A DNA stretch of 64,000 nucleotides from an uncultured Actinomycetes bacterium (GCA_963721795.1 CAVRLT010000014.1:23972-87971); one strand, 5' to 3'. Counted from the stretch's first letter, positions 1 to 64,000 are shown. Program-made: numbers and translations. The notes: generated by a model not told the origin, from the letters alone.

Positions 1-577
1 GGTCGCGGGGAACGGCGGCCATCGCGTCCTCCGAGAGTGTGGCGACGGTAGGGATCAGCATGATCCCGAGCACGATGCTCGCCGAGAGGATGTTGAAGAT
101 CTCGACCTGGATGCCCATGTCGCGGAGGAGCGGCGTGACGAACGTGAGCGCGAAGTACCCGAGCACGACGGTCGGGATCGCGGCGAGGATCTCGAGTATC
201 GGCTTCAGGACAGCCGTCGCACGGGGCCGGGCGTACTCGCTGAGGTAGATGGCGACGCCGACGCCGAGCGGGAACGCGACCAGCGCCGACCAAAACGAGA
301 TCACGAACGTGCCGACGACGAGTGGCACGACGCCGAACTGCGCGTCGAGGAAGAGCGGCGCCCACGTCGTGCCCGTGAAGAAGTCCACGGGGCTCACCTC
401 GCGGAAGAAGTCGATCGCAGGCAGGAGCAGCGAGAGGACGATCCCGAGAGTCGTCAGGACGGAGATCGCCGCTGCGATGAAGAGGATCAGGTGAACGAAC
501 TGCTCGCCCCAACGGATCCTCTTCCGCGGCAGTGCGATCGGTGCAGGCTGTCCGACGAGCGCGTCGTGCGTCGTCAC
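1..577 (-). CDS. pstC: Phosphate ABC transporter permease PstC, N-terminal part (gene runs off the window start)
   Basis: The minus-strand frame is open from 577 down to 1. My translation is VTTHDALVGQPAPIALPRKRIRWGEQFVHLILFIAAAISVLTTLGIVLSLLLPAIDFF...IYLSEYARPRATAVLKPILEILAAIPTVVLGYFAL, a typical PstC N-terminus and permease loop. The GTG start at 577..575 overlaps the pstS stop (GTGA). It is absent from the ORF track because it is truncated. Confidence 0.85.
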   Translation of the reverse strand, partial: MTTHDALVGQPAPIALPRKRIRWGEQFVHLILFIAAAISVLTTLGIVLSLLLPAIDFFREVSPVDFFTGTTWAPLFLDAQFGVVPLVVGTFVISFWSALVAFPLGVGVAIYLSEYARPRATAVLKPILEILAAIPTVVLGYFALTFVTPLLRDMGIQVEIFNILSASIVLGIMLIPTVATLSEDAMAAVPRD

Positions 578-1500
578 GAGCCCGTGGCTTCCTCGAACTT
601 CACCTGCTCTTCGGCGAGCTGATCAGCGCTCAACGCGACGAATCGAGACTGTTCGGCAATCGTGCCGTTGTTGTCGAGCATGTACTCGACGAAGTTCCGG
701 ACGTCCTCTTTCTCGTCGAAGGAGCTCCGCTTCACGTACACGAAGAGCGGGCGCGACAACGGCACGTAGGTGCCGTCCTGGGCGGTGGCGCCGCTCGGCG
801 CGACGCAGCCATCGCCGCCGTCGACCTCGAGCGCCTTCAGCGTGTCCTGGTTCTCCTCGAAGTACGAGAAGCCGAAGTAACCGAGAGCGCCACGGTCGCC
901 GGAGACTCCCTGCACCGTCACGTTGTCGTCTTCTGTCGCCGAGAAGTCGGAGCGACTCGCGCCTTCTTCGCCGTTGATCGCGCCCGTGAAGTAGTCGAAC
1001 GTGCCCGAGTCGGTCCCGGCGCCGTAGAGCTTGAGCGGAACATCGGGAAACGAGGGATCGACCTGATTCCAGTTCGCGACCTTCGATCCGGGCTCCCAGA
1101 TCGAGTTGAGCTGCTCGACCGTCAAGCACGTCACCCAGTCGTTCTCCTTGTTGACCACGTTCGTGAGCGCGTCGGTGGCGACGCGAAACTCGATGTACTC
1201 GACGCCGCCGTCCTCGCACAACACCTGCTCGTCCTCGTCGATCGGCCGCGAGGCATTGGAGAGATCGGTCTCGCCGGCGCAGAATCGCTCGAATCCGCCG
1301 CCCGTCCCGGAGATGCCGACCGTGACGTCGACGTCTTCCGCAGCTTTGAAGTCCTCGGCGGCCTTCGTGACGAACGGGCCGACCGTGCTCGACCCGTCGG
1401 CGGTGATGGCATCGCCTCCCGCACCCCCTCCACCGCAGCCCGTCAAGGCGAGCGCGAGCGCTCCCGACAACGCCAGCGGTACGACCCTGCGCGTGTGCAT
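574..1500 (-). CDS. pstS: Phosphate-binding lipoprotein PstS (ABC substrate-binding protein)
   Basis: This is a 308-aa ORF with a lipoprotein signal (LALTGCGGGG). PstS-like motifs follow: ADGSSTVGPF, GTDSGTFDYFT, SRPLFVYV. It lies immediately upstream of pstC on the same strand. Confidence 0.92.
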   Translation of the reverse strand: MHTRRVVPLALSGALALALTGCGGGGAGGDAITADGSSTVGPFVTKAAEDFKAAEDVDVTVGISGTGGGFERFCAGETDLSNASRPIDEDEQVLCEDGGVEYIEFRVATDALTNVVNKENDWVTCLTVEQLNSIWEPGSKVANWNQVDPSFPDVPLKLYGAGTDSGTFDYFTGAINGEEGASRSDFSATEDDNVTVQGVSGDRGALGYFGFSYFEENQDTLKALEVDGGDGCVAPSGATAQDGTYVPLSRPLFVYVKRSSFDEKEDVRNFVEYMLDNNGTIAEQSRFVALSADQLAEEQVKFEEATGS

Positions 1501-1504
1501 GTCG

Positions 1505-2593
1505 TCAGTGTCCCGAGCCGATTGCAGCCGGCGGGCTGCCTCTTGGTGAACATGTGGTGACAGTCCGGTGAAGCGCTACGCGAGGCGGAACGAAGACGCA
1601 GCTGACTTCGAGGCCTCGCCCGCGGCCACCCCGTGCCTCCACCGTACCCCCCGCCTGCGTCACGATGTGCTTCACGATCGCAAGCCCGAGCCCGGTTCCC
1701 CGCGACGCACGAGCCCGGTCCGCGCGGTAGAAGCGCTCGAAGAGCCGCGGGAGCGCGGCCTCGTCGACGCCCATCCCGTCATCCCGACCCGAGAGCACGA
1801 TCGATCCATCCTGTTCTCGCTCCGCCCGGAGCGTGAAGGTCGTCCCGGGACCCGCGTAGCGAATGGCGTTCTCGGCGAGGTTGCGCGCGACCACGAGCAG
1901 CATGCGCGGCCTGACGGCGAGCTCGAGGTCGGATTCGCATTCCAGAACGAGCGCGACTCCTGCACGGGCCGCCCGCTCGCCCAGCTCGCCGAGAGCTTCT
2001 TCGAGCACGGGCCGAACGGGAGTGGCGCCGAGCGAGACGACCCGCGCACCCGACTCGAGCTCGCTCAGGAACAGCACCTCGTCGATCAGCTCGGTGATCT
2101 GCTCCACTTCTCTCGTCGCCTGCTCGACGAGCTCGGTCACGTCCTCTCCGGGGAGGGTCGCGGTCTCGAGCAGCGTCAACAGCCTCGCTAGTGGCGTTCG
2201 GAGCTCGTGCGAGACGGCCGCAGTGAAGCCGGATCGCAGCTCCTCGTACGCCGCGAGGTCGCCGGCGCGCGAGAAGTACACGAGGCGTTCCCGGCGACCG
2301 TCCGCCTCGTACGGGACGACCAGCGGAATGACGCCGGCAACACCTGCGAGCAGCTCCGGCGGCAGCCGGTCGCCCTCGCGAATGCCCTCGACGCTCTGAC
2401 GCGCGCGCCGACTCGCCAGGAGGACGCGATCATCGTCATCGAGTACTACCACCGCCTCGCGACTCTCCTCGACGAGCGCGCGTACCCGGATCGCGTCGGC
2501 GTCCACCGCGAGGGTTCTAACAGAACGTTTGCGCATCGCTTGCGGCGCGCTCACGAAGCCCAAACTCACATGTCGGTGAATCCAACTCGTCAC
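1505..2593 (-). CDS. Sensor histidine kinase, soluble PAS-like input (SenX3/PhoR-like)
   Basis: The 362-aa ORF carries an H-box (SHELRTPL), an N-box (ARNLAENAIRYAG) and G-boxes (DDGMGV, GTGLGLAIV). I see no obvious TM segment. An alternative ATG start lies at 2536. The gene is adjacent to pstS. Confidence 0.86.
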   Translation of the reverse strand: MTSWIHRHVSLGFVSAPQAMRKRSVRTLAVDADAIRVRALVEESREAVVVLDDDDRVLLASRRARQSVEGIREGDRLPPELLAGVAGVIPLVVPYEADGRRERLVYFSRAGDLAAYEELRSGFTAAVSHELRTPLARLLTLLETATLPGEDVTELVEQATREVEQITELIDEVLFLSELESGARVVSLGATPVRPVLEEALGELGERAARAGVALVLECESDLELAVRPRMLLVVARNLAENAIRYAGPGTTFTLRAEREQDGSIVLSGRDDGMGVDEAALPRLFERFYRADRARASRGTGLGLAIVKHIVTQAGGTVEARGGRGRGLEVSCVFVPPRVALHRTVTTCSPRGSPPAAIGSGH

Positions 2594-2645
2594 CTACGAA
2601 GGAGAGACGAGATGAGACTCAGGTCATTCTGCGCTCACCGGCGCC

Positions 2646-3263
2646 GTGCTCGGCGCCCTCGCGGTCGCATCCGTCGCCGCAGCGGCCGTCATCAACGGCA
2701 CACCGGGCGACGACGTGCTGCGCGGGACCGACCAGGCGGACGAGATTCGCGCGTTCGCCGGCGACGACCGCGTGTATGCGCGAGATGGCGCGGATCTCGT
2801 TCGGGCAGGCTCCGGCGACGACGGCGTTCGCGCCGCGGACGGCGGCGACCTCGCGTACGGCGGACATGGCAGCGACGTGCTGGCCGGCGGGAACGGTGAG
2901 GACCGGCTCAAGGGCGGATCCGACGCCGACACCGTTCACGGAGGCGACGGTGCCGATCGCGTCTCGGGGAACAAGGGCCCGGACGTCGTGAACGGGAACG
3001 ACGGCCCGGACTCGGTCTTCGGCGGCTGGGGCGCCGACCGCGCGTTCGGCGGGGGTGGTGACGACGAGCTCCATGCCTTGGCGGCGGACGGTGACCCTGA
3101 TCTCCTGAACTGCGGGCCAGGGGAAGACAAGGCGTTCGTGCTCCGCGAGGAGCGCCAGTCGACCCGGCTGGTCGGCTGCGAGACCCTCCTCGTCGTGGTC
3201 GAGCTCTCAGCAGATCAGCAGGAAGGCGAGAACGCGGACGCCGACACGGAAGCTGACGGGTAG
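2646..3263 (+). CDS. Secreted calcium-binding protein with hemolysin-type (RTX-like) GGxGxD repeats
   Basis: The 205-aa ORF is full of G-x-x-G-x-D nonapeptide-like repeats (GTPGDDVLRG, AGDDRVYA, GSGDDGVRA, GGNGEDRL, GGDGADRV...). A strong SD (GAAGGAGAG) plus ATG at 2612 is one base out of frame. It would add an MRLRSF..ALTGAVLGALAVASVAAAA signal peptide, so the true start is probably 2612 with an indel near 2630. Confidence 0.7.
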   Translation: MLGALAVASVAAAAVINGTPGDDVLRGTDQADEIRAFAGDDRVYARDGADLVRAGSGDDGVRAADGGDLAYGGHGSDVLAGGNGEDRLKGGSDADTVHGGDGADRVSGNKGPDVVNGNDGPDSVFGGWGADRAFGGGGDDELHALAADGDPDLLNCGPGEDKAFVLREERQSTRLVGCETLLVVVELSADQQEGENADADTEADG

Positions 3264-3282
3264 CGATGCTGGGGTCGCGATC

Positions 3283-3306
3283 GGGGTCTGGCTTCAGCCA
3301 GACCCC
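3283..3306. repeat. REP-like palindromic element, TCTGGC subfamily (GGGGTCTGGC-TTCA-GCCAGACCCC)
   Basis: It has a perfect 10-bp stem and a 4-nt loop, read directly from the sequence. Near-identical copies lie at 7898, 20683, 32219, 32257 and 32296. Confidence 0.9.
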
Positions 3307-3347
3307 GACTCTTCGTTCACCACCCGGATACAGGTCGGTAACCAGCT

Positions 3348-3376
3348 GACGGCCCCCGACCCTTCCGGGGGCCGTC
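3348..3376. other. 11-bp GC-rich hairpin (GACGGCCCCCG-N7-CGGGGGCCGTC) just upstream of the response-regulator start
   Basis: This is a perfect inverted repeat read from the sequence. It has no T-tract. It could be a terminator for the RTX-like gene or a 5'-UTR structure. Confidence 0.4.
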
Positions 3377-3389
3377 ACTATGTGGCCAG

Positions 3390-4085
3390 GTGGCGAAGGT
3401 CTTGATCATCGAGGACGACGACGTCATCGCCCGCGGGATGGCGAGGCACCTCGAGTCGGCCGGGTTCGACGCGGTCGGAGTCGCGAACGGCGAGACGGGC
3501 CTCGCGCGGTTGCGCTACGAGCGGCCCGACGTCTGCGTGCTCGATCTCATGCTTCCCGGAATCGACGGCTGGCGCGTGATCGAGCAGGCGCGGTCGGAGG
3601 GTATCGGCACCCCGATCGTCGTCGTCTCCGCGCGTGGCACCGAGCACGACCGCGTCCATGCGCTCGAGATCGGCGCGGACGACTACCTCGTCAAGCCCTT
3701 CTCCCTCAAGGAGCTGACCGCGCGTGTGCGCGCGGCGGCCCGCCGCGGCGTCAGCGAAGCAGAGCCGCGGCGCGGCGACGCGATCGTCATCGAGGAGCTC
3801 CGCCTCGACCCGAACAACGTGCAGGCGTTCGTCGACGGCGAGAGCGCGGAGTTGACCCCGACGGAGTTTCGCCTGGCGTACACGCTCGCCCGCGAGCAGG
3901 GGCGCGTGCTAACCCGCGACGAGCTGCTACAGCGGGTCTGGGGCCGGCGCGCGACACACCGGGACCGGACGGTAGACGTCTTCGTCCGCAAACTTCGCGA
4001 GAAGATCGACCGCCGCGCGCCTCGTCACACGTTCATCCACACGCGCTACGGCGTCGGCTACAAGCTCGAGGCATTGCCCAAGTAG
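3390..4085 (+). CDS. OmpR/PhoB-family response regulator (RegX3/PhoP-like)
   Basis: The 231-aa ORF has a receiver domain (IIEDDD, DLMLPGIDG, VVVSARG, DDYLVKPF) and a winged-helix output (LTPTEFRLAYTLA, RTVDVFVRKLREKI, YGVGYKL). Confidence 0.92.
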   Translation: MAKVLIIEDDDVIARGMARHLESAGFDAVGVANGETGLARLRYERPDVCVLDLMLPGIDGWRVIEQARSEGIGTPIVVVSARGTEHDRVHALEIGADDYLVKPFSLKELTARVRAAARRGVSEAEPRRGDAIVIEELRLDPNNVQAFVDGESAELTPTEFRLAYTLAREQGRVLTRDELLQRVWGRRATHRDRTVDVFVRKLREKIDRRAPRHTFIHTRYGVGYKLEALPK

Positions 4086-4103
4086 CGGGGGTCGATCCCC
4101 CGC
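4085..4103 (+). terminator. Hairpin GCGGGGG-TCGAT-CCCCCGC overlapping the response-regulator stop
   Basis: A 7-bp GC stem sits directly at the 3' end of the gene. The T-tail is weak (TGCTGGG). Confidence 0.45.
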
Positions 4104-4107
4104 TGCT

Positions 4108-4166
4108 GGGCAGGTCTTCAGCCTGACCGGTGCTGTCCGACAAGACCAGGGTCAGACCCTGGACAC
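4108..4166. repeat. Degenerate REP-like remnants (half-element TTCAGCCTGACC, and CCAGGGTC-A-GACCCTGG)
   Basis: The right arm of the TCAGGC subfamily is present without an intact left arm. Next to it is a collapsed GGGTCAGACCC palindrome, like those at 41214..41240. Confidence 0.5.
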
Positions 4167-4184
4167 GTCCCTTCGGGACGGTGA

Positions 4185-4201
4185 CTCTTGCGCAACAAGA
4201 G
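4185..4201. promoter_or_regulatory. Inverted repeat CTCTTG-N5-CAAGAG upstream of marR (candidate operator)
   Basis: A perfect 6-bp inverted repeat in the marR upstream region. The function is inferred. Confidence 0.3.
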
Positions 4202-4245
4202 TGCGCCGATCGCTCCACAGGCGGCGCGCGATCAGCTAAGCTTCA

Positions 4246-4266
4246 CCTCGTTAATGATTAGCGAGG
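4246..4266. promoter_or_regulatory. 21-bp near-perfect palindrome CCTCGTTAATGATTAGCGAGG overlapping the marR ATG (candidate autoregulatory operator)
   Basis: 9 of 10 arm positions match, with an AT-rich core in a GC-rich genome. MarR regulators typically bind such palindromes at their own promoters (established knowledge). Confidence 0.4.
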
Positions 4267-4697
4267 TTACGGTTGATTCGCAGCAGGTCGCATCCGATCT
4301 CCGGCCGGTGCTGCTGCGACTTTCGCGCGAGCTGCGCAAGGAGACGGAGCAGCTCGGAGTGACCGCGCGCCAGGCGACGCTGCTCTGGCTCGTCAAGCGG
4401 AGTCCCGGGCTCTCGCTCGCGGAGCTCGCGGGGGAGGAAGGCATCACTCCTCCGGCCCTGTCCGGACACGTCGACAGGCTCGAGGCCGCAGGGCTTCTCG
4501 AGCGTGTTCGCTCGACCGAGGATCGGCGCCGGGTGGGCCTCCGCCTCACCGAGGACGGCGTCCGGCTCATGCGGCGCATCCGTGCTCGTCGAACCACCTG
4601 GCTCGCCGATCACCTGCGCGCCCTCGAGCCCGCCGAGCTCGAAGCCGTCGAGGCGGCGATCCCGGCGCTTCGACGATTGCTCGGCGAAGACGCGTGA
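4254..4697 (+). CDS. MarR-family transcriptional regulator
   Basis: Winged-helix MarR motifs are present: LGVTARQATLLWLV, LSLAELAGEEGITPPALSGHVDRLEAAGLLERVRSTEDRRRVGLRLTEDG. The ORF is open from 4188, but ATG 4254 is the more likely start. Its stop overlaps the MFS start. Confidence 0.85.
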   Translation: MISEVTVDSQQVASDLRPVLLRLSRELRKETEQLGVTARQATLLWLVKRSPGLSLAELAGEEGITPPALSGHVDRLEAAGLLERVRSTEDRRRVGLRLTEDGVRLMRRIRARRTTWLADHLRALEPAELEAVEAAIPALRRLLGEDA

Positions 4698-5951
4698 CCT
4701 CGCTCGCGATCGCACTCAGGACGCGCACGTTTCGGAGCCTCTCGAGGCACCGCAACTACCGGATCTTCTTCGCCGGGCAGCTCGTCTCGCTGGCCGGCTC
4801 GTGGATGCAGAACGTCGCGCTCGCGTGGCTCGTGCTCGAGCTCTCCGGGTCGCCGCTCGCGGTAGGCGCGCTCGTCTTCTGGCGATTCGTGCCATTCACC
4901 GTCTTCGGGCTGGCGGCAGGGGTCGTCGCCGACCGCGTGGACTCGCGCAAGCTCGTGATGGCGACGCAAGGGGTCGCGTTGGTCGTCTCCGTCGCGCTCG
5001 CCGTGATCACGCTGACCGGGACCGCGACTCTCCCCATCGTCTACGTGCTCGCAGCGCTCGGCGGCATCACGCTCGCCTTCGACGCGCCGGGCCGTCAGTC
5101 GCTCACCTACCAGATGGTCGGCCCTCGCTCTCTTCCGAACGCGGTCGCGCTGAACGCGGGGCTCTTCAACGGCTCGCGCGTGATCGGCCCCGCGATCGCA
5201 GGCGTCGTGATCGCCGTCGCGGGCACGGGGATCTGCTTCGTGATCAACGCCTTCAGCTTCCTCGCGGTGCTCGCCGCGCTCGCGAGCCTGCGGCAGGAGG
5301 AGCTGCACGCGGTCGAGCGCGACCCCTCCGCGCGGATCGTCGACGGGATGCGCCGCGCACTCGCGCTTCGTCCGCCACGACCCGCAGCTTCGGTCGGTCC
5401 TCGGCGTCGTACGGTCATCAGCACGGTCGGCTTCAACTTCCACGTTCTCGTCCCGCTCCTCGCAGCGGACACGCTCCACGTCGGCCCAGAGGGTTTCGGT
5501 CTCCTGTCGGCGTCGTTCGGCCTGGGTGCCCTCGTCGGCGCTCTCGTCACCGCGAGCTTCCGGCGAGCGAGCTGGCGCCTCTTCGCGACCGGCGCGACGG
5601 GCTTCGGCGTCCTTGCGCTCGCGCTGGCTCCGGTGGACGACGCCGTCCCGGCCGGCGTGCTCGCTCTTCGCGGTCGGAATCTCGTTCACGCTCTTCACCG
5701 CGAACGCGAACGCGCTCGTACAGCTCGGCGCCCCCGACCACCTGCGGGGGAGGATGATCGGGCTCTACCTCTTCGCGTTCGTCGGCCTCGCACCCGTGGG
5801 CGGGCTCCTGACCGGGTGGCTCGCCGACCTGGGAGGGACGCAACTCGCGTTCGCGGTCGCCGGTGCAACGTCACTCGCGACGATCGGCATCGCAAGCCTC
5901 CAGCGCCGCGCGGCCTCGACGGCATTGACCGCCGGGCTGGAAGAGGCGTAG
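4694..5951 (+). pseudogene. MFS transporter (EntS/DUF894-like), reading frame disrupted
   Basis: The N-terminal two thirds are in the 4694 frame (FFAGQLVSLAGSWMQNVALAWLVL...). The last TM helices are in the 5526 frame (LFAVGISFTLFTANANALVQLGAPDHLRGRMIGLYLFAFVGLAPVGG). The frames switch near 5660. In addition, a 17-codon stretch (about 5363-5411) reads as conserved RFVRHDPQLRSVLGVV only in a third frame. Confidence 0.78.
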
Positions 5952-5980
5952 GCTCGCCCCCGTCTCAACAAGGAGGGGAG

Positions 5981-6482
5981 ATGAAGAGACGTACACGCTG
6001 GGCACTCGGCGCCGCGCTCCTAGCCGTCGCCGTGGGTCTGGCAGTTCCTGCATTCGTAGGAGCAAAGCCCGACTCGGGCGCAACGGTGCGCTTCGGCAAC
6101 CCGACGGTCGGCAGTCCGTTCCAGCCGCCGGTGTTCGACCACGACTCGTCGTTCAAGGCGGCGGACACACTGATCCCGCAGACGTCGGTGATCTCGGCCG
6201 GAGGCAACGTGACGTTCGACATCGCCGGCTTCCATCAGGCGAGGATCTATGAGCCGGGAACGACGCTCGACGACATCGACGTGCCGCCGTTCCCGCCGGA
6301 GTCGAACATCCTCATCAACGAGGACGAAGGGCTTCTCGATTCGAGCCCGTACCGTTCGCCGCTTCCCAGGGCCGTGGATCCAGGCTGACACGTTCGAGGA
6401 GCCGGGGCGCTACCTCGTCCTGTGCAACGTCACGCCGCACTTCGCATTCGCGAAGATGTACGGCTGGGTGAACGTCAAGTAG
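5981..6482 (+). pseudogene. Secreted cupredoxin-like copper-binding protein, frame disrupted near 6365
   Basis: An SD (AAGGAGGGG) precedes ATG 5981 and a signal peptide (MKRRTRWALGAALLAVAVGLAVPAFVGA). The C-terminal part lies in another frame and ends GRYLVLCNVTPHFAFAKMYGWVNVK, a Cys-x4-His-x5-Met type-1 copper-like ligand set. Confidence 0.6.
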
Positions 6483-6494
6483 GAGCGCCGGATC

Positions 6495-6515
6495 GGGGCG
6501 CCGAGGTGGCGCCCC
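6495..6515. terminator. Hairpin GGGGCGCC-GAGGT-GGCGCCCC between convergent genes
   Basis: A perfect 8-bp GC stem sits between the cupredoxin stop (6482) and the cupin stop (6561). Confidence 0.45.
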
Positions 6516-6560
6516 CGACCGGACTCATCCGCGAGCTCGATCTGCCGGAGTCCAGCGTTC

Positions 6561-7010
6561 TCATGTCCCAAGTGGACGCCCGAGCTGGGACTCGGTGAAC
6601 GCCATGACGGAGATCTGGCGCGTGTCCGGGTACTCGACGGCCTCGGGCGAGGGACGGTTCGAGACCATCAGGTAGCGGACAGGCTCCGCGGTGCGGTTCA
6701 GGAGCTGGTGCGCGCCTTCGGGCCCACGGCGAAGTGGACGACGTCCCCTTCTTCGAGAGCTCGCTCGCCGGCCGGCTCGCAGAGTGGGCCGGCCGCGGAG
6801 AACCACCAGCAGCTCCTCAGCGCCATGGTGAAAGTGGTAGAAGCCGCTCGTACCGTCAGGGGCGATCTCGGCGACGGTGGCGCCGATCTTGTCTCCGCGC
6901 GGAAGCCGGGTCGACTTGCCGGCCGCCCACTCCTCGTCGCTCTCGAACTCCCACTCGTCGCTCCAGATGTTCGGCGTGCTCCCCACGCTCGACTCCTTTC
7001 GTCGCGTCAT
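6561..7010 (-). CDS. Cupin-domain protein
   Basis: The 149-aa ORF has a cupin core ([21 protein letters not shown] ... [22 protein letters not shown]). An internal Arg-rich 20-codon stretch reads as [20 protein letters not shown] in another frame, which indicates a compensated pair of indels near 6779 and 6719. Confidence 0.68.
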
Positions 7011-7019
7011 GATCGGTCC

Positions 7020-7954
7020 GTGGAGTCATACCGAACCCCCGACGAGCGCTTCGACGGCCTTCCGGGCTACGACTTCGCGCCGCACTACCTGGAGCAGGAC
7101 GGGCTGCGAATGCACTACGTGGAGGAAGGGTCGGGCGACCCGGTACTGCTCCTCCACGGCGAGCCGACGTGGGCGTTCCTGTACCGAAAGCTGATCCCGC
7201 CTCTCGCGCGCGTCGCCGCGTCGTCGCCCCCGACTACTTCGGCTTCGGCCGCTCGGACAAGCCGACGCGGATCGAGGACTACTCCTACGACTTCCACTAC
7301 GCGTCGATCGAGCGTCTCGCCGAGGAGCTCGATCTCCGCGAGGCGACCGTCGTGGTGCAGGACTGGGGAGGTCCGATCGGCCTGCGTCTCGCGGTCGAGC
7401 ACCCGGAACGGGTGGCGCGCCTCGTGATCCTCAACACGGGGATCGGCGCGGGCCGCGCTCCTTCGCCGGAGTGGCTCCGCTTCCGCGACTTCATGCGCCG
7501 GGTCGGGACGGACATCGTCCCTGGCCAGCTCGTCCAGATCTCCTGTCTGACCGAGCTCGCAGACGAAGTGGTCGAGGGCTACAACGCGCCCTTCCCGACG
7601 CCGGAGTCGAAGGCCGGAGTGCTCGCGTTCCCGGAGCACGTCCCGACCGAGATGGACCACCCGAACGCGCAGAAGATGCTCGAGGTGCGCGCCGGGCTGG
7701 AGCGCTGGGAGAAGCCGGCGCTTGTTCTCTTCTCGGACTCGGACCCGATCTTCTCGACGATCGCCGCCGAGCACATGGCATCACGTATCCCGGGCGCGGG
7801 GCCTGCGGAGATCGTCGCCGGCGCCGGCCACTTCCTCCAGGAGGAGAAGGGCGAGGAGATCGCGGAGCGCATCGTCCGCTTCCTCGCGAAGCTCACGCGG
7901 GCCTGGCTGAAGCCAGACCCCTTCCACCCAGGTCCGGGGTCAGGCTCAGCCTGA
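7020..7954 (+). pseudogene. Haloalkane-dehalogenase-type alpha/beta hydrolase (DhlA/DhmA-like), frame disrupted near 7210
   Basis: The GTG 7020 frame gives [60 protein letters not shown]. The continuation in the 7169 frame gives [29 protein letters not shown] and GAGHFLQEE. The last ~20 codons (TRAWLKPDPFHPGPGSGSA) are encoded by REP elements. Confidence 0.8.
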
Positions 7955-7958
7955 CCCC
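7898..7958. repeat. Two adjacent REP-like elements (GGGCCTGGC-TGAA-GCCAGACCCC and GGGGTCAGGC-TCA-GCCTGACCCC)
   Basis: Read directly from the sequence. The first has one stem mismatch and the second is perfect. They lie between convergent genes and overlap the dehalogenase 3' end, including its TGA. Confidence 0.88.
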
Positions 7959-7963
7959 GGTTT

Positions 7964-8986
7964 TCAACCACCGACGTCCAGGTGTCGCCGGAGTGGAGCA
8001 ACGCCTCGAGGTCGCCCTGCACCGGAGTCTCCCGGGCGCTCTCCAGCTGCTCGGCCATCAGGTCGTCGTAGACAGCCCGCTCGACGCTCCTGAAGACGCC
8101 GAGCGGCACCGCGCCGTCGGTCTCGTAGGTGATGCGCGAGAGCGCGAAGGCGAGGCTCGGCTCGCGCTGCGACGCGTCGTGGACGAGCAGCGAGTCGTCG
8201 CCGGCTTCGCCCACGTCGACGACGCGAGCCGACCCGTCGCCGTCCTGCACGACACCCTTCTCGCCCTCGAGCCCGAAGCGAATCGGAGCGCCGTCCTCGA
8301 GGTAGATCCGGTTCCCCTTCTCCTCGCGCACGAAGTCGAACGCGTTGTCGTTGTAGATGTTGCAGTTCTGGAGGATCTCGACGAAGGCGGAGCCGCGGTG
8401 GCGCGCCGCCGCCCCGAGCACCTCGGTCAGCCCCTTCTTGTCCGTGTCGATTGCCCGCGCGACGAACGACGCCTCGGCTCCAATTGCGATGGACAGGGGG
8501 TTGAAGGGATAGTCCAGCGACCCCATCGGGGTCGACTTCGTCACCTTCCCGAGCTCCGAGGTCGGCGAGTACTGGCCCTTCGTCAGCCCGTAGATCTTGT
8601 TGTTGAACAGGAGGATCTTGAGGTTGACGTTTCGCCTGAGCGAGTGGATCAGGTGGTTCCCGCCGATCGAGAGCGCATCCCCGTCGCCCGTCACGACCCA
8701 GACGGACAGGTCGGGACGGGACACCGCCAGCCCGGTCGCGATCGCCGGCGCGCGCCCGTGGATCGAGTGCATGCCGTAGGTCTGCATGTAGTACGGGAAG
8801 CGCGCCGCGCAGCCGATCCCGGAGACGAAGACGATCCGCTCGCGCGCGAGGCCCGAGCTCGGGCATGAAGCCCTGGATGACGTTCAGGATCGCGTAGTCC
8901 CCGCAGCCCGGGCACCAGCGCACTTCCTGGTCGGACTTGAAGTCCTTCGAGGTCAGCTGGACGACATTGCCGTTGCCGTCGCTCAT
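7964..8986 (-). pseudogene. korB: 2-oxoacid:ferredoxin oxidoreductase beta subunit (KorB), frame disrupted
   Basis: The N-terminus (MSDGNGNVVQLTSKDFKSDQEVRWCPGCGDYAILNVIQGFMPELG) is in one frame. One extra base near 8851 moves the rest (LARERIVFVSGIGCAARFPYYMQTYGMHSIHGRAPAIATG...TGDGD...LLHSGDTWT) into a second frame that has no stop until 7579. A further one-base change near 7975 would give ...DTWTVGG-stop at 7964 (inference). Confidence 0.85.
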
Positions 8987-9050
8987 TCCCCGCTCCGCCG
9001 CCGGCCAAGCCGGCGGCTCCGCTCTTTGGAGCCTCCGTCGAGCCTACGGC

Positions 9051-10863
9051 TCACGAGTCCACCAACGCCGTGATCGCGTCCTCGAGCTCGGCCGCGCGGA
9101 ACGGGCGCCCGCGCACCTTGTTGTAGCCGGCGACGTCGACGAGGAACTGCGCGCGGAGAAGCATGCGCAGCTGCCCGAGGTTGATCTCCGGGACGAGCAC
9201 CTTCTCGTAGCTCCGCACCACCTCGCCGGTGTTCCGGGGGAACGGGTTCAGGTAGTGGAGGTGTGCGGTCGCGACCTTGCGACCGCTCGCCCGCACGCGC
9301 CGGGCAGCAGCGCCGATCGCTCCGTAGGTCGAGCCCCAGCCGAGGACGAGCGTGTCCGCGCCGTCCGGGTCGTCGACCTCGAGCTCCGGGATGTCCGCGG
9401 CGATCCCAGCCACCTTCGCTGCACGCAGCCGCACCATCAGGTCGTGGTTCTCGGGGTCGTAGGAGACGTTCCCGGTCTCGTCCTCCTTCTCGAGCCCGCC
9501 GATCCGGTGCTCGAGCCCCGGCGTGCCGGGGATCGCCCACGGCCGCGCGAGGGTCTCGGCATCGCGCTTGTACGGAAGGAAGGCGTCACCGTCGTTCGGC
9601 GAGGTCGCGAACTCCGTGGAGATGTCGTCGAGCGAGTCGACGTCGGGGATGAGCCATGGCTCCGAGCCGTTCGCGAGGTACGCGTCCGAGAGGAGGAAGA
9701 CGGGCGTCCGGTACTTGATCGCGATCCGCGCAGCCTCGATCGCCGCGTCGAAGCACCCGGCCGGGGTCGAGGCTGCCACCACCGGCACCGGCGACTCCGA
9801 GTTTCGCCCGAACAGGACCATCAGGAGGTCGGCCTGCTCGGGCTTGGTCGGCATCCCGGTCGAAGGCCCCGCACGCTGGATGTCGACGATGACGAGCGGC
9901 AGTTCGAGGGTCACTGCGAGCCCGACCGTCTCCGACTTGAGCACGATCCCAGGGCCGGCCGAGGTCGTCACGCCGAGCGACCCGCCGAAGGCGGCGCCGA
10001 GCGCTGCGCCGGAGGCGGCGATCTCGTCCTCGGCCTGGAACGTGCGCACGCCGAACTGCTTCAGGTGCGCGAGTTGCTCGAGGACGTCCGACGCCGGCGT
10101 GATCGGGTACGCGCCCGAGGAAGAGCGGGAGGCCGGAGAGCTTGCTCGCGGCGATCAGCCCGTAGGTGAGCGCCGTGTTCCCGGAGATCTGCCGGTAGGT
10201 GCCTGGCTCGAGCTTCGCCGGCGCGACCTCGTACGACACTGCGAAGTCCTCCGAGGTCTCGCCGTAGTTCCAGCCGGCTTTGAAGGCGCGCGCGTTCGCC
10301 TCGGCGATCTCGGGCCGCTTCGCGAACTTCGTGTCGATGAACCCGAGCGTCCCCTCGATCGGCCGGTTGTAGAGCCACGACATGAGCCCGAGCGCGAAGA
10401 AGTTCTTCGAGCGCTCGGCCTCGCGGGAAGTGATCCCTTCGACCTCCTTCAGCGACTCGATCGTCATCGACGAGAGCGGCACGTCGTGGACGTGGAAGTC
10501 GGAGAGCGACCCGTCCTCGAGCGGGCTCGTCGCGTAGCCCGCCTTCTGGAGGTTGCGGTCCGAGAAAGCGTCGGTGTTGACGATCACGGTGCCGCCCTTC
10601 GCCAGGTCGCCGAGGTTGACCTTGAGCGCGGCGGGGTTCATCGCGACGAGCACGTTCGGCTGGTCACCCGGCGTCAGGATGTCGTGATCGGCGAAGTGCA
10701 CCTGGAAGCCCGACACGCCGGGGAGCGACCCCGCAGGCGCGCGGATCTCGGCTGGGAAGTCGGGCAGGGTCGCGAGGTCGTTGCCGAAGATCGCGGTCTC
10801 GCTCGTGAAGCGGTCCCCGGTCAGCTGCATGCCGTCTCCGGAGTCGCCCGCGAAGCGGATCAC
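9051..10863 (-). pseudogene. korA: 2-oxoacid:ferredoxin oxidoreductase alpha subunit (KorA), frame disrupted near 10114
   Basis: The N-terminal part (VIRFAGDSGDGMQLTG...GNTALTYGLIAASKLSGLPLFLG) and the C-terminal part (AYPITPASDVLEQLAHLKQFGVRTFQAEDEIAA...) are joined by removing one base. Conserved residues continue upstream of GTG 10863 to an ATA codon at 10902. Confidence 0.87.
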
Positions 10864-10950
10864 GACCCGTTCCAGTTGCTCGACAGGCTTCGTCTTCGCT
10901 ATGCCACGAGGTATAGCTGACGCCGCAGACCCGCGGCGTCTCAGCGCTCG

Positions 10951-11433
10951 CTACTCGGCTTCGGCGAGCAGGGCGGGAAGATCGAGTGGCCGCGTGAACA
11001 TTGCGATCGTCTCGCCGTCGGCAGCGCGCGGCCATTCGTCTCTCGGCCGGTCGCGATAGAGCTCGACTCCGTTTCCATCCGGGTCGCGGAGGTACACGGC
11101 CTCGCTCACGCCGTGATCGGATGCGCCCTCGAGCGGGATGCCCGCGTCGGCCACGCGCTTCAGCGCCTCCGCCAGCGTCTGCCGGTCGGGAAAACGAACT
11201 GCGACGTGATAGAGGCCCGTCGTCCCGTGTGGAGGCGCAGAGCCGCCCTGCGACTCCCACGTGTTCAGACCGATGTGGTGGTGATAGCCGCCGGCCGAGA
11301 GAAACGCCGCTTGGTCGCCCATGCGCGCCTGCTCCTCGAACCCGAGCGTGTCACGCCAGAAGGCGAGCGCGCGATCGAGGTCGGCGACTTTCAGGTGGAC
11401 GTGGCCGATATCGACACGGGGATCGATGGTCAA
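10951..11433 (-). CDS. VOC-family (glyoxalase/extradiol-dioxygenase fold) protein
   Basis: Motifs: DIGHVHLKVADLDRALAFWRDTLGF, YHHHIGLNTW, LYHVAVRFPD, VSEAVYLRDPDGNGVELY. The likely TTG start at 11433 overlaps the stop of the upstream 1185-aa gene (TTGA). The ORF-track start at 11592 lies inside that gene. Confidence 0.8.
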   Translation of the reverse strand: MTIDPRVDIGHVHLKVADLDRALAFWRDTLGFEEQARMGDQAAFLSAGGYHHHIGLNTWESQGGSAPPHGTTGLYHVAVRFPDRQTLAEALKRVADAGIPLEGASDHGVSEAVYLRDPDGNGVELYRDRPRDEWPRAADGETIAMFTRPLDLPALLAEAE

Positions 11434-14400
11434 TCGAGAACCTCCTCGGGAACGATGGTTTGTAGCCCGTCCAGGCGTTCGAGCCACGGCCTCGCCTGCA
11501 GGCGCTCGAAGATCTCGCGGGCCTCGCCGGCAGGCACGGTCGCCTCCTCGGCCCTCCCTTCCGAGGCCAGCCACTCCGCGTGCTCCAAGCACACGACGGC
11601 GAGCTCGAACGGCCTCTCGATCTCCCGCAGCACTTCGGCCGCCGCGTCGAACCCGGCGGACGCCGTCGCCGAGTCGCCACGAGCGAGGGCCCGGTGGGCA
11701 CCGAATCGGGCACCGAGGGCGCGCACCAAAGGTGTCACGTGCCCGGGCGGCGTCGACTCGATCCGCGAGAGAAGCTCGTCGATCATTGCAGCGTCGCCGA
11801 ACGCAGCAGCAGCTTCGAGCCCGGCCTCGAGCCCTGCCCAGGTCGTCCAGAGTCCGATTCCGAGAGAGCTCGCGAGCACCTCCTGTGCGGCGGTGACTGC
11901 CTCTGCGGGGCGTTTCTCCGCGATGAGGAGGAACGTCTCAATGAAACAGTGGACCGCCCGCTCCTGAATGTCGCTCTTGCCGACAAACTCGGCATGCGCC
12001 TCCCACCGCCGACGGGCCTCGTCGAGCTCACCGCGTCGGAGAAAGACGAAGAATGTCTGCAAGCCGAGGTACGCGCGAGCAAGCGGCGAATCGTCTGCGT
12101 GCTCCCGCGCGAGCTCGTCGGCCAGGTCGAGAGCGTCTTCCCACTCGCCGCGGAGGACGAGGATCCTGACTATCGACATATCCGACTGCAACGCACGATC
12201 GCCGACCCGGTGGGCGAGCTGGGACATCGCGCGGAAGAGCTCCAACGCCTCCCGCGACCGGTGGGATGCCTCGGCTTGACCCGCAAGATTGTTGTACGCG
12301 CGGAGCGCGGCCTCGGAGAGGTCATTCGCGAGAGCGATGTCGAGCGCGTACCGGACGAGGAGCTCCGCCTCCTCACTACGCCCCATCCCGGTGAGGAGAA
12401 GGGCCTTCGTGTTGAGCGCCTGGGAGAGGACCTCCGCGAGCTCGAGCGCTTCCGCAATCTCGAGCGCGAGCTCATTCCGCACCATCGCCTCGTCCGGGCG
12501 TCCGCTGAAGAAGAGGACGCGCGCGAGCTGCGCCGCGAGCATCGCGAGCTCGAAGCTCCACTCCTCACTCGCCAACACCCCGAACGCCCGCTCCATGTCG
12601 ACCACGGCTCGCTCGATGTCGGCCTCTTGGATCCAGGTCAGCACACCGAGCCTCGCGGCGATGCGCGCGGCCGCAAGAGGCCGGCCGACGGACTCGCTGA
12701 GCGCGATCGCCCGCTCGAAGTGGACGCGTGCCTCGGACGTGCGCTGGCCGAGCATCGCCATGCGGCCTGCTTGCTCGTGGAGCTCCGCTCGCATCGCTGC
12801 ATCGTCGGCGAGCTCGAGCGCCTGCTCGAAGTAGCGCTGCGCGCTCTCGCTCGCGGCGAGTGAAGACGCTCTCTCGCCCGCCTCCACGAGCATCGCTCGG
12901 GCCCGCGTTATGACGTCACCGGCGTCGGCCGCGTTCGGATCGAGCTCGAGCGCAGATAGGTAGTGCGAAGCGACGATCTCGACGACGTCCTGCTCACCGT
13001 CGCGCCACTGTTGCTCGAGGTACGTCGCCGCGTCGAGGTGCCGGCTCTTCCGCTCCTTGCGGGACATCGTCTCGTAGGCCACCTGTCTCAGCAAGTCCTG
13101 CAGGAATGCGTACTGGCCACGCTCGGGCGAGCGCGGGTCTGCCTCGAGCGACAGAATCTCCTTGCGAACGAGCGACGCGAGCAGCGAGTCGAGCTCCGAC
13201 GCGCTCACCTCCGCGACTGCGGCAAGCGCTGTCGCCGTGAAGGTCTTCCCCACGACGGACGCATCTCGGGTCACGCTGCGCTCCGCGGGCGTCAGGCCGT
13301 CGAGCCGAGACGCAATGAGTGCGTGCAGGGTCTCCGGGACCTCGAGCGAGCCCACGGGCCCCGTGAGCCGGTACTCGCTCCCGTGCTGCTCGAGCAGACC
13401 GCGGTCGAGCAGCATGCGCACCGTCTCGACGGCGTATAGGGGAACGCCCTCGGCGGAGTCGAGGATCCGACTGCGCAGCTCGTCCGGGAGCCCGGGGACG
13501 AAGCCTTGGAGCAACTCCTCCATCTGGGCGCCGGAGAGAGGATCGAGCGCGAGCGTCGTCGAGTTCCGTCGTGCGGCCGCCCACTGCGGATGCCGATCCG
13601 CGAGCTCCGGTCGCGCGAGCGCGAGCACGAAGATCGCGTGGTTGCGGGACCACTCGAGGAGGTGACCCATGAAGTCGAGCAACGGAGCATCCGCCCACTG
13701 CATGTCCTCGAAGACGAGGACGACAGGCGCGTGCTCCGCCACTCGCTCGAAGAAGAGCCGCCAGGCGGCAAAGAGATCGGGCAGCTCACCCGGCCCTTGT
13801 GACCCGTCTAGTGCGAGCAGATGCGCAAGGCGCGGCTCGATCCACGCTCTCTCGTCGGCGTCGTCGGCGTGCAGAGCGAGCGAGGACTGCAGCTTGGCGC
13901 GAGCGGACGCCGGCTCTTCTCCCTCCGCGATCCCAATTCGCGTGCGAATCATCTCGGCGAGCGCCCAGAAGGTCACACCGTCCCCATACGCGAGGCAGCG
14001 CCCCTGATGCCAGCGAACGGGCCGCGCCAGACCGTCCGCGTACTTGTAGAGCTCCCAGACCAGCCGCGACTTGCCGATTCCGGCAATTCCGACGACCGTG
14101 ACGAGGTGCGCCTTGGCCTCGTCGGCGCTGGCGTGGAAGAGCTCCTTGACGAGGCGCAGCTCGCGGTCGCGGCCGACGAAGGGCGGCTCGACTCCCTGCC
14201 ACTTCAAGCTCCCCGCGCGGCCTGCGGTGACACGGAGCGCACGCCACAACTGCACCCGCTCATCACGGCCCCTCAGCTCGTGAAGCCCGGCATCGGAGTA
14301 TGCGATGGCGGCTTCGGACGCTCGACGAGTCGTCTCCCCGACGACGACCGTCCCCGGCGCCGCGATTCCCTGAACGCGGGACGCGGCATTCACGAGGTCT

Positions 14401-14987
14401 CCCGCGACCATTCCTTGCCCTTCGGCGCCGATCGTGACGGCCGCTTGGCCCGTGAGGACGGCGGCGCGTGCCGTCAACTCCCCCTGCTCGAGCTCGCCTC
14501 GGAGAGTCGGCACCGCCGCCACGAGCTCCAGGGCAGCGCGCACTGCCCGCTCTGCGTCGTCTTCGCGTGCGGCCGGCGTACCCCAGACCGCCATGACGGC
14601 ATCTCCGATGAACTTCTCGACAGTTCCGCCGTAGCGCTCGATGATCGTGCGCGCGGTCTCGAAGTAACGCGAGAGAAGGTCCCGCACATCCTCCGCGTCG
14701 CGCCCGTCGGAGAACGACGTGTAGCCGACGAGATCGGCGAAGAGGACGGAGACGACTCGACGCTCGACGCTGGCATCGACCGCGTGTGCCTGCCGGACCG
14801 GCGCGGCGACGCCGTCGAGCCGGTTGCCGCACTCCCCGCAAAAGAGCTCGTCCGGCTCGTTCGCAGCCCCGCAGGCCGCGCAAGAGAAGATAAGCGGTGT
14901 CCCACAGGCAGCACAGAACTTCCGCCCGGCGCGATTCGCCTGGCCGCATGACGAGCACTTCGTGCCCTCTGCGGCAACCTCGGTCAT
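11430..14987 (-). CDS. Multidomain signalling protein: double zinc ribbon + class III adenylate/guanylate cyclase + STAND/AAA ATPase + TPR repeats
   Basis: This is an intact 1185-aa ORF. It has 2x(CxxC-x10-CxxC) at the N-terminus, a cyclase core (VSVLFADLVGYTSF...KFIGDAVMAVWG), a Walker A motif (GIAGIGKSRL) and a long C-terminal helical-repeat region. Confidence 0.88.
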   Translation of the reverse strand: MTEVAAEGTKCSSCGQANRAGRKFCAACGTPLIFSCAACGAANEPDELFCGECGNRLDGVAAPVRQAHAVDASVERRVVSVLFADLVGYTSFSDGRDAEDVRDLLSRYFETARTIIERYGGTVEKFIGDAVMAVWGTPAAREDDAERAVRAALELVAAVPTLRGELEQGELTARAAVLTGQAAVTIGAEGQGMVAGDLVNAASRVQGIAAPGTVVVGETTRRASEAAIAYSDAGLHELRGRDERVQLWRALRVTAGRAGSLKWQGVEPPFVGRDRELRLVKELFHASADEAKAHLVTVVGIAGIGKSRLVWELYKYADGLARPVRWHQGRCLAYGDGVTFWALAEMIRTRIGIAEGEEPASARAKLQSSLALHADDADERAWIEPRLAHLLALDGSQGPGELPDLFAAWRLFFERVAEHAPVVLVFEDMQWADAPLLDFMGHLLEWSRNHAIFVLALARPELADRHPQWAAARRNSTTLALDPLSGAQMEELLQGFVPGLPDELRSRILDSAEGVPLYAVETVRMLLDRGLLEQHGSEYRLTGPVGSLEVPETLHALIASRLDGLTPAERSVTRDASVVGKTFTATALAAVAEVSASELDSLLASLVRKEILSLEADPRSPERGQYAFLQDLLRQVAYETMSRKERKSRHLDAATYLEQQWRDGEQDVVEIVASHYLSALELDPNAADAGDVITRARAMLVEAGERASSLAASESAQRYFEQALELADDAAMRAELHEQAGRMAMLGQRTSEARVHFERAIALSESVGRPLAAARIAARLGVLTWIQEADIERAVVDMERAFGVLASEEWSFELAMLAAQLARVLFFSGRPDEAMVRNELALEIAEALELAEVLSQALNTKALLLTGMGRSEEAELLVRYALDIALANDLSEAALRAYNNLAGQAEASHRSREALELFRAMSQLAHRVGDRALQSDMSIVRILVLRGEWEDALDLADELAREHADDSPLARAYLGLQTFFVFLRRGELDEARRRWEAHAEFVGKSDIQERAVHCFIETFLLIAEKRPAEAVTAAQEVLASSLGIGLWTTWAGLEAGLEAAAAFGDAAMIDELLSRIESTPPGHVTPLVRALGARFGAHRALARGDSATASAGFDAAAEVLREIERPFELAVVCLEHAEWLASEGRAEEATVPAGEAREIFERLQARPWLERLDGLQTIVPEEVLD

Positions 14988-15055
14988 GGCGAGAGGATAG
15001 GCCCTTCCAAGACCGGATCACGCGGCTCTGCGCCGTTCGTAGGCATTCTGCGCTC

Positions 15056-16342
15056 GTGGCCCGATTCGCACTCGTCGCCATCCTGGTCGTCCTCGTCTCG
15101 GCGACGGCCGGCAGCAGCAATGCAGCCGACGAGAGCATCCGGGCATCGCAGCTGACCCGGCCCCAGATCGTCGCGCAGCTTCCACGTGCGGTCTCGGTCG
15201 CGCGCATGCGAGCGGATCTGCTCGCCCTCCAACGGATCGCCGACCGCTCCGGAGGTACGCGCGCTGCCGCCACGGCGGGCTATCGCGAGTCCGTCCGTTA
15301 CGTCCGTACGCAACTGAGCCGTGCCGGCTACAACGCGCGAGTCTCGAGCTTTCCCTTCGTGGAGTACCGGGAGACCGTCGAGCGCGGAACGCAGATCGCA
15401 CCCACCAGGCGCGCCCTCCCGATCGAGGCGCTCGAGTACTCGCCCTCGACTCCGCCGGGTGGGGTTCGCGCACGGCTGGTGCCGAGCGGTGACGGCTGCG
15501 AGGCGAACGACTTCGACGGGGTCGGAGGTGCGATCGCGCTGATCCGCCGAGGTACGTGCTTCTTCGCGGTGAAAGCGCGAAACGCAGCTGCGGCAGGCGC
15601 GACCGCGGCGCTCATCTTCAACACGGAGCAAGGGCCCTTCGACGGAACGCTCGGCGATCCGCAGGCGGCGACGATTCCGGTCGCGGCCATCGCCGGCGCT
15701 CTCGGAGGCGAGCTTGCCGAGTCGCCGAACACGATCGTCGAGCTGGAGCTCGTCGCCCGCAGCGTCCGCTCGTCGTCGCAGAACGTCGTTGCCGACGTGC
15801 GACCCGGAGCTCGTCGGGTCCTCGTCGTCGGCGCCCATCTGGACTCGGTACTCGCGGGGCCCGGCATCAACGACAACGCGACGGGCGCGACGGCCGTGCT
15901 CGAGATGGCGCGCGTCGTCCGCGCCCGCTTCCCCGGCCTCGCCGTCCGCTTCGCCTTCTGGGGAGCGGAGGAAGCAGGGCTCTTCGGGTCGCGTGCGTAC
16001 GTGAGCAGGGCAGCCCGAGACCAGATCGTCGGGTACCTCAACTTCGACGTCCTCGGTTCGCGGTCCGGCGGGTACGGCATCTACCAGGGCCCGTTCGCCG
16101 CGCGCTGGCTCGGGTACTTCGAGCGCCGCGGTCTCGACGCTCGGGTGATCGACATCGAAGGACGCTCGGATCACGCGCCCTTCGCGCAGGCGGGAGTCCC
16201 GATCGGTGGGCTCTTCGCCGGGGACTACGCGTGCTACCACCGCCCGTGCGACCGGGTCTCGGCCGTCGACTTCGCCGTGCTCGAGACTCTCACCCGCGCT
16301 GCGGCCTGGGCGGTTGCGTCGTTTGCGCCGCTGAAGAGCTAG
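15056..16342 (+). CDS. M28-family aminopeptidase with PA domain, secreted
   Basis: Motifs: VVGAHLDSVLAGPGINDNATG, FAFWGAEEAGLFGS, GRSDHAPF. A PA-domain insert is present (ALIRRGTCFFAVKARNAAAAGA). The signal peptide is ARFALVAILVVLVSATAGSSNA. The start is uncertain: GTG 15056 is chosen, and the frame is open from 14897. Confidence 0.82.
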   Translation: MARFALVAILVVLVSATAGSSNAADESIRASQLTRPQIVAQLPRAVSVARMRADLLALQRIADRSGGTRAAATAGYRESVRYVRTQLSRAGYNARVSSFPFVEYRETVERGTQIAPTRRALPIEALEYSPSTPPGGVRARLVPSGDGCEANDFDGVGGAIALIRRGTCFFAVKARNAAAAGATAALIFNTEQGPFDGTLGDPQAATIPVAAIAGALGGELAESPNTIVELELVARSVRSSSQNVVADVRPGARRVLVVGAHLDSVLAGPGINDNATGATAVLEMARVVRARFPGLAVRFAFWGAEEAGLFGSRAYVSRAARDQIVGYLNFDVLGSRSGGYGIYQGPFAARWLGYFERRGLDARVIDIEGRSDHAPFAQAGVPIGGLFAGDYACYHRPCDRVSAVDFAVLETLTRAAAWAVASFAPLKS

Positions 16343-17720
16343 GAGGGGTTGCGCGGCCGGCTCGGCCTCCGGCGGTTCGTCCACCGGCTCGTCGCGTCGC
16401 TGCCCGAGCGCGGCTCCGGCGGCTGCCCAGACGGTGACGGCGAGCCAGTGCACGCCGATCACGTCGGTCTGCAAGGCGAGCAGGAGCACGGCCGAGAACG
16501 CCGCGGCGAGCCACGCCTCTCGCCGCCACAACGCGACCAGGAGCGCGATGCTCCAGAGCACGAACGCCGCCATCCCGGCGATACCGGCGTCTACGCCCAG
16601 CTCCGTATACGTCGACTCCCCCGCCTTGATCTCGACACCCGTGCGCTTGGCCACGACTCCCGCGTTGCCGAGGCCGTATCCCTGAGGATGCTCGAGCACC
16701 GTCTCGATGCCGTCTCGGAGATTGCGCAGGTGGCTCCGGGTCGAGGACTCGTCCGCGGCGAACGGGATCGGAGCTCTCCCCCGGCTCTCGCTCCGCATTC
16801 GCCCGAAGGAACTCGAGCTCCGCCTCGGTGTAGCTCGTCGACGGCCCGATGGACGGGTACGCGACCAGGAAGAGCGCCCCGACCGCGATCGAGACGGCCG
16901 CGAGCACGACCGGGGCGAACCGTCGCTGCGCCAGCGCGAGGACGAGCAGCCCGACGACGAGCGCTGCGAAGGCGGCGCGTGTGTGGGTGTAGAGGAGGCC
17001 CGCGTAGAGGACGACGGCGAGGAGCCCCCACCACACGCGGAACTCGCGGCTGGCGACGAAGATCAGCGCGACGACGAGCGCGTACGCGCTCGCGAGCGGA
17101 GAGAGGAAGGTCGAGACGAGGCGCCGGATCGGGTTCTGCTCGTCGCCCGTGTTGTAGACCCAGTTCTCGGGGAGGCCCGACAGGCCCTCGTACGCGAGGT
17201 CGAGCTGCTCGCGGTACCAGCCCGGCACCCCGGAGTCCCGCCAGGCCTGGAGGTTGATGAAGGCAAGGTCGAACAGGCCGATCACCGCGATGCCGGCAGC
17301 GGTCAGCGCGATCGTCCCGGCCAGCCAGCTCCGCTCCCTCCACCACGCCGACAGGAGCCGTCCCAACGCGTATGCCGCTACCGGCAGGAGGTGGTGACGC
17401 AGCGCGAGCAGCTCACCTCGTGTGGTGGCCTCCCCTCCCAGCGCGTCCTGCGGGATCACCGCATAGATGACGATGACGATCGCGTACGCGGCCGCCAGGA
17501 CGTCGACCTTCTGCAGGCTCGGCCGTCCGCGCACGCCCCAGGCAGCGAGGGCGAGGCCGAGGAGCAGGAGCCCTTCCTTCCACGCGGCGACGACGTCGAG
17601 CGTTCGTCCACGCACGCCGAGCTCCCAGAGCTGGGCCATCGCCGCGTTGTGGACGGCGAGGCCGGCGATGAGCGCGACGAGCGCGAACGCGCCGAGCCGC
17701 CGCGCGGTCGAGTCAGTCAA
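16290..17720 (-). pseudogene. O-antigen-ligase/polymerase-like (Wzy_C family) integral membrane protein, frame disrupted near 16780
   Basis: The multi-TM N-terminal part starts at TTG 17720. The continuation (PFAADESSTRSHLRNLRDGIETVLEHPQGYGLGNAGVVAKRTG...) is in a second frame after a C5 run. The 3' end is uncertain, with possible stops at 16290 or 16339 depending on frame. Confidence 0.6.
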
Positions 17721-18322
17721 CGATCGCCACCAGCGTCAGGCCGAGGTTCACGATCCGGACGCGCCCGGGGAAGAGCGACTCGAGACTCCGCTTCGACAGC
17801 AGGTGAATGTCCGTCGCGAATGCCTTCCCCGCGCGCCTGTACACGGAGTGCGCAGGCCCGTCGGAAGCCAGTGCACGACGGGCAGTCGCGTGTGCACCTC
17901 GATCGGGAACCTGCGGTTCGGGGTCGTCAGGAACACGCGCCTCCCACGCGCAGCGCCTCCGATACGAAGAGTCGCTGCCGCGCCCGATCGCCCACGTGCT
18001 CGATCACCGCATTCGAGAAGACGATGTCGAACGCACCGTCGGCGAAGGGGAGGGCACATGCATCTCCCTGTACATACGAGATGTGTGGATATCGCGAGCG
18101 GAACCCGGCGCCGTCCTGGAGCCCGAGGGCCGTAATGCGTCCGGGCCACGGGTACAGCTCCTCCAGGAAGTTGAGCGTCCCGCAGCCGTCACCCTCGCCG
18201 AATCCGAGCTCGTCGGCGCCGACATCGAGGACGCTCGTCTCCGCGGTCGGTTGGAGCTCGTCGAGGAGGAGCCGGAGCTTGCGCTTGCGGGAGCGGAGCG
18301 AGATCGCATCGGCGAGGCGCAT
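17713..18322 (-). pseudogene. Class I SAM-dependent methyltransferase, two frame disruptions (about 17938 and 17862)
   Basis: The protein is assembled from three frames: VLDVGADELGFG...FDIVFSNAVIEHV, then RVFLTTPNRRFPIEVHTRLPVVHWLP, then DGPAHSVYRRAGKAFATDIHLLSKRSLESLFPGRVRIVNLGLTLVAIVD. Its stop overlaps the TTG start of the downstream membrane protein. Confidence 0.68.
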
Positions 18323-18364
18323 CGGCTGAAGTATCCGTTCCGGCCTGGCGAGTAGGCTGGCGAT

Positions 18365-19197
18365 GTGGTCGAGGCCGTGCTCCGAGCGAAGGGCCTCTAC
18401 TCACTGAAGCTGACCGCCAGGACCTCGAGCTGGAAGGCAGAGCTCCCCGGAGGACGCTGGGCCGCGGCCCGTCAGCTTCGAGACGGCAGCGTTCTCGTCC
18501 GCGCGTCGTGCGAGGAGTCGGTCGCGCAAGCGCGGTTCCTGCTCGCGCTCGACGACGACACGAGCGAGTTCCACCGCCGTTTTGCGCGCGACCCGCTCCT
18601 CGGCCCCTCCGTCCGGAACCTGCGGGGGCTTCGCCCGACCCGCACGCCGACCGTCGCACACGCCGCGCTGCGCGCCGTCTGCGGACAGCTCATCCAGTCG
18701 CGCCGCGCGCGCGAGATCGAACGAACCGTGATCCGGGCATGCGGAGAGAGCCCGCCGACACGGGAGGCGCTCGCGAGTCTCTCGCCCGCCAGGCTCACCG
18801 GCTGCGGGCTCGCCGGGAGCCGCGCGCTGACGCTCACGCGGCTCATGCGCGGAGTCGACCTCGAGTCGCTTGAAGACGACGCTCGCTTCGACTGCGCTCG
18901 CGAGGCTCGGCCGTGAGCGCGGAATCGGCCCGTGGAGCGTCGGCGTCATCGCGCTCCAGGGGCTCGGCCGCTACGACGCCGGTCTCGTCTCGGACCTGAG
19001 CCTCGTGAAGCTCTTCGCATCGCTCCGCGGGCGCTGGCCCGAGCGGCCCGACGAGACGGCGGAGCTCCTCGCCCCGTACGGCGAGTGGCAAGGGCTCGCG
19101 AGCGTCTTCCTGCTCGCCGGCTTCTCTCGCGGGCTCGTACCCGGACGCGAGCGCCGATCGCGCGCGGCTCGTCCGGACCACCCGCTTCGCCGCGTGA
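18365..19197 (+). pseudogene. HhH-GPD DNA glycosylase (AlkA/3-methyladenine glycosylase II-like), frame disrupted near 18885; 3' end uncertain
   Basis: The N-terminal part is in the 18365 frame. The HhH-GPD core (LGRERGIGPWSVGVIALQGLGRYDAGLVSDLSL...YGEWQGLASVFLL) is in the 18870 frame. That frame has no stop before the methyltransferase. A TGA at 19195-19197 in the third frame overlaps GTG 19194 (GTGA). Confidence 0.6.
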
Positions 19198-19846
19198 CCG
19201 ACATCGCGCCGGACGGCAGCCCCGTCCTCCTCTACTCGAGGCTGCCGGCGCTCGGCGAGCCGGAGCTGATCCACGAGGCCGTGCCGGCAGGGGCGGAGAT
19301 CCTCGAGCTCGGGGCAGGAGCGGGTCGCATCACGCACGAGCTCCTTGCGCTCGGGCACGAGGTCGTCGCGGTCGACAACTCGAGCGCGATGCTGGCGTTC
19401 ATCCGAGGCGCCGAGACGATCCTCGCCGATCTCGAGACCCTGGATCTGGGACGCCGGTTCCCCGTCGTCGTGCTCGCGAGCAACTTCATCAACGATCCCG
19501 ACGGCAGCGACTCGCCGCGCGTATCTCGCGGCGCTGCGCCCGACACGTTCTCCCGAACGGCCAGGTGCTGCTTCAGGGGTTTCCTCGCGACTGGATCCCG
19601 AACACCGACTGGTCCGAGCACGGAGACGTTCGGATCCGGCTCAAACGCTTCGCGCAAGACGGCGACCTCGTGTCCGGCGAGATGGAGTACCTGGTCGACG
19701 GAGTCGAGCTCCACCATGTCTTCGAGTCGAAGCTGCTGAGCGAGGAGGAGCTCGAGCGAGACCTGCGCGCGGTCGGGCTCCGCCGCAGCCGGGTGCTCGA
19801 CGACAGAGCTGCGTGGACGGAGGCGGTTCTGGAAGACCGCTCGTAG
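19194..19846 (+). pseudogene. Class I SAM-dependent methyltransferase, two single-base insertions (about 19512 and 19533)
   Basis: Motif I is ILELGAGAGRITHELLALGHEVVAVDNSSAML. The C-terminal half (ARHVLPNGQVLLQGFPRDWIPNTDW...LSEEELERDLRAVGL) is in a different frame. A short RRAYLAA linker is in the third frame. Confidence 0.68.
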
Positions 19847-19855
19847 ACTCCGCCC

Positions 19856-20677
19856 ATGGCCGACTCCCGCAAGATCGCGATCCTCGGAGCGGGGCGGATC
19901 GGCGAGGCGTTGATCTCGGGGCTCCTGTCCTCGGGATGGCGGGAGCCCGGGGAGATCGCTGCGACCTCGCGCCGTCCGGAGCGCGTCGCGGAGCTCCAGG
20001 AGCGCTACGAGATCGCCGCAACGCTCTCGAACCACGACGCCGCGGCGGGCGCCTCGCTCGTCGTGATCGCCGTCAAGCCGCAGGACATCGAGGGGCTGCT
20101 CGGCGAGATCGGCGGCCTCATCTCGCCCGACCAGACCGTCCTCACCGTCGCTGCCGCGATCCAGACCTCACGGATCGAGAGCCGCCTGAGCGCCGGCGTC
20201 CCCGTGGTTCGCGCGATGCCGAACACTCCTTCGACGGTGCACGAAGGGATCGCAGGTCTCTGCGCGGGCGCACATGCCGGCGACGAGCACCTCGACCTCG
20301 CGGAGGAAGCGCTCTCGCACCTCGGCGGCGTCGTTCGCGTCCCGGAGAGCGCGATGGACGCCATCACCGCCGTCTCCGGCTCCGGCCCCGCCTACTTCGC
20401 GCTGCTGGCAGAGGCGATGATCGAAGCGGGGATCCTGCTCGGTCTCTCGCGCGAGATCTCGACGCAGCTCGTCGTGCAGACGATGCTCGGCACGGCGAAG
20501 CAGCTCCGCGACGAGAAGATGCACCCGGTCGAGCTCCGCGAGATGGTCACGTCGCCGGGCGGAACGACGATCGCCGCGATCCGCGAGCTCGAGATGGCCG
20601 GAGTGCGGGCCGCGTTCCTGAACGCGATCCAGGCCGCGATGGTGCGTGCCCGCGAGCTGGCGGCAGGACAGGACTAG
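19856..20677 (+). CDS. proC: Pyrroline-5-carboxylate reductase
   Basis: This is an intact 273-aa ORF with motifs IAILGAGRIGEAL, VVIAVKPQD, RAMPNTP, SGSGPAYFALLAEAM and VTSPGGTT. Confidence 0.93.
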   Translation: MADSRKIAILGAGRIGEALISGLLSSGWREPGEIAATSRRPERVAELQERYEIAATLSNHDAAAGASLVVIAVKPQDIEGLLGEIGGLISPDQTVLTVAAAIQTSRIESRLSAGVPVVRAMPNTPSTVHEGIAGLCAGAHAGDEHLDLAEEALSHLGGVVRVPESAMDAITAVSGSGPAYFALLAEAMIEAGILLGLSREISTQLVVQTMLGTAKQLRDEKMHPVELREMVTSPGGTTIAAIRELEMAGVRAAFLNAIQAAMVRARELAAGQD

Positions 20678-20682
20678 GTCAG

Positions 20683-20704
20683 GCGTCTGGCTTCGGCCAG
20701 ACCC
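20683..20704. repeat. REP-like element (GCGTCTGGC-TTCG-GCCAGACCC), one stem mismatch
   Basis: Read directly from the sequence. It lies between the convergent proC and cyclase-fusion genes. Confidence 0.8.
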
Positions 20705-20707
20705 GGT

Positions 20708-22098
20708 CTACGCGCCGGTCGACGCCACCGCCAAGCGCTCGACGGCGAACAGACGCCACTCGCCCGGCACGCCCTTCAGCTCGGCGACTCCGCGGTCGCG
20801 AAACTCGATCCCCGAGCCCGGCAACCAGGTCCTTCACGGTGCTCGAAACGAGCACCTCGCTCGGCCCGGCCTCGGCGGCCACGCGTGCCCCGATGTTCAC
20901 CGCGATCCCGCCGACCTTGCGATCGATCCGCTCGCACTCGCCCGTGTGCAGGCCGGCGCGAATCTCGATGCCCAGCTCGCGCACTCCCTGCGTGATCGCG
21001 TGCGCGCACCGAATCGCACGCGCCGGCCCGTCGAACGAGGCGAAGAAGCCGTCGCCCGCGGTATCCAGCTCGGTCCCGCGGAAACGCATGAGCTGGCGGC
21101 GGATGAGCCCGTGATGCGCCTGGATCAGCTCCCGCCAGCGCGCGTCGCCGAGCTCGGAAGCCTTCGCAGTCGAACCGACGATGTCGGTGAAGAGCACGGT
21201 CGCGAGCACTCGCTCGGACTCGGTGTCCTCCCACGCTCGCTCTTGCCACACCTCGGTCAGGAACCGCTCGATCTCGCGAAGAGGCGGCTCCGTATCACCC
21301 GCCGAGATCGAGTGGTCGGAACCCGGGAAGCTCGACATGTCTCGCCCCGGCGATGTGCTCGGCGAGATAGCGGGAGCCGCCCACCATCATGTTCGAGTCC
21401 CCTTCGCGGTTGAGGACGAGCGTCGGAACGCGGATGGCCGAGAGCACATGCCGGACGTCGATCTCCATGTTCATCCGCGCGTAGGCAGCAGCGGAACCCG
21501 GACTCGAGCTGTGACGGAGCAGAGTGGCAAGTGCACGCTGCCCCTCCTCGTCGGCGCTCGGCGCGAGGGTCGCGGCAACCCTGGCCGAGTGCTCCGCGGT
21601 GCCCCACACGCGCCCGACCCGGTCGATGTAGGCGAGATAGTCCTCTTCGCGGTCACCCCACGGATAGTCCGGCGCCCAGAGCACGCGCGCGTACGAGCCC
21701 ACCACGATCAGACCCCAGACCCGGTCGGGGTATGTCGCCGCGAAGAGGATGCTCATCGGGCCGCCCTCCGAAAAACCGAGCAGCGCGGCGCGCTCCGATC
21801 CGACGGCATCCATCACCGCGCGGACGTCGTCCATGCGTGTCTCGAGCGTTGACGCACCACTCACGCGATCGGACATTCCCTGGCCGCGCTTGTCGAACCG
21901 GATCAGACGCGAGAACGAGGAAAGCTCGTGAAGGAACGATGCGGTATCCGGGATAGACCACGCGAGCTCGACGTGTGAGGCAAACGGCGGAACGTAGACG
22001 AGGTCGTAGGGGCCGTCGCCAGTGACCTGGTACGCGATCGAGACGTCTCCGCTGCGCGCGTAACGGGTCTCGGGCAGCACCGGCCGATTGTCGCTCAT
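20708..22098 (-). pseudogene. Alpha/beta-hydrolase + class III adenylate/guanylate cyclase fusion protein, two frame disruptions (about 21322 and 20817)
   Basis: The hydrolase part has FDKRGQGMSDR and LLGFSEGGPMS. The cyclase part has VLATVLFTDIVGSTAKASELGD and TAGDGFFASFDGPARAIRCA. The corrected C-terminus is GSGIEFRDRGVAELKGVPGEWRLFAVERLAVASTGA-stop at 20708. The domain order is the same as in the intact paralog at 62756..64000. Confidence 0.82.
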
Positions 22099-22748
22099 CC
22101 CGGGAGCAGCGGCGAGGCGAGCTCGACGGCGAGCCCGCGCTCGTCGGCGAGGGCCTGGAGCGCGAGGACGGTGTCGGCGACCGGCGTGTCCTCGAGGAAT
22201 TCGCTCCGCGCTTCGAAGTCGGCGACCAGCGCGCGGATCGCGCGCTCGTAGCCGGCCGCATCACCCGCTGCGATGGCCACGAGCGTGTCGGCGACAGTGG
22301 CGGGGAAGTCGTCGCGACCTACGAGTCTCGGAAGCCAGCTTCGTGGCGCCCGCATCGTCTCCGCGAACGAGATGCGCGAGCACCGCTGCGTAGCGGCCGA
22401 TCGGGCTCTCCGACTCGGCAGCACCCGCTTCGAGAGCCCAGGCAGCATCCTCGAGCGCACCCTCCCGATCACCGGCGATGAGCCTCGACTTCATCGCGCC
22501 GATCGGCCTGCCCCAGCTTCCGGGCGGTGCGAGCGGCCAGCTCTCGCGATAGCGCTCCGCGGCTCGCAGGAGCCAGCGCCCGCCCTCGTCCTCGCGACCG
22601 GCCATGAGCAGCGAGAGACCGGCCGACCAGGCCGCGTTCCCCATCCGCGTGAGCTGCCGCTGCCGCTCGTCGCCGTCCTCGGGCAGGCGCGCCACTCCGT
22701 CGTCGTGGCGCTCGATCGCGCGCGCCGCGCGTTCCGCCCAGTCACTCA
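22095..22748 (-). pseudogene. Hypothetical helical protein, frame disrupted near 22340; coupled (ATGA) to the hydrolase-cyclase gene
   Basis: The N-terminal part is MSDWAERAARAIERHDDGVARLPEDGD...IGRYAAVLAHLVRGDD. The C-terminal part (GRDDFPATVADTLVAIAAGDAAGYERAIRALVADFEARSEFLED...) is in a second frame. I recognise no family. Confidence 0.45.
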
Positions 22749-22774
22749 TCGTCAGCGAAGTATCGTCTCCGGCG

Positions 22775-23974
22775 ATGGCTCGCACCCTCCGAGAGGTCGT
22801 CTACGTCGACGGCGTCCGCACCGCATTCGGTCGCGCCGGAAAAGACGGCTACTTCTGGAAGACGCGCGCCGACGACATGGCCGTGAAGGTCGTGCGCGAG
22901 CTGCTGCGCCGGAATCCGAGCCTCCCGGAAGACCGGATCGACGACGTCGTCTTCGCCGCGACCGCGCAGGTCGGAGACCAGGGGCTCACCCTCGGCCGGG
23001 ACGTCGCGCTGCTGGCAGGGCTCCCGGAAACCGTTCCGGGATTCGCCGTCGACCGCATGTGCGCCGGCGCGCTCACCGCCACGACCAGCGGAGCGGGCGA
23101 GATCGCCATGGGCGCGGCGGATGTCGTCCTCGTCGGCGGCGTCGAGCACATGGGCCACCACCCGATGGGCGAGGACGTCGACTTCAACCCGCGCTTCGTC
23201 TCCGAGCGGATCGTCGACGAGTCGGCGGCGGTGATGGGCCAGACGGCGGAGAACCTCCACGACGCGTTCCCGCACCTGACGAAGGAGAGCGCGGACGCGT
23301 TCGCCGTCGAGAGCCAGCGCAAGGCGTCGAAGGCCTGGGACGACGGCGTCATGGACGAGATCGTCGTCCCCATGTCGGTGTTCACCGACGAGGGCTGGAC
23401 GGTCGCCGCGCGCGACGAGTTCCTCCGCCCCGACACGACGATGGAGGCGCTCGCCGAGCTCCGCACGCCGTTCCGCACGGCGGGGCGGGTCACGGCCGGC
23501 AACTCGGCGGGCCTCACCGACGGCGCGACGGCCGCGCTGATCGCGTCCGAGGAAGGCGCGCAGGAGCTCGGCCTCGAGCCGAAGATGCGGCTGGTCGGCT
23601 TCGCGTACGCGGGCGTCGCGCCGGAGCTCATGGGCCTCGGGCCGGTTCCGGCGACGAACAAGGTCCTCGAGCAGACCGGCATCTCCCTCGACGAAGTCGG
23701 CCTCTTCGAGCTCAACGAGCCGTTCGCGGTGCAGGTGCTGACCTGGTGCGACGGGGTCGGTGTCGAGCCCGACGACCCGCGGCTCAACCCCTACGGAGGC
23801 GCGATCGCCTGCGGACACCCGCTCGCCGCGACGGGAGTCCGGCTGATGGCGCAGCTGGCGCGCGGGTTCCGGGACCGCCCGGACGTGCGCTACGGGCTCA
23901 CCGCGCTCTGCATCGGCCTCGGAATGGGCGCGGCCGTCCTCTGGGAGAACCTGCAGAACGGCCACGGTGGCTAG
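22775..23974 (+). CDS. Acetyl-CoA C-acyltransferase (thiolase, FadA-like)
   Basis: The protein begins MARTLREVVYVDGVRTAFGRAG. The active-site region is VDRMCAGAL, and the C-terminal motifs are NPYGGAIACGHPLAATG and ALCIGLGMGAA. The frame is open from 22604, but ATG 22775 fits the family N-terminus. Confidence 0.92.
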   Translation: MARTLREVVYVDGVRTAFGRAGKDGYFWKTRADDMAVKVVRELLRRNPSLPEDRIDDVVFAATAQVGDQGLTLGRDVALLAGLPETVPGFAVDRMCAGALTATTSGAGEIAMGAADVVLVGGVEHMGHHPMGEDVDFNPRFVSERIVDESAAVMGQTAENLHDAFPHLTKESADAFAVESQRKASKAWDDGVMDEIVVPMSVFTDEGWTVAARDEFLRPDTTMEALAELRTPFRTAGRVTAGNSAGLTDGATAALIASEEGAQELGLEPKMRLVGFAYAGVAPELMGLGPVPATNKVLEQTGISLDEVGLFELNEPFAVQVLTWCDGVGVEPDDPRLNPYGGAIACGHPLAATGVRLMAQLARGFRDRPDVRYGLTALCIGLGMGAAVLWENLQNGHGG

Positions 23975-25973
23975 CCCTCCGACCCAGTTCAAGCTGCAGC
24001 GGCTCGAGACCCGAGTCGGCCCGGTCGCCCTCGTGACGATGGACAACGGCGAGGACTGGCAGAAGCCGAACACGTTCGGCGAGCAGGCGCTGCGCTCGCT
24101 CGAGGACGTTCTCGGCCGGCTCCGGACCCGCGACTGGCGGGGGCTCCTGCTCACGGGGAAGCCGTTCGTGTTCGCCGTGGGAGCGGACATCGGCGAATTC
24201 GGAGAGATCACGCCGGAGCGTGCGCGTCAGGGCGGCGAGGCGGGGCACGAGCTCTTCGGGCGACTCCGAGACCTTCCCTTCATCACGCTCGCCGCGATCA
24301 ACGGCGCCGCGGTCGGAGGCGGCGTCGAGATCGCGCTCCACTGCGACTACCGCACGATCTCGTCCTCGGTGCGCCACTTCGCGTGCCCGGAGGTCTTCCT
24401 CGGGCTCATCCCCGGCTGGGGCGGAACGCAGCTGATCCCGAAGCTCGTCGGGGCAGAACAGGCCGTGACGTTCATCGTCGAGAACCCCTTGCGGCAGAAC
24501 CGGATGCTCACCGCCCGACAGGCGCACGAGCGGGGATTCGCGGACGCCCTCTTCGAGCCCGTCGAGTTCCTCGACGAGTCGCTCGCGCTGCTCCTGGACA
24601 AGATCGAGGAAGGGGGCGGGAAGGTGCGTCCCGACGCCGATCTCTCCGACGTCGCCGAAGTGACCCGCAAGGCCCGCGCGCGCCTCGACGGCCAGCTGCA
24701 CGGCGCCGCCCCGGCGCCCTACAGAGCGCTCGATCTAATCGCGGGCGCGGCGGAGTGGCCACTCGAGAAGGGCTACCGCGCGGAGGAAGACGCACTCGCG
24801 GAGCTTCTCCCCGGCCCGCAGGCGCAGGCATCCGTGTACGCGTTCGATCTCGTGGAGCGCCGCGCGAAGCGGGGGGTCGGCATCCCCGAGGCGGAGCCGA
24901 GGCGGATTCGCAAGGTCGGGCTCGTGGGCGCCGGCCTCATGGCCCGTCAGCTCGCGCTGTTGGCTCTCCGCCGTCTGGAGGTGCCCGTCGTGCTCCGGGA
25001 CCTCACGCAAGAACAGGTGCACGAGGCAGTTGGCTGGATAACTGCCGAGCTCGACGAGCTCGTCCGCAAGGGGCGGCTGGGAGAAGGCAAAGCGCGCTTC
25101 CTCGGCTCGCTCGTCGGCGGCGGAACGGGATGGGAGATCTTCGCCGGCTGCGACCTCGTCCTCGAGGCCGTGTTCGAGGAGATGGCCGTGAAGAAGGAGG
25201 TCTTCGCGGAGCTCGAGCGCGTCGTCTCACCGGAGTGCCTGCTGGCGAGCAACACCTCGTCCCTCTCGGTGACGGAGATGGGGGCCGACCTGGAGCACCC
25301 GGAGCGCGTCGTCGGGATGCACTTCTTCAACCCGGTAGCCGTGCTTCCACTCGTCGAGCTCGTTCGCACGCCTCTGACCGACGACGTGACGCTCGCCACC
25401 GCCTGGGACGTCACCGGGAAGCTGCGGAAGCGCGGAGTGCTCGTCCGCGATGCGCCGGGGTTCGTCGTGAACCGCCTCCTCGGCCGTCAGGGCTCGGTCG
25501 TGACGAGCGCGCTCGACCGCGGCAACTCGGTCGACGAGACGGACGAGGCCGTTCTCCGGCTCGGCCTCCCGATGGCCCCGTCGGTGCTGCTTCAGCTCGT
25601 AGGGCCGAGGGTCGCGAGCCACGTGCGCCATACGCTGCACGACGCCTGGCCGGAGCGCTTCCCGCTCTCGGCCACGCTCGAGAGCCTGGCGGAAGGAGGC
25701 GATCCCGTCGTCGTCGAGCATGCTCCGCGCTCGGTGGACGAGCTCCACGAGGCCGTCCTCGAGGCGCTGGCCGACGAGGTGCGCCACATCCTCGAGGACG
25801 GCGTCGTCTCCGAAGCGGCCGACATCGACACCTGCCTGATCCTCGGCGCCGGCTTCCCTTTCTGGCTCGGAGGCATCACGAAGCACCTCGATCAGACCGG
25901 AGTCTCCCAGCGCGTCGTCGGCCGGCCGCTCGCGGATGTGGCCCCGGTACCCGTTTCCTCGCCCGCAACCTGA
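23967..25973 (+). CDS. Bifunctional enoyl-CoA hydratase / 3-hydroxyacyl-CoA dehydrogenase (FadB-like)
   Basis: This is an intact 668-aa ORF. It has an N-terminal crotonase fold (FVFAVGADIGEF, INGAAVGGGVEIAL) and a Rossmann motif (VGLVGAGLMARQLA) followed by the 3HCDH C-terminal domains. Its GTG start overlaps the thiolase stop. Confidence 0.9.
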   Translation: MASPPTQFKLQRLETRVGPVALVTMDNGEDWQKPNTFGEQALRSLEDVLGRLRTRDWRGLLLTGKPFVFAVGADIGEFGEITPERARQGGEAGHELFGRLRDLPFITLAAINGAAVGGGVEIALHCDYRTISSSVRHFACPEVFLGLIPGWGGTQLIPKLVGAEQAVTFIVENPLRQNRMLTARQAHERGFADALFEPVEFLDESLALLLDKIEEGGGKVRPDADLSDVAEVTRKARARLDGQLHGAAPAPYRALDLIAGAAEWPLEKGYRAEEDALAELLPGPQAQASVYAFDLVERRAKRGVGIPEAEPRRIRKVGLVGAGLMARQLALLALRRLEVPVVLRDLTQEQVHEAVGWITAELDELVRKGRLGEGKARFLGSLVGGGTGWEIFAGCDLVLEAVFEEMAVKKEVFAELERVVSPECLLASNTSSLSVTEMGADLEHPERVVGMHFFNPVAVLPLVELVRTPLTDDVTLATAWDVTGKLRKRGVLVRDAPGFVVNRLLGRQGSVVTSALDRGNSVDETDEAVLRLGLPMAPSVLLQLVGPRVASHVRHTLHDAWPERFPLSATLESLAEGGDPVVVEHAPRSVDELHEAVLEALADEVRHILEDGVVSEAADIDTCLILGAGFPFWLGGITKHLDQTGVSQRVVGRPLADVAPVPVSSPAT

Positions 25974-25993
25974 GGTATGCTCTGACGGTACCG

Positions 25994-26013
25994 CTCGCCG
26001 GATAACAGGCGAG
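25994..26013 (+). terminator. Hairpin CTCGCC-N8-GGCGAG downstream of the FadB-like gene
   Basis: A 6-bp stem lies 20 nt after the stop. There is no strong T-tract. Confidence 0.35.
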
Positions 26014-26238
26014 CGTCAACTCTCGGAAGGAGCGGCACCGCAGTACGTGCTGCGCACATGCACGAAGCCACGTCTACCCCGACCGTGTTGTCGGACACAC
26101 CTGAAGACTTGACTGCGGCGGCGAGCCGCGCTCGCAGCCTGGTGCGGCGAGCCGTTCCTGGACGCCGACGAGGACCCGTCCTCCGCGCTCGCACCCGGGA
26201 CCGCACGCCGTGCCGCGCTCGACCACGCGCTCGAGGAG

Positions 26239-28536
26239 ATGGAGGCCGGCCTCTCCGAGCCATCGTCACGCTGGAAGGTCCGCTACGGCCTGATGCTCGG
26301 GCTCGAGCGCGTGCTCACCGAGGACCTCCCGCGAACCGCTGCCGGGACCGAGCTTCGCCGCCACCAGGTGGACGCACTGGCAGGGATGCTCGCCGAGCTC
26401 ATCGCCTCGACGCAGCGCGCGGCCGACGAGAACGGCAACGGCGGGAACGGCAGCGGGAACGGCGCCGTCGCGGAGGCCGAGCTCGACGAGGAGGCGGACG
26501 ACGACTTCGACGCCGGCTTCATCGACGAGAAGGAGCTGGAGCAGGGCTTCCACGGCTCCGATCCGGGAGCCGTCCGCCGCTACCGCTTCCGCCATCCGAC
26601 GGCTTCTGGCAAGACGATTGCCGCGGCCGGCTTCGTCGAGGCAGCCCGGAAGCTCGGGATCCTGATCCTCACGCACCGCCGCCTGCTCGTCTCCCAGTTC
26701 AAGCGCGATCTCACCACCGAGGGCTACGGCGACCGCTTCACCGACGCGATCCTGAAGGGCACACGCGTCCCGCGAGACAACCCGATCACGATCCAGACGT
26801 ATGCCTGGTTCGCGCGGCACGGAGGCGAGATCGCACCGGACGTGTACCACTTCGTGCTCTGCGACGAGGCGCACACGGCGCTCGGGGAGAAGACGAGCGC
26901 GGCGATCCGCGCCTTCCACGAGCCGCTGTACATCGGCATGACCGCGACCGAGCAGCTGATCGCGAAGCAGGTCTCCGACGTCTTCCCCGCTTCCGTCGAC
27001 GACCTGCCGCTCGGCGACGCTGCCCGGCGCGGGCTCATCGCTCCGCTTCGCTCGCTGCGCGTGCCGCCGGCGGCGGCGATCAACTCGGTCCCGATCGTCG
27101 GCGGGGACTTCGAGGAGCGCGCCCTGGCGGCCGCGCTCGACCACGAGGCCCTGAACCAGGCGGCTGCGAGCCTCTACCGCGAGCGCTTCGGCTCGACGCC
27201 GGGAATCGTCTATGCCGCCGGAGTGGATCACGCGTACAACCTCGCGCAGGAGTTCCGCGCGGCCGGGCTGAAGACGGAAGCAGTCTCGGGACGGACGCCG
27301 CCCGCCCGACTCGCCGAGACCCTGGCCGCCTACGAGCGCGGCGAGATCAACGTCCTCATCAACGCCCAGCTGCTCGCGGAAGGCTGGAACTCGCCTCGAG
27401 CGACTGTCTGCATGCACCTCGCGCCGACCGCCTCCCGGCGCGTCTACCAGCAGCGGATCGGGCGGATCATGCGCATCCATCCGCGGAAGGAAGCCGGCGT
27501 CGTGGTCGACTTCGTGCCCAAGGGCTCGACGCACAACGATCGCGTGATCTCCCTCCACGCCCTGCTCGACGCCGACTTCTACCGCGAGGGAGCTCGCGTC
27601 ACGCCTGCGCCCCGCCGCCGCCAGCAGCGGCGCGCTCGCCGCAAGCTCTCGCCGGTCCCGTGGCTCGTTCCGGTGACGCCGGACGTCGCGCGCCGACTGG
27701 CGGTGATCCAGCGCGAATGGCAGCGGATCGACCCGAAGTACCTCGACGAGGACGAGCAGCGCTTCTGGGCGACGATCGCCGGCAGGCAGATCCGATTCGA
27801 CCAGCGCGCCGAGTTCGCACGGAAGTTCGTCGAGGGGCGCGCGAGCAAGGTCGCGCTCGAGCAGTTCCTCTCCACCTGCGCAGCCGAGAACCCGAATCGC
27901 CGCCTGCGGATCACTGCCCTCCTCGATCGCGTCGCCACTCCGGTCGAGCGTGCCGACTTCGACGACCTCGTGACCCTCGTCACCCAGGCGCCGCCCTGGG
28001 AGAAGGACCGCGCGTCGGGTGTGCGCGTGCTCCTGCGCGCGATCGGGGAAGGCAAGGCCGCAGCGCCGGAGCAGATCCTCGCGCGCTGGACGTGGAAGCT
28101 CGCCAGGGCGACACGCAAGGTGCAGGACCGGCGCGTGTCGACGGAGTTCCCGGAGGCGAAGCGCCTCCTCGGAGCGGCAGCGAACTCACGCGGGTACCGG
28201 CACGAGGAGAACGTCAACCGCCTCGTGCAGGTCGCGATGACGATGCCGATGGCCGTCGGAGCTGCTCTCCTCGCCTCGGCAGACGGCTACACGCCGCGGG
28301 CGAACGCAGCGCTGGACAAGGCCCGCGAGGAGCTCGGCTCGATCGCCGAGATCGCGAACGCCCTCGCCGACAACCTCCCCGCGCCGAAGCTCACTGCGCG
28401 CAAGTCCCGCCGACGGCGGCGGAAGCGCAAGGGCCAGCCGCAGGGACAGGCGCCCGCGGCGCTCGAAGCATCGGCGGACGGCAACTCGGCGGACGCCACA
28501 CCAGCTGTGGCGGAACCGGCCGAAGACGCGGCCTAG
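26239..28536 (+). CDS. Superfamily-2 DEAH-box helicase (ResIII/Helicase_C core) with about 300-aa C-terminal extension
   Basis: The 765-aa ORF has motif I (HPTASGKT), motif II (LCDEAH), motif III (MTAT) and motif VI (YQQRIGRIMR). A possible true start is ATG 26058 (MHEATSTPTVLSDTPEDLTAAASRARSLV), which would be joined by a one-base change near 26140. Confidence 0.82.
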   Translation: MEAGLSEPSSRWKVRYGLMLGLERVLTEDLPRTAAGTELRRHQVDALAGMLAELIASTQRAADENGNGGNGSGNGAVAEAELDEEADDDFDAGFIDEKELEQGFHGSDPGAVRRYRFRHPTASGKTIAAAGFVEAARKLGILILTHRRLLVSQFKRDLTTEGYGDRFTDAILKGTRVPRDNPITIQTYAWFARHGGEIAPDVYHFVLCDEAHTALGEKTSAAIRAFHEPLYIGMTATEQLIAKQVSDVFPASVDDLPLGDAARRGLIAPLRSLRVPPAAAINSVPIVGGDFEERALAAALDHEALNQAAASLYRERFGSTPGIVYAAGVDHAYNLAQEFRAAGLKTEAVSGRTPPARLAETLAAYERGEINVLINAQLLAEGWNSPRATVCMHLAPTASRRVYQQRIGRIMRIHPRKEAGVVVDFVPKGSTHNDRVISLHALLDADFYREGARVTPAPRRRQQRRARRKLSPVPWLVPVTPDVARRLAVIQREWQRIDPKYLDEDEQRFWATIAGRQIRFDQRAEFARKFVEGRASKVALEQFLSTCAAENPNRRLRITALLDRVATPVERADFDDLVTLVTQAPPWEKDRASGVRVLLRAIGEGKAAAPEQILARWTWKLARATRKVQDRRVSTEFPEAKRLLGAAANSRGYRHEENVNRLVQVAMTMPMAVGAALLASADGYTPRANAALDKAREELGSIAEIANALADNLPAPKLTARKSRRRRRKRKGQPQGQAPAALEASADGNSADATPAVAEPAEDAA

Positions 28537-29415
28537 CCGCTTCCGCCGTTCTTGTCGCGCTCGCGGAGGAAGCGGGCGATCTCGGCTGCCAGCGCCTCCC
28601 CCGACGGGAGCGAGCCCGACTCCTCGAGCCAGTCAAGGGAATCGGCGCGCTGCTCCAGCTCTTCGACGTACGCGGCGGTCTCCGAGTCGCTCGCGACGGC
28701 CTCGGAGACCTGCTCGACGTACGTCGACTCCGCTTCCGCCAGCTCGCCGACGTCGATGTCGATCCCGAGCAGGCCGGAGAGCCTTTCGCAGAGCGCCTTC
28801 GCGGCGCGTGGGCTCGGCGCCAGCGACACGTAGTGCGGCACGGCTGCCCAAAGGCTGACCGACGGGATCCCGCCTCGCCGGCAGGCGTCGAGCAAGACTC
28901 CGACGATCCCCGTCGGGCCCTCGTAGCGGGAGAGCTGAAGGCCGAGCTCGTCGACCAGCTTCGGGTCCGTGGCAGCGCCCGTGACGGGTGCAGGACGCGT
29001 GTGAGGGACATCCGCGAGGAGCGCACCGAGCGTGACCACGAGCTCGACGCCGAGATCGCGGGCGAGGTCGGCGATCAGGTCCGTGAAGGTCCGCCAGCGA
29101 TAGTTCGGCTCGACGCCGACGAGGACGACGGCATCGCGGTTCGTCCCGGGGATCCGCGTACGGAAGAACGTGTTCTCTGGCCATTCGATGTGCCTGGTTT
29201 GACCTTCGTCCAAGCGAGACGAGCGGCCGCGTGGCCTGGAAGTCGACGAAGAGCTCCGGGTCGATCTCCGCGAACTTCTCTGCCTCCCAGGAGCGAGCGA
29301 GGTAGCCCGCGGCGAGCGTCGCCGCCTGGCCACCGTCATTCCAGCCCCGGAAAGCGGCGATCAGCACTGGCCGTTCCAGGGTCGGACGCTCGTACATCCG
29401 CAGCTCCTCCGGCAT
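28533..29415 (-). pseudogene. PAC2-family (proteasome assembly chaperone 2-like) protein, frame disrupted near 29213
   Basis: The N-terminal part is MPEELRMYERPTLERPVLIAAFRGWNDGGQAATLAAGYL...FQATRPLVSL. The continuation (DEGQTRHIEWPENTFFRTRIPGTNRDAVVLVGVEPNYRW...) appears after removing one extra C. Confidence 0.8.
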
Positions 29416-29424
29416 CCGGGGAGC

Positions 29425-30343
29425 TTACTGACGGGTTAGCGCGGCAGGCGGGCGCCAGAGGGCGTACGCAACCGCGACGCTAAGAGCCCAGATCGCGGCT
29501 GCGAGGAAGACGTGCACGAGGACGAGCCCCCACGGGAAGCGCCGTTCGGTACTGCACTTCTCCGAGGATCGCCTGTGCGACGAGCACGGCCAGGAGCGCG
29601 CCCCAGAGCCGTAGCAAGCCCGGATACCGGTCGCGCATGCGGACGAGGAACCAACCGATGAAGAGCACGCCCAACCCGAACGCCGCGGCCACCCTGACGT
29701 GCACGTACACGGTGTCGACGATCTCGAGGCCGAGTCGCTTCACGTCCTCGTCCGCTCCAGGATGCGGGCCTGACGCGGTCGCGACCGCGCCCGTGACGAC
29801 CAGCGCAGCGCAGGCCGGGATGCCGGCCCAGGTGACGAGGTGCCGAAACCAGCCAGGCCCGGCCGGGGACGCCAGCCCGCCGTCGTGGCTCCACGCCTCG
29901 AGCGCGACCACGACCGTGAGCGCGAGCACCGCCAGCGCGAGGAGGAAGTGCGTCATCACCGCGAGCGGGTGCAGGTCGAGCGCGATCGTGACCGCGCCCA
30001 TCGGGATCTGCGCCACGGTAAGCAGGAACGCCGCAAGCGCTGCGAGTCTCACTCCGCGCGGAAGGCCGACGACCCGGCGCGCGCCGAGCCACGTGACGAG
30101 CGTCAGCGCCAGGCCGACGAGGGCGACGATGCGGTTCCCGAACTCGACGAACGCGTGGAATCCCTGCTCCGGGTAGGGCTTGTCGCCGCACTGCGGCCAG
30201 TTGTCGCACCCGAGACCGGATCCGGTCAGCCGTACGAAGGCACCCGAGGTGATCACGAGGAAGAGGGCCGCGCAGGAGGCGAGCGAAAGCCGCAGGAACC
30301 CACCCGGCGAGAGCGTGCGGACGCGTGCGACCGCGGTGACCAC
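29425..30343 (-). pseudogene. ctaA: Heme A synthase (COX15/CtaA family), frame disrupted near 29535
   Basis: Motifs: FVRLTGSGLGCDNWPQCG and HFLLALAVLAL. The last TM helix (LPWGLVLVHVFLAAAIWALSVAVAYALWRPPAALTRQ-stop at 29425) is recovered by removing one C. An SD (GGAGAG) lies 7 nt before GTG 30343. Confidence 0.82.
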
Positions 30344-30368
30344 TAGTGGTCTCTCCGGGGAGCGACCA

Positions 30369-31392
30369 CTAGTCGAGCACGACTCCGGCGCCCGCCTCGA
30401 CCGATCCGATTCGCGTAAGGCTGAGCCCCGCTGTCTCGAACGTGGCTTCGAGCGACCATGCTTCGCTCCACGGGCAGCGAGACGAGCAGGCCACCCGCGG
30501 TCTGCGGGTCGTACGCGAGCGCCTCGAGCGTTGCGTCGGTGTGGCTGTCCACGTGCGCTTCGGCGTAGTCGCGGTTGCGGCGATCGCCCCCGGTCCGAAC
30601 GCCCTGCTCCGCGAGCTCGAGCGCCGAGGGCAGCAACGGCAGCGCGTCCGCCTCGATCACCGCGCGCACCCCACTCCGCTCGGCGAGCTCGTGGGCGTGA
30701 CCGAGCAGCCCGAAGCCGGTGACGTCCGTCACGGCGTTGGGCGTGAACGGCCGAAGTGCGTCGGCCGCGCCGCGGTTCAGCTCGAGCATCGACGCGATCG
30801 CCGCATCGAGGGCGCCCGCAGGCGCGATCCCGTCGCGCTCGGCCTGAAGGACGATCCCGGTGCCGAGCGACTTGGTGAGGAAGAGCGCGTCTCCAGGTCG
30901 AGCGCCGGCCTTCGGCCAGATTGCGTCGGGATGGACGGTGCCGATGACCGCGAGGCCGTACTTCGGCTCCGTGTCACGGATCGTGTGCCCACCGGCCAGG
31001 ATCGCGCCCGCCGCCCGCACGCGCTCGTCCGCGCCGGCGAGAACGTCGCCTAGCACCTCGACCGGCAGCTCTTCCGGAAACGCGGCGATGGAGAGCGCGA
31101 GCAACGGCACTCCACCCATCGCGAACACGTCGTTCAGCGCATTCGTGGCCGCTATCGCACCGAACGTGCGCGGGTCGTCGACCAGGGGCGGGAAGAAGTC
31201 GACCGTGAACACGAGCGCACGCTCGTCGTCGAGGCGATACACGGCTGCGTCGTCCGCCGGATCGAGCCCGACGAGCAGGTCCTCGGCCTCCGCCGGAACG
31301 AGCCCCGAAAGCAGCGTCTCGAGGCGTGCGGCCGAGTACTTCGCGGCGCAGCCACCTGCGCGGGCCAGGGAGGTGAGCGGAACTGTCTTCAC
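30369..31392 (-). pseudogene. selD: Selenide, water dikinase (selenophosphate synthetase SelD), Cys-type; frame disrupted near 30450
   Basis: The protein starts at GTG 31392: VKTVPLTSLARAGGCAAKYS, where the Cys aligns with E. coli Cys17 and the Lys with Lys20. Further motifs are DDAAVY, FGAIAATNALNDVFAMGG, AGGHTI, FLTKSLGTG, TDVTGFGLLGH and DPQTAGGLL. The corrected tail is EATFETAGLSLTRIGSVEAGAGVVLD-stop at 30369. Confidence 0.85.
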
Positions 31393-31480
31393 GCGAAGGA
31401 GTCTAGGTCGGGAGGAGAGCGCCCCGGAGCGCCGAAACTCGCAACCGGAGAAAAGACCCTTTCTCCTCTCCCCCTGAGAA

Positions 31481-31512
31481 CAAGCGGCCGCCGCCCCCTC
31501 GGCGGCCGCTTG
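31481..31512. other. Perfect 13-bp GC hairpin CAAGCGGCCGCCG-CCCCCT-CGGCGGCCGCTTG in a divergent intergenic region
   Basis: Read directly from the sequence. It lies between the selD start (31392, minus) and the SDR start (31532, plus), so it is not at a gene 3' end. Confidence 0.6.
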
Positions 31513-31531
31513 TGTGGGAGACTCGTTCGCG

Positions 31532-32212
31532 ATGAAGTCGGCGCTCGTCACGGGCGGCTCCACGGGCATCGGTCTCGAAATCGCGCGCATGCTGCGCGAG
31601 GAAGGACACGAGCTCACGCTCGTCGCCCGTCGTCCCGAGCCACTCGAGGAGGCGGCCAACGAGCTGGGTGCGCTCGCGGTTCCGGCGAATCTCGCGGACG
31701 CGGACGAGTGCGCTCGAGTCGTGGCCGAGCACGCGGAGCGCTACGGCGGCATGGACGTGCTCGTCAACTCCGCCGGTATCGGCATCGGCGGCTCGTTCGG
31801 AGAGCAACAGACGAAGGCGTTCTCCCTCCAGCTCGACGTGAATCTGCGCGCGACCATGGTCGTGACCCGCGAGGCGCTGCCGCTGCTCAGGGAGTCGAAC
31901 GGCCAGATCGTCACCCTCGCCTCCATCGCCGGGACGATTCCGACGCCCGGCCTCGCTGTCTACGGCGCGACGAAGGCAGCGCTCATCGCGCTCACGAACT
32001 CGTTGAACCGCGAGGAAGCGGACAACGGAGTGCGCGCGACCGCGATCTGCCCGGCCTTCGTCGCGACCAAGATGACCGACTGGACCGGCCTCCCCGGCGA
32101 AGAGATGATCCAGGTCGAGGACGTCGCCGAGCTCGTGCGCACGGTGCTCAAGCTCAGCCCGCGTGCGCGCGTGCCGCAGATCGTCATCGAACGGGTCGGG
32201 GACGCTGTGTGA
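31532..32212 (+). CDS. Short-chain dehydrogenase/reductase (SDR)
   Basis: Motifs: ALVTGGSTGIGLEIA, NSAGIG and YGATKAAL (catalytic YxxxK). ATG 31532 has a GGGAG sequence 11 nt upstream. The ORF track begins at GTG 31514. Confidence 0.88.
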   Translation: MKSALVTGGSTGIGLEIARMLREEGHELTLVARRPEPLEEAANELGALAVPANLADADECARVVAEHAERYGGMDVLVNSAGIGIGGSFGEQQTKAFSLQLDVNLRATMVVTREALPLLRESNGQIVTLASIAGTIPTPGLAVYGATKAALIALTNSLNREEADNGVRATAICPAFVATKMTDWTGLPGEEMIQVEDVAELVRTVLKLSPRARVPQIVIERVGDAV

Positions 32213-32218
32213 GGGAAG

Positions 32219-32319
32219 GGGGTCTGGCTGAAGCCAGACCCCAGGACTCAAGGCGAGCGGTCTGGCATGAGCCAGACCCCGCCTGAACGAAGCGAGGGGT
32301 CTGGCTTTAGCCAGACCCC
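32219..32319. repeat. Tandem array of three REP-like elements (32219-32242, 32257-32280, 32296-32319)
   Basis: The copies are GGGGTCTGGC-TGAA-GCCAGACCCC, GCGGTCTGGC-ATGA-GCCAGACCCC and GGGGTCTGGC-TTTA-GCCAGACCCC, separated by 14 and 15 nt. The array lies between convergent genes. The loop of the third copy supplies the TAA stop of the gene at 32307. Confidence 0.92.
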
Positions 32320-33230
32320 GGTTCGACGACCGCGCTCACCGCTTCCTCCAGCTCCCGCACGGACACCGCGCCTTCGAACCGCTCGATGATCTTCCCGTCG
32401 CGCCCGACGAGGAAGGTCCACGGCTCCGTCTCGAGGCCCCACTCCCGCACCCACTTGTTGAACCCCTTCGCAGGATCGTTGCCCTCGTAGACCTCGACGT
32501 GGATGAACCGGACAGGCTTCCCCTCGAAACGGCTCGCGGTCTCCTCGAGGACGTCCACCACGGGCCCGCACGTCCGGCTCGTGCAGAACTTCGGCGTCGA
32601 GAACGTGACGACAAAGGGGAGCTTCGCGCGCAGCGAGTCGGCGATCGAGTGCCGGAGGAGGCTCGTGTCCGGCGGCGTCCTCGTCGTCAGCTTCGAGAAG
32701 TCGCCTCCGGCCGATGCGAGCGTCGGCGTCTCGGAGGGAGGCGCAGGATCTCCCGGGCTCGGCGTACTGTCGTTTCCCGACACCACGACGTTCCCGAGCG
32801 CTTGCACCGGCTTCCCGCTTTCCGGCTCGGCGAGCAGCCAGTACGTGCCGGTCTCCGGCAGCCGGAGGTGCGCGACGTAGATGTGCGTGGCGTCGGCCTC
32901 GGCTCCTCCGGGAACACCGATGCGCTCGAGCTTCGCCTTCGACTCGAGGAACGGTGGGGCTTCGAGTGCCCGCGCGACCCAAACGCGCGCCGTCGGGAGC
33001 AGCGAGACGCGTCCCTGGCCGTCGACGACGAGGAAGGAGACGCGAACGTCACCGGGCTCGTGGCTCTGTGTGCCTGCGATCACAGCGACGTCGTCGCCCG
33101 GCGCGCGCCAGAGCTGCTCGAGCGTCTTGCCGTCGCCGGGAGCCCCCGCCGTCTCCGGGTCGTCGTCGGACCCACCACATCCGATCGGGAAGAGACACGC
33201 CGCCGCGAGCAGTGCTATCGCAGGGCGCAT
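32307..33230 (-). CDS. Lipoprotein with C-terminal thioredoxin-fold (TlpA/SCO-like) domain
   Basis: The 307-aa ORF has a lipobox (ACLFPIGCGG). The C-terminal region is FVVTFSTPKFCTSRTCGPVVDVL...FIHVEVY...WTFLVGRDGKIIERFEG, typical of redoxin/SCO-type proteins. Confidence 0.72.
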   Translation of the reverse strand: MRPAIALLAAACLFPIGCGGSDDDPETAGAPGDGKTLEQLWRAPGDDVAVIAGTQSHEPGDVRVSFLVVDGQGRVSLLPTARVWVARALEAPPFLESKAKLERIGVPGGAEADATHIYVAHLRLPETGTYWLLAEPESGKPVQALGNVVVSGNDSTPSPGDPAPPSETPTLASAGGDFSKLTTRTPPDTSLLRHSIADSLRAKLPFVVTFSTPKFCTSRTCGPVVDVLEETASRFEGKPVRFIHVEVYEGNDPAKGFNKWVREWGLETEPWTFLVGRDGKIIERFEGAVSVRELEEAVSAVVEPGSG

Positions 33231-33278
33231 ACGCGTCCAGTGTAGACACGTGATCCCACTGGACCTGCCGAGGCGAGT

Positions 33279-33304
33279 GCCGGGCCGGTGAGCGCCGGCC
33301 CGGC
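33279..33304 (-). terminator. Hairpin GCCGGGCCGG-N6-CCGGCCCGGC about 20 nt downstream of the small ORF
   Basis: A perfect 10-bp GC stem read from the sequence. It lies between the sORF stop (33323) and the next gene start (33230). Confidence 0.45.
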
Positions 33305-33322
33305 CGCAGTCTCAGAAGTGAC

Positions 33323-33418
33323 TCAGTGGCCGTCAGGCCACGACATGGGGGCGTGGTTGCCCATCCATGCCGCGAGCAGAGCCAGGTTGACGAGAAGAAG
33401 GATCAGCTTCGGCTTCAT
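33323..33418 (-). CDS. 31-aa hydrophobic pre-peptide / small membrane protein (MKPKLILLLVNLALLAAWMGNHAPMSWPDGH), candidate signalling-peptide precursor
   Basis: ATG 33418 lies 14 nt after the regulator stop, and the SD (GGAGAGGAGG) overlaps that stop. The peptide has a Lys-rich n-region, a 14-residue hydrophobic core and a polar 13-residue tail. Third codon positions are mostly G/C, as in real genes here. A hairpin follows. The ORF track embeds it in a longer 70-aa ORF (33323..33535) whose N-terminal part overlaps the regulator. Confidence 0.55.
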   Translation of the reverse strand: MKPKLILLLVNLALLAAWMGNHAPMSWPDGH

Positions 33419-33432
33419 GGCGACCTCCTCTC

Positions 33433-34764
33433 CTAGAAGCGGATTTCCTGGAGCGCCTCGGCGGCGTTCCGGTACAGGCGTGCCGACTCGCGGTCGTCTC
33501 CACGACGAGCCGCGAGATCTCCCAGTGCAACCCACGCCTCTGCCCGGTGGCTGACCGACGCCAGCTGCTCTGCAGCCTCATCAGCCTTCCGGAAGCAGTC
33601 TCCCGCCTCATCGAGGCGCCCGCGCTCCATCAACGCTCGCCCAAGTACGAGCTGTGACGGGCAGACCTCGTGGAGGTAGTCCTCCCGACCTTCCAGGAGA
33701 GCGAGCCCCTTGCGAGCGAGCTCGTCCGCCTGGTCGTACTCGCCGCGGTTCAGATGAACCCTGGCGAGACCCTGGAGCGCCTGCGCGGCGTCCGGGGGCG
33801 AATCGCTCTCCAGCGCCTGGGAAAACGACGCCTTCAAGTGCTCGACGGCCTGATCCTCGTCTCCCAGAAGAAGCGTCAGACCACCGAGTGCGAGTAGGAG
33901 CCGGCCGACGTTGCGCTCGTCATTCAGCTCCTGGTAAAGATCTTTGGCACGCTGCGCGTAGCTGCGTGACAGGACCCAGTGGCCCTGACGCTGCGCGATG
34001 AGCGACGCTTGGAAGTAGGTGTTCGCAATCGCGCGCCGATCGCCCAGGTCCTGCGCGAGCTCGAGCGCGCGCTCGACGTCCTCGTGGGCCGCGACATAGT
34101 CTCGCTGCAGCCGGTGACATCGCGAGCGCCAGCCCAGGATGTCGGCGCGAAGTAGATCGCACGGCAGGCCGGACTGCTCCGCGAGCGCGAGCGCCTCGTC
34201 GAACAGCGCAACCGCCGTTCCGACGCTCGACAGCTTGTATCGGCAGACCCCGATGCGAAAGAGCACGTCCGCACGGTCGACATCGGAGAACTGCAGGCCC
34301 TCGGCAACGTCCCGCGCCTGCTGGAGGAGCTCGAGCGCGGGATTGATGTCACCGCTCTGCTGGAGCGCCCAGGCCGCGCCGGAGAGTGCGCGGAGCTCGA
34401 ACGCCGGGGCCCACGTTCCCGCGGACCGGGCATCCGTGAACGCCTCGATCGCCTCGGAGTACTGATGCGACTCCGAGAGCGCTTCCGCGCGGGCCAGCAA
34501 CGCCTCGACCTTCGTGCGGTCCTCGATCGAGACTCCGATCGAGAGGAATCCCTGGTCGACGCCGAGCCGTTCTGCGAGCCAGGCGACCGTCGCCTCGGTC
34601 GGCCGGGTCTTGCCCCGCTCGATCTGGCTGATGTACTCCTTCGAGACGCGTCCGCCGGCGAGCTCGACCTGCGTCATTCCCGCAGCGACGCGGAGCGCGC
34701 GCACGCGCTCGCCCAGGCGTGCTCCGCCTGCGGGCGTCGGGGTCGTCGTTTTCGTTTCGCTCAT
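33433..34764 (-). CDS. XRE-family HTH transcriptional regulator with large TPR-like C-terminal domain (RRNPP/Rgg-like architecture)
   Basis: This is an intact 443-aa ORF. The N-terminal HTH is LRVAAGMTQVELAGGRVSKEYISQIERGKTRPTEATVAWLAERLGV. The remaining ~370 aa are helical repeats rich in A/L/E/R with repeated ...A..L...G....A......A... TPR-like periodicity. Confidence 0.85.
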   Translation of the reverse strand: MSETKTTTPTPAGGARLGERVRALRVAAGMTQVELAGGRVSKEYISQIERGKTRPTEATVAWLAERLGVDQGFLSIGVSIEDRTKVEALLARAEALSESHQYSEAIEAFTDARSAGTWAPAFELRALSGAAWALQQSGDINPALELLQQARDVAEGLQFSDVDRADVLFRIGVCRYKLSSVGTAVALFDEALALAEQSGLPCDLLRADILGWRSRCHRLQRDYVAAHEDVERALELAQDLGDRRAIANTYFQASLIAQRQGHWVLSRSYAQRAKDLYQELNDERNVGRLLLALGGLTLLLGDEDQAVEHLKASFSQALESDSPPDAAQALQGLARVHLNRGEYDQADELARKGLALLEGREDYLHEVCPSQLVLGRALMERGRLDEAGDCFRKADEAAEQLASVSHRAEAWVALGDLAARRGDDRESARLYRNAAEALQEIRF

Positions 34765-34851
34765 TCCGTGTCGCCCATGCTCACCGGAGTGAACCTGCGA
34801 TGCGGGCGGTGCGCTCTCCCCCGAGTAGGGGATGTGCGCCTACCGCACCTG

Positions 34852-34895
34852 GGTCAAGTAAGAGTATCCGAAATCACTTGACCGGGCTACTTGAC
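34852..34895. promoter_or_regulatory. Candidate operator: GGTCAAGT-N16-ACTTGACC inverted repeat plus a third ACTTGAC half-site
   Basis: A perfect 8-bp inverted repeat (34852-34859 and 34876-34883) sits in a locally AT-richer divergent region. A third half-site (34889-34895) overlaps the -35 of the plus-strand promoter. Confidence 0.45.
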
Positions 34896-34919
34896 TTTTC
34901 TGGACACGCCTCCTATAGT
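34891..34919 (+). promoter_or_regulatory. Sigma-70-type promoter TTGACT-17 nt-TATAGT
   Basis: The -35 is at 34891-34896 and the -10 at 34914-34919, with exactly 17 nt between them. This is the closest match to consensus that I found in the window. Confidence 0.55.
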
Positions 34920-34925
34920 CAGGCC

Positions 34926-35102
34926 CACACCGCACCGATCGGACGCCAGATCGGATGCGCGGGCGCCACCGCCGGATCCGTCGACGGGCGCAGGAAGAGC
35001 GTGGCTGGGCCGCAGAGCCACGATTCTCCGGCCTCTCGACCCGGGAAGGGGTCGCCTCGAACGGAGAACGCCCCCGGAGCCGCAGCCGGGGGCTTTCTCG
35101 TT
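34926..35102 (+). ncRNA. Candidate small RNA (~180 nt) of unknown family
   Basis: The region starts about 7 nt after the -10 element and has no credible ORF. Internal stem-loops lie at 34935-34954 (CCGATC/GATCGG) and 35001-35021 (GTGGCT/AGCCAC). It ends in CCCCCGG-N8-CCGGGGG followed by CTTTCTCGTT (35071-35102). The boundaries are inferred, not measured. Confidence 0.4.
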
Positions 35103-35103
35103 C

Positions 35104-35130
35104 GTGGGGGAAACCTGCGGTTTCCCCCAC
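35104..35130. other. 12-bp hairpin GTGGGGGAAACC-TGC-GGTTTCCCCCAC
   Basis: A perfect inverted repeat directly after the putative sRNA terminator. It may act as a second or bidirectional terminator between the convergent transcription units. Confidence 0.4.
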
Positions 35131-35248
35131 GAGCCCCCTTCCCTTCGCGCCGGGTCAAGGCAGCGTTGCTCGAGGCCTGCGGGCGAATGAATCGCCCTCC
35201 GGCCTTCGGACGCGACGCCGACTCAGTCGTTTCTCCGGCTGGTCGTAG

Positions 35249-35268
35249 GGGCGAGACTTGCCTCGCCC
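35249..35268 (-). terminator. Hairpin GGGCGAG-N6-CTCGCCC 10 nt downstream of the TetR gene stop
   Basis: A 7-bp stem read from the sequence, with no clear T-tract. Confidence 0.35.
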
Positions 35269-35278
35269 TGGTCTCGAA

Positions 35279-35878
35279 TCAGCTCTTGCCGGTCAGCCAG
35301 CGCAGGCGCTCGGTCTTGATCGCCTCGAAGTCCTCCGGGCGGAGGGGGCCGCCCAGGCGATCTGCGACCGAGACGAGGAGGCTGCCGGCGACGAAGATCC
35401 ACGCCTCGGTGTCGGCATCGCGCTCGGGGTGGATTCCGCCCTCTCGCTGCACGCTGCGAAGCACCTCGGCGAAGAAGTCGTGCACCTCACGCATGTGACC
35501 GCGCACGTGCCGACGGATCTCCGGGTCCTCCCCGGCCTCCGTAATCGCCTGCATCCAGAGGCTCGGCAGCGTCACCTTCATCTCCCGCATCGTCGCCGGC
35601 CCGATGGCGCGCCAGCCTTCCTCCGGGCCCAGCGCGTCCATCCTCTCCTCGATCCGGGCTCGGATTCGCGACCACGCCTCGTCGAGGCACGCAAAGTAGA
35701 GCTCCCGCTTCGAGGCAAAGTGGCGATAGAGGATCGGCTCGGAGACACCTGCCTCGCGGGCGATCTGCGCAGTCGTCGCTCCGGCGTAGCTCCCCTCCGA
35801 GAAGACCCGTAGGGCTGCATCCACGATCGCGCGCCGGCGTTCGGCCGCGGGGAGCCGGGTGCTCGGCGAGGCGGTCAT
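35279..35878 (-). CDS. TetR/AcrR-family transcriptional regulator
   Basis: The 199-aa ORF has an N-terminal HTH (RRRAIVDAALRVFSEGSYAGATTAQIAREAGVSEPILYRHFASKRELY). Its start overlaps the upstream MFS stop (ATGA). Confidence 0.88.
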   Translation of the reverse strand: MTASPSTRLPAAERRRAIVDAALRVFSEGSYAGATTAQIAREAGVSEPILYRHFASKRELYFACLDEAWSRIRARIEERMDALGPEEGWRAIGPATMREMKVTLPSLWMQAITEAGEDPEIRRHVRGHMREVHDFFAEVLRSVQREGGIHPERDADTEAWIFVAGSLLVSVADRLGGPLRPEDFEAIKTERLRWLTGKS

Positions 35879-37305
35879 GCGGTCGATTCCGCGGCTGTTT
35901 CCTGGCCGACACGGCCCGCGCCGTCGTGCGGGCGCACCAGGGAGAACGCGACGACGGCGCCGACGGCCGCGATCCCGGCAGCGACGACAAGCCCGGTCTG
36001 GAGGCCCTCGACGAACGCCTGCGGAGTCCGCTCGCCACCGGCCTCGAGGACCATGATCGCCCCGATGATGGCGATGCCGAGCGAGCCGCCGATCTGCCGG
36101 GACGCGTTCAAGACGGCGGATCCCACTCCGGCCTTGTCGATCGGGACGCTGCGCGTGGCCGCGGCCGCGCTCGGCGTCATCGTCAGCGACATCCCGATTC
36201 CGCCCACCAGGAACGCGGGGAGGAGATCCCAGAACGTGGCGTCGATACCGAGCCGCGAGAAGTAGAGGAGCTGAGTCGCGATCAAGATCATCCCCGCTGT
36301 CATGAGCCCGCGCGACCCGATCCGGTCGCTCGCCTTCCCGGCGATCGGTGCGAGGAGGATGATCAGGATGGTCATCGGCAGGAACGCCGCGCCGGTCTGG
36401 ATGGCCGAGTACCCGAGGACGTTCTGCATGTACAGCGACAGGAAGAAGAAGACCCCGAACATCGCGAGCGCTACCAGCAGGACGACGAGATTCGCGCCCG
36501 TGTAGGTCCCGCTGCGGAAGAGCTCGAGCGGGAGCATCGGCGCCCGCTGATAGCGCTCGAGGAGCACGAAGGCGAGCAGCGAGGCCCCGGCGACGGCGAA
36601 GGCTCCGAGGATTCGCGCCGAGCTCCAGCCGTACGTGTTCGCCTCGATGAGCGCATACGTGAGAGCGAAGAGCCCGAGCGCCGACGTCGCGAGGCCCGGC
36701 AGGTCGAGCCGAACGTGCGTGGAGTCACGCGACTCGTCGATGAAGAGGAAGCTCGCAACGACGGCGAGGATCCCCACGGGGACGTTGACGAAGAAGATCC
36801 AGCTCCAGTCGAGGCGCTCGGTGATCAGGCCTCCGACCAGAGGCCCGATGGCCAGGGCGAGCGCCGAGGTGCCTGCCCAGATGCCGATCGCGGTGCCTCG
36901 CTGGTGCGGCGGGAACGTGGCCGCGATGATCGAGAGCGTCGCCGGGTTCATCAGGGCCGCGCCGACGCCCTGCAGGACGCGGGCAGCGATCAGCTCGTCG
37001 CCCGACCCCGCGAGACCGCACCACAGCGAGGCCGACGTGAAGATGGCGATGCCGATGACGAAGATCAGCCGCCGGCCGTACGCGTCTGCGACCTTTCCAC
37101 CGATGAGCATCAGCGCGGCGAAGGTCAGCGCATAGCCGGTGACGATCCACTGGAGTTGGGAGAGATCGGTCCCGAGGTCCTCCTGGATCGCCGGCAGCGC
37201 GACGTTCACGACCGTGTTGTCGAGCATGATCATGAAGAGGCCGAAGGAAACCGCGGCTAGCGTGAACCACTTGCGCGTGTCCTCTGCGAAGATCCGAGCT
37301 CTCAT
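35875..37305 (-). CDS. MFS drug:H+ antiporter, DHA2 (EmrB/QacA, 14-TMS) family
   Basis: Motifs: MLDNTVVNVALPAIQEDLG, GKVADAYGRRLIF and LQGVGAALMNP. ATG 37305 (MRARIFAEDTRKWFTL) is preferred over the track start at 37344, which lies inside a REP element. Confidence 0.88.
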   Translation of the reverse strand: MRARIFAEDTRKWFTLAAVSFGLFMIMLDNTVVNVALPAIQEDLGTDLSQLQWIVTGYALTFAALMLIGGKVADAYGRRLIFVIGIAIFTSASLWCGLAGSGDELIAARVLQGVGAALMNPATLSIIAATFPPHQRGTAIGIWAGTSALALAIGPLVGGLITERLDWSWIFFVNVPVGILAVVASFLFIDESRDSTHVRLDLPGLATSALGLFALTYALIEANTYGWSSARILGAFAVAGASLLAFVLLERYQRAPMLPLELFRSGTYTGANLVVLLVALAMFGVFFFLSLYMQNVLGYSAIQTGAAFLPMTILIILLAPIAGKASDRIGSRGLMTAGMILIATQLLYFSRLGIDATFWDLLPAFLVGGIGMSLTMTPSAAAATRSVPIDKAGVGSAVLNASRQIGGSLGIAIIGAIMVLEAGGERTPQAFVEGLQTGLVVAAGIAAVGAVVAFSLVRPHDGAGRVGQETAAESTA

Positions 37306-37321
37306 CGTTCGTCCTGTAAAA

Positions 37322-37345
37322 GGTGTCAGGCTTAAGCCTGACACC
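37322..37345. repeat. REP-like element, TCAGGC subfamily (GGTGTCAGGC-TTAA-GCCTGACACC)
   Basis: It has a perfect 10-bp stem and lies in the divergent intergenic region between the MFS gene and the acyl-CoA synthetase gene. Confidence 0.85.
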
Positions 37346-37374
37346 CTTGTCGCAACACACTCCCGTCGAAGTTA

Positions 37375-39288
37375 GTGAATACTAAGCTAGCACACGCTAA
37401 CACTCAGCCGAAGGACGAGTTCTCGTGGGTGCCGACGCCCGCCCAGCTCGAGGAGGCGAACGTCGCCCGCCTGGCGGAGCGCCTCGGCTGCGAGGGATAC
37501 GAGGCGCTTCATCGCGTGTCGATCGAGGAACCCGACCGGTTCTGGCGCGCTGTCCGAGACGACCTCGAGATCCCGCTTGCCCGCGATTGGGATGCCGTTT
37601 GCGACGACTCCCGTGGGGTTGAGTGGACGACCTGGTTCGAGGGTGCGCGGCTGAATATCGCCGATGCGTGCGTCCACGTCTGGGCCGAGCGAACGCCGGA
37701 CGCGCCCGCCGCCGTCTTCCAGGGCGAGGACGGAGTGCGGGACGAGCTTTCCTTCGCGGAGCTGTCGGGCCAGATCATCAGGCTCGCGGAAGCGCTGTCG
37801 AGGCTCGGCGTCGCGGCAGGAGACCGGGTCGCGATCTACATGCCGATGTCGGCTGGGGTCGCGGTTGCGTCACACGCCTGCGCCCACATCGGCGCGGTCC
37901 AGGTTCCGATCTTCTCCGGATTCGCGGCGCCGGCGATCGTCCAACGACTTCGCGACGCCGAGGCGAAGGTCGTGATCACCGCCGACTACTCGTTCCGGCG
38001 CGGCACCCGGATCGCGATGCGGGAGACGATCGCGGAGGCGCTCCGCGAGGCTCCGTCGGTCGAGCACGTCGTCGAATGGTCGCGAGCGGACGGAACGTGG
38101 AACGTCGAGCTCGGCCCCGGTGAGCTCCCGGCGCTCGAGGTCGAGGCAGAGCATCCGTACCTCCTCGCGTATACGTCGGGCACGACCGGACGGCCGAAGG
38201 GCGCGCTCCACGTGCACGGTGGATTCCTTCTCTCGATCGCGCGCGAAGCCGCGTACCAGGCGGATCTGAAGGCCGGCGACCGCGTGCTCTTCGCGACGGA
38301 CATGGGCTGGATCATGGGGCCGTGGACCGTCGTCGGCGCAGGGGCGGTCGGGGCAGCGGTCGTCTACATGGAAGGCGCCCCGGACTGGCCCGAGGACCGC
38401 CTCTGGCAACTCGTCGAGTCGGAGCAGGTGACGATGCTCGGCGTGTCGCCGACTCTCGTCCGGGCGCTCATCCCCAAGGGCAAGCCGACCGCGGACCTCT
38501 CCTCCCTGCGGGCGGTGACGACGACCGGCGAGCCGTGGAACCGCGACCCCTACGACTGGCTGAGCGAGCACGTCTGCGGCGGCGGGCGGATCCCGATCGT
38601 GAACATCTCCGGAGGCACGGAGGTCGGAGCATGCTTCCTGGCGGTGAGCATGCTGGCGTCGACGAAGCCCTGCTCGCTGGGGTTTCCGGCGCTCGGCCAG
38701 GACATGGACGTCTTCGACGACTCGGGGCGGCCGCTCCGAGGCGCAGTCGGCGAGCTCGTCTGCAGGCGCCCGTGGCCCGGCATGACGCGCGGGATATGGG
38801 GAGATCCGGAGCGCTACCTCGAGACCTACTGGCGACGGTTCCCCGGCGTCTGGACACACGGCGACTGGGCTTCGGTGGACGAGGACGGCTACTGGTTCCT
38901 GCACGGCCGTTCCGACGACACGCTGAACATCGCCGGCAAGCGAATCGGCCCCGCGGAGCTCGAGTCCGCCGCGGTCAACCATCCTGCCGTGACCGAAGCG
39001 GCTGCAATCGGTGTCCCTCACGAGGTGAAGGGCGAGGTGGCCTGGCTCTTCTGCGTGCTGCGGCCGGGCGAGGACGCAAAGGCGGAAGAGGTCGCCCGAA
39101 CGGTGGCAGACGAGCTCGGGAAAGCCTTCAAGCCGGAGCGCGTCCTGTTCGTGTCGGCGCTTCCGAAGACGCGGAGCGCGAAGATCGTGCGACGCGCGGT
39201 GCGGGCGAGCGCGCTCCACGAAGATCCGGGCGACCTCTCGACCATGGAGAATCCCGACGTGCTCGAGGAGATCGCGCGTGTCGTCTGA
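37375..39288 (+). CDS. AMP-forming acyl/acetyl-CoA synthetase family protein
   Basis: This is an intact 637-aa ORF with motifs YTSGTTGRPKG, TGEPW, GDWASVDEDGYWFLHGRSDDTLNIAGKRIGPAELE and PKTRSAKIVRR. An alternative GTG start lies at 37429, after an AAGGA sequence. Confidence 0.88.
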   Translation: MNTKLAHANTQPKDEFSWVPTPAQLEEANVARLAERLGCEGYEALHRVSIEEPDRFWRAVRDDLEIPLARDWDAVCDDSRGVEWTTWFEGARLNIADACVHVWAERTPDAPAAVFQGEDGVRDELSFAELSGQIIRLAEALSRLGVAAGDRVAIYMPMSAGVAVASHACAHIGAVQVPIFSGFAAPAIVQRLRDAEAKVVITADYSFRRGTRIAMRETIAEALREAPSVEHVVEWSRADGTWNVELGPGELPALEVEAEHPYLLAYTSGTTGRPKGALHVHGGFLLSIAREAAYQADLKAGDRVLFATDMGWIMGPWTVVGAGAVGAAVVYMEGAPDWPEDRLWQLVESEQVTMLGVSPTLVRALIPKGKPTADLSSLRAVTTTGEPWNRDPYDWLSEHVCGGGRIPIVNISGGTEVGACFLAVSMLASTKPCSLGFPALGQDMDVFDDSGRPLRGAVGELVCRRPWPGMTRGIWGDPERYLETYWRRFPGVWTHGDWASVDEDGYWFLHGRSDDTLNIAGKRIGPAELESAAVNHPAVTEAAAIGVPHEVKGEVAWLFCVLRPGEDAKAEEVARTVADELGKAFKPERVLFVSALPKTRSAKIVRRAVRASALHEDPGDLSTMENPDVLEEIARVV

Positions 39289-40042
39289 CCAGCTTCAGGG
39301 AGTCGCGCTCGTCACCGGCGGCGGCCGCGGGATCGGCGCCTCGATCGCGCGCGAGCTGGCCGAGGCCGGGATGAAGGTCGCGGTCACGGGGCGCACCCGC
39401 GAGCAGGTGGAGCAGGTCGCCGGTGATATCGACGGGCTCGCCCTGGTCGGCGACGTCACCCGACAGAAGGACGTGGAAACCTGGGTCGAGCGCACCGAGA
39501 ACGAGCTCGGTCCGATCGAGCTTCTTGCCGCCAACGCGGGCATCGGCAGCCCGGAGGGAGCGACGTGGGACATCCCGCCCGACGACTGGTGGCACGTGCT
39601 CGAGGTCAACGTTCTCGGCGTTCACCTCTCATGCCGCGCGGTGATTCCCGGCATGCTCGAGCGTGGAAGCGGGCGCATCGTCATAACCGGCAGCGGTGCC
39701 GCGTATCTGCCTGGAGGCGGCGGGCAGACGCCGTACCCCACGAGCAAGGCCGCGGCGTGTCGCTATGGAGAGATCCTTGCCAACGAGCTCCGAGATCGCG
39801 TGCCCGTATTCGTCATCAGCCCCGGCCTCGTCCGCACGGAGATGACCGAACGCTGGGGCGATGACATGCCGTGGACGCCGCCCGAGCTCGCTCCGCAGCT
39901 CGTTCGCGTCCTCGCCTCGGGGCGTGCGGACGCGCTCGCGGGGCGGTATCTGCACGCGGAGCACGACGACATCGAAGACCTGATCCGGCGCGCGGACGAG
40001 ATCGTCGAGAACGACCTGAACGCGATCCGCCTCCAGCGCTGA
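39278..40042 (+). CDS. Short-chain dehydrogenase/reductase (SDR)
   Basis: Motifs: ALVTGGGRGIGASIA, NAGIG and YPTSKAA. Its start overlaps the 3' end of the synthetase gene. Confidence 0.88.
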   Translation: MSSDQLQGVALVTGGGRGIGASIARELAEAGMKVAVTGRTREQVEQVAGDIDGLALVGDVTRQKDVETWVERTENELGPIELLAANAGIGSPEGATWDIPPDDWWHVLEVNVLGVHLSCRAVIPGMLERGSGRIVITGSGAAYLPGGGGQTPYPTSKAAACRYGEILANELRDRVPVFVISPGLVRTEMTERWGDDMPWTPPELAPQLVRVLASGRADALAGRYLHAEHDDIEDLIRRADEIVENDLNAIRLQR

Positions 40043-40088
40043 GCCGGGCTTAACTCCTCCCAAACGCGCCGCCCCCTACCCTGCGACG

Positions 40089-40523
40089 GTGCCCTTTTTC
40101 ATCTGCCCCAACTGCAAGCAGCGGTCGGTCGACAGCGACGGCTACGACGGCTTCTCGACGCAGGCGGTGCAGTGCCGCAGCTGCGGCTTCGGCTTTCTCT
40201 ACGAGCTGCTCGAGGACTACTACCCCGCACCCGAGACGGGATTCGTCGTGTGTGACGGAGAGTCGCGGGTGCTCGCCGTCGGCCGCGGCGTGTTCGAGCT
40301 GACCGGCTACCGGGACGGCGATCTGATGGGACGCAAGGTCGCAGATGCGCTGTCGCTCTCGGATCCGTCGCCGATCGAGATCGTGCACGAGTGGGGCGTG
40401 CGAAAGCTCGGACAAGAGCTCGAGATCCGCACGAGCGCCGGGCTCCCGAAGGACGTCACCGTCGACTTCTTCCCGGCCTACGACGACGACGGCGGCCTCC
40501 TCGTCGCGCTAACTCCGCGCTAG
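40089..40523 (+). CDS. Small zinc-ribbon + PAS-like domain protein
   Basis: The 144-aa ORF has an N-terminal CPNC-x21-CRSC motif. A PAS-like segment follows (GFVVCDGESRVLAVGRGVFELTGYRDGDLMGRKVADAL...DVTVDFFPAYDDDGGLLVAL). Confidence 0.6.
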   Translation: MPFFICPNCKQRSVDSDGYDGFSTQAVQCRSCGFGFLYELLEDYYPAPETGFVVCDGESRVLAVGRGVFELTGYRDGDLMGRKVADALSLSDPSPIEIVHEWGVRKLGQELEIRTSAGLPKDVTVDFFPAYDDDGGLLVALTPR

Positions 40524-41197
40524 CGCGGCGCGATCCAGACCTGCTTGGCGAGCGCGAGGAGCTCGCCGTCCTCGGCGAAGAGCGCGGTGCCCGCGAAGAG
40601 CTTTCGTCCGTCCTCTCCGACCGGCCAGGACACGACGACGCAGCGGTCTCCGCTCTCCGGGACGCGATCGATGCGGGCCGTCATACGGCCGAGAACCACG
40701 CCGCCTCTCCCGGCCGCGCCCACCGCGTACGCACCGGGACAGTCGATCGCCGCCCATACGAGCTCGGGTGACGCCTCGGAGACCGTCCATGGCGCTGCCT
40801 GCAGCAGCTCACGACCTTCCACCGGACCGGCGTAGATTCCCAGGCCATCGTGGTCGTCTCGGACGCCGCACACGAAGCACTCGCGGAATACGGGGTTGCC
40901 TACAGCGACGAACCGCGTCGTGGCCTGCTCGGCGTCGGCGAAAGCGACCGGCGCGGGCGGGTCGAGGTCGAGGTCGAGCTCCGCGACGCGAGCCTCGGCA
41001 ACCACGGCGTCACCGTCGAGCAGTACGGCAGAGTCGCCGTTCCGCTGTACCTGAAGCGATCGTTCGAGAGGAGGCGGGAGGCGAAGCGTCACCTCAACCG
41101 TGCCGCCATCAAGAAATGCCGCCAGCGTCCCCGACGCGTACCCGCCATTCGCGGACGTCAACGGCCCCCGGAAACGGCGTGGAAAGGTGAGCTCCAC
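40520..41197 (-). CDS. Hot-dog-fold (PaaI-like thioesterase) protein
   Basis: This is the C-terminal ~225 aa of the 826-aa track ORF. Motifs: FRGPLTSANGGYASG, FRECFVCGVRDDHDGLGIY and VVLGRMTARIDRVP. A GTG at 41197 is chosen as the start. The upstream part of the track ORF is antisense to nadE. Confidence 0.5.
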   Translation of the reverse strand: MELTFPRRFRGPLTSANGGYASGTLAAFLDGGTVEVTLRLPPPLERSLQVQRNGDSAVLLDGDAVVAEARVAELDLDLDPPAPVAFADAEQATTRFVAVGNPVFRECFVCGVRDDHDGLGIYAGPVEGRELLQAAPWTVSEASPELVWAAIDCPGAYAVGAAGRGGVVLGRMTARIDRVPESGDRCVVVSWPVGEDGRKLFAGTALFAEDGELLALAKQVWIAPR

Positions 41198-41213
41198 GAG
41201 GTGAGTTCTACCT

Positions 41214-41240
41214 GGGGTCAGACCCCACGGGTCGGACCCC
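41214..41240. repeat. Collapsed REP-like remnants (GGGGTCAGACCCC and GGGTCGGACCCC)
   Basis: The outer arms of the REP consensus are retained without the inner stem and loop. Confidence 0.5.
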
Positions 41241-41281
41241 ACGCGTTGTAGACTCAGGTTTGTGACTGTGAGGCGAAAACC

Positions 41282-42991
41282 TTGAGACTCGCACTGGCAC
41301 AGCTCAACGTCGTGGTCGGCGACCTCGACGGGAACCGGGCCAAGATCGTCTCCGCACTCTCCGACGCACGCGAGGCAGGCGCAGACGTCGTCGTCTGTCC
41401 CGAGCTCGCCACCACGGGATACCCACCCGAGGACCTCCTGCTCCGCCCGGGATTCATCCGCGCGACGCACGGCTCCCTCGAGGAGATCGCTCGTGCCGCC
41501 CAGGGGATCGTCGCGCTCGTCGGAACACCGTGGTTCGACCGGGATCTCGCGAACGCCTGCGCGGTCTGCGCGGACGGCCGCGTCCAGGGCATCTACCGAA
41601 AGCACTTCCTCCCGAACTACGGCGTCTTCGACGAGCACCGCTACTTCGCCGAGGGCCGCGACCTCCTGCTGCTTCGCATGGGCGACGTCTACGCCGGCCC
41701 GACGATCTGCGAGGACCTGTGGCAGCCCGGGCCGCCTGCGACCGACCTCGCCCTGGCCGGCGCTCAGCTCGTGGTGAATCTCTCCGCATCTCCCTACCAC
41801 GTCGGCAAGGCGGAGGAGCGCGAGGAGATGCTGGTGACACGAGCACGGGACACGAGCTCGTACCTCGCGTTCTGCAACCTCGTCGGCGGACAGGACGAGC
41901 TCGTCTTCGACGGGCATTCGGTCGTGCTCGACGACGCGGGCGAGGTGGTCGCGCGCGCACCCGGCTTCGAGGAACACCTGCTCGTGGTCGACATCGAGCC
42001 CGACCTCGCCATCGGTCGCCGGCTCCGCGACGTTCGCCGGCGCGAGCTCGATCGCTCTCGGGAGAGCGTTCCGGCGGTCGACGTCGTCGAGCTCGCCCTC
42101 GCGTCGCCGCACGCGAAGCCACTCGACCGCGTGGTGGCGCCGTTCGAGCCCGAGCTGGAGCAGATGCGCCGTGCGCTCGTCCTGGGGCTGCGCGACTACG
42201 TCGCGAAGAGCGGGTTCGAGCAGGTCGTCGTGGGAGTCTCGGGCGGGATCGACTCGGCCGTCACCGCAGCGCTGTGCGTCGACGCCTTCGGCCCGGAGCG
42301 CGTCCATTGCGTCTCGATGCCATCGCAATTCTCGTCTGAAGGCACGCGGAACGACGCTCGGGGGCTCGCCGAGGGCCTCGGTTGCGACTTCCGCGAGATC
42401 GCGATCGAGGACGTCGTCGAGGAGCTCCGGAGCACGCTCGCAGAGCCGACGGGCGGTCTCGAAGGGCTTGCCGCGGAGAACCTGCAGGCCCGGGTGCGCG
42501 GAGTCATCCTCATGGCGCTCTCGAACACGTTCGGCTGGCTGGTCGTCTCGACGGGGAACAAGTCGGAGCTCGCGGTCGGCTACTCGACCCTCTACGGCGA
42601 CATGGTCGGCGGGTACGCGCTCCTCAAGGACGTCTTCAAGACCGACGTCTTCCGAATCGCGCGCCACCTGAACCAGCGCAGCGCAGGCGAGCTGATTCCT
42701 GCGAGCACGATCGAGCGGGCCCCGAGCGCCGAGCTCCGAGCCGACCAGCGGGACGAGGACTCGATCCCGCCGTACGACGTCCTCGATCCGGTGCTCGAGG
42801 CATATGTCGAGCTCGACCACTCGCGCGAGGAGCTGCTCGAGGAGTTCGATACTGAGGTCGTGGAGCAGGTCGTCACTCTCGTCGACCGCGCGGAGTACAA
42901 GCGCCGCCAGGCCCCACCGGGGGTGAAGCTCCGCCCGAAGGCGTTCGGACGCGACCGGCGGACCCCGATCACCAATCGCTGGAGGGGTTGA
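41282..42991 (+). CDS. nadE: Glutamine-dependent NAD+ synthetase
   Basis: This is an intact 569-aa ORF starting at TTG. It has an N-terminal nitrilase/CN-hydrolase domain (MRLALAQLNVVVGDLDGN, ICEDLW) and a C-terminal synthetase domain (GVSGGIDSAV, STGNKSELAVGYSTLYGD). Confidence 0.93.
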   Translation: MRLALAQLNVVVGDLDGNRAKIVSALSDAREAGADVVVCPELATTGYPPEDLLLRPGFIRATHGSLEEIARAAQGIVALVGTPWFDRDLANACAVCADGRVQGIYRKHFLPNYGVFDEHRYFAEGRDLLLLRMGDVYAGPTICEDLWQPGPPATDLALAGAQLVVNLSASPYHVGKAEEREEMLVTRARDTSSYLAFCNLVGGQDELVFDGHSVVLDDAGEVVARAPGFEEHLLVVDIEPDLAIGRRLRDVRRRELDRSRESVPAVDVVELALASPHAKPLDRVVAPFEPELEQMRRALVLGLRDYVAKSGFEQVVVGVSGGIDSAVTAALCVDAFGPERVHCVSMPSQFSSEGTRNDARGLAEGLGCDFREIAIEDVVEELRSTLAEPTGGLEGLAAENLQARVRGVILMALSNTFGWLVVSTGNKSELAVGYSTLYGDMVGGYALLKDVFKTDVFRIARHLNQRSAGELIPASTIERAPSAELRADQRDEDSIPPYDVLDPVLEAYVELDHSREELLEEFDTEVVEQVVTLVDRAEYKRRQAPPGVKLRPKAFGRDRRTPITNRWRG

Positions 42992-43020
42992 CACCGTCAA
43001 CCGTAAGTTGTAACTTACGG
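42988..43020 (+). promoter_or_regulatory. arsR promoter TTGACA-17 nt-TAACTT with overlapping operator palindrome CCGTAAGTT-GT-AACTTACGG
   Basis: The -35 is at 42988-42993 and the -10 at 43011-43016. A 9-bp-arm palindrome (43001-43020) covers the -10. A second palindrome, GTTGAC-ACC-GTCAAC (42987-43001), covers the -35. The predicted transcription start coincides with GTG 43024. Confidence 0.55.
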
Positions 43021-43023
43021 TAA

Positions 43024-43338
43024 GTGAATGCTAACGGTCACCCACTCGACGCACTCGGCGACCCGACCCGGCGGCAGGTCTTCGAGCTGCTGAAGGATGG
43101 ATCGCGCTCGGTCGGCGAGCTCGCAGCCGGGCTCCCCGTGAGCAGGCCGGCAGTCTCGCAGCATCTCCGCGTCTTGGAGACGGTCGGTCTCGTGACCCAC
43201 CAGCGACAGGGTACGAGGAACCTGTACGAGGTCAACGGGAACGGCGTCGCCGAGATCCGCGTGTGGGTCGACGGATTCTGGGACGAGGCCCTCGCCCGCT
43301 TCAAGGCGGCGGCCGAGAGGAAAGGAGACGTTTCATGA
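43024..43338 (+). CDS. ArsR/SmtB-family transcriptional regulator
   Basis: The 104-aa ORF reads LGDPTRRQVFELLKDGSRSVGELAAGLPVSRPAVSQHLRVLETVGLV. Confidence 0.88.
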   Translation: MNANGHPLDALGDPTRRQVFELLKDGSRSVGELAAGLPVSRPAVSQHLRVLETVGLVTHQRQGTRNLYEVNGNGVAEIRVWVDGFWDEALARFKAAAERKGDVS

Positions 43339-43787
43339 GCGACGCGCTCGTACTGGAAGCGGTACGGAAGACGATCACCGTGGACTGCGTCGTCGAGGAA
43401 GCCTTCCGCGTGTTCACCGCGGACGCGCGCAGCTGGTGGCCGGTCGACCCGCACTCGATCCACGGGGACGGGGTGAAGGAGATCGTGTTCGAGGAACGCG
43501 AGGGAGGAGAGGTCTACGAGATCACGGCCGACGGGAGGAAGGGCCACTGGGCGTCCGTTCTCGCCTGGGAGCCGCCGGACCGGCTCGTGCTCGCGTGGAA
43601 CGTCCTCGAGCGCGAAGCTGTCCCCACCGAGGTGGAGGTGCGCTTCACGCCAGAGGACGGCGGAACTCGCGTCGACCTCGAGCATCGCGGCTGGGAAACG
43701 GTCGAGAACGAGGCCGCCGCGAAGCGGGAGAACTACGACACCGGCTGGGATCGCGTCCTTCGCTTCTACGAGGAGCGGCTGACCTAG
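43335..43787 (+). CDS. SRPBCC/AHSA1-family protein
   Basis: ATG 43335 overlaps the arsR stop (ATGA). Motifs are ITVDCVVEEAFRVFT and WWP. The ArsR + SRPBCC pairing is a common arrangement (established knowledge). Confidence 0.75.
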   Translation: MSDALVLEAVRKTITVDCVVEEAFRVFTADARSWWPVDPHSIHGDGVKEIVFEEREGGEVYEITADGRKGHWASVLAWEPPDRLVLAWNVLEREAVPTEVEVRFTPEDGGTRVDLEHRGWETVENEAAAKRENYDTGWDRVLRFYEERLT

Positions 43788-44263
43788 ACCCCGGCATCGA
43801 GCGGCTCCGCTGGAGGTCCCGACTCGAGCAGTGAACGGACGAGCGACGGAAGGCGGCTGGGAGCGAACAGCGTCCCTTCCGCCTCCAGCTCGTCGAGCTG
43901 CCACCACCGCACGGCGCACATGTTCTCCTCCCGGAGCTCCTCCCAGGTCAGCCGCGGGACCGGGTCGAACGCACCCGTGCGCACGAGGTAGTACCGCTCC
44001 GTCTGCCCGTCCCAGCGGCCGTCTCCGAGCGGGACGAGATGGGTCCTCGTCCACACGAGCGGGCCGAGGTCGAGCTCGTCGAGGCCGGTCTCCTCCAGAA
44101 GCTCGCGCCGTATCGCCTCTTCGTCGGTCTCCCCCTCGTCGATCCCACCACCTGGAGCAGCCCAGACGAGCCGATCGCCGAAGTCGAAGCAGACGAGGAG
44201 GATGCGGTCGTCCCCGTCGAGCACGAGCGCCCGGGCGGCGACTCGCAGGCGTGGCTCGGTCAC
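43784..44263 (-). CDS. NUDIX hydrolase
   Basis: The Nudix box is GGGIDEGETDEEAIRRELLEETGL. Confidence 0.88.
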   Translation of the reverse strand: MTEPRLRVAARALVLDGDDRILLVCFDFGDRLVWAAPGGGIDEGETDEEAIRRELLEETGLDELDLGPLVWTRTHLVPLGDGRWDGQTERYYLVRTGAFDPVPRLTWEELREENMCAVRWWQLDELEAEGTLFAPSRLPSLVRSLLESGPPAEPLDAGV

Positions 44264-44763
44264 GGGACGAGCTCCCGAAGCGCTTTGAACCAGCGGAGGC
44301 GCTCGTTCCAGGGCACAGCCGCGTTCGCCGGTGACGTCGACGGGAGGACGAAGAGCGCTGTCTCGTCGAGACGACGCTCCTGGAGCCCGTGCTCGACGCG
44401 ACCGCCGAACGGGCCCGTGTAGGCGATCTTGCCCACGAATGCCAGCGCCTCGGGAGCGAGCGTGCGCGCAATCTCCTCGAGCCGCTCGGCGGCGCCGGCG
44501 AAGTCGGACTTGCGCAGGTCGCCAGAGCCGCGCGTCGTCCGGCGCGCGGCATTCGTGAGGCCGACTCCGTACCGAGTGAGCTCGGCTGCTTCCTGGGGCT
44601 CGAGGAGGCGAGGCGTGAACCCCGCCGCGTGCAGGAGGCGCCAGAAGTCGTTCCTCGGGTTGGCGAAAGGCGCTCCGGCAGCAGCGCTCATGCGCCCAGG
44701 GTTGATGCCGCAGAAGACGACGCGAACGCCGGGCGCGAGGACGTCGGGAACGGCAGCGCTCAT
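44260..44763 (-). CDS. mug: G/U mismatch-specific uracil-DNA glycosylase (Mug/TDG family)
   Basis: The protein starts at ATG 44763 (MSAAVPDVLAPGVRVVFCGINPGRMSAAAGAPFANPRNDFW...FVLPSTSPANA). The track ORF extends further upstream. Confidence 0.85.
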   Translation of the reverse strand: MSAAVPDVLAPGVRVVFCGINPGRMSAAAGAPFANPRNDFWRLLHAAGFTPRLLEPQEAAELTRYGVGLTNAARRTTRGSGDLRKSDFAGAAERLEEIARTLAPEALAFVGKIAYTGPFGGRVEHGLQERRLDETALFVLPSTSPANAAVPWNERLRWFKALRELVP

Positions 44764-44792
44764 GCTCTGCCCGATCCTGCCTACGGAGGTCG

Positions 44793-44984
44793 CTACGCGG
44801 CTTCGGCCTCTCGCGCGTCCAGGCGCAGCTCGAGCAGGCGGCGGAGCCGCTCGCCCATCTCGGAAGGCTCGAGGCGAGGATCGGGTTCGCGCCGAAGGAC
44901 TTTCACGGAGTCCTCGGTCCACCGCCACCCGTAGCAGCGCTCGTAGCACTCGGCCTCGCTGAGCGTCCTGAGCCGCTCTTCCAT
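44793..44984 (-). CDS. Hypothetical 63-aa protein
   Basis: This ORF has a non-Arg-biased composition (MEERLRTLSEAECYERCYGWRWTEDSVKVLRREPD...). It lies upstream of mug on the same strand. I recognise no family. Confidence 0.3.
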   Translation of the reverse strand: MEERLRTLSEAECYERCYGWRWTEDSVKVLRREPDPRLEPSEMGERLRRLLELRLDAREAEAA

Positions 44985-45030
44985 CCGCCCTGACGGTAGG
45001 TCACGAATCGGACGGCGCTAGGCTGCTGCG

Positions 45031-45447
45031 GTGGCAAGTACAGCGCGCGTTCTCGAGTTCGACGTGAGCGTCGACCGCGACCGGACTGCGCGGAGCGAGC
45101 GGGGAGGCAGCGCGATCTCCGCCGAGGACACCTGGTCTTCCGAGCATCTCGTTCTCGCAGGACTTGTCCGCTGCACGCTCGCAAGCCTGGACTACAGCGC
45201 GAAGCGGGCAGGGCTCGAAGTCGAAGCCTCGGGAACCGCGCACGGCGTCGTCACTCGGCGGGAGAAGGACGGACGCTACGCGTTCGTGACCATCGAGTCC
45301 CGGTTCGACGTCGAGCTCGACCCGCGCACGGAGCATCAGGCGGTGCGGGATCTCGTCGCACGGGCCGAGAAAGGCTGCTTCGTCGGCAACTCGTTGATCG
45401 CGAGGCCGCGGTACCGGTGGACGGTCAATGGAGAGGAGCTGACATGA
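45031..45447 (+). CDS. OsmC/Ohr-family protein
   Basis: The 138-aa ORF shows an OsmC-like pattern (SSEHLVLAGLVRCTLASL ... AEKGCFVGNSL) with the two conserved Cys residues. Confidence 0.72.
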   Translation: MASTARVLEFDVSVDRDRTARSERGGSAISAEDTWSSEHLVLAGLVRCTLASLDYSAKRAGLEVEASGTAHGVVTRREKDGRYAFVTIESRFDVELDPRTEHQAVRDLVARAEKGCFVGNSLIARPRYRWTVNGEELT

Positions 45448-46607
45448 GCACCGCGACCCTCGACGTGAGTGGGGTGCGTGCGGAGTTCAGCGCCCTGGAC
45501 CGGCCACTGGCGTTCTTCGACGGCCCTGGCGGAACACAGTGCCCGGACGCCGTGATCGACGCGATCGCGGGCTACCTGCGCGAGTCGAACGCGAACATCG
45601 GGGCGCCGTACGAGACGAGCCGCCGAACCGACGAGCTCGTCGCGAGGTCGCGTCAGAGCGCCGCGTCCTTTCTCGGGTCGTCACCCGGCGAGGTCGCGTT
45701 CGGGCCGAGCATGACGGCGCTCAACTTCCTGCTCACCCGCGCCTTTGCGAGAACGCTCCGCGCCGGAGACGAGATCATCGTCACCAAGCTCGACCACGAC
45801 GCGAACGTGGCCCCGTGGCTGGAGCTCGCCAAAGACCTTGGGATCGTGGTGCGCGTCGCAGGTCTTACCGAGGAGCTCGAGATCGACTACGAGGATCTCG
45901 CCCGGCTCCTCTCGGACCGGACGCGCGTCGTCGGCTTTCCCGTTGCCGCGAACTCGGTCGGGACCGCGCCAGACGTCCGGCGCATCGTCGAGCTCGCGCA
46001 CGCGGCAGGCGCGCTGGCATGGGCGGATGCCGTGCACTACGGGCCGCACGGCCCGATCGACGTCGCCGCCTGGGACGTGGACGTGCTGATCTGCTCGCCG
46101 TACAAGTTCTTCGGGCCTCACCTCGGCCTCGCCTTCGGCAAGCGGGACCTGCTCGAGTCCTGGCGGCCGTACAAGGTCCGCCCCGCCGCGAACGAGCCCG
46201 TTGGCCACCGCTTCGAGCTCGGGACGCTCCCGCACGAGCTCCTCGCGGGCTTCGTCGCGGCCGTCGAGCACATCGACTCGCTCGGCTGGGAGGCGATCCA
46301 GGCCCACGAGACCGCTCTCGGCGAGCGGTTTCTGGACGGGATTCCCGACGCACTCGAGCTCTACGGCCTGCGGACGATGAGCGGGCGCGTTCCCACCTTC
46401 TGCTTCAACCTCCCCGGGCGGTCGCCCGAGAGCGTGGCGACGCTTCTCGCAGAACGCGATCTCGCCGTCTGGCACGGGAACTACTACTCGCTCGAGACGA
46501 TGCAGCACCTGGGCCTCGACGACGGGGCGGTGCGGGCGGGGATCGTGCACTACAACACCGAAGCCGAGGTCGACCGCCTCCTCGCCGCGCTCACCGACCT
46601 CCTCTGA
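45444..46607 (+). CDS. Class V aminotransferase / cysteine-desulfurase-like PLP enzyme
   Basis: ATG 45444 overlaps the OsmC stop (ATGA), and an SD (GGAGAGGAG) precedes it. Motifs are DHDANVAPW, DAVHYGPH and SPYKFFGPH (PLP lysine). Confidence 0.82.
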   Translation: MSTATLDVSGVRAEFSALDRPLAFFDGPGGTQCPDAVIDAIAGYLRESNANIGAPYETSRRTDELVARSRQSAASFLGSSPGEVAFGPSMTALNFLLTRAFARTLRAGDEIIVTKLDHDANVAPWLELAKDLGIVVRVAGLTEELEIDYEDLARLLSDRTRVVGFPVAANSVGTAPDVRRIVELAHAAGALAWADAVHYGPHGPIDVAAWDVDVLICSPYKFFGPHLGLAFGKRDLLESWRPYKVRPAANEPVGHRFELGTLPHELLAGFVAAVEHIDSLGWEAIQAHETALGERFLDGIPDALELYGLRTMSGRVPTFCFNLPGRSPESVATLLAERDLAVWHGNYYSLETMQHLGLDDGAVRAGIVHYNTEAEVDRLLAALTDLL

Positions 46608-46710
46608 CGCGGCGCACAAGGGCTCCACGGGCACACCCCACGCCGCTCTCGCGGAAGCTCGGTGCGAAGCCAGGCGCTGGGGTGGTCGTCTACCGGCTCG
46701 AGGAGAGACC

Positions 46711-47588
46711 TCAGGCGTAAGCCTTGCGAGCCCGGTCCCAGGGCTCCTCGTCCCAGCGGATCAGGTCCGCGTCGACACCGCGAGCGTCGGCGAGGTCGAC
46801 CGCGAGTCGCTGAAATCGGACGATGTCCACCACGGGGTGCGTGGTCGCGAGCACAGTGACGTCGCACCCGAGCTCCTCGAGCGCCCGCTCCGCGTCGCGA
46901 GCTCGCTCGGCCGCGCGGCCGGCACCTTCGAGGAGGAAGCAACGCACGTCGGAGTCGACCGCAGCGAGGTGCCCGTGGAGAATCTGCTCCGTCTGATGCG
47001 CCTCCGCGGCGACGTGCGCGCCCTCGCGAAGCTTGAGCACGGCTTCGAGGACCGTTGCGGTGTCGCCTCCCGCTCCCGCGACGACGAAGCGATCGTGCTC
47101 CGACGCGCCGAGCGGCTCCGCGTCGAGCTCACGTTCGACAGCTTCCGCGAGGCCGCTCACATCCTCGCCCTGGAGCGCCCGCCCAGCGGCGATGACGCAC
47201 GTGTAGCTCGCGGTGTGGCAGTAGCTCTTCTCGAGCTCCGGCGTCACGACGACGACGTGATCGACCGCGCGTGCCAGCGCGCTCTCGCCCGCGCCGGTGA
47301 GGAGCCAGGTTTCCCCGTCGAACGCTCTCGACCGCCTCCTGCGTGAGACGCGTTCCCGCCCTCGTGACTGATCGCGACCAGCACGTCGGCTGCTGGCGAC
47401 TGGCCGATCACGACGTCGAGCGCCTGCGCCGCGGACCCACAGGCGAGCGCCGCATGGAAGGAGGTGCCGCACCCCGTGAAGAGCACACGGCTTCCTGCCG
47501 GGAGCCGCTGCGAGCCGACACGGTCCGGAACCTGGCGAAGCCACTCCGGCTGGGCGGAGATGGCCGAACGGGTCATCTGTGACGGCAC
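46711..47588 (-). pseudogene. SIS-domain sugar-phosphate isomerase/aminotransferase-like protein, frame disrupted around 47320-47360
   Basis: The N-terminal part is MPSQMTRSAISAQPEWLRQVPDRV...VLFTGCGTSFHAA...LVAISHEGG. The continuation (AFDGETWLLTGAGESALARAVDHVVVV...SYCHTASYT...LKLREGAHVAAEAHQTEQILHGHLAA) is in another frame. Confidence 0.65.
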
Positions 47589-47613
47589 GGGTCGTCTCTA
47601 TACCATCGAGCGA

Positions 47614-48879
47614 ATGGCGGTCTTCGAGAAGACGACGCTCGGCAACGGCATCCGCGTCGTCTCCGCTTCCATGCCGCAGGTCGGCTCCGTCTCCTGCTTC
47701 GTCATGCTCGCGGCGGGCTCGCGCTACGAGAGCGCCGAGTCGAAGGGCATCGCGCACTTCTCCGAGCACATGTTCTTCAAGGGGACGGAGCGGCGTCCCA
47801 CCGCGCGCACGATCGCGACGGAGATCGACGCGATCGGCGGCGAGTTCAACGCCTTCACCGGCAAGGAGATCACCGGCTACTACGTCAAGTGCGGCGCGGA
47901 GACACGCGGGGTCGCCTTCGACGTGCTCGCCGACATGCTGCTGCACTCCCGGTTCGACGAGTCCGAGATCGAGAAGGAGAAGGGTGTGATCCTCGAGGAG
48001 ATGAACGTCTACCTCGACAACCCGCAGCGCTACGTCGGAAGCGTCTACGACCGGCTCCTGTACGACGACCAGCCGCTCGGGTGGGACATCCTCGGCACGA
48101 AGGAGACCATCGAAGCGGCGACGCAGGAGACATTCACCTCGTACCTCGACGCGTGGTACCGGCCGGAGAGGATCGTGGTCGGCGTCGGAGGCAAGATCGA
48201 CGACGGCGTCCTCGAGCAGCTCGAGGAGCTCCTCGGAGGCCTGGAAGCGCGGGAGACCGGAGCCCCGGTACCCGTCGAGCTGCCGCCCGAGCGCTCGCCG
48301 GTGCTCCTGCACACGAAGCAGTCGGAGCAGGCGCATCTCATACTCGGCGTACGCGGCTATCCGCTCGGGCACCCGGACCGGTACGCGCTGCAGCTGCTGA
48401 CGGTCGTGCTCGGAGGAGGCATGTCCTCGCGGCTCTTCACCGAGGTGCGGGAGAAGCGCGGATTGGCGTACTACGTCCACGCCGGCAGCGGGTCCTACAC
48501 GGACACGGGCACGCTGTACACGGGCGCAGGGGTCGACGTCGACCGGGTCGACGAGGCGATCACGACGATCCTCGCCGAGCTCAAGGGCATCGCAGCCGAG
48601 CCCGTGCCGGCCGAGGAGCTCGAGAAGGCTCGCGGGTACTCGAAGGGCCGGTTCGTGCTCAGGCTCGAAAGCCCCCAGGGCACGATCCAGTACGGCCTCC
48701 GGCGCGAGGTTCTGGAAGGTGAGATCGAGGAGCCGGAAGAGCTTCTGCGCAAGCTCGACGAGGTGACGGCGGTGGACGTCCAGCGCGTCGCACGGGACTT
48801 GCTCGACGGAAAGCGGCTCTATCTCGCGGTGGTCGGGCCGTTCGACGACCCCGAGCGCTTCGAGAAGCTCCTGACTTAG
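47614..48879 (+). CDS. M16-family zinc metallopeptidase (insulinase/pitrilysin-like)
   Basis: The protein starts at ATG 47614 (MAVFEKTTLGNGIRVV). It has the inverted zinc motif HFSEH plus EKGVILEEM, and is 421 aa long. Confidence 0.88.
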   Translation: MAVFEKTTLGNGIRVVSASMPQVGSVSCFVMLAAGSRYESAESKGIAHFSEHMFFKGTERRPTARTIATEIDAIGGEFNAFTGKEITGYYVKCGAETRGVAFDVLADMLLHSRFDESEIEKEKGVILEEMNVYLDNPQRYVGSVYDRLLYDDQPLGWDILGTKETIEAATQETFTSYLDAWYRPERIVVGVGGKIDDGVLEQLEELLGGLEARETGAPVPVELPPERSPVLLHTKQSEQAHLILGVRGYPLGHPDRYALQLLTVVLGGGMSSRLFTEVREKRGLAYYVHAGSGSYTDTGTLYTGAGVDVDRVDEAITTILAELKGIAAEPVPAEELEKARGYSKGRFVLRLESPQGTIQYGLRREVLEGEIEEPEELLRKLDEVTAVDVQRVARDLLDGKRLYLAVVGPFDDPERFEKLLT

Positions 48880-48910
48880 AGCCTCGTCGCGCGTACATAG
48901 ACTCGACGCG

Positions 48911-50285
48911 ATGGGCGAACGAGAGCTCCTTCGGCGCACCGCCGCGATCGCCGGGGACTTTCTCGAGTCTCTCGACCAGCGGCCGGTCTGGCCTCCGGCG
49001 TCGGTCGAGGAGCTGCGCCGGGACCTCGGAGGACCGTTGCCGAACGAGCCGGTCGACCCGCTGACGGTCATCGAAGAGCTTGCGGGAACCGCCGACCGCG
49101 GCGTGGTTGCGATGCCTGGCGGTCGCTACTTCGGCTTCGTCATCGGCGGCTCGCTTCCCGCCGCGCTGGCGGCCGACTGGTTGACGAGCACCTGGGATCA
49201 GAACGCCGGGCTCGTCGTCGGCGGTCCCGCGGCGGCGGTTGCCGAGGAAGTGGCAGGCGAGTGGCTCAAGGAGCTCTTCGGCCTGCCGGCACGGACCTCG
49301 TACGCGTTCGTCACCGGGTGTCAGATGGCGCACGTCACGTGCCTCGCCGCGGCGCGTCACGCCGTGCTCGAACGCGCGGGCTGGGACGTCGAGCGCAAGG
49401 GCCTCGTCGGCGCGCCTCCTGTGCGGATCTTCGCCGGGGGCAAACGCCACGTCACGGTCAACCGGGCCCTACGCCTCCTCGGATTCGGCAGCGACGCGCT
49501 AGTGGCGGTCTCGGCCGACGACCAGGGCCGAATGCCGCCCGAGGCTCTGGAGGCGGCTCTCGGCGATGTCGCCGGGCCTGTGATCGTCTGCGCGCAAGTT
49601 GGCGAGGTGAACACCGGTGCCATCGATGCAATCGGGGAGATCGCCAGCCTCACTCGGGCGAACGGCTACTGGCTCCACGTCGACGGCGCGTTCGGGCTCT
49701 GGGCGGCCGCATCGCCGGAGCTGCGCGAGCGCGTAGCCGGTGTCGAGCAGGCCGACTCCTGGGCCACGGACGCGCACAAGTGGTTGAACGTCCCCTACGA
49801 CTGCGGGCTCGCGTTCGTGGCGGATGCAGACGCTCACCGCGCAGCCATGGCCATGACCGCCGAGTACCTGGTCGCAGACTTCGATGCCGCGCGAGACGCG
49901 ATGGACTGGACGCCCGAGTTCTCGCGACGCGCGCGAGGCGTCGCGGTGTACGCGGCACTCCGCTCCCTCGGTCGCGACGGCGTCGCCGAGCTCGTCGAAC
50001 GTTGCTGCCGACACGCGCGCCGCTTCGCCGAAGACCTCGGTCGACTCCCCGGCTGCGAGATCCTCAACGAGGTCGTCCTGAACCAGGTGCTCTTGCGCTT
50101 CCCCGACGACGCGACGACCGGCTCGGTGCTCGAGTCGGTGCAGAGAAGCGGCGAGGCCTGGATGAGCGGAACGACGTGGGACGGTCGCTTCGCGATCCGC
50201 ATCTCGGTGTCGAACTGGCGCACGAATGAGACCGACGTCAGCGCGCACCGTGGCCGCGTTCGAGCGCGCGGTGGCCGCGAGCTGA
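48911..50285 (+). pseudogene. Group II PLP-dependent decarboxylase, frame disrupted near 50245 (last ~15 codons)
   Basis: The PLP-lysine motif is SWATDAHKWLNVPYDCG. The corrected tail is ISVSNWRTNETDVS.TVAAFERAVAAS-stop at 50283-50285. The uncorrected frame runs on to 50341. Confidence 0.8.
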
Positions 50286-50412
50286 CCCGGCGACAGCCGG
50301 CCCAGCCGCGGCCGCTTTCTTTACAGAGCCTGGCCCTGTAAGCGTCGAAAGAGTGCGTCGATCTGTCCACAGGTGACGGTTCTTGGCGCTACGAGCCGGC
50401 TACCGTCGACTC

Positions 50413-50867
50413 ATGGCACGCGTGCCGCGGTCGAGCCTTCCGCCCGACGGCTACTTCCACGTGTATGCCCGCGCGCTCGCGGCCGCGGGGCTCCTCTTTC
50501 TCGATGACGACGACCGCCGGAACTTCCTCCAGCTGCTGCTCCACGCCGTGCGCCTACACGCCTGGACCTGCCATGCGTTCTGCCTAATGGGAACGCACTA
50601 CCACCTCGTGATCGAGACCCAGCGCGAGAGCCTGTCGTCGGGCGTCCACCGGCTCAACTGGCCTCTACGCGACGCGGCTTCAACGAGAGGCATGGCCGAT
50701 TCGGGCACGTGTTCTCCGAGCGATTCTCGACACGGGTGATCGAGAGCGAGGAGTACCTGTTCGACGCATGCGCGTACGTTCTGCTGAACCCGATTCGGGC
50801 CGGGCTCTGCAGCCGAGTCGACGATTGGCCCTGGGCGTACAGCCGATACGGGCGCGACGCGATCTGA
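50413..50867 (+). mobile_element. REP-associated tyrosine transposase-like (RAYT / IS200-like Y1 transposase) gene, two single-base insertions (50659, 50678)
   Basis: The reconstructed 151-aa product is MARVPRSSLPPDGYFHVYARALAAAGLLFLDDDDRRNFLQLLLHAVRLHAWTCHAFCLMGTHYHLVIETQ...GLYATR/FNERHGRFGHVFSERFSTRVIESEEYLFDACAYVLLNPIRAGL. The HUH motif is HYH, and the catalytic-Tyr region is YVLLNP. No flanking inverted repeats or REPs are present. Confidence 0.75.
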
Positions 50868-50881
50868 GGCGACGAGCCCGA

Positions 50882-52840
50882 CTACTCCTCGCTCGGTTGA
50901 GCTACTGCGCGATCCGCGATCTCCGCGACCACCGCGGGGTCCGCGAGCGTGGTCGTGTCTCCGAGCGGCCGGTCCTCGGCGACGTCGCGCAGCAGCCTGC
51001 GCATGATCTTTCCCGACCGGGTCTTCGGAAGCTCCGGCGTGAAGACGATGTTCGCCGGCTTCGCGATCGGCCCGATCTTCTGCGCGACGTGGTTGCGGAG
51101 GACGTCCAGCATCTCCACGGAGGGCTCCTCCGACCCCTTCAGCGTCACGAACGCGACGATCGCCTGGCCGGTCAGCTGGTCGGCGCGGCCGCAGACCGCT
51201 GCCTCCGCGACGCTCGGATGGTCGACGAGCGCGGACTCGACCTCGATCGTCGAGATGCGGTGCCCGGACACGTTCATGACGTCGTCGACCCGCCCGAGCA
51301 GCCAGAAGTCGCCGTCCTCGTCGATTCGGGCACCGTCGCCCGCGAAGTACATCCCCGGGAAACGCTCCCAGTACGTCGCGCGAAAGCGCGCGTCGTCGCC
51401 GAAGATCCCGCGCGTCATCGCCGGCCATGGCCGCTTCAGGACGAGGTAGCCACCGCCGCCCGGGCCGACCTCGTGGCCGTGGTCGTCGACGACCGCCGCT
51501 TCGACTCCGGGAAACGGCTTCGTCGCAGCGCCCGGCTTGGCCGTCGTGACGCCCGGAAGGGGCGTGATCATGATCATCCCGGTCTCCGTCTGCCACCACG
51601 TGTCGACCACGGGAAGGCGGTCGGCGCCGATGTGCTCGCGGTACCAGATCCACGCCTCCGGGTTGATCGGCTCGCCGACCGTTCCGAGCAGCCGCAGCGA
51701 CGAAAGGTCGTGCCGGCCCGCGAACTCGGGCCCCCACTTCATGTGGGCGCGGATCGCGGTCGGCGCCGTGTACAGGATCGTGACGCCGTAGCGCTCGACG
51801 ATCTCCCACCAGCGGTCCTTGTCGGGGAAGTCGGGCGTGCCCTCGTAGAGAACGCTCGTCGCCCCGTTACACAAAGGCCCGTAGACGATGTAGCTGTGAC
51901 CGGTCACCCAGCCGATGTCCGCCGCGCACCAGTAGACGTCGGTGTCCGGCTTCAGATCGAAGACGTAGTGGTGAGTGGTGGCCGCACCGACGAGATAGCC
52001 GGCGGTCGTGTGCGCGATGCCCTTCGGCTTCGCAGTCGTCCCGCTCGTATAGAGGAGGTAGAGCAGGTCTTCCGAGTCCATCTGCTCGCAGGGGCACGAG
52101 GCGGGATCCGCGGACTGGCCATCGACGAGGTCTGACCACGTGAGGTCGCGTCCCTCGGTCAGCGGGACGTCGGCGCGCGTGCGTTGCCCGACCACGACCT
52201 TCCGGACTCCGGGACACGACGCGAGAGCCTCGTCCGCGTTCTTCTTGAGCGGGACCGTCTGTCCACGACGCCAGCTCTCGTCCTGGGTCAGGAGGATCTC
52301 GCAGCGCATGTCGTTCAGCCGATCCGCGAGAGCCTCGGCGGAGAAGCCACCGAACACCACCGTGTGGGGCGCGCCCAGGCGCGCGCAGGCGAGCATCGCG
52401 ACCGGCAACCCCGGGCCCATGCCCATGTAGATGCCGACCGGAGTCCCTTTGCCGACGCCGAGGGCCTTGAGCCCGTTCGCGGCCTTGACGACCTCGTCGA
52501 GCAGCTGGGAGTACGTGATCGGCGCCCGTTCTCCGACCGGCTCCCCCTCGAAATGGAACGCGACCTTGTCCCCACGCCCCGCTTCCACGTGGCGGTCGAG
52601 GCAGTTGTAGGCGACGTTGATCTTCCCGCCCAGGTACCACTTCGCGTAGGGAAGCTCCCACTCGAGCAGCATGGAGAACGGCTCGAACCACGTGACCCGT
52701 TCGCGCCCTTCCCGCTCCCAGAACTCCTCGAACGTGACGTCGTAGATGTCCGCGCTCGCGTTCGCCTGCTCCGCGAACTCGTCGGCAGGCGGATAACGGC
52801 GCTCTTCTGCGAAGAGCGTCTCGATGGCCTGATCCGTCAC
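50882..52840 (-). CDS. acs: Acetyl-CoA synthetase (AMP-forming)
   Basis: This is an intact 652-aa ORF with motifs WYLGGKINVAYNCLDRH, YTSGTTAKPKG, DIGWVTGHSY, WWQTETG, GRVDDVMNVSGHRISTIEVE and PKTRSGKIMRR. Confidence 0.94.
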   Translation of the reverse strand: MTDQAIETLFAEERRYPPADEFAEQANASADIYDVTFEEFWEREGRERVTWFEPFSMLLEWELPYAKWYLGGKINVAYNCLDRHVEAGRGDKVAFHFEGEPVGERAPITYSQLLDEVVKAANGLKALGVGKGTPVGIYMGMGPGLPVAMLACARLGAPHTVVFGGFSAEALADRLNDMRCEILLTQDESWRRGQTVPLKKNADEALASCPGVRKVVVGQRTRADVPLTEGRDLTWSDLVDGQSADPASCPCEQMDSEDLLYLLYTSGTTAKPKGIAHTTAGYLVGAATTHHYVFDLKPDTDVYWCAADIGWVTGHSYIVYGPLCNGATSVLYEGTPDFPDKDRWWEIVERYGVTILYTAPTAIRAHMKWGPEFAGRHDLSSLRLLGTVGEPINPEAWIWYREHIGADRLPVVDTWWQTETGMIMITPLPGVTTAKPGAATKPFPGVEAAVVDDHGHEVGPGGGGYLVLKRPWPAMTRGIFGDDARFRATYWERFPGMYFAGDGARIDEDGDFWLLGRVDDVMNVSGHRISTIEVESALVDHPSVAEAAVCGRADQLTGQAIVAFVTLKGSEEPSVEMLDVLRNHVAQKIGPIAKPANIVFTPELPKTRSGKIMRRLLRDVAEDRPLGDTTTLADPAVVAEIADRAVAQPSEE

Positions 52841-53978
52841 CCGGTCACCGCCAGGTCATAGGAGCAGTCGGTCAGCCGCTCGTAACCGTCGGCGGTCACG
52901 AGGAACAGATCCTCGACTCGCACTCCCCCGAAGCCGTGGCGGTAGAGGCCGGGCTCGATCGTGATCACGTCGCCCGCGACGAGCTCCTCGCCGACCATGC
53001 CGAGGCTGGGCGACTCGTGAACCTCGAGTCCGACGCCGTGTCCGAGACCGTGGTAGAAGCCGTCGCGGAGTACCTCGCCCTCGGCCTTCGTCAGCTGCGT
53101 CGGGAAGCCCCGCTCCGCGAAGAACTCGGAGACGAGCCGGTGCACGGCGCCCCCGTCCACCCCCGGTCGGATCTCCGCGGCGCCGAGCTCGAGCGCCTCG
53201 CGGCAGAGCTCGTGCCACTCGCGAATCTCGTCCGGGACGTCGCCGACCGCGAGCGTGCGGGTGATGTCCGCGTAGCAGGCCGACTCGAGGTCGATCGGGA
53301 AGAGGTCGAGGATGAGGACGTCGTCCGCGGCGATCGCGCCCGAGCCCATGTCGTGACCCACCGCCGTTTGCGCACCGTGGGAGACGACCATCTCCTCCGC
53401 GAGCGCGCCGACTGTCCAGGAACGCAGCCTGGATGCGCGCCTTCAAGAGCTCGCACGTCACCGTCTCGCCGTCGACGGCGAGACCCCCGTTCACGCGCTC
53501 CGCCCGGGCAAGGAGATCGCGCGCAACGCCGACACCGGTCTCGGCCGCCTTCTGCGCCCGCCTGAATGCCGGCGAGCTCCTGCTCGCTCTTCCTGCGCCG
53601 CCGGTCGTCGAAGAGCCCCTGGTCGACGGTCAGCGCGATCCCCTCCGCTCGCAACGCATCGCCGATGCCGAGCGGGAAGCCCCTGGGCACGGTCGCCGCT
53701 GCGATCCCGAGTCCCTGCGCGACGCGCACCACCTGCTCGACTGCCGCTCGGTGGACGTCGACCCCGCTGCGCCGGATCTCGTCGGCGCCGAACTCCTCCG
53801 TCGGGCGCACCTCGAGGCCGAGGCCGAGCCCTTCGACCCGCGTCGCCTCCATGGAGCTGATCGCGACGACCCGCCGACCGTCGAGCTCCGCGTAGACGAA
53901 CGGATCCGGGATCGCGAGCGGCACCTCGTGGCGAAGCTCGGGAAACCGAACGGTGTCGCCCACGATCAGAACGTTCAC
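52837..53978 (-). pseudogene. M24-family Xaa-Pro aminopeptidase/dipeptidase, two frame disruptions (about 53558 and 53412)
   Basis: The product is assembled from three frames. The first gives the N-terminal domain (MNVLIVGDTVRFPELRHEV...). The second gives AQKAAETGVGVARDLLARAERVNGGLAVDGETVTCELLKARIQAAFLDS. The third gives the catalytic part (MVVSHGAQTAVGHDMGSG...DLESACYADITRT...YHGLGHGVGLEVHE...ITIEPGLY...GVRVED). Confidence 0.8.
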
Positions 53979-54017
53979 GGGCGCCGATCCTACCCCGCGC
54001 GGCTAGAGTCACCGGTA

Positions 54018-55508
54018 GTGGAAAGCGACCTCCGCACGCTCCGCGAGCGCCTCGCGGAGATCTTCGATCTCGGGCGTATGTTCTTCCTCGCGGCGTGGGA
54101 CCAGCGCGTGATGATGCCGGCGCTCGGTGGCGCGGCACGTGCGGAGGCGATCGGAACCCTCGGCCGCATCGCCCACGAGAAGTTCGTCGACGACGAGATC
54201 GGCAGGCTGCTCGACAAGCTCAGGCCGCACGAGGAGTCACTCGAGTACGACTCGGAAGACGCGAGCCTGATTCGCGTGACGCGCCGCGACTGGGAGAAGG
54301 CAAGGCGCGTGCCCTCGGAGCTCCGCGCCGAGATGGTCAGGGCCGGGGCGCAAGGCCACCAGATCTGGGTCGAAGCCCGCGCGAACAACGACTTCGCCGC
54401 GTTCCTCCCCACGTTGGAGCGAAATCTCGACCTCAAGAAGCGCTACGTCGAGTGCTTCGAGTGGGACGACTCTCCGTACACACCGCTGCTCGACGACTTC
54501 GAGCCGTTCATGAAGGCGACCGAGGTGGCGGAGGTGTTCGACACGATTCGGCCGGTGCTCGCGGAGCTCGTGCGGGACGCGCCCTCGATCGAGGCGTCGT
54601 TCTTCGACGTCCCGTATGCGCCGGAGCTCCAGCGCGGGTTCGCCGAGCGCGTCCTCGAGACGGTGGGGTTCCGGGAAGGCACCTGGCGGCTCGACACGAC
54701 CGTGCACCCCTTCTGTACGTCGTTCTCGCCGAGCGACGTCCGCCTCACGACGCGGTACCGCCCAACCGGGATCGAGTCGTTCTGGTCGACCATGCACGAG
54801 GCCGGCCACGGCCTGTACGCCCACGGCATCGCCTCGTCGCTCGAGCGGACTCCGCTCGCGAGCGCCACGTCGTTCGGGGTGAACGAGTCGCAGAGCCGGA
54901 CGTGGGAGAACCTCGTCGCCCGCAGCCGGCCGTTCTGGTCGCACTGGTTCCAGCCCCTCCAGGAGACCTTCCCCGACCAGCTCGGCGCCGTCGACTTCGA
55001 CGCGTTCATGGCGGCGATCAACCGCGCGGAGCCGGGGCTGCTCCGGGTCGAAGCCGACGAAACCACCTACAGCCTGCACATCATCCTCCGCTTCGACCTC
55101 GAGCGGCGCCTGATCGAGGAGACGCTCGCCCCGAAAGATGTCCCGGAGGCCTGGAACGAGGGCATGCGCGAGCTGCTCGGCGTCGACGTGCCGGACGACG
55201 CGCGCGGCGCTCTCCAGGACATTCACTGGTCGGGCGGCGGGATCGGATACTTCCCGACCTACGCGCTCGGGAACGTCATCTCGCTCCAGATCTGGTCGGT
55301 CGTACGCGAGGCGATTCCCGACCTCGACGCGCAGATGGAGGCCGGCGAGCTCGAGGAGCTCTCGACGTGGCTCCGCGAGAACCTGTATTCGCTTGGACGG
55401 AAGTTCACGCCCAAGGAGACGATCGAGCGCATCACTGGAACCGGAGCGATCGACCCACAGCCATACCTCGCGTACTTGCGCGAGAAGCTCTCCGCGCTCG
55501 CTGCCTGA
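54018..55508 (+). CDS. M32-family carboxypeptidase (carboxypeptidase Taq-like)
   Basis: The start is GTG 54018. Motifs are HPFCTSF, HEAGHGLY, ESQSRTWEN, DIHWSGGGIGYFPTYALGN. The 5' part of the track ORF (53433-54017) is antisense to the M24 gene. Confidence 0.88.
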   Translation: MESDLRTLRERLAEIFDLGRMFFLAAWDQRVMMPALGGAARAEAIGTLGRIAHEKFVDDEIGRLLDKLRPHEESLEYDSEDASLIRVTRRDWEKARRVPSELRAEMVRAGAQGHQIWVEARANNDFAAFLPTLERNLDLKKRYVECFEWDDSPYTPLLDDFEPFMKATEVAEVFDTIRPVLAELVRDAPSIEASFFDVPYAPELQRGFAERVLETVGFREGTWRLDTTVHPFCTSFSPSDVRLTTRYRPTGIESFWSTMHEAGHGLYAHGIASSLERTPLASATSFGVNESQSRTWENLVARSRPFWSHWFQPLQETFPDQLGAVDFDAFMAAINRAEPGLLRVEADETTYSLHIILRFDLERRLIEETLAPKDVPEAWNEGMRELLGVDVPDDARGALQDIHWSGGGIGYFPTYALGNVISLQIWSVVREAIPDLDAQMEAGELEELSTWLRENLYSLGRKFTPKETIERITGTGAIDPQPYLAYLREKLSALAA

Positions 55509-55514
55509 GCCCGT

Positions 55515-56318
55515 TTAGGCGCCGAAGTCGAGAGTGCCGTCGCGCCGTCCGCGCGATGCGAGCCGGTTGAAGCTGAGGAGCGCGGCAGTCATCCAGCCGA
55601 TCCCGACAGCCAGCTCGAGCGCGGCGTAGCCGAGGATCTCGGACGACGGGGCACCCTCGAACACGCCGCGGATCCCGAGGAGTCCGTTCGTCAGCGGGAG
55701 AAGATGCGCGACCAGCTCGAGCGCATCGGGGAAGTAGTCGAGCGGGACGTTGACCCCGCACACGGCCATCAGCGAGACGTATGTCGTGACCACGACCAGG
55801 CTGTTGATGCTGCGGTAGCGGAATACGATCCCGGCGAGGAAGGTCCCGAAGCCGTACGACGCCAGCGCGATGAGAAAGGTCAGCGGCACGACCGCGAGCA
55901 CGCGCGGCATCGGGAGATCCATGCCGAAGAGCGGGCCGGCGACGAAGAGCGCTCCGAGCGCGCTGAGAGCGCCGTCGATCGCGAGGTACGAGCCCCGTGA
56001 CGAGAACACGATCACAGGGCTCGAGGGGCTCGCGACGAGAAGGGAGAGCGTTCCGGTCCACCGCTCCGAGGAGGTCATGTTCAAAGAGAAGACCCCGACC
56101 TGCGCCGCGATGAGCAGCGCATTGCCGATGAGCAGGTAGTACGTCTTCTCGTCGTCGCCGATCCGCTCCCCGATGAAGGCGAAGAAAGCGACCTGGGCGA
56201 GCACTCGCACGTACCAGCCGGCGAGCCAGCTCTTCCAGGTGAAGATCGCGCGGTAGTCCGCGAGACCCGCACGGAACGCGTGGCGCATCACGTTGACCGT
56301 GCTCGCGAGGGTCGTCAC
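55515..56318 (-). CDS. ABC-2-type transporter permease
   Basis: This is a multi-TM protein of about 267 aa. Its GTG start at 56318 overlaps the stop of the upstream permease (GTGA). Confidence 0.75.
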   Translation of the reverse strand: MTTLASTVNVMRHAFRAGLADYRAIFTWKSWLAGWYVRVLAQVAFFAFIGERIGDDEKTYYLLIGNALLIAAQVGVFSLNMTSSERWTGTLSLLVASPSSPVIVFSSRGSYLAIDGALSALGALFVAGPLFGMDLPMPRVLAVVPLTFLIALASYGFGTFLAGIVFRYRSINSLVVVTTYVSLMAVCGVNVPLDYFPDALELVAHLLPLTNGLLGIRGVFEGAPSSEILGYAALELAVGIGWMTAALLSFNRLASRGRRDGTLDFGA

Positions 56319-57082
56319 GCTGTCGCCAGCTCGCCGTTCGCACGCATCTTCCGAAGCACGTAGTGGAGGATCACCCGGCCGATCGCGAAGCTGATTGCTC
56401 CCAGGAGCACAACGGTGCCCAGGCGCTGCCAGAAGTCGTCGATCGGAGCCTCGTTGACGCTCGCGCGCAGGAGATCCGAGCTCCAAGAGACGAACAAGAC
56501 GGTCGAGATCGGGTGCACCCAGTCGGGGAGGAGCGCGACAGGGACGAAGACGCCCCCGAGGAGGTAGAGCGGGAAGCTGGTCGAGTTCGTGAAGGTGTAC
56601 GCATTCCGGGTCATCACGAGCAGCGCCGAGAACGTCACCGCCAGTCCGGCCATCGCGACTGCCGTGAGAGCGAGCGTGACGAAGAGCTCGAACGGGTGCT
56701 CGAGAGGAATCGAGACCCCGAAGACGAGCTTCGCCACGATCCAGACCTCGACGAACGACAGGAGGCCGAAGCACATCAGCAGCATGATCCGCCCGAGCAG
56801 GAACGACGCGAGGCTCGACGGCGCCGCGACCATCGGCTCGAGAAGCGCCTGCCAGCGGTCCCCGGCCATCACCGTCCCGGCGTGCTGTAGCGCGACCCAG
56901 AGCAGGGTCATCAACACCGGCGCCATCAGCGCGTCCGCGGTCAAGTCGTCTCGTCCGCTCTGGCGGACGATCGCGAGGAAGATGATCGCGAACAGCGGCG
57001 CAGTGAAGAGGGGCATGAGCGCATCGGGGCTCGAGCGCACGATTCGGAGCTCGAGGCGGAAGCCCGCGGCGAACGCCTTCAT
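56315..57082 (-). CDS. ABC-2-type transporter permease
   Basis: The protein starts at ATG 57082 ([23 protein letters not shown]...), which overlaps the ATPase stop (ATGA). It has six predicted hydrophobic segments. Confidence 0.75.
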   Translation of the reverse strand: MKAFAAGFRLELRIVRSSPDALMPLFTAPLFAIIFLAIVRQSGRDDLTADALMAPVLMTLLWVALQHAGTVMAGDRWQALLEPMVAAPSSLASFLLGRIMLLMCFGLLSFVEVWIVAKLVFGVSIPLEHPFELFVTLALTAVAMAGLAVTFSALLVMTRNAYTFTNSTSFPLYLLGGVFVPVALLPDWVHPISTVLFVSWSSDLLRASVNEAPIDDFWQRLGTVVLLGAISFAIGRVILHYVLRKMRANGELATA

Positions 57083-58029
57083 ACGTCCATCCCGCGCTCG
57101 CCGATGAGCTGGACGTAGACCTCCTCGAGGCTCGGCAAGCTCGTCCTCACGGAAGTGACGCCCGCTGCGACGAGGCGCTCCAGCACGAGCTGCGAGACGC
57201 CCTCCTCGTCGACCTCGATGCGCGTCCCGGCACCGTCGACCGCCGAGACGCTCGAGACTCCGGGCAGCGCTCGGAGGTCCGCGAGCACCTCCTCCGAGGC
57301 GCCTTCCACGTCGATCCGCTGGAAGCGCGACAGCACCTGGCCGAGAGTCCGCGGAGACTCGGTCGCAATGATCTTCCCGCGGTCGATGAGCGTGACCCGG
57401 TCGCACACCATCTCCGCCTCGACCATGTCGTGCGTCGCGAGCAGGATCGTGCGACCTTCGTTACGGAGCTCACCGATCAGCGTCCGGAACTCGCGGGCCG
57501 CGAGCGGGTCCATGCCTGTGGTCGGCTCGTCGAGGAAGAGCACCTTGCCGTCGCCGATCAAGCCGCGTGCGAGGTGCAGGCGCTGTTTCATGCCGCGCGA
57601 GTACTCCTCGACCCGCTCGTCCGCCTTGTCCGCCAGGCCGACTCGCTCGAGCAGGTATTGCGAACGTTCCTTCGCCCCGCGGGCGGAGAGCTTGTAAAGC
57701 GCACCCCAGTATTCGAGGTTCTGCCTCCCGGTGAGGCGCCAGTAGAGGCCGCGTTCCCCTCCGAACACGATGCCGATCAGCGGTCTCACCGCTTGGGTGT
57801 CGGCGACCACGTCGTGACCGAGGACTCGCGCCTTTCCCGACGTCGGCAGCAGCACCGTCGAGAGGATCTTGACCAGGGTCGTCTTGCCGGCGCCGTTCGG
57901 GCCGAGGAGGCCGTGGATCTCGCCGCTCGGCACGCTCAGGGAGACGTCGTCGAGCGCGACGACGCGGTTCGCGCTGCGCCGGCGCGGCTCGAAGACGCGC
58001 GTGATCTCCTCGACCTCGACGGCCTCCAT
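57079..58029 (-). CDS. ABC transporter ATP-binding protein (DrrA-like exporter ATPase)
   Basis: The start is ATG 58029. It has a Walker A motif (GPNGAGKTT), a signature motif (YSRGMKQRL) and a Walker B motif ([12 protein letters not shown]). The longer track ORF is discounted. Confidence 0.9.
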
Positions 58030-58068
58030 CCTCGAGGAGCCGATTCTACGCCTGCATAGACTGATCGC

Positions 58069-58539
58069 ATGATCGCAGGCACGCGGAGCTTCGAGCTCGT
58101 CGTCAACGGCGAGCGGCACTCGCTCGAGGTCGAGCCGCGGACGCTGCTCGTGCACGCGCTGCGGAACGACTGCGGTCTCACCGGCACCCATGTGGGCTGC
58201 GACACGAGCCAGTGCGGCGCGTGCACGGTTCTCGTGGACGACCGGGCGGTGAAGAGCTGCACGATGCTGGCGCTTCAGGCAGAGGGCGCGGAGGTGACGA
58301 CGATCGAAGGCCTGGCCCGGGACGGCGAGCTGCATCCGCTACAGCGCGCGTTCGTCGAGCATCACGGGCTCCAGTGCGGCTTTTGCACTCCCGGGATGAT
58401 CCTGACGGCGCACGATCTTCTCTCCCGCGACCCGTCTCCCGACGACGCGACGATCCGCCGCGCGATGCGCGGCAACCTCTGCCGCTGCACCGGCTACCAG
58501 ACGATCGTGGACTCGGTTCGCGCTGCGGTGGGCGCATGA
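58069..58539 (+). CDS. (2Fe-2S)-binding small subunit of a xanthine-dehydrogenase-family molybdenum hydroxylase
   Basis: The 156-aa ORF has two Cys clusters: [12 protein letters not shown] and QCGFCTPGM...CRCTGY. Confidence 0.92.
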
Positions 58540-59339
58540 TCGCCGCACCGTTCGAGCATCGGCGCGCAACGTCGCTCGACGACGCCCTAGCAGCACTCGC
58601 AGACCCGGATTCGAAGGTGCTCGCAGGCGGGCAGTCGCTCCTCCCGGTGCTGAAGCTGCGCGTCGTCCGGCCGAGCGTGCTCGTGGACATCGGCAGCCTC
58701 GAGCTTCGCGGCGTACGCGTGGACGGGGACGAGGCTCGCATCGGCGCGCTCACGACGTGGGACGAGCTCGCCCGCGCGCGCGATCTGAGCCAAGAGCCGC
58801 TCGCCGCCATCTCGGACTGCGCGGCCGAGGTCGGCGACCTGCAGGTTCGCAACCGCGGCACGGTCGGCGGGAGCCTCGCCCACGCCGACCCCGCATCCGA
58901 TCTCCCAGCGGTCGTGCTGGCGCTCGGGGCCGAGCTCGTCGTGCGAGCGGCGAGCGGCGAGCGGCGAGTCGCAGCCTCGGACTTCTTCCAGGGGCCCTTC
59001 TCGACTGCCCTCGACCATGGAGACCTCATCACCGAGATCGTCTTTCCCGTGGTGCCCGGGGCCGGATCCGCGTACGCCAAGGTCGAGCACCCTGCCTCGG
59101 GATTCGCCCTGGCTGGCGCCGCTGCGCTCGCGCGGCCGAGAGGCCCAGCGAGCGTGGCCGTCACGGGCGTAGGTGGGCAAGCCTTTCTGCTCCCGGCCAA
59201 CGAGGAGCCGATCGAGGCCCTTGCGGCTGCGGAGATCTACGGCGATCGCTTTGCGCCGGAGGAGTACCGCCGTCATCTCGCCGGGATCGTCGTCGGCCGA
59301 GCGCTCGAGCGCGCACGCACACGTATGGAGGAGCGCTGA
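58536..59339 (+). CDS. FAD-binding medium subunit (CoxM/XdhB-like)
   Basis: ATG 58536 overlaps the small-subunit stop (ATGA). Motifs are [14 protein letters not shown] and [15 protein letters not shown]. Confidence 0.9.
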
Positions 59340-61627
59340 CCGAGAGCGTCATCGGAGTCGCGCGCCCGAGGCAGGACGCGCCCGACAAGGTCACGGGGGC
59401 AACCCGCTTCGCGGCGGACGGGCACGTGCATGGGCTCCTCCACGGCCGGCTCGTGCTCTCGACGGACGCGCACGCGCTGATCCGGAGCATCGATCGCGAC
59501 GAGGCTCTGGCGCTGTCCGGAGTCGTCGCCGTCCTCGTCGCGGAGGATCTCCCGATCACGGCGTCCGGCTCCGACCGGACCGCCGAGCCGCTCGCGCGCT
59601 CCGAGGTCGTCTTCGCGGGACAGCCGGTCGCGCTGGTGGTCGCCGAGTCCGAAGCCGCGGCGGCCGATGCGATCGAGCTGATCGCGGTCGAGTACGAGCC
59701 GCTTCCTACCGTCGTGGACGTCGAGGACGCGATGCTGCCGGGTCGCGCGCTCGCCCGCGTCGTGGAGGACGCCGAGAGCGGAAGCGACCTGGAGTCGATC
59801 CATGCGAGCGTGAGCAAGGGCGAGGAGAGCGAAGACGAGGAGCAGCTGTCCGGGAACGTCCTCGACACCGTCCGCCGCAGCTCGGGCGATGCCGCCGCGG
59901 TGCTCGAGTCGAGCGACGCGGTCGTGTCGGGGACGTTCCGAACACCGTGGATCTACCAGGCGTACATCGAGCCTCAAGTCTCCACCGCGTGGCTCGAGCC
60001 GAACGGCGTGCTCGTCGTCTCGACGAGCACTCAGGGGACGTTCGTGACCCAGCGAGAGCTCGCGCGGGCGTTCGGTCTCCCGCTCGAGCGCATCCGCGTC
60101 ATCGCCGAACCGCTCGGTGGCGCGTTCGGCGGGAAGTTCGCGCTGATGGAGCCGCTGGCCGCGGGGGCCGCCCTCGCGCTCGGGCGGCCGGTGCGGGTCG
60201 TCTTGACGCGAGCGGAGGACTTCCAGGCAACCAACCCCGCATCGGCGCAGATCACGCACCTCCGGATCGGCGCACGAGCGGATGGGACGCTCACGGCGAT
60301 CACGGGCCGCATGATCGTCGACCGCGGCACGAACGCAGGCTGGGGTGTCGAAGGAGCCAGCTCCCTCCTCGTCGCCGGGCCCTACCGGTGGGAGGCTCAC
60401 GACCTCCGCGGCTACGGCGTGCAGACGAACCGATTCACGTTCGGCGCGTACCGCGCCCCAGGGGCGCCGACCGCGGCCTTCGCGGTCGAGTCGTTGCTCG
60501 ACGAGCTGGCGGAAGTGCTGGAGATCGACCCCGTCGAGCTGCGGCTTCGGAACGCCGTGGTCGAAGGCGATGTCGGCATCAGCGGGAACAGCTTCCCGCG
60601 GATGGGCGCGGTGGAGGTGCTGGAACGCATCCGGGAGCACGAGCTTTGGCAGAAGCGCAACTCCTTGCCGGCAGGAGAGGGCATAGGCATGGCGGCGGGC
60701 TACTGGGCCGGGGGCATGGAGCCGGCCTCGGCCGTCTGCCGCGTGAACCAGGACGGCACGATGACCGTGATCACGTCCGCGGTGGACATGAGCGGCGTCA
60801 ACACCGGGTTCGCCACCATCGTCGCGGAGACGTTCGGCCTCTCACCGGATCAGATTCGGGTGGTCTCCGCCGACACGGCCACGGGCCCGTACTCGGGAGC
60901 AAGCGGCGGCTCCAAGATCACGTACACGGTGGGCGCGGCCGTGCTGCGCGCGGCGGAGGCGGCGCGCGAGAAGCTCCTCGCAGCGGCCTCGGAGGAGCTC
61001 GAGATCGCACCGACGGACCTCGAAGTAGTGGACGGGGTCGTGCGCGCCGTGGGCGCGCCGGATCGCTCGATCACGGTCGCGGAGATCTCGGGGAAAGCAC
61101 TTCGCTTCGGCGGTCGCTACGAGCCGATCGAGGGGCACGGCGGCTCCGCGCAGAGGCGTGCCGCTCCCGCTGTCGCCGCTCACCTTGCCCACGTCCGCGT
61201 CGATCGCGAAACGGGGGAGATCGAGCTCCTCGCTCACGCGATCGCACAGGACGTGGGGAGAGCGCTCAACCCGGCCCTTGTCGAAGGCCAGATGCGCGGC
61301 GGCACTGCGCAGGGCATCGGCTGGGCGCTGTTCGAGGAGCTCGTGCACGACGAGAGCGGCCAGTTGCTGACGGGGTCGTTCATGGACTACGCGATCCCGG
61401 TCGCAGATCGCGTTCCGAACATCGACACGCTCATCGTGGAGGTGCCGTCGCCCGACGGCCCCTTCGGGGCGAAAGGAGTCGGCGAGGCACCCGTGATCGC
61501 GGCGGCACCTGCGATCGCGAATGCGGTCGCGGCAGCCACCGGGCTCCGCCTGCGTGAGCTGCCGATGTCGGCGCCCCGTGTGTGGGCGGCGCTGAGCGCA
61601 GGCGTCGAGGGGGATTCGCGCAAGTGA
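59336..61627 (+). CDS. Molybdopterin-binding large subunit (xanthine dehydrogenase / aldehyde oxidoreductase family)
   Basis: Motifs are [31 protein letters not shown] and GAKGVGEAP. The active-site loop is not the AYxCSFR loop of true CO dehydrogenases. There is no ATG/GTG/TTG near the family N-terminus. A CTG at 59336 overlaps the upstream TGA (CTGA). Confidence 0.88.
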
Positions 61628-62769
61628 CCTCGATCGAGCGGGCACGAGCGATCGTGGACACGTACGAGAAGGAGCTTCGCTTTGAGATTCCCGAGAACGC
61701 GTATCTCTTCGACGCGCACACGCACCTCGGAGACGACATCGACGGCATGCAGAGCCGGTACGAGGAGCTGACGGCCGGGCTCGAGCGCTACCGGTTCGCG
61801 GGCGCGTTCGTGTTCTGCCTGGACGAGCCGGATCGCGAGCCCGGCTTCTGCGTTCCCAACGACCGGACGCTGGCGCACGCAGCCCGATCGAACGGGCGCC
61901 TTGTCCCTTTCGCCCGCCTCGATCTCACCGCGAGCCCGCTGGAGGAGGCACGTCGCGCGCTCGATGCCGGAGCACGGGGGATCAAGCTCCACCCGCGCGC
62001 GCAGGCGTTCGCGCTCGACGACGAACGCCTCGGGCCGATCTTCGCGCTCGCCTGTGAGCGCGGCGTTCCGATCCTCATCCACGGGGGGCGGGGGCTTCCC
62101 CCGATCGCCGCGCACCTCGAGACCCTCGTCAGACGGAACGACGGCGTACAGCTGATCGTCGCGCACGCGGGGATCGCCGACATGGCGGGACTCGCGGGGC
62201 GACTCGGTGGGATACCCGGAGTGTTCTTCGACACCTCCGTCTGGAGCGCGCTCGACCTCCTCGACCTCTTTCGCCAGGTCCCGCCCGAGCAGGTCGTGTA
62301 CGCATCCGACTACCCGTACGGACGCCAGCCGAACTCGCTGCTCGTGTCGATCCGGTCTGCACGACTCGCCGGCTTCGATGACGCCCGGCTCCGCGCGATG
62401 CTGGGCGAGACCGCTCGTGGGATCGTCGAAGGAGCACGACCGCCGGCGCTCACGACACCGGTCGGAGCACCGTCGCTCACGCAACCCCTGACGTTCGCCC
62501 GCATCCACCAGTACATATCGATGGCCGTCCCGATGCTCTGGCTACGCCAGCGGGATGCCGTCGGCGCGCTCGGGCTGGCCGTAAACGCATCGCGAGAACG
62601 CGACGGGCACGCGGAGGAGTCCGAGCGCATTCAGGAGCTCCTGTCGACGGCAGGCGATCTCTGGCGGGAAGGCGGCGAGCTTGCCGAGGACGACCGCGTC
62701 AAGACGATGCGGGCCGCGATCCAGCTCGTCAACCTCGCCGACCTGATCGCGGTCACTACCCGCGCGTAG
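61624..62769 (+). CDS. Amidohydrolase-2-type metal-dependent TIM-barrel hydrolase with about 120-aa C-terminal extension
   Basis: GTG 61624 overlaps the large-subunit stop (GTGA). Motifs are FDAHTHLG, GIKLHP, LIVAHAG and ASDYPYG. Confidence 0.75.
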   Translation: MTSIERARAIVDTYEKELRFEIPENAYLFDAHTHLGDDIDGMQSRYEELTAGLERYRFAGAFVFCLDEPDREPGFCVPNDRTLAHAARSNGRLVPFARLDLTASPLEEARRALDAGARGIKLHPRAQAFALDDERLGPIFALACERGVPILIHGGRGLPPIAAHLETLVRRNDGVQLIVAHAGIADMAGLAGRLGGIPGVFFDTSVWSALDLLDLFRQVPPEQVVYASDYPYGRQPNSLLVSIRSARLAGFDDARLRAMLGETARGIVEGARPPALTTPVGAPSLTQPLTFARIHQYISMAVPMLWLRQRDAVGALGLAVNASRERDGHAEESERIQELLSTAGDLWREGGELAEDDRVKTMRAAIQLVNLADLIAVTTRA

Positions 62770-64000
62770 TTCCGCGCACGGCGTACAGCCGGCGCGCGCC
62801 CTCGAGTCCCTTCAATTCGTACTCGCCGCGATCCTCGAACTCGATGCCGGATCCAGCTACGAGATCGCGCGTCGTGGCGCTCACGAGAACTTCACCGGCA
62901 CCTGCAGACGCCATGACGCGAGCGCCGAGGTGCAGGGCGATGCCTCGCGGTTTGTCACCGGCGCGACGCTCGACCTCCCCAGTGTGTACGCCGGCCCGCA
63001 CGTCGAGCGTCAGAGCCTCGAGCGCCTCGCGGATCGCGACCGCGCAACGAATCGCCCGCGCGGGGCCGTCGAAGATCGCGAGAAACCCGTCTCCGGCGGT
63101 GTCGATCTCCTCCCCCGAGAAGCGCACGAGCTGCAAACGGACAGCCTCGTTGTGCGAGCCTAGAAGTGACGCCCATGCTGCGTCGCCGATCGACTCGGCG
63201 TACTTCGTCGAGCCGACGAGGTCCGTGAACAGCAGCGTCGCGAGCACGCGATCCGATGTCGGCGCGGGACGCACACCGGTCAGGAACTCCTCCACCTCGT
63301 CGACGATTTCGTCCGGATCGGCTGCCGGTACATGCTCGCCTCCCGAAAGCTCGACGAAGTGCGCTCGGGGAATCTGGTCGGCGATATACCGCCCTTCATC
63401 GATCCTGGAGTCGAGATCCCCGGTGCGGTGCAGAACGAGCGTTGGGCACTGCACCGCCGAGAGCACATGGCGCACGTCCGCCTGCGAGTTCATCAGGATG
63501 AGGTCGCGAGCGGCGGCCGGGCTGAGCGAGGCCCGACCACGGCGCTGGAACCAGGCAGCTTCCTGCGGGCCGGCACCCGGCCACATCGTCGACAGATCGA
63601 CGTTTTCGCCCCACGTCTCCTCCAGCTCGTGGGCGACGCTGAGGCGCTCCTCCCACGTCGGCGCCCACGGGTAGTCGTCGCTTCGCAGTCGCTTCGCGTA
63701 GGTTCCGTACAAGACGAGGGCGCGCGTCCGCTTCGGGTACGAGGCGGCGAAGAGAACGCTCATCGGCCCGCCTTCCGAGTACCCGAACAGCGCGGCCTGC
63801 GTGCTTCCCACCGCGTCCATCACCGCACGGACGTCGTCCATCCGCGTCTCGAAGTCGGGAAGGCCGACGCCGCGGTCCGAAAGCCCTGTCCCACGCTTGT
63901 CGAACGTGACCAGTCGTGCGAATGCCCCGAGCCGCTCGAGGAAGTGGGCATATGCAGGGAGCTCCCAGTCGATCTCGAGATGGGAGAAGAACCCGGGGAC
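62756..64000 (-). CDS. Alpha/beta-hydrolase + class III adenylate/guanylate cyclase fusion protein (N-terminus beyond window end)
   Basis: The frame is open to position 64000 (VPGFFSHLEIDWELPAYAHFLERLGAFARLVTFDKRGTGLSDR...). The hydrolase part has FGYSEGGPMS. The cyclase part has VLATLLFTDLVGSTKYAESIGD, TAGDGFLAIFDGPARAIRCA and GEYELKGLEGARRLYAV. It is intact within the window. Confidence 0.88.
   Translation of the reverse strand, partial: VPGFFSHLEIDWELPAYAHFLERLGAFARLVTFDKRGTGLSDRGVGLPDFETRMDDVRAVMDAVGSTQAALFGYSEGGPMSVLFAASYPKRTRALVLYGTYAKRLRSDDYPWAPTWEERLSVAHELEETWGENVDLSTMWPGAGPQEAAWFQRRGRASLSPAAARDLILMNSQADVRHVLSAVQCPTLVLHRTGDLDSRIDEGRYIADQIPRAHFVELSGGEHVPAADPDEIVDEVEEFLTGVRPAPTSDRVLATLLFTDLVGSTKYAESIGDAAWASLLGSHNEAVRLQLVRFSGEEIDTAGDGFLAIFDGPARAIRCAVAIREALEALTLDVRAGVHTGEVERRAGDKPRGIALHLGARVMASAGAGEVLVSATTRDLVAGSGIEFEDRGEYELKGLEGARRLYAVRGTTRG

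Follow-up and report, generated by a model that had tools for sequence, protein, structure and literature searches.

A 443-aa regulator with an XRE-type helix-turn-helix (HTH) and a TPR superhelix, hereafter REG, and the product of the 31-codon pre-peptide gene behind it, hereafter sORF, make up a conserved pair in which the C-terminal tail of the peptide co-evolves with the predicted groove of the regulator, so that the cassette resembles peptide signalling of the Firmicute type. Whether the two work as a receptor/pro-peptide pair like the Firmicute RRNPP systems is finely balanced in our judgment: export, processing and re-import of the peptide are not shown, and neither is RRNPP homology. 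The pair lies in the window, by which we mean the whole 64,000-nt stretch of DNA analysed, and the closest genomes are MAGs assigned to Gaiellaceae, Thermoleophilia and Actinomycetota. In the introduction of PMC10075063, HTH-TPR peptide signalling is presented as a hallmark of Firmicutes (and mobile elements), and actinobacteria are thought to be reliant on small molecules, e.g., gamma-butyrolactones; no report of RRNPP-type systems in Actinomycetota was found in the literature searched.

The pre-peptide gene and the regulator

The sORF (33323..33418, minus strand; ATG at 33418, stop codon at 33325-33323) has 31 codons plus the stop and encodes MKPKLILLLVNLALLAAWMGNHAPMSWPDGH. The TAG stop codon of REG (33435-33433) is the beginning of TAGGAGAGGAGG and is followed by 14 nt (33419-33432) and then by the sORF ATG, whereby the first base of the Shine-Dalgarno sequence GGAGAGGAGG (33424..33433, minus strand) is the last base of that stop. 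The sORF was intact in 78 of the 79 related Gaiellaceae/Thermoleophilia loci with the 3′ end present, and two variants (L044 and L046) have the appearance of frameshift or read-through versions. At each intact locus, a GAGAGGAGG ribosome-binding site lies over or just past the REG stop codon; its GGAGG core is kept in 79/79 loci, 5-9 nt upstream of the start codon, which is ATG or GTG and located 13-20 nt beyond the REG stop. Translational coupling of REG and the sORF is likely, as inferred from this overlap between the Shine-Dalgarno sequence and the stop codon.

The peptide is 31 aa long in the window and 29-35 aa across the 78 loci, which is within the 10-100 aa criterion for RRNPP pro-peptides, and the GC content at third codon positions (26/31) is similar to that of the neighbouring genes (0.79-0.93). 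The in-frame pN/pS was 0.29 for the 19 N-terminal codons and 0.13 for SWPDG, compared with 1.07 and 3.29 in the shifted frames, and Ser was encoded by TCN as well as AGC. The sORF is a real gene under purifying selection, which is strongest on the tail. An exact database look-up showed that gene callers annotate its product just as a “hypothetical protein”, and no meaningful Pfam match was obtained at E values up to 10. In the close relatives of the window, the sORF is followed by a 10-bp GC hairpin, GCCGGGCCGG-6 nt-CCGGCCCGGC (33279..33304, minus strand), and in most other loci the promoter of the next gene stands directly after the sORF in its place. The initial annotation had described the stop codon embedded in the Shine-Dalgarno sequence, the ATG 14 nt on, the anatomy of the peptide, the GC-rich third positions and the hairpin, all of which held.

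The peptides share a layout in which an n-region with a charge of +2 precedes some 16 uncharged, hydrophobic residues, and a variable linker then leads to the conserved C-terminal motif S-W-[P/S]-[D/E]-G-x. The first five residues carry a net charge of +2 in 72 of 78 peptides, and the uncharged run varies from 14 to 24 residues with a mode of 16. Inspection by hand, without any secretion predictor, placed Ala at the putative −1 position in 75/77 peptides and Leu or Val at the putative −3 position in 74/77. Within the hydrophobic stretch, N11, A13, A16 and A17 are nearly invariant, and the hydrophobic half as a whole is conserved (N11, A13-x3-A17, W18, G20); this is unusual for a mere signal peptide and suggests that the segment interacts specifically with the membrane. 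The tail motif is followed by 1 to 4 residues, and the Pro at its position 3 is replaced by Ser in 19/78 peptides. Among the C-terminal forms of the sORF product are SWPDGH and WMGNHAPMSWPDGH.

The sORF might be non-functional as a peptide and be conserved only at the level of RNA or translation, e.g., as a leader ORF or coupling ORF for the gene downstream, or as a nascent arrest peptide. It is indeed very short and adjoins the promoter of the next gene in most loci. Against this stand the purifying selection at the amino acid level with synonymous turnover, the co-variation (see below) between the tail and REG residues whose codons lie 450-800 nt from it, and the retention of the sORF in rearranged, even convergent, positions, and we regard this explanation as all but ruled out. 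Separately, stalling by a TnaC-like arrest peptide was considered and rejected: the distance from the motif to the stop codon varies, the Pro is substituted in those 19 peptides, and at termination all 31 residues of the chain would still be within the ribosome tunnel.

REG (33433..34764, minus strand) was assigned from Pfam, an AF2 model and Foldseek. Its HTH spans approximately residues 14-67 (Pfam HTH_31/HTH_3 at residues 16-71), and the remainder matched TPR_12 (E 2e-28), TPR_2 and TPR_MalT, with TPR helix pairs from about residue 80 to 442 and a 40-residue period from about 161. The initial claim of a 443-aa XRE-HTH/TPR regulator thus held on the Pfam evidence. The AF2 model (pLDDT 88.4) is a TPR superhelix of the peptide-binding type. 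Its best Foldseek matches were LGN/Pins TPRs solved with groove-bound peptides (TM up to 0.83 on the target), and matches to PlcR-PapR-DNA (3u3w, E 1.7e-7, rank 36) and RapJ-PhrC (4gyo, rank 44) were also obtained; the TPR domain is therefore closer to LGN/Pins and consensus TPRs than to PlcR or Rap. REG did not match any of the RRNPP-specific Pfam and NCBIfam models. Sequence searches of the PDB gave RapF/RapJ at E 0.003-0.01, the HTH by itself matched ComR (E about 1e-5), and the TPRs gave weak matches to SycD/LcrH-type chaperones. The length of 443 aa is within the range of RRNPP receptors (250-500 aa). From sequence and the structure model, it can be inferred with roughly as much reason as its denial that REG is a cytoplasmic receptor functioning as in an RRNPP pair; this does not imply membership of the RRNPP family by homology.

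Co-variation between the peptide tail and the regulator

Two tail positions co-vary perfectly with single REG residues (normalised MI of 1.0 each). At tail position 3, Ser occurs with Asn292 (19/19) and Pro with Ala, Met, Thr or Leu at residue 292 (59/59); at tail position 4, Asp occurs with Tyr176 (68/68) and Glu with Trp or Phe at residue 176 (10/10). REG residue 211 also co-varies with the tail. As a background, 1,341 variable columns of five neighbouring proteins gave maxima of 0.57 and 0.62 normalised MI, and none of 15,888 distant column pairs inside REG reached 0.99. The independent switches numbered 7 for the position 3/residue 292 pair and 4 for the position 4/residue 176 pair on the tree of neighbouring genes, and 5 and 3, respectively, on a REG tree built without the co-varying columns. 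Co-variation of REG with the linker or the hydrophobic half does not exceed the background level; co-variation confined to the tail is expected where just the mature C-terminus contacts the receptor. The co-varying REG residues are found at offsets 2, 6, 9, 12 and 16 of the TPR A-helices as delimited in the AF2 model, and these offsets are generally known to form the groove-lining face. The groove placement of residues 176, 211 and 292 rests on this helix register, without measured distances. Overall, the co-variation is far above the phylogenetic background and makes recognition of the tail by the TPRs likely, as an inference from sequence.

Ten more distant loci were also compared. Regulators 42-56% identical to REG, in unrelated neighbourhoods, have retained a small ORF with a signal peptide, encoding 32-59 aa and mostly ending in aromatic-x-D-G-x (GFSDGN, SWFDGS, GWFDGS), with ISDGR as a non-aromatic variant. 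In two of these peptides, a hydrophilic pro-region comes after a canonical A-x-A site (TALA|GG in L082 and AVA|GG in L090). The ORF is placed anywhere from overlapping the regulator to about 140 nt away from it, and in one case is convergent rather than co-directional. One distant copy of the pair is located between hrcA and dnaJ. In L085 (35% identity), the regulator is followed by a 95-aa SHOCT-domain protein and not by a short pre-peptide.

A contact between the tail and the TPRs leaves room for another, less probable explanation, in which the sORF product is an export-coupled partner without re-import: REG would bind the tail of the new, unexported pre-peptide in the cytoplasm and export would remove the ligand, so that REG reports the capacity for export or insertion, or the rate of peptide synthesis, and not cell density. 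Such logic resembles FlgM/sigma-28 or the type III secretion chaperones acting as co-regulators. The tail-TPR contact and the likely translational coupling fit it equally well, it suits a module that is conserved, single-copy and part of the core genome and whose tail hardly varies, and the hrcA-dnaJ location of the distant copy and the weak SycD/LcrH-type matches are in its favour. Moreover, no importer is needed, and none was found nearby: within the 64 kb of this genome that were available, the conserved neighbourhood has no oligopeptide permease, dedicated exporter or protease. On the other hand, given its signal sequence, a peptide as short as about 31 residues would soon have left the cytoplasm, the cleavable signal peptides and hydrophilic pro-regions of L082 and L090 resemble classical secreted pro-peptides, and no HTH-TPR regulator is known to us to work in such a manner.

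Downstream of the sORF lies a gene for a TlpA/thioredoxin-like lipoprotein of 307 aa (32307..33230, minus strand; lipobox FPIGC, C-x4-C), the homologues of which are named “thioredoxin family protein” or “TlpA family”, with a weak Pfam Thioredoxin match. It has its own −10-like TACACT (33239-33244) just 8 nt upstream of the ATG and is therefore probably leaderless. Since its synteny (76/80 loci) is confined to Gaiellaceae and it is missing from the distant loci that keep the pair, it is probably not part of the core module. The sORF product might be a stable single-pass membrane miniprotein (cf. MgrB, Prli42) by which REG is tethered or sequestered, or it might have a partner outside the cytoplasm, e.g., this lipoprotein. 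The conserved Asn and the small-x3-small pattern (A13...A17) are typical of helix-helix packing, the 14-24 uncharged residues can span a membrane, and the lipoprotein is syntenic. However, the positive-inside rule (+2 at the N-terminus) places the co-evolving tail outside, away from the cytoplasmic TPRs; the hydrophobic half does not co-vary above background with REG or the lipoprotein, nor do lipoprotein columns with the peptide; the distant members have cleavable signal peptides and hydrophilic mature parts; and the lipoprotein is missing at distant loci with the pair. The alternative of a single-pass membrane partner, raised in the initial annotation, is thus weakened and in our view unlikely, albeit not excluded.

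Operator-like sites, promoters and a candidate divergent RNA

Three GTCAAGT half-sites, at 34853-34859 (plus strand), 34876-34882 (minus) and 34889-34895 (minus), form an operator-like cluster (34853..34895) upstream of REG, which in the REG orientation reads GTCAAGT-N6-GTCAAGT-N17-ACTTGAC. The perfect inverted repeat with a 16-nt spacer and the third half-site that had been claimed here held: the repeat GGTCAAGT-N16-ACTTGACC occupies 34852-34859 and 34876-34883, and the third half-site 34888-34895. The window contains 7 copies of GTCAAGT where 3.3 are expected, a count that by itself is not significant; three of the copies are packed into 43 nt. The tandem pair is kept in 75/76 loci and the third site in most, the cluster is also present upstream of regulators 42-44% identical to REG (L084 and L086), and single GTCAAG(T) sites precede the regulators in L085, L088 and L089.

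The spacer of the inverted repeat contains a putative −10 of the REG-sORF operon, TACTCT of the TAnnnT type (34861..34866, minus strand). This is an inference only; TAnnGT is conserved at this position in the alignment of upstream regions. Nearly all loci have a hairpin in the 5′ leader of REG, with the consensus ACATCCCCC-N4-GGGGGAGCGCG (34816..34834, minus strand). Directed away from REG is a sigma-70-type promoter, TTGACT-N17-TATAGT (34891..34919, plus strand), with 10/12 consensus matches against 0.1 occurrences expected in shuffles, and it is kept in 79 of the 80 loci with upstream sequence. Its −35 is inside the third half-site, and the overlap of the operator with both promoters is conserved.

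This promoter is followed by a candidate sRNA of about 175-180 nt (34921..35100, plus strand), supported by nhmmer, covariation and a terminator. Its structure combines a hairpin at the 5′ end, whose loop is GACGCCAG, a long helix in the centre, with GGGCCGCAG as its apical loop, and an intrinsic terminator (35070-35093), the loop of which is AGCCGCAG. A single copy was detected in the window by nhmmer (34921-35099), and homologues are divergent to the regulator in L084 and L086. In the alignment, 89% of the cells were paired, with 53 double-sided changes against 22.7 in shuffles (0/500). No Rfam match was obtained at E ≤ 1, and ARAGORN found neither a tRNA nor a tmRNA. The divergent transcript is thus likely a previously unnoticed conserved structured sRNA, a prediction from sequence without expression data. 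Two or three of its hairpin loops share a GCCGCAG motif. A pairing of these loops with CTGCGGC just after the sORF was considered and dropped, as CTGCGGC is present in some loci only and overlaps the −10 region of the next gene.

The regulator-first order, the tight coupling, the XRE HTH, the inverted repeat in its own promoter and the hydrophobic peptide of about 30 aa could also suit a toxin-antitoxin-like module, with the sORF product as a membrane-damaging peptide and REG as its neutralising, autorepressing HTH partner. The distribution does not: REG is the best-conserved gene of the neighbourhood (68-97% identity in 80 Gaiellaceae/Thermoleophilia genomes), with a single syntenic copy in each genome across 80 species, and the cassette is a core-genome module that is not on mobile elements; a phage scan gave matches at the HTH level only and no phage homologue. 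The patchy, mobile, multi-copy distribution and the small, labile antitoxin required of such modules are not met, REG being a TPR protein of 443 aa. Moreover, selection is strongest on the polar C-terminal motif, and the distant partners are hydrophilic secreted pro-peptides. This explanation is very unlikely.

Proposed mechanism and relation to known systems

The initial annotation had proposed an RRNPP-like receptor/peptide pair and named findings that would refute it. Every one of these tests that was run came out favourable, and the idea is therefore supported: the sORF is syntenic and under purifying selection, the tail most of all; it has a translation signal in the form of a strong Shine-Dalgarno sequence; and the TPRs form a confidently modelled superhelix of the peptide-binding type, with a stronger resemblance to LGN/Pins than to PlcR/Rap. 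Beyond the named tests, the tail and the TPR A-helices co-vary one-to-one and the pair is kept by the distant regulators. The support extends to a pair that works like an RRNPP pair and not to membership of the family; the label “Rgg/SHP-like” in particular is not indicated.

In the RRNPP-like reading, REG and the sORF would be co-transcribed and likely translationally coupled, and the 29-35-aa pre-peptide would enter the membrane or the Sec pathway by its basic and hydrophobic N-terminal half. It would then be cleaved, the probable site being just behind the invariant Ala-Ala (residues 16-17) unless an intramembrane protease is responsible, and a peptide of about 12-18 residues ending in the S-W-[P/S]-[D/E]-G-x motif would be set free. 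Re-uptake of this peptide or of a shorter C-terminal fragment is the weakest step. As suggested by the co-variation, the motif would then bind the concave groove of the TPR2-TPR7 A-helices, with residue 176 reading tail residue 4 (D/E), residue 292 reading tail residue 3 (P/S), and residues 211 and 249 reading the last tail residue. Binding would alter the occupancy of the three GTCAAGT sites by REG; the position of the sites is shown and the effect is inferred. Occupancy may control the REG-sORF operon itself, through the −10 inside the inverted repeat, and also the strongly promoted sRNA of about 175 nt, through the −35 inside the half-site. Our guess is that both promoters are repressed by REG in its peptide-free state and derepressed by the peptide, giving positive feedback, while the sign remains undetermined.

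The operational signature of RRNPP systems in PMC10075063 has five criteria: a pro-peptide of 10-100 aa that is secreted (Sec/SPase I by SignalP, or PptAB for SHP/PrgQ), and a receptor of 250-500 aa with peptide-recognising TPRs, the genes being direct neighbours (−60 to 400 bp). The REG-sORF pair meets 4 of the 5; for secretion there are only the features read by hand and the A-x-A sites of L082 and L090, without experimental evidence. As in PlcR/PapR and NprR/NprX, the gene of an HTH-TPR receptor adjoins a small co-directional ORF; the pro-peptide is basic and hydrophobic at its N-terminus and conserved at its C-terminus, where it contacts the receptor, as inferred here from co-variation, and the operator is in the promoter region of the pair. 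Unlike those systems, the cassette occurs in Actinomycetota (Thermoleophilia) and not in Bacillota, their plasmids or phages, the repeats are canonical 40-residue TPR_12-type and not degenerate, and the module is a single-copy part of the core genome, with a signal motif that hardly varies and no pherotypes. In the arbitrium system of Bacillus phages (AimR-AimP-aimX), too, the gene behind that of the HTH-TPR receptor is short and codes for a pro-peptide that has a signal sequence and carries the mature peptide at its C-terminus, and the regulated output is a small RNA-type gene, as inferred here for REG. The AimR operator is known to consist of widely spaced inverted half-sites, a likeness to that of REG. 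In contrast to arbitrium, the cassette is not phage-borne, its target is divergent and not downstream, its operator has three half-sites, two of them in tandem, and no homology is detectable.

With Rgg/SHP and ComR/ComS, the pair shares an XRE-HTH receptor with a repeat domain and a very short peptide in which hydrophobic residues come after Lys/Arg. However, the active parts of SHP and ComS are hydrophobic and PptAB-exported, whereas the sORF has a polar tail of the W-P-D-G-H type beyond its hydrophobic segment, and REG did not match the Rgg C-terminal model. The 40-residue repeats are like those of LGN/Pins and consensus TPR superhelices, and peptides are bound along the inner groove in LGN/Pins-type structures; these are, however, eukaryotic scaffolds or designed proteins without a DNA-binding domain, and the resemblance is one of fold and not of system. 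Among actinobacteria, the XRE-DUF397 pairs of Streptomyces (Scr1/Scr2, WhiJ-type), mentioned in bioRxiv 10.64898/2026.06.17.732583, also combine an XRE-family regulator with a small gene immediately downstream. In these pairs, the partner is generally known to be soluble and without a signal-like segment, and the regulator is not known to have a TPR domain.

Several observations count against the RRNPP-like reading. The receptor and the tail are strongly conserved family-wide, unlike the pherotype diversification typical of quorum-sensing pairs; REG is a single-copy core gene without an RRNPP-specific sequence signal; and L085 has the SHOCT protein instead of a peptide. The lack of a permease, dedicated exporter or protease in the conserved neighbourhood and the unusual conservation of the hydrophobic half count here as well, as does the absence of the cassette from mobile elements and phages. 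In a bolder version, which we would on balance not quite endorse, the cassette would be the first system known from Actinomycetota to communicate through a genetically encoded peptide and a cytoplasmic receptor. It would belong to an RRNPP-like family whose origin or divergence lay outside Bacillota and which became fixed in the Gaiellales core genome, with a near-universal aromatic-x-D-G-x signal read by a TPR groove and a new, strongly expressed sRNA as the output.

Should the export-coupled explanation be true, the cassette would still represent a new type of regulation, in which the C-terminus of a mini-pre-peptide is read by a TPR-HTH regulator. With its near-consensus promoter, the linked sRNA is a well-defined new RNA gene and may provide a read-out of the controlled functions. 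The co-variation predicts the pairings Y176-Asp, W/F176-Glu, N292-Ser and A/M292-Pro, which are testable without culturing the organism. The Gaiellaceae and Gaiellales are generally known as abundant, dominant uncultured soil actinobacteria, and if the RRNPP-like reading is true, this signalling logic would reach a further phylum, and with it a soil lineage that is both dominant and uncultured.

Small coding gene behind the regulator

The locus as described in the initial annotation (regulator, stop codon merged with a Shine-Dalgarno (SD) sequence, short ORF, hairpin and upstream repeats) held on re-reading of the window, which has a G+C content of 69% and is most closely related to MAGs with the label Gaiellaceae, Thermoleophilia or Actinomycetota. 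The regulator (REG; 33433..34764, minus strand) is a 443-aa ORF with an XRE-type helix-turn-helix at residues 16-71 (Pfam HTH_31/HTH_3), beyond which the Pfam matches are strong for TPRs (TPR_12, E 2e-28, and TPR_MalT). Its TAG stop is the start of the string TAGGAGAGGAGG, and 14 nt past the stop opens the small gene (sORF) on the same strand, with ATG at 33418, stop at 33325-33323 and the product MKPKLILLLVNLALLAAWMGNHAPMSWPDGH. A 10-bp GC hairpin (33279-33304) lies 3' of the sORF, and the inverted repeat GGTCAAGT-N16-ACTTGACC with a third half-site lies 5' of REG.

A scan with one genome per species yielded 80 loci with a REG identity of 68-97%. All 79 loci with sequence past the REG stop have a GGAGG-core SD on or just after it, followed 5-9 nt later by a start codon (ATG in 64, GTG in 15), and in 78 of them the sORF has 29-35 codons and the same design. 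The consensus peptide starts with M-K-P-R-L-L-L-L-L-V-N-L-A-L-L-A-A-W-L-G, continues with 4-11 variable residues and ends with the tail S-W-[P/S]-[D/E]-G-[H/N/S/L/T/Y] and 0-3 more residues. Pairwise pN/pS was 0.29 for the N-terminal 19 codons and 0.13 for the SWPDG block in frame; the same nucleotides gave 1.07 in frame +1 and 3.29 in frame +2. Variation was mostly at third codon positions, with Ser encoded by both TCN and AGC, and automated pipelines also call the peptide, annotated only as a 'hypothetical protein'. The sORF is thus a coding gene, and its reading as non-coding sequence is all but excluded. The expectation of the initial annotation that relatives would keep the sORF, with purifying selection on frame and tail, was met. 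In two loci the frame is disturbed near the tail, resembling frameshift or read-through variants: in L046 the motif H-S-W-P-D-G-S is displaced into another frame, and in L044 the reading continues past SWPDG without a stop. Either the assemblies are in error here, or the sORF has varied or been lost naturally.

An exhaustive profile search (E below 1e-30) gave 241 cluster representatives, including full-length relatives with 35-56% identity, and genomic contexts were taken for several distant ones. In L082 (REG 56%), located among rpsF-ssb-rpsR-rplI, an SD over the stop precedes a 59-aa ORF, MLRKLALLTATAALALSSAHTALA/GGAKSS...RRGFSDGN; in L090 (50%) the genes overlap in TGATG and the ORF reads MRKVIALVVLAAATALAVA/GGAGAAPGHGHHFGVGGGISDGR. 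The ORFs of L089 (50%, 140 nt downstream), L081 (49%, on the convergent strand), L086 (42%, sRNA upstream) and L088 (43%, between hrcA and dnaJ) end with ASLASLGGSWFDGS, LASLGGGWFDGS, ILGGHGHGGGFVGH and AQVHHHRGGRGFHEW, respectively, while a signal-like ORF in L084 (44%, sRNA upstream) is truncated at the contig end. Neighbours differ among these clades, yet REG keeps a small signal-peptide ORF, usually ending aromatic-x-D-G-x; REG and the small ORF form a conserved unit. A toxin-antitoxin reading of the two genes is very unlikely. The insertion in L088 (1476-5636) separates the heat-shock repressor gene hrcA from the chaperone gene dnaJ. The most distant relative examined, L085 (35%), has a 95-aa SHOCT-domain protein in place of the sORF (2199-2486) and, since the tight SD-after-stop layout is the same, the family may use other partner types.

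Tail co-variation and the TPR groove

Each variable peptide position was compared with every REG column in 78 sORF-REG pairs. The normalised mutual information was 1.0 for tail position 3 with residue 292 and for position 4 with residue 176: Ser at position 3 accompanies Asn292 (19/19) and Pro accompanies Ala, Met, Thr or Leu292 (59/59), and Asp at position 4 accompanies Tyr176 (68/68) and Glu accompanies Trp or Phe176 (10/10). Residue 177 reached 0.82 with position 4. Residues 211 and 249 follow the last tail residue, being Gly and Thr with His, Gln and Ala with Asn, Ser or Leu, and His and Asn with Ser or Thr; Asn as the last residue together with Gln211 occurs independently in locus L047, and a single recent exception is seen in L001.

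As a phylogenetic null, 1,341 variable columns from five neighbouring proteins of the same loci were used. Their maxima were 0.57 and 0.62, none reaching 0.7, and inside REG itself none of 15,888 pairs of distant columns reached 0.99. By parsimony, the P/S and D/E positions changed 7 and 4 times on the neighbouring-gene tree, or 5 and 3 times on a REG tree without the co-varying columns, every switch being mirrored exactly by the partner REG residue. For the linker and hydrophobic half of the peptide, association with REG or with any neighbour stayed at background level.

AlphaFold2 models REG with confidence (pLDDT 88.4) as an HTH domain with nine helix pairs behind it, which repeat regularly every 40 residues from about residue 161. 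The positions that co-vary map to the A-helices of TPR1-7 at offsets 2, 6, 9, 12 and 16, i.e., to a single face of the helix. This face lines the groove in canonical TPRs, and a peptide-clamping Asn is usually at A-helix position 9; neither was measured on coordinates here. Because of the co-variation, and in the absence of binding data, we regard contact between the C-terminal motif and the REG groove as very likely. The top Foldseek matches were LGN/Pins TPR domains (TM up to 0.83 on target), solved with peptides in the inner groove, and consensus TPR superhelices. The receptor assignment of the initial annotation is supported to the extent that a superhelix is modelled and its best matches bind peptide; RRNPP proteins, i.e., those of the Firmicute receptor/peptide quorum-sensing systems, rank lower (PlcR-PapR7-DNA, 3u3w, E 1.7e-7, 36th; RapJ-PhrC, 4gyo, 44th). 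Sequence searches gave only generic TPR and XRE matches (RapF/RapJ at E 0.003-0.01, ComR over the HTH only), and no RRNPP-specific family model matched REG. Taken with the fold, this makes the architecture that of PlcR, NprR or AimR; common descent with them is not demonstrated.

Operator, divergent RNA candidate and neighbourhood

The region is a collinear core genome across Gaiellaceae, in the order acyl-CoA synthetase, MFS, (TetR), REG, sORF, TlpA-like lipoprotein, SDR, AIR-synthase-like and CtaA, with REG the most conserved of these genes; no phage copies of REG or the cassette were found. The upstream region is highly conserved and reads, in REG orientation, AAAA-GTCAAGT-N6-GTCAAGT-GATTT...TAnnGT-T-ACTTGAC, then a leader hairpin (34816-34834, minus strand; consensus ACATCCCCC-N4-GGGGGAGCGCG, i.e., CCCCC-N4-GGGGG). 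This hairpin, present in nearly all related loci about 50-60 nt 5' of the start codon, is SD-like, though no start codon adjoins it.

A near-consensus promoter, TTGACT-N17-TATAGT (34891-34919, plus strand), has its -35 in the outermost GTCAAGT half-site; 79 of the 80 loci keep it, pointing away from REG. This promoter precedes about 175-180 nt of non-coding sequence (sRNA; 34891-35100 with promoter, plus strand; intrinsic terminator 35070-35093), which is conserved, differs by 1-2 nt in length between loci and had no match in Rfam, tRNA and tmRNA searches. In the proposed structure 89% of cells are paired, and double-sided changes number 53, compared with 22.7 in shuffles (0/500); slid controls score much lower. 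GCCGCAG occurs in two hairpin loops, and in three in L084. By nhmmer, the window has exactly one copy, and homologues occur in L084 and L086 (REG 42-44%), where they too diverge from REG and follow the same tandem pair of GTCAAGT sites. The module thus often includes the sRNA as a third linked element, which we infer to be the most likely regulated output. As the putative REG -10 falls within the inverted repeat, REG is likely to regulate its own expression, and it probably controls both the sRNA and itself via the GTCAAGT sites.

Single extra GTCAAGT sites occur at 6474-6480, 26107-26113 and 56940-56946, in stretches without a gene in the GC3-based list; among them is one upstream of a helicase-like gene at 26239. 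They might be further REG targets or chance, the latter because the total window count is not significant. Directly past the sRNA terminator lies a perfect 14-bp inverted repeat (35102-35132), TCGTGGGGGAAACC-tgc-GGTTTCCCCCACGA, with similar GGGGGAAAC-containing sequences at the same place in many related loci; it could be an additional terminator, or one working in both directions, oriented towards the convergent TetR-MFS operon. The 5' region of the TlpA/thioredoxin-like lipoprotein gene (33228-33252, minus strand) has a conserved GGCTA[GC]ACTCGGGCGCGT-ATG, also found just past the sORF in most loci L008-L078, and its mRNA is probably leaderless, as the TAnACT -10 box is only 8-9 nt before the ATG. 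In the lipoprotein, which has the lipobox FPIGC, CxxC is replaced by an unusual C-x4-C (CTSRTC).

Peptide export and likeness to RRNPP systems

The first five peptide residues have a net charge of +2 in 72 of 78 cases, and an uncharged run of 14-24 residues (mode 16) comes next; a nearly invariant Ala-Ala places Ala at the putative -1, with Leu/Val at -3. A cut there would free 12-18 residues with the conserved motif at the end. Export is likely, an inference from signal features judged by hand inspection only; that the partner is really exported is argued from distant clades, in which hydrophilic pro-regions come after canonical A-x-A sites. The alternative in the initial annotation, a single-pass membrane partner, is weakened by the positive-inside topology, by a hydrophobic half that does not co-vary and by the cleavable signal peptides of distant clades, and is unlikely. 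Conservation in the hydrophobic half exceeds that of a generic signal peptide, with hardly any variation at N11, A13, A16, A17, W18 and G20. This may reflect a specific exporter, an intramembrane protease or helix packing, and is not fully explained. The linker before the tail is often His-, Gly- or Cys-rich (HGHGGG, HHHRGG, PGHGHH, KCKC, GRHH), as in L086 (1713-1814), L088 (about 4395-4502), L090 (1565-1693) and several Gaiellaceae peptides. The enrichment is modest within Gaiellaceae, and metal binding or a protease site is no more than a possibility.

Four of the five criteria of the operational RRNPP signature (PMC10075063) are met by the pair, namely small pro-peptide, receptor length, TPRs and adjacency; the fifth, secretion, rests on hand inspection of the peptides only. 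PlcR/PapR is the closest analogue in architecture and arbitrium in having a small RNA-type output gene. By analogy only, the peptide would be released, re-imported and used to sense density, a scheme that we hold slightly less likely than not. Three features do not suit a classical quorum-sensing pair: the signal hardly varies across the family, the module belongs to the core genome, and the hydrophobic segment of the peptide is highly conserved. The main rival, an export-coupled partner bound by REG before export without re-import, remains possible. The RRNPP-like idea of the initial annotation is thus supported, by inference and with import by analogy, for a pair that works like RRNPP; homology to that family is not established. 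The pair was found outside the described taxonomic range of RRNPP: the literature searched contained no description of such a system from Actinomycetota, and RRNPP_detector was run on Firmicutes and viruses only (PMC10075063). The cassette is surprising for specialists, and it sits in an abundant uncultured soil lineage.
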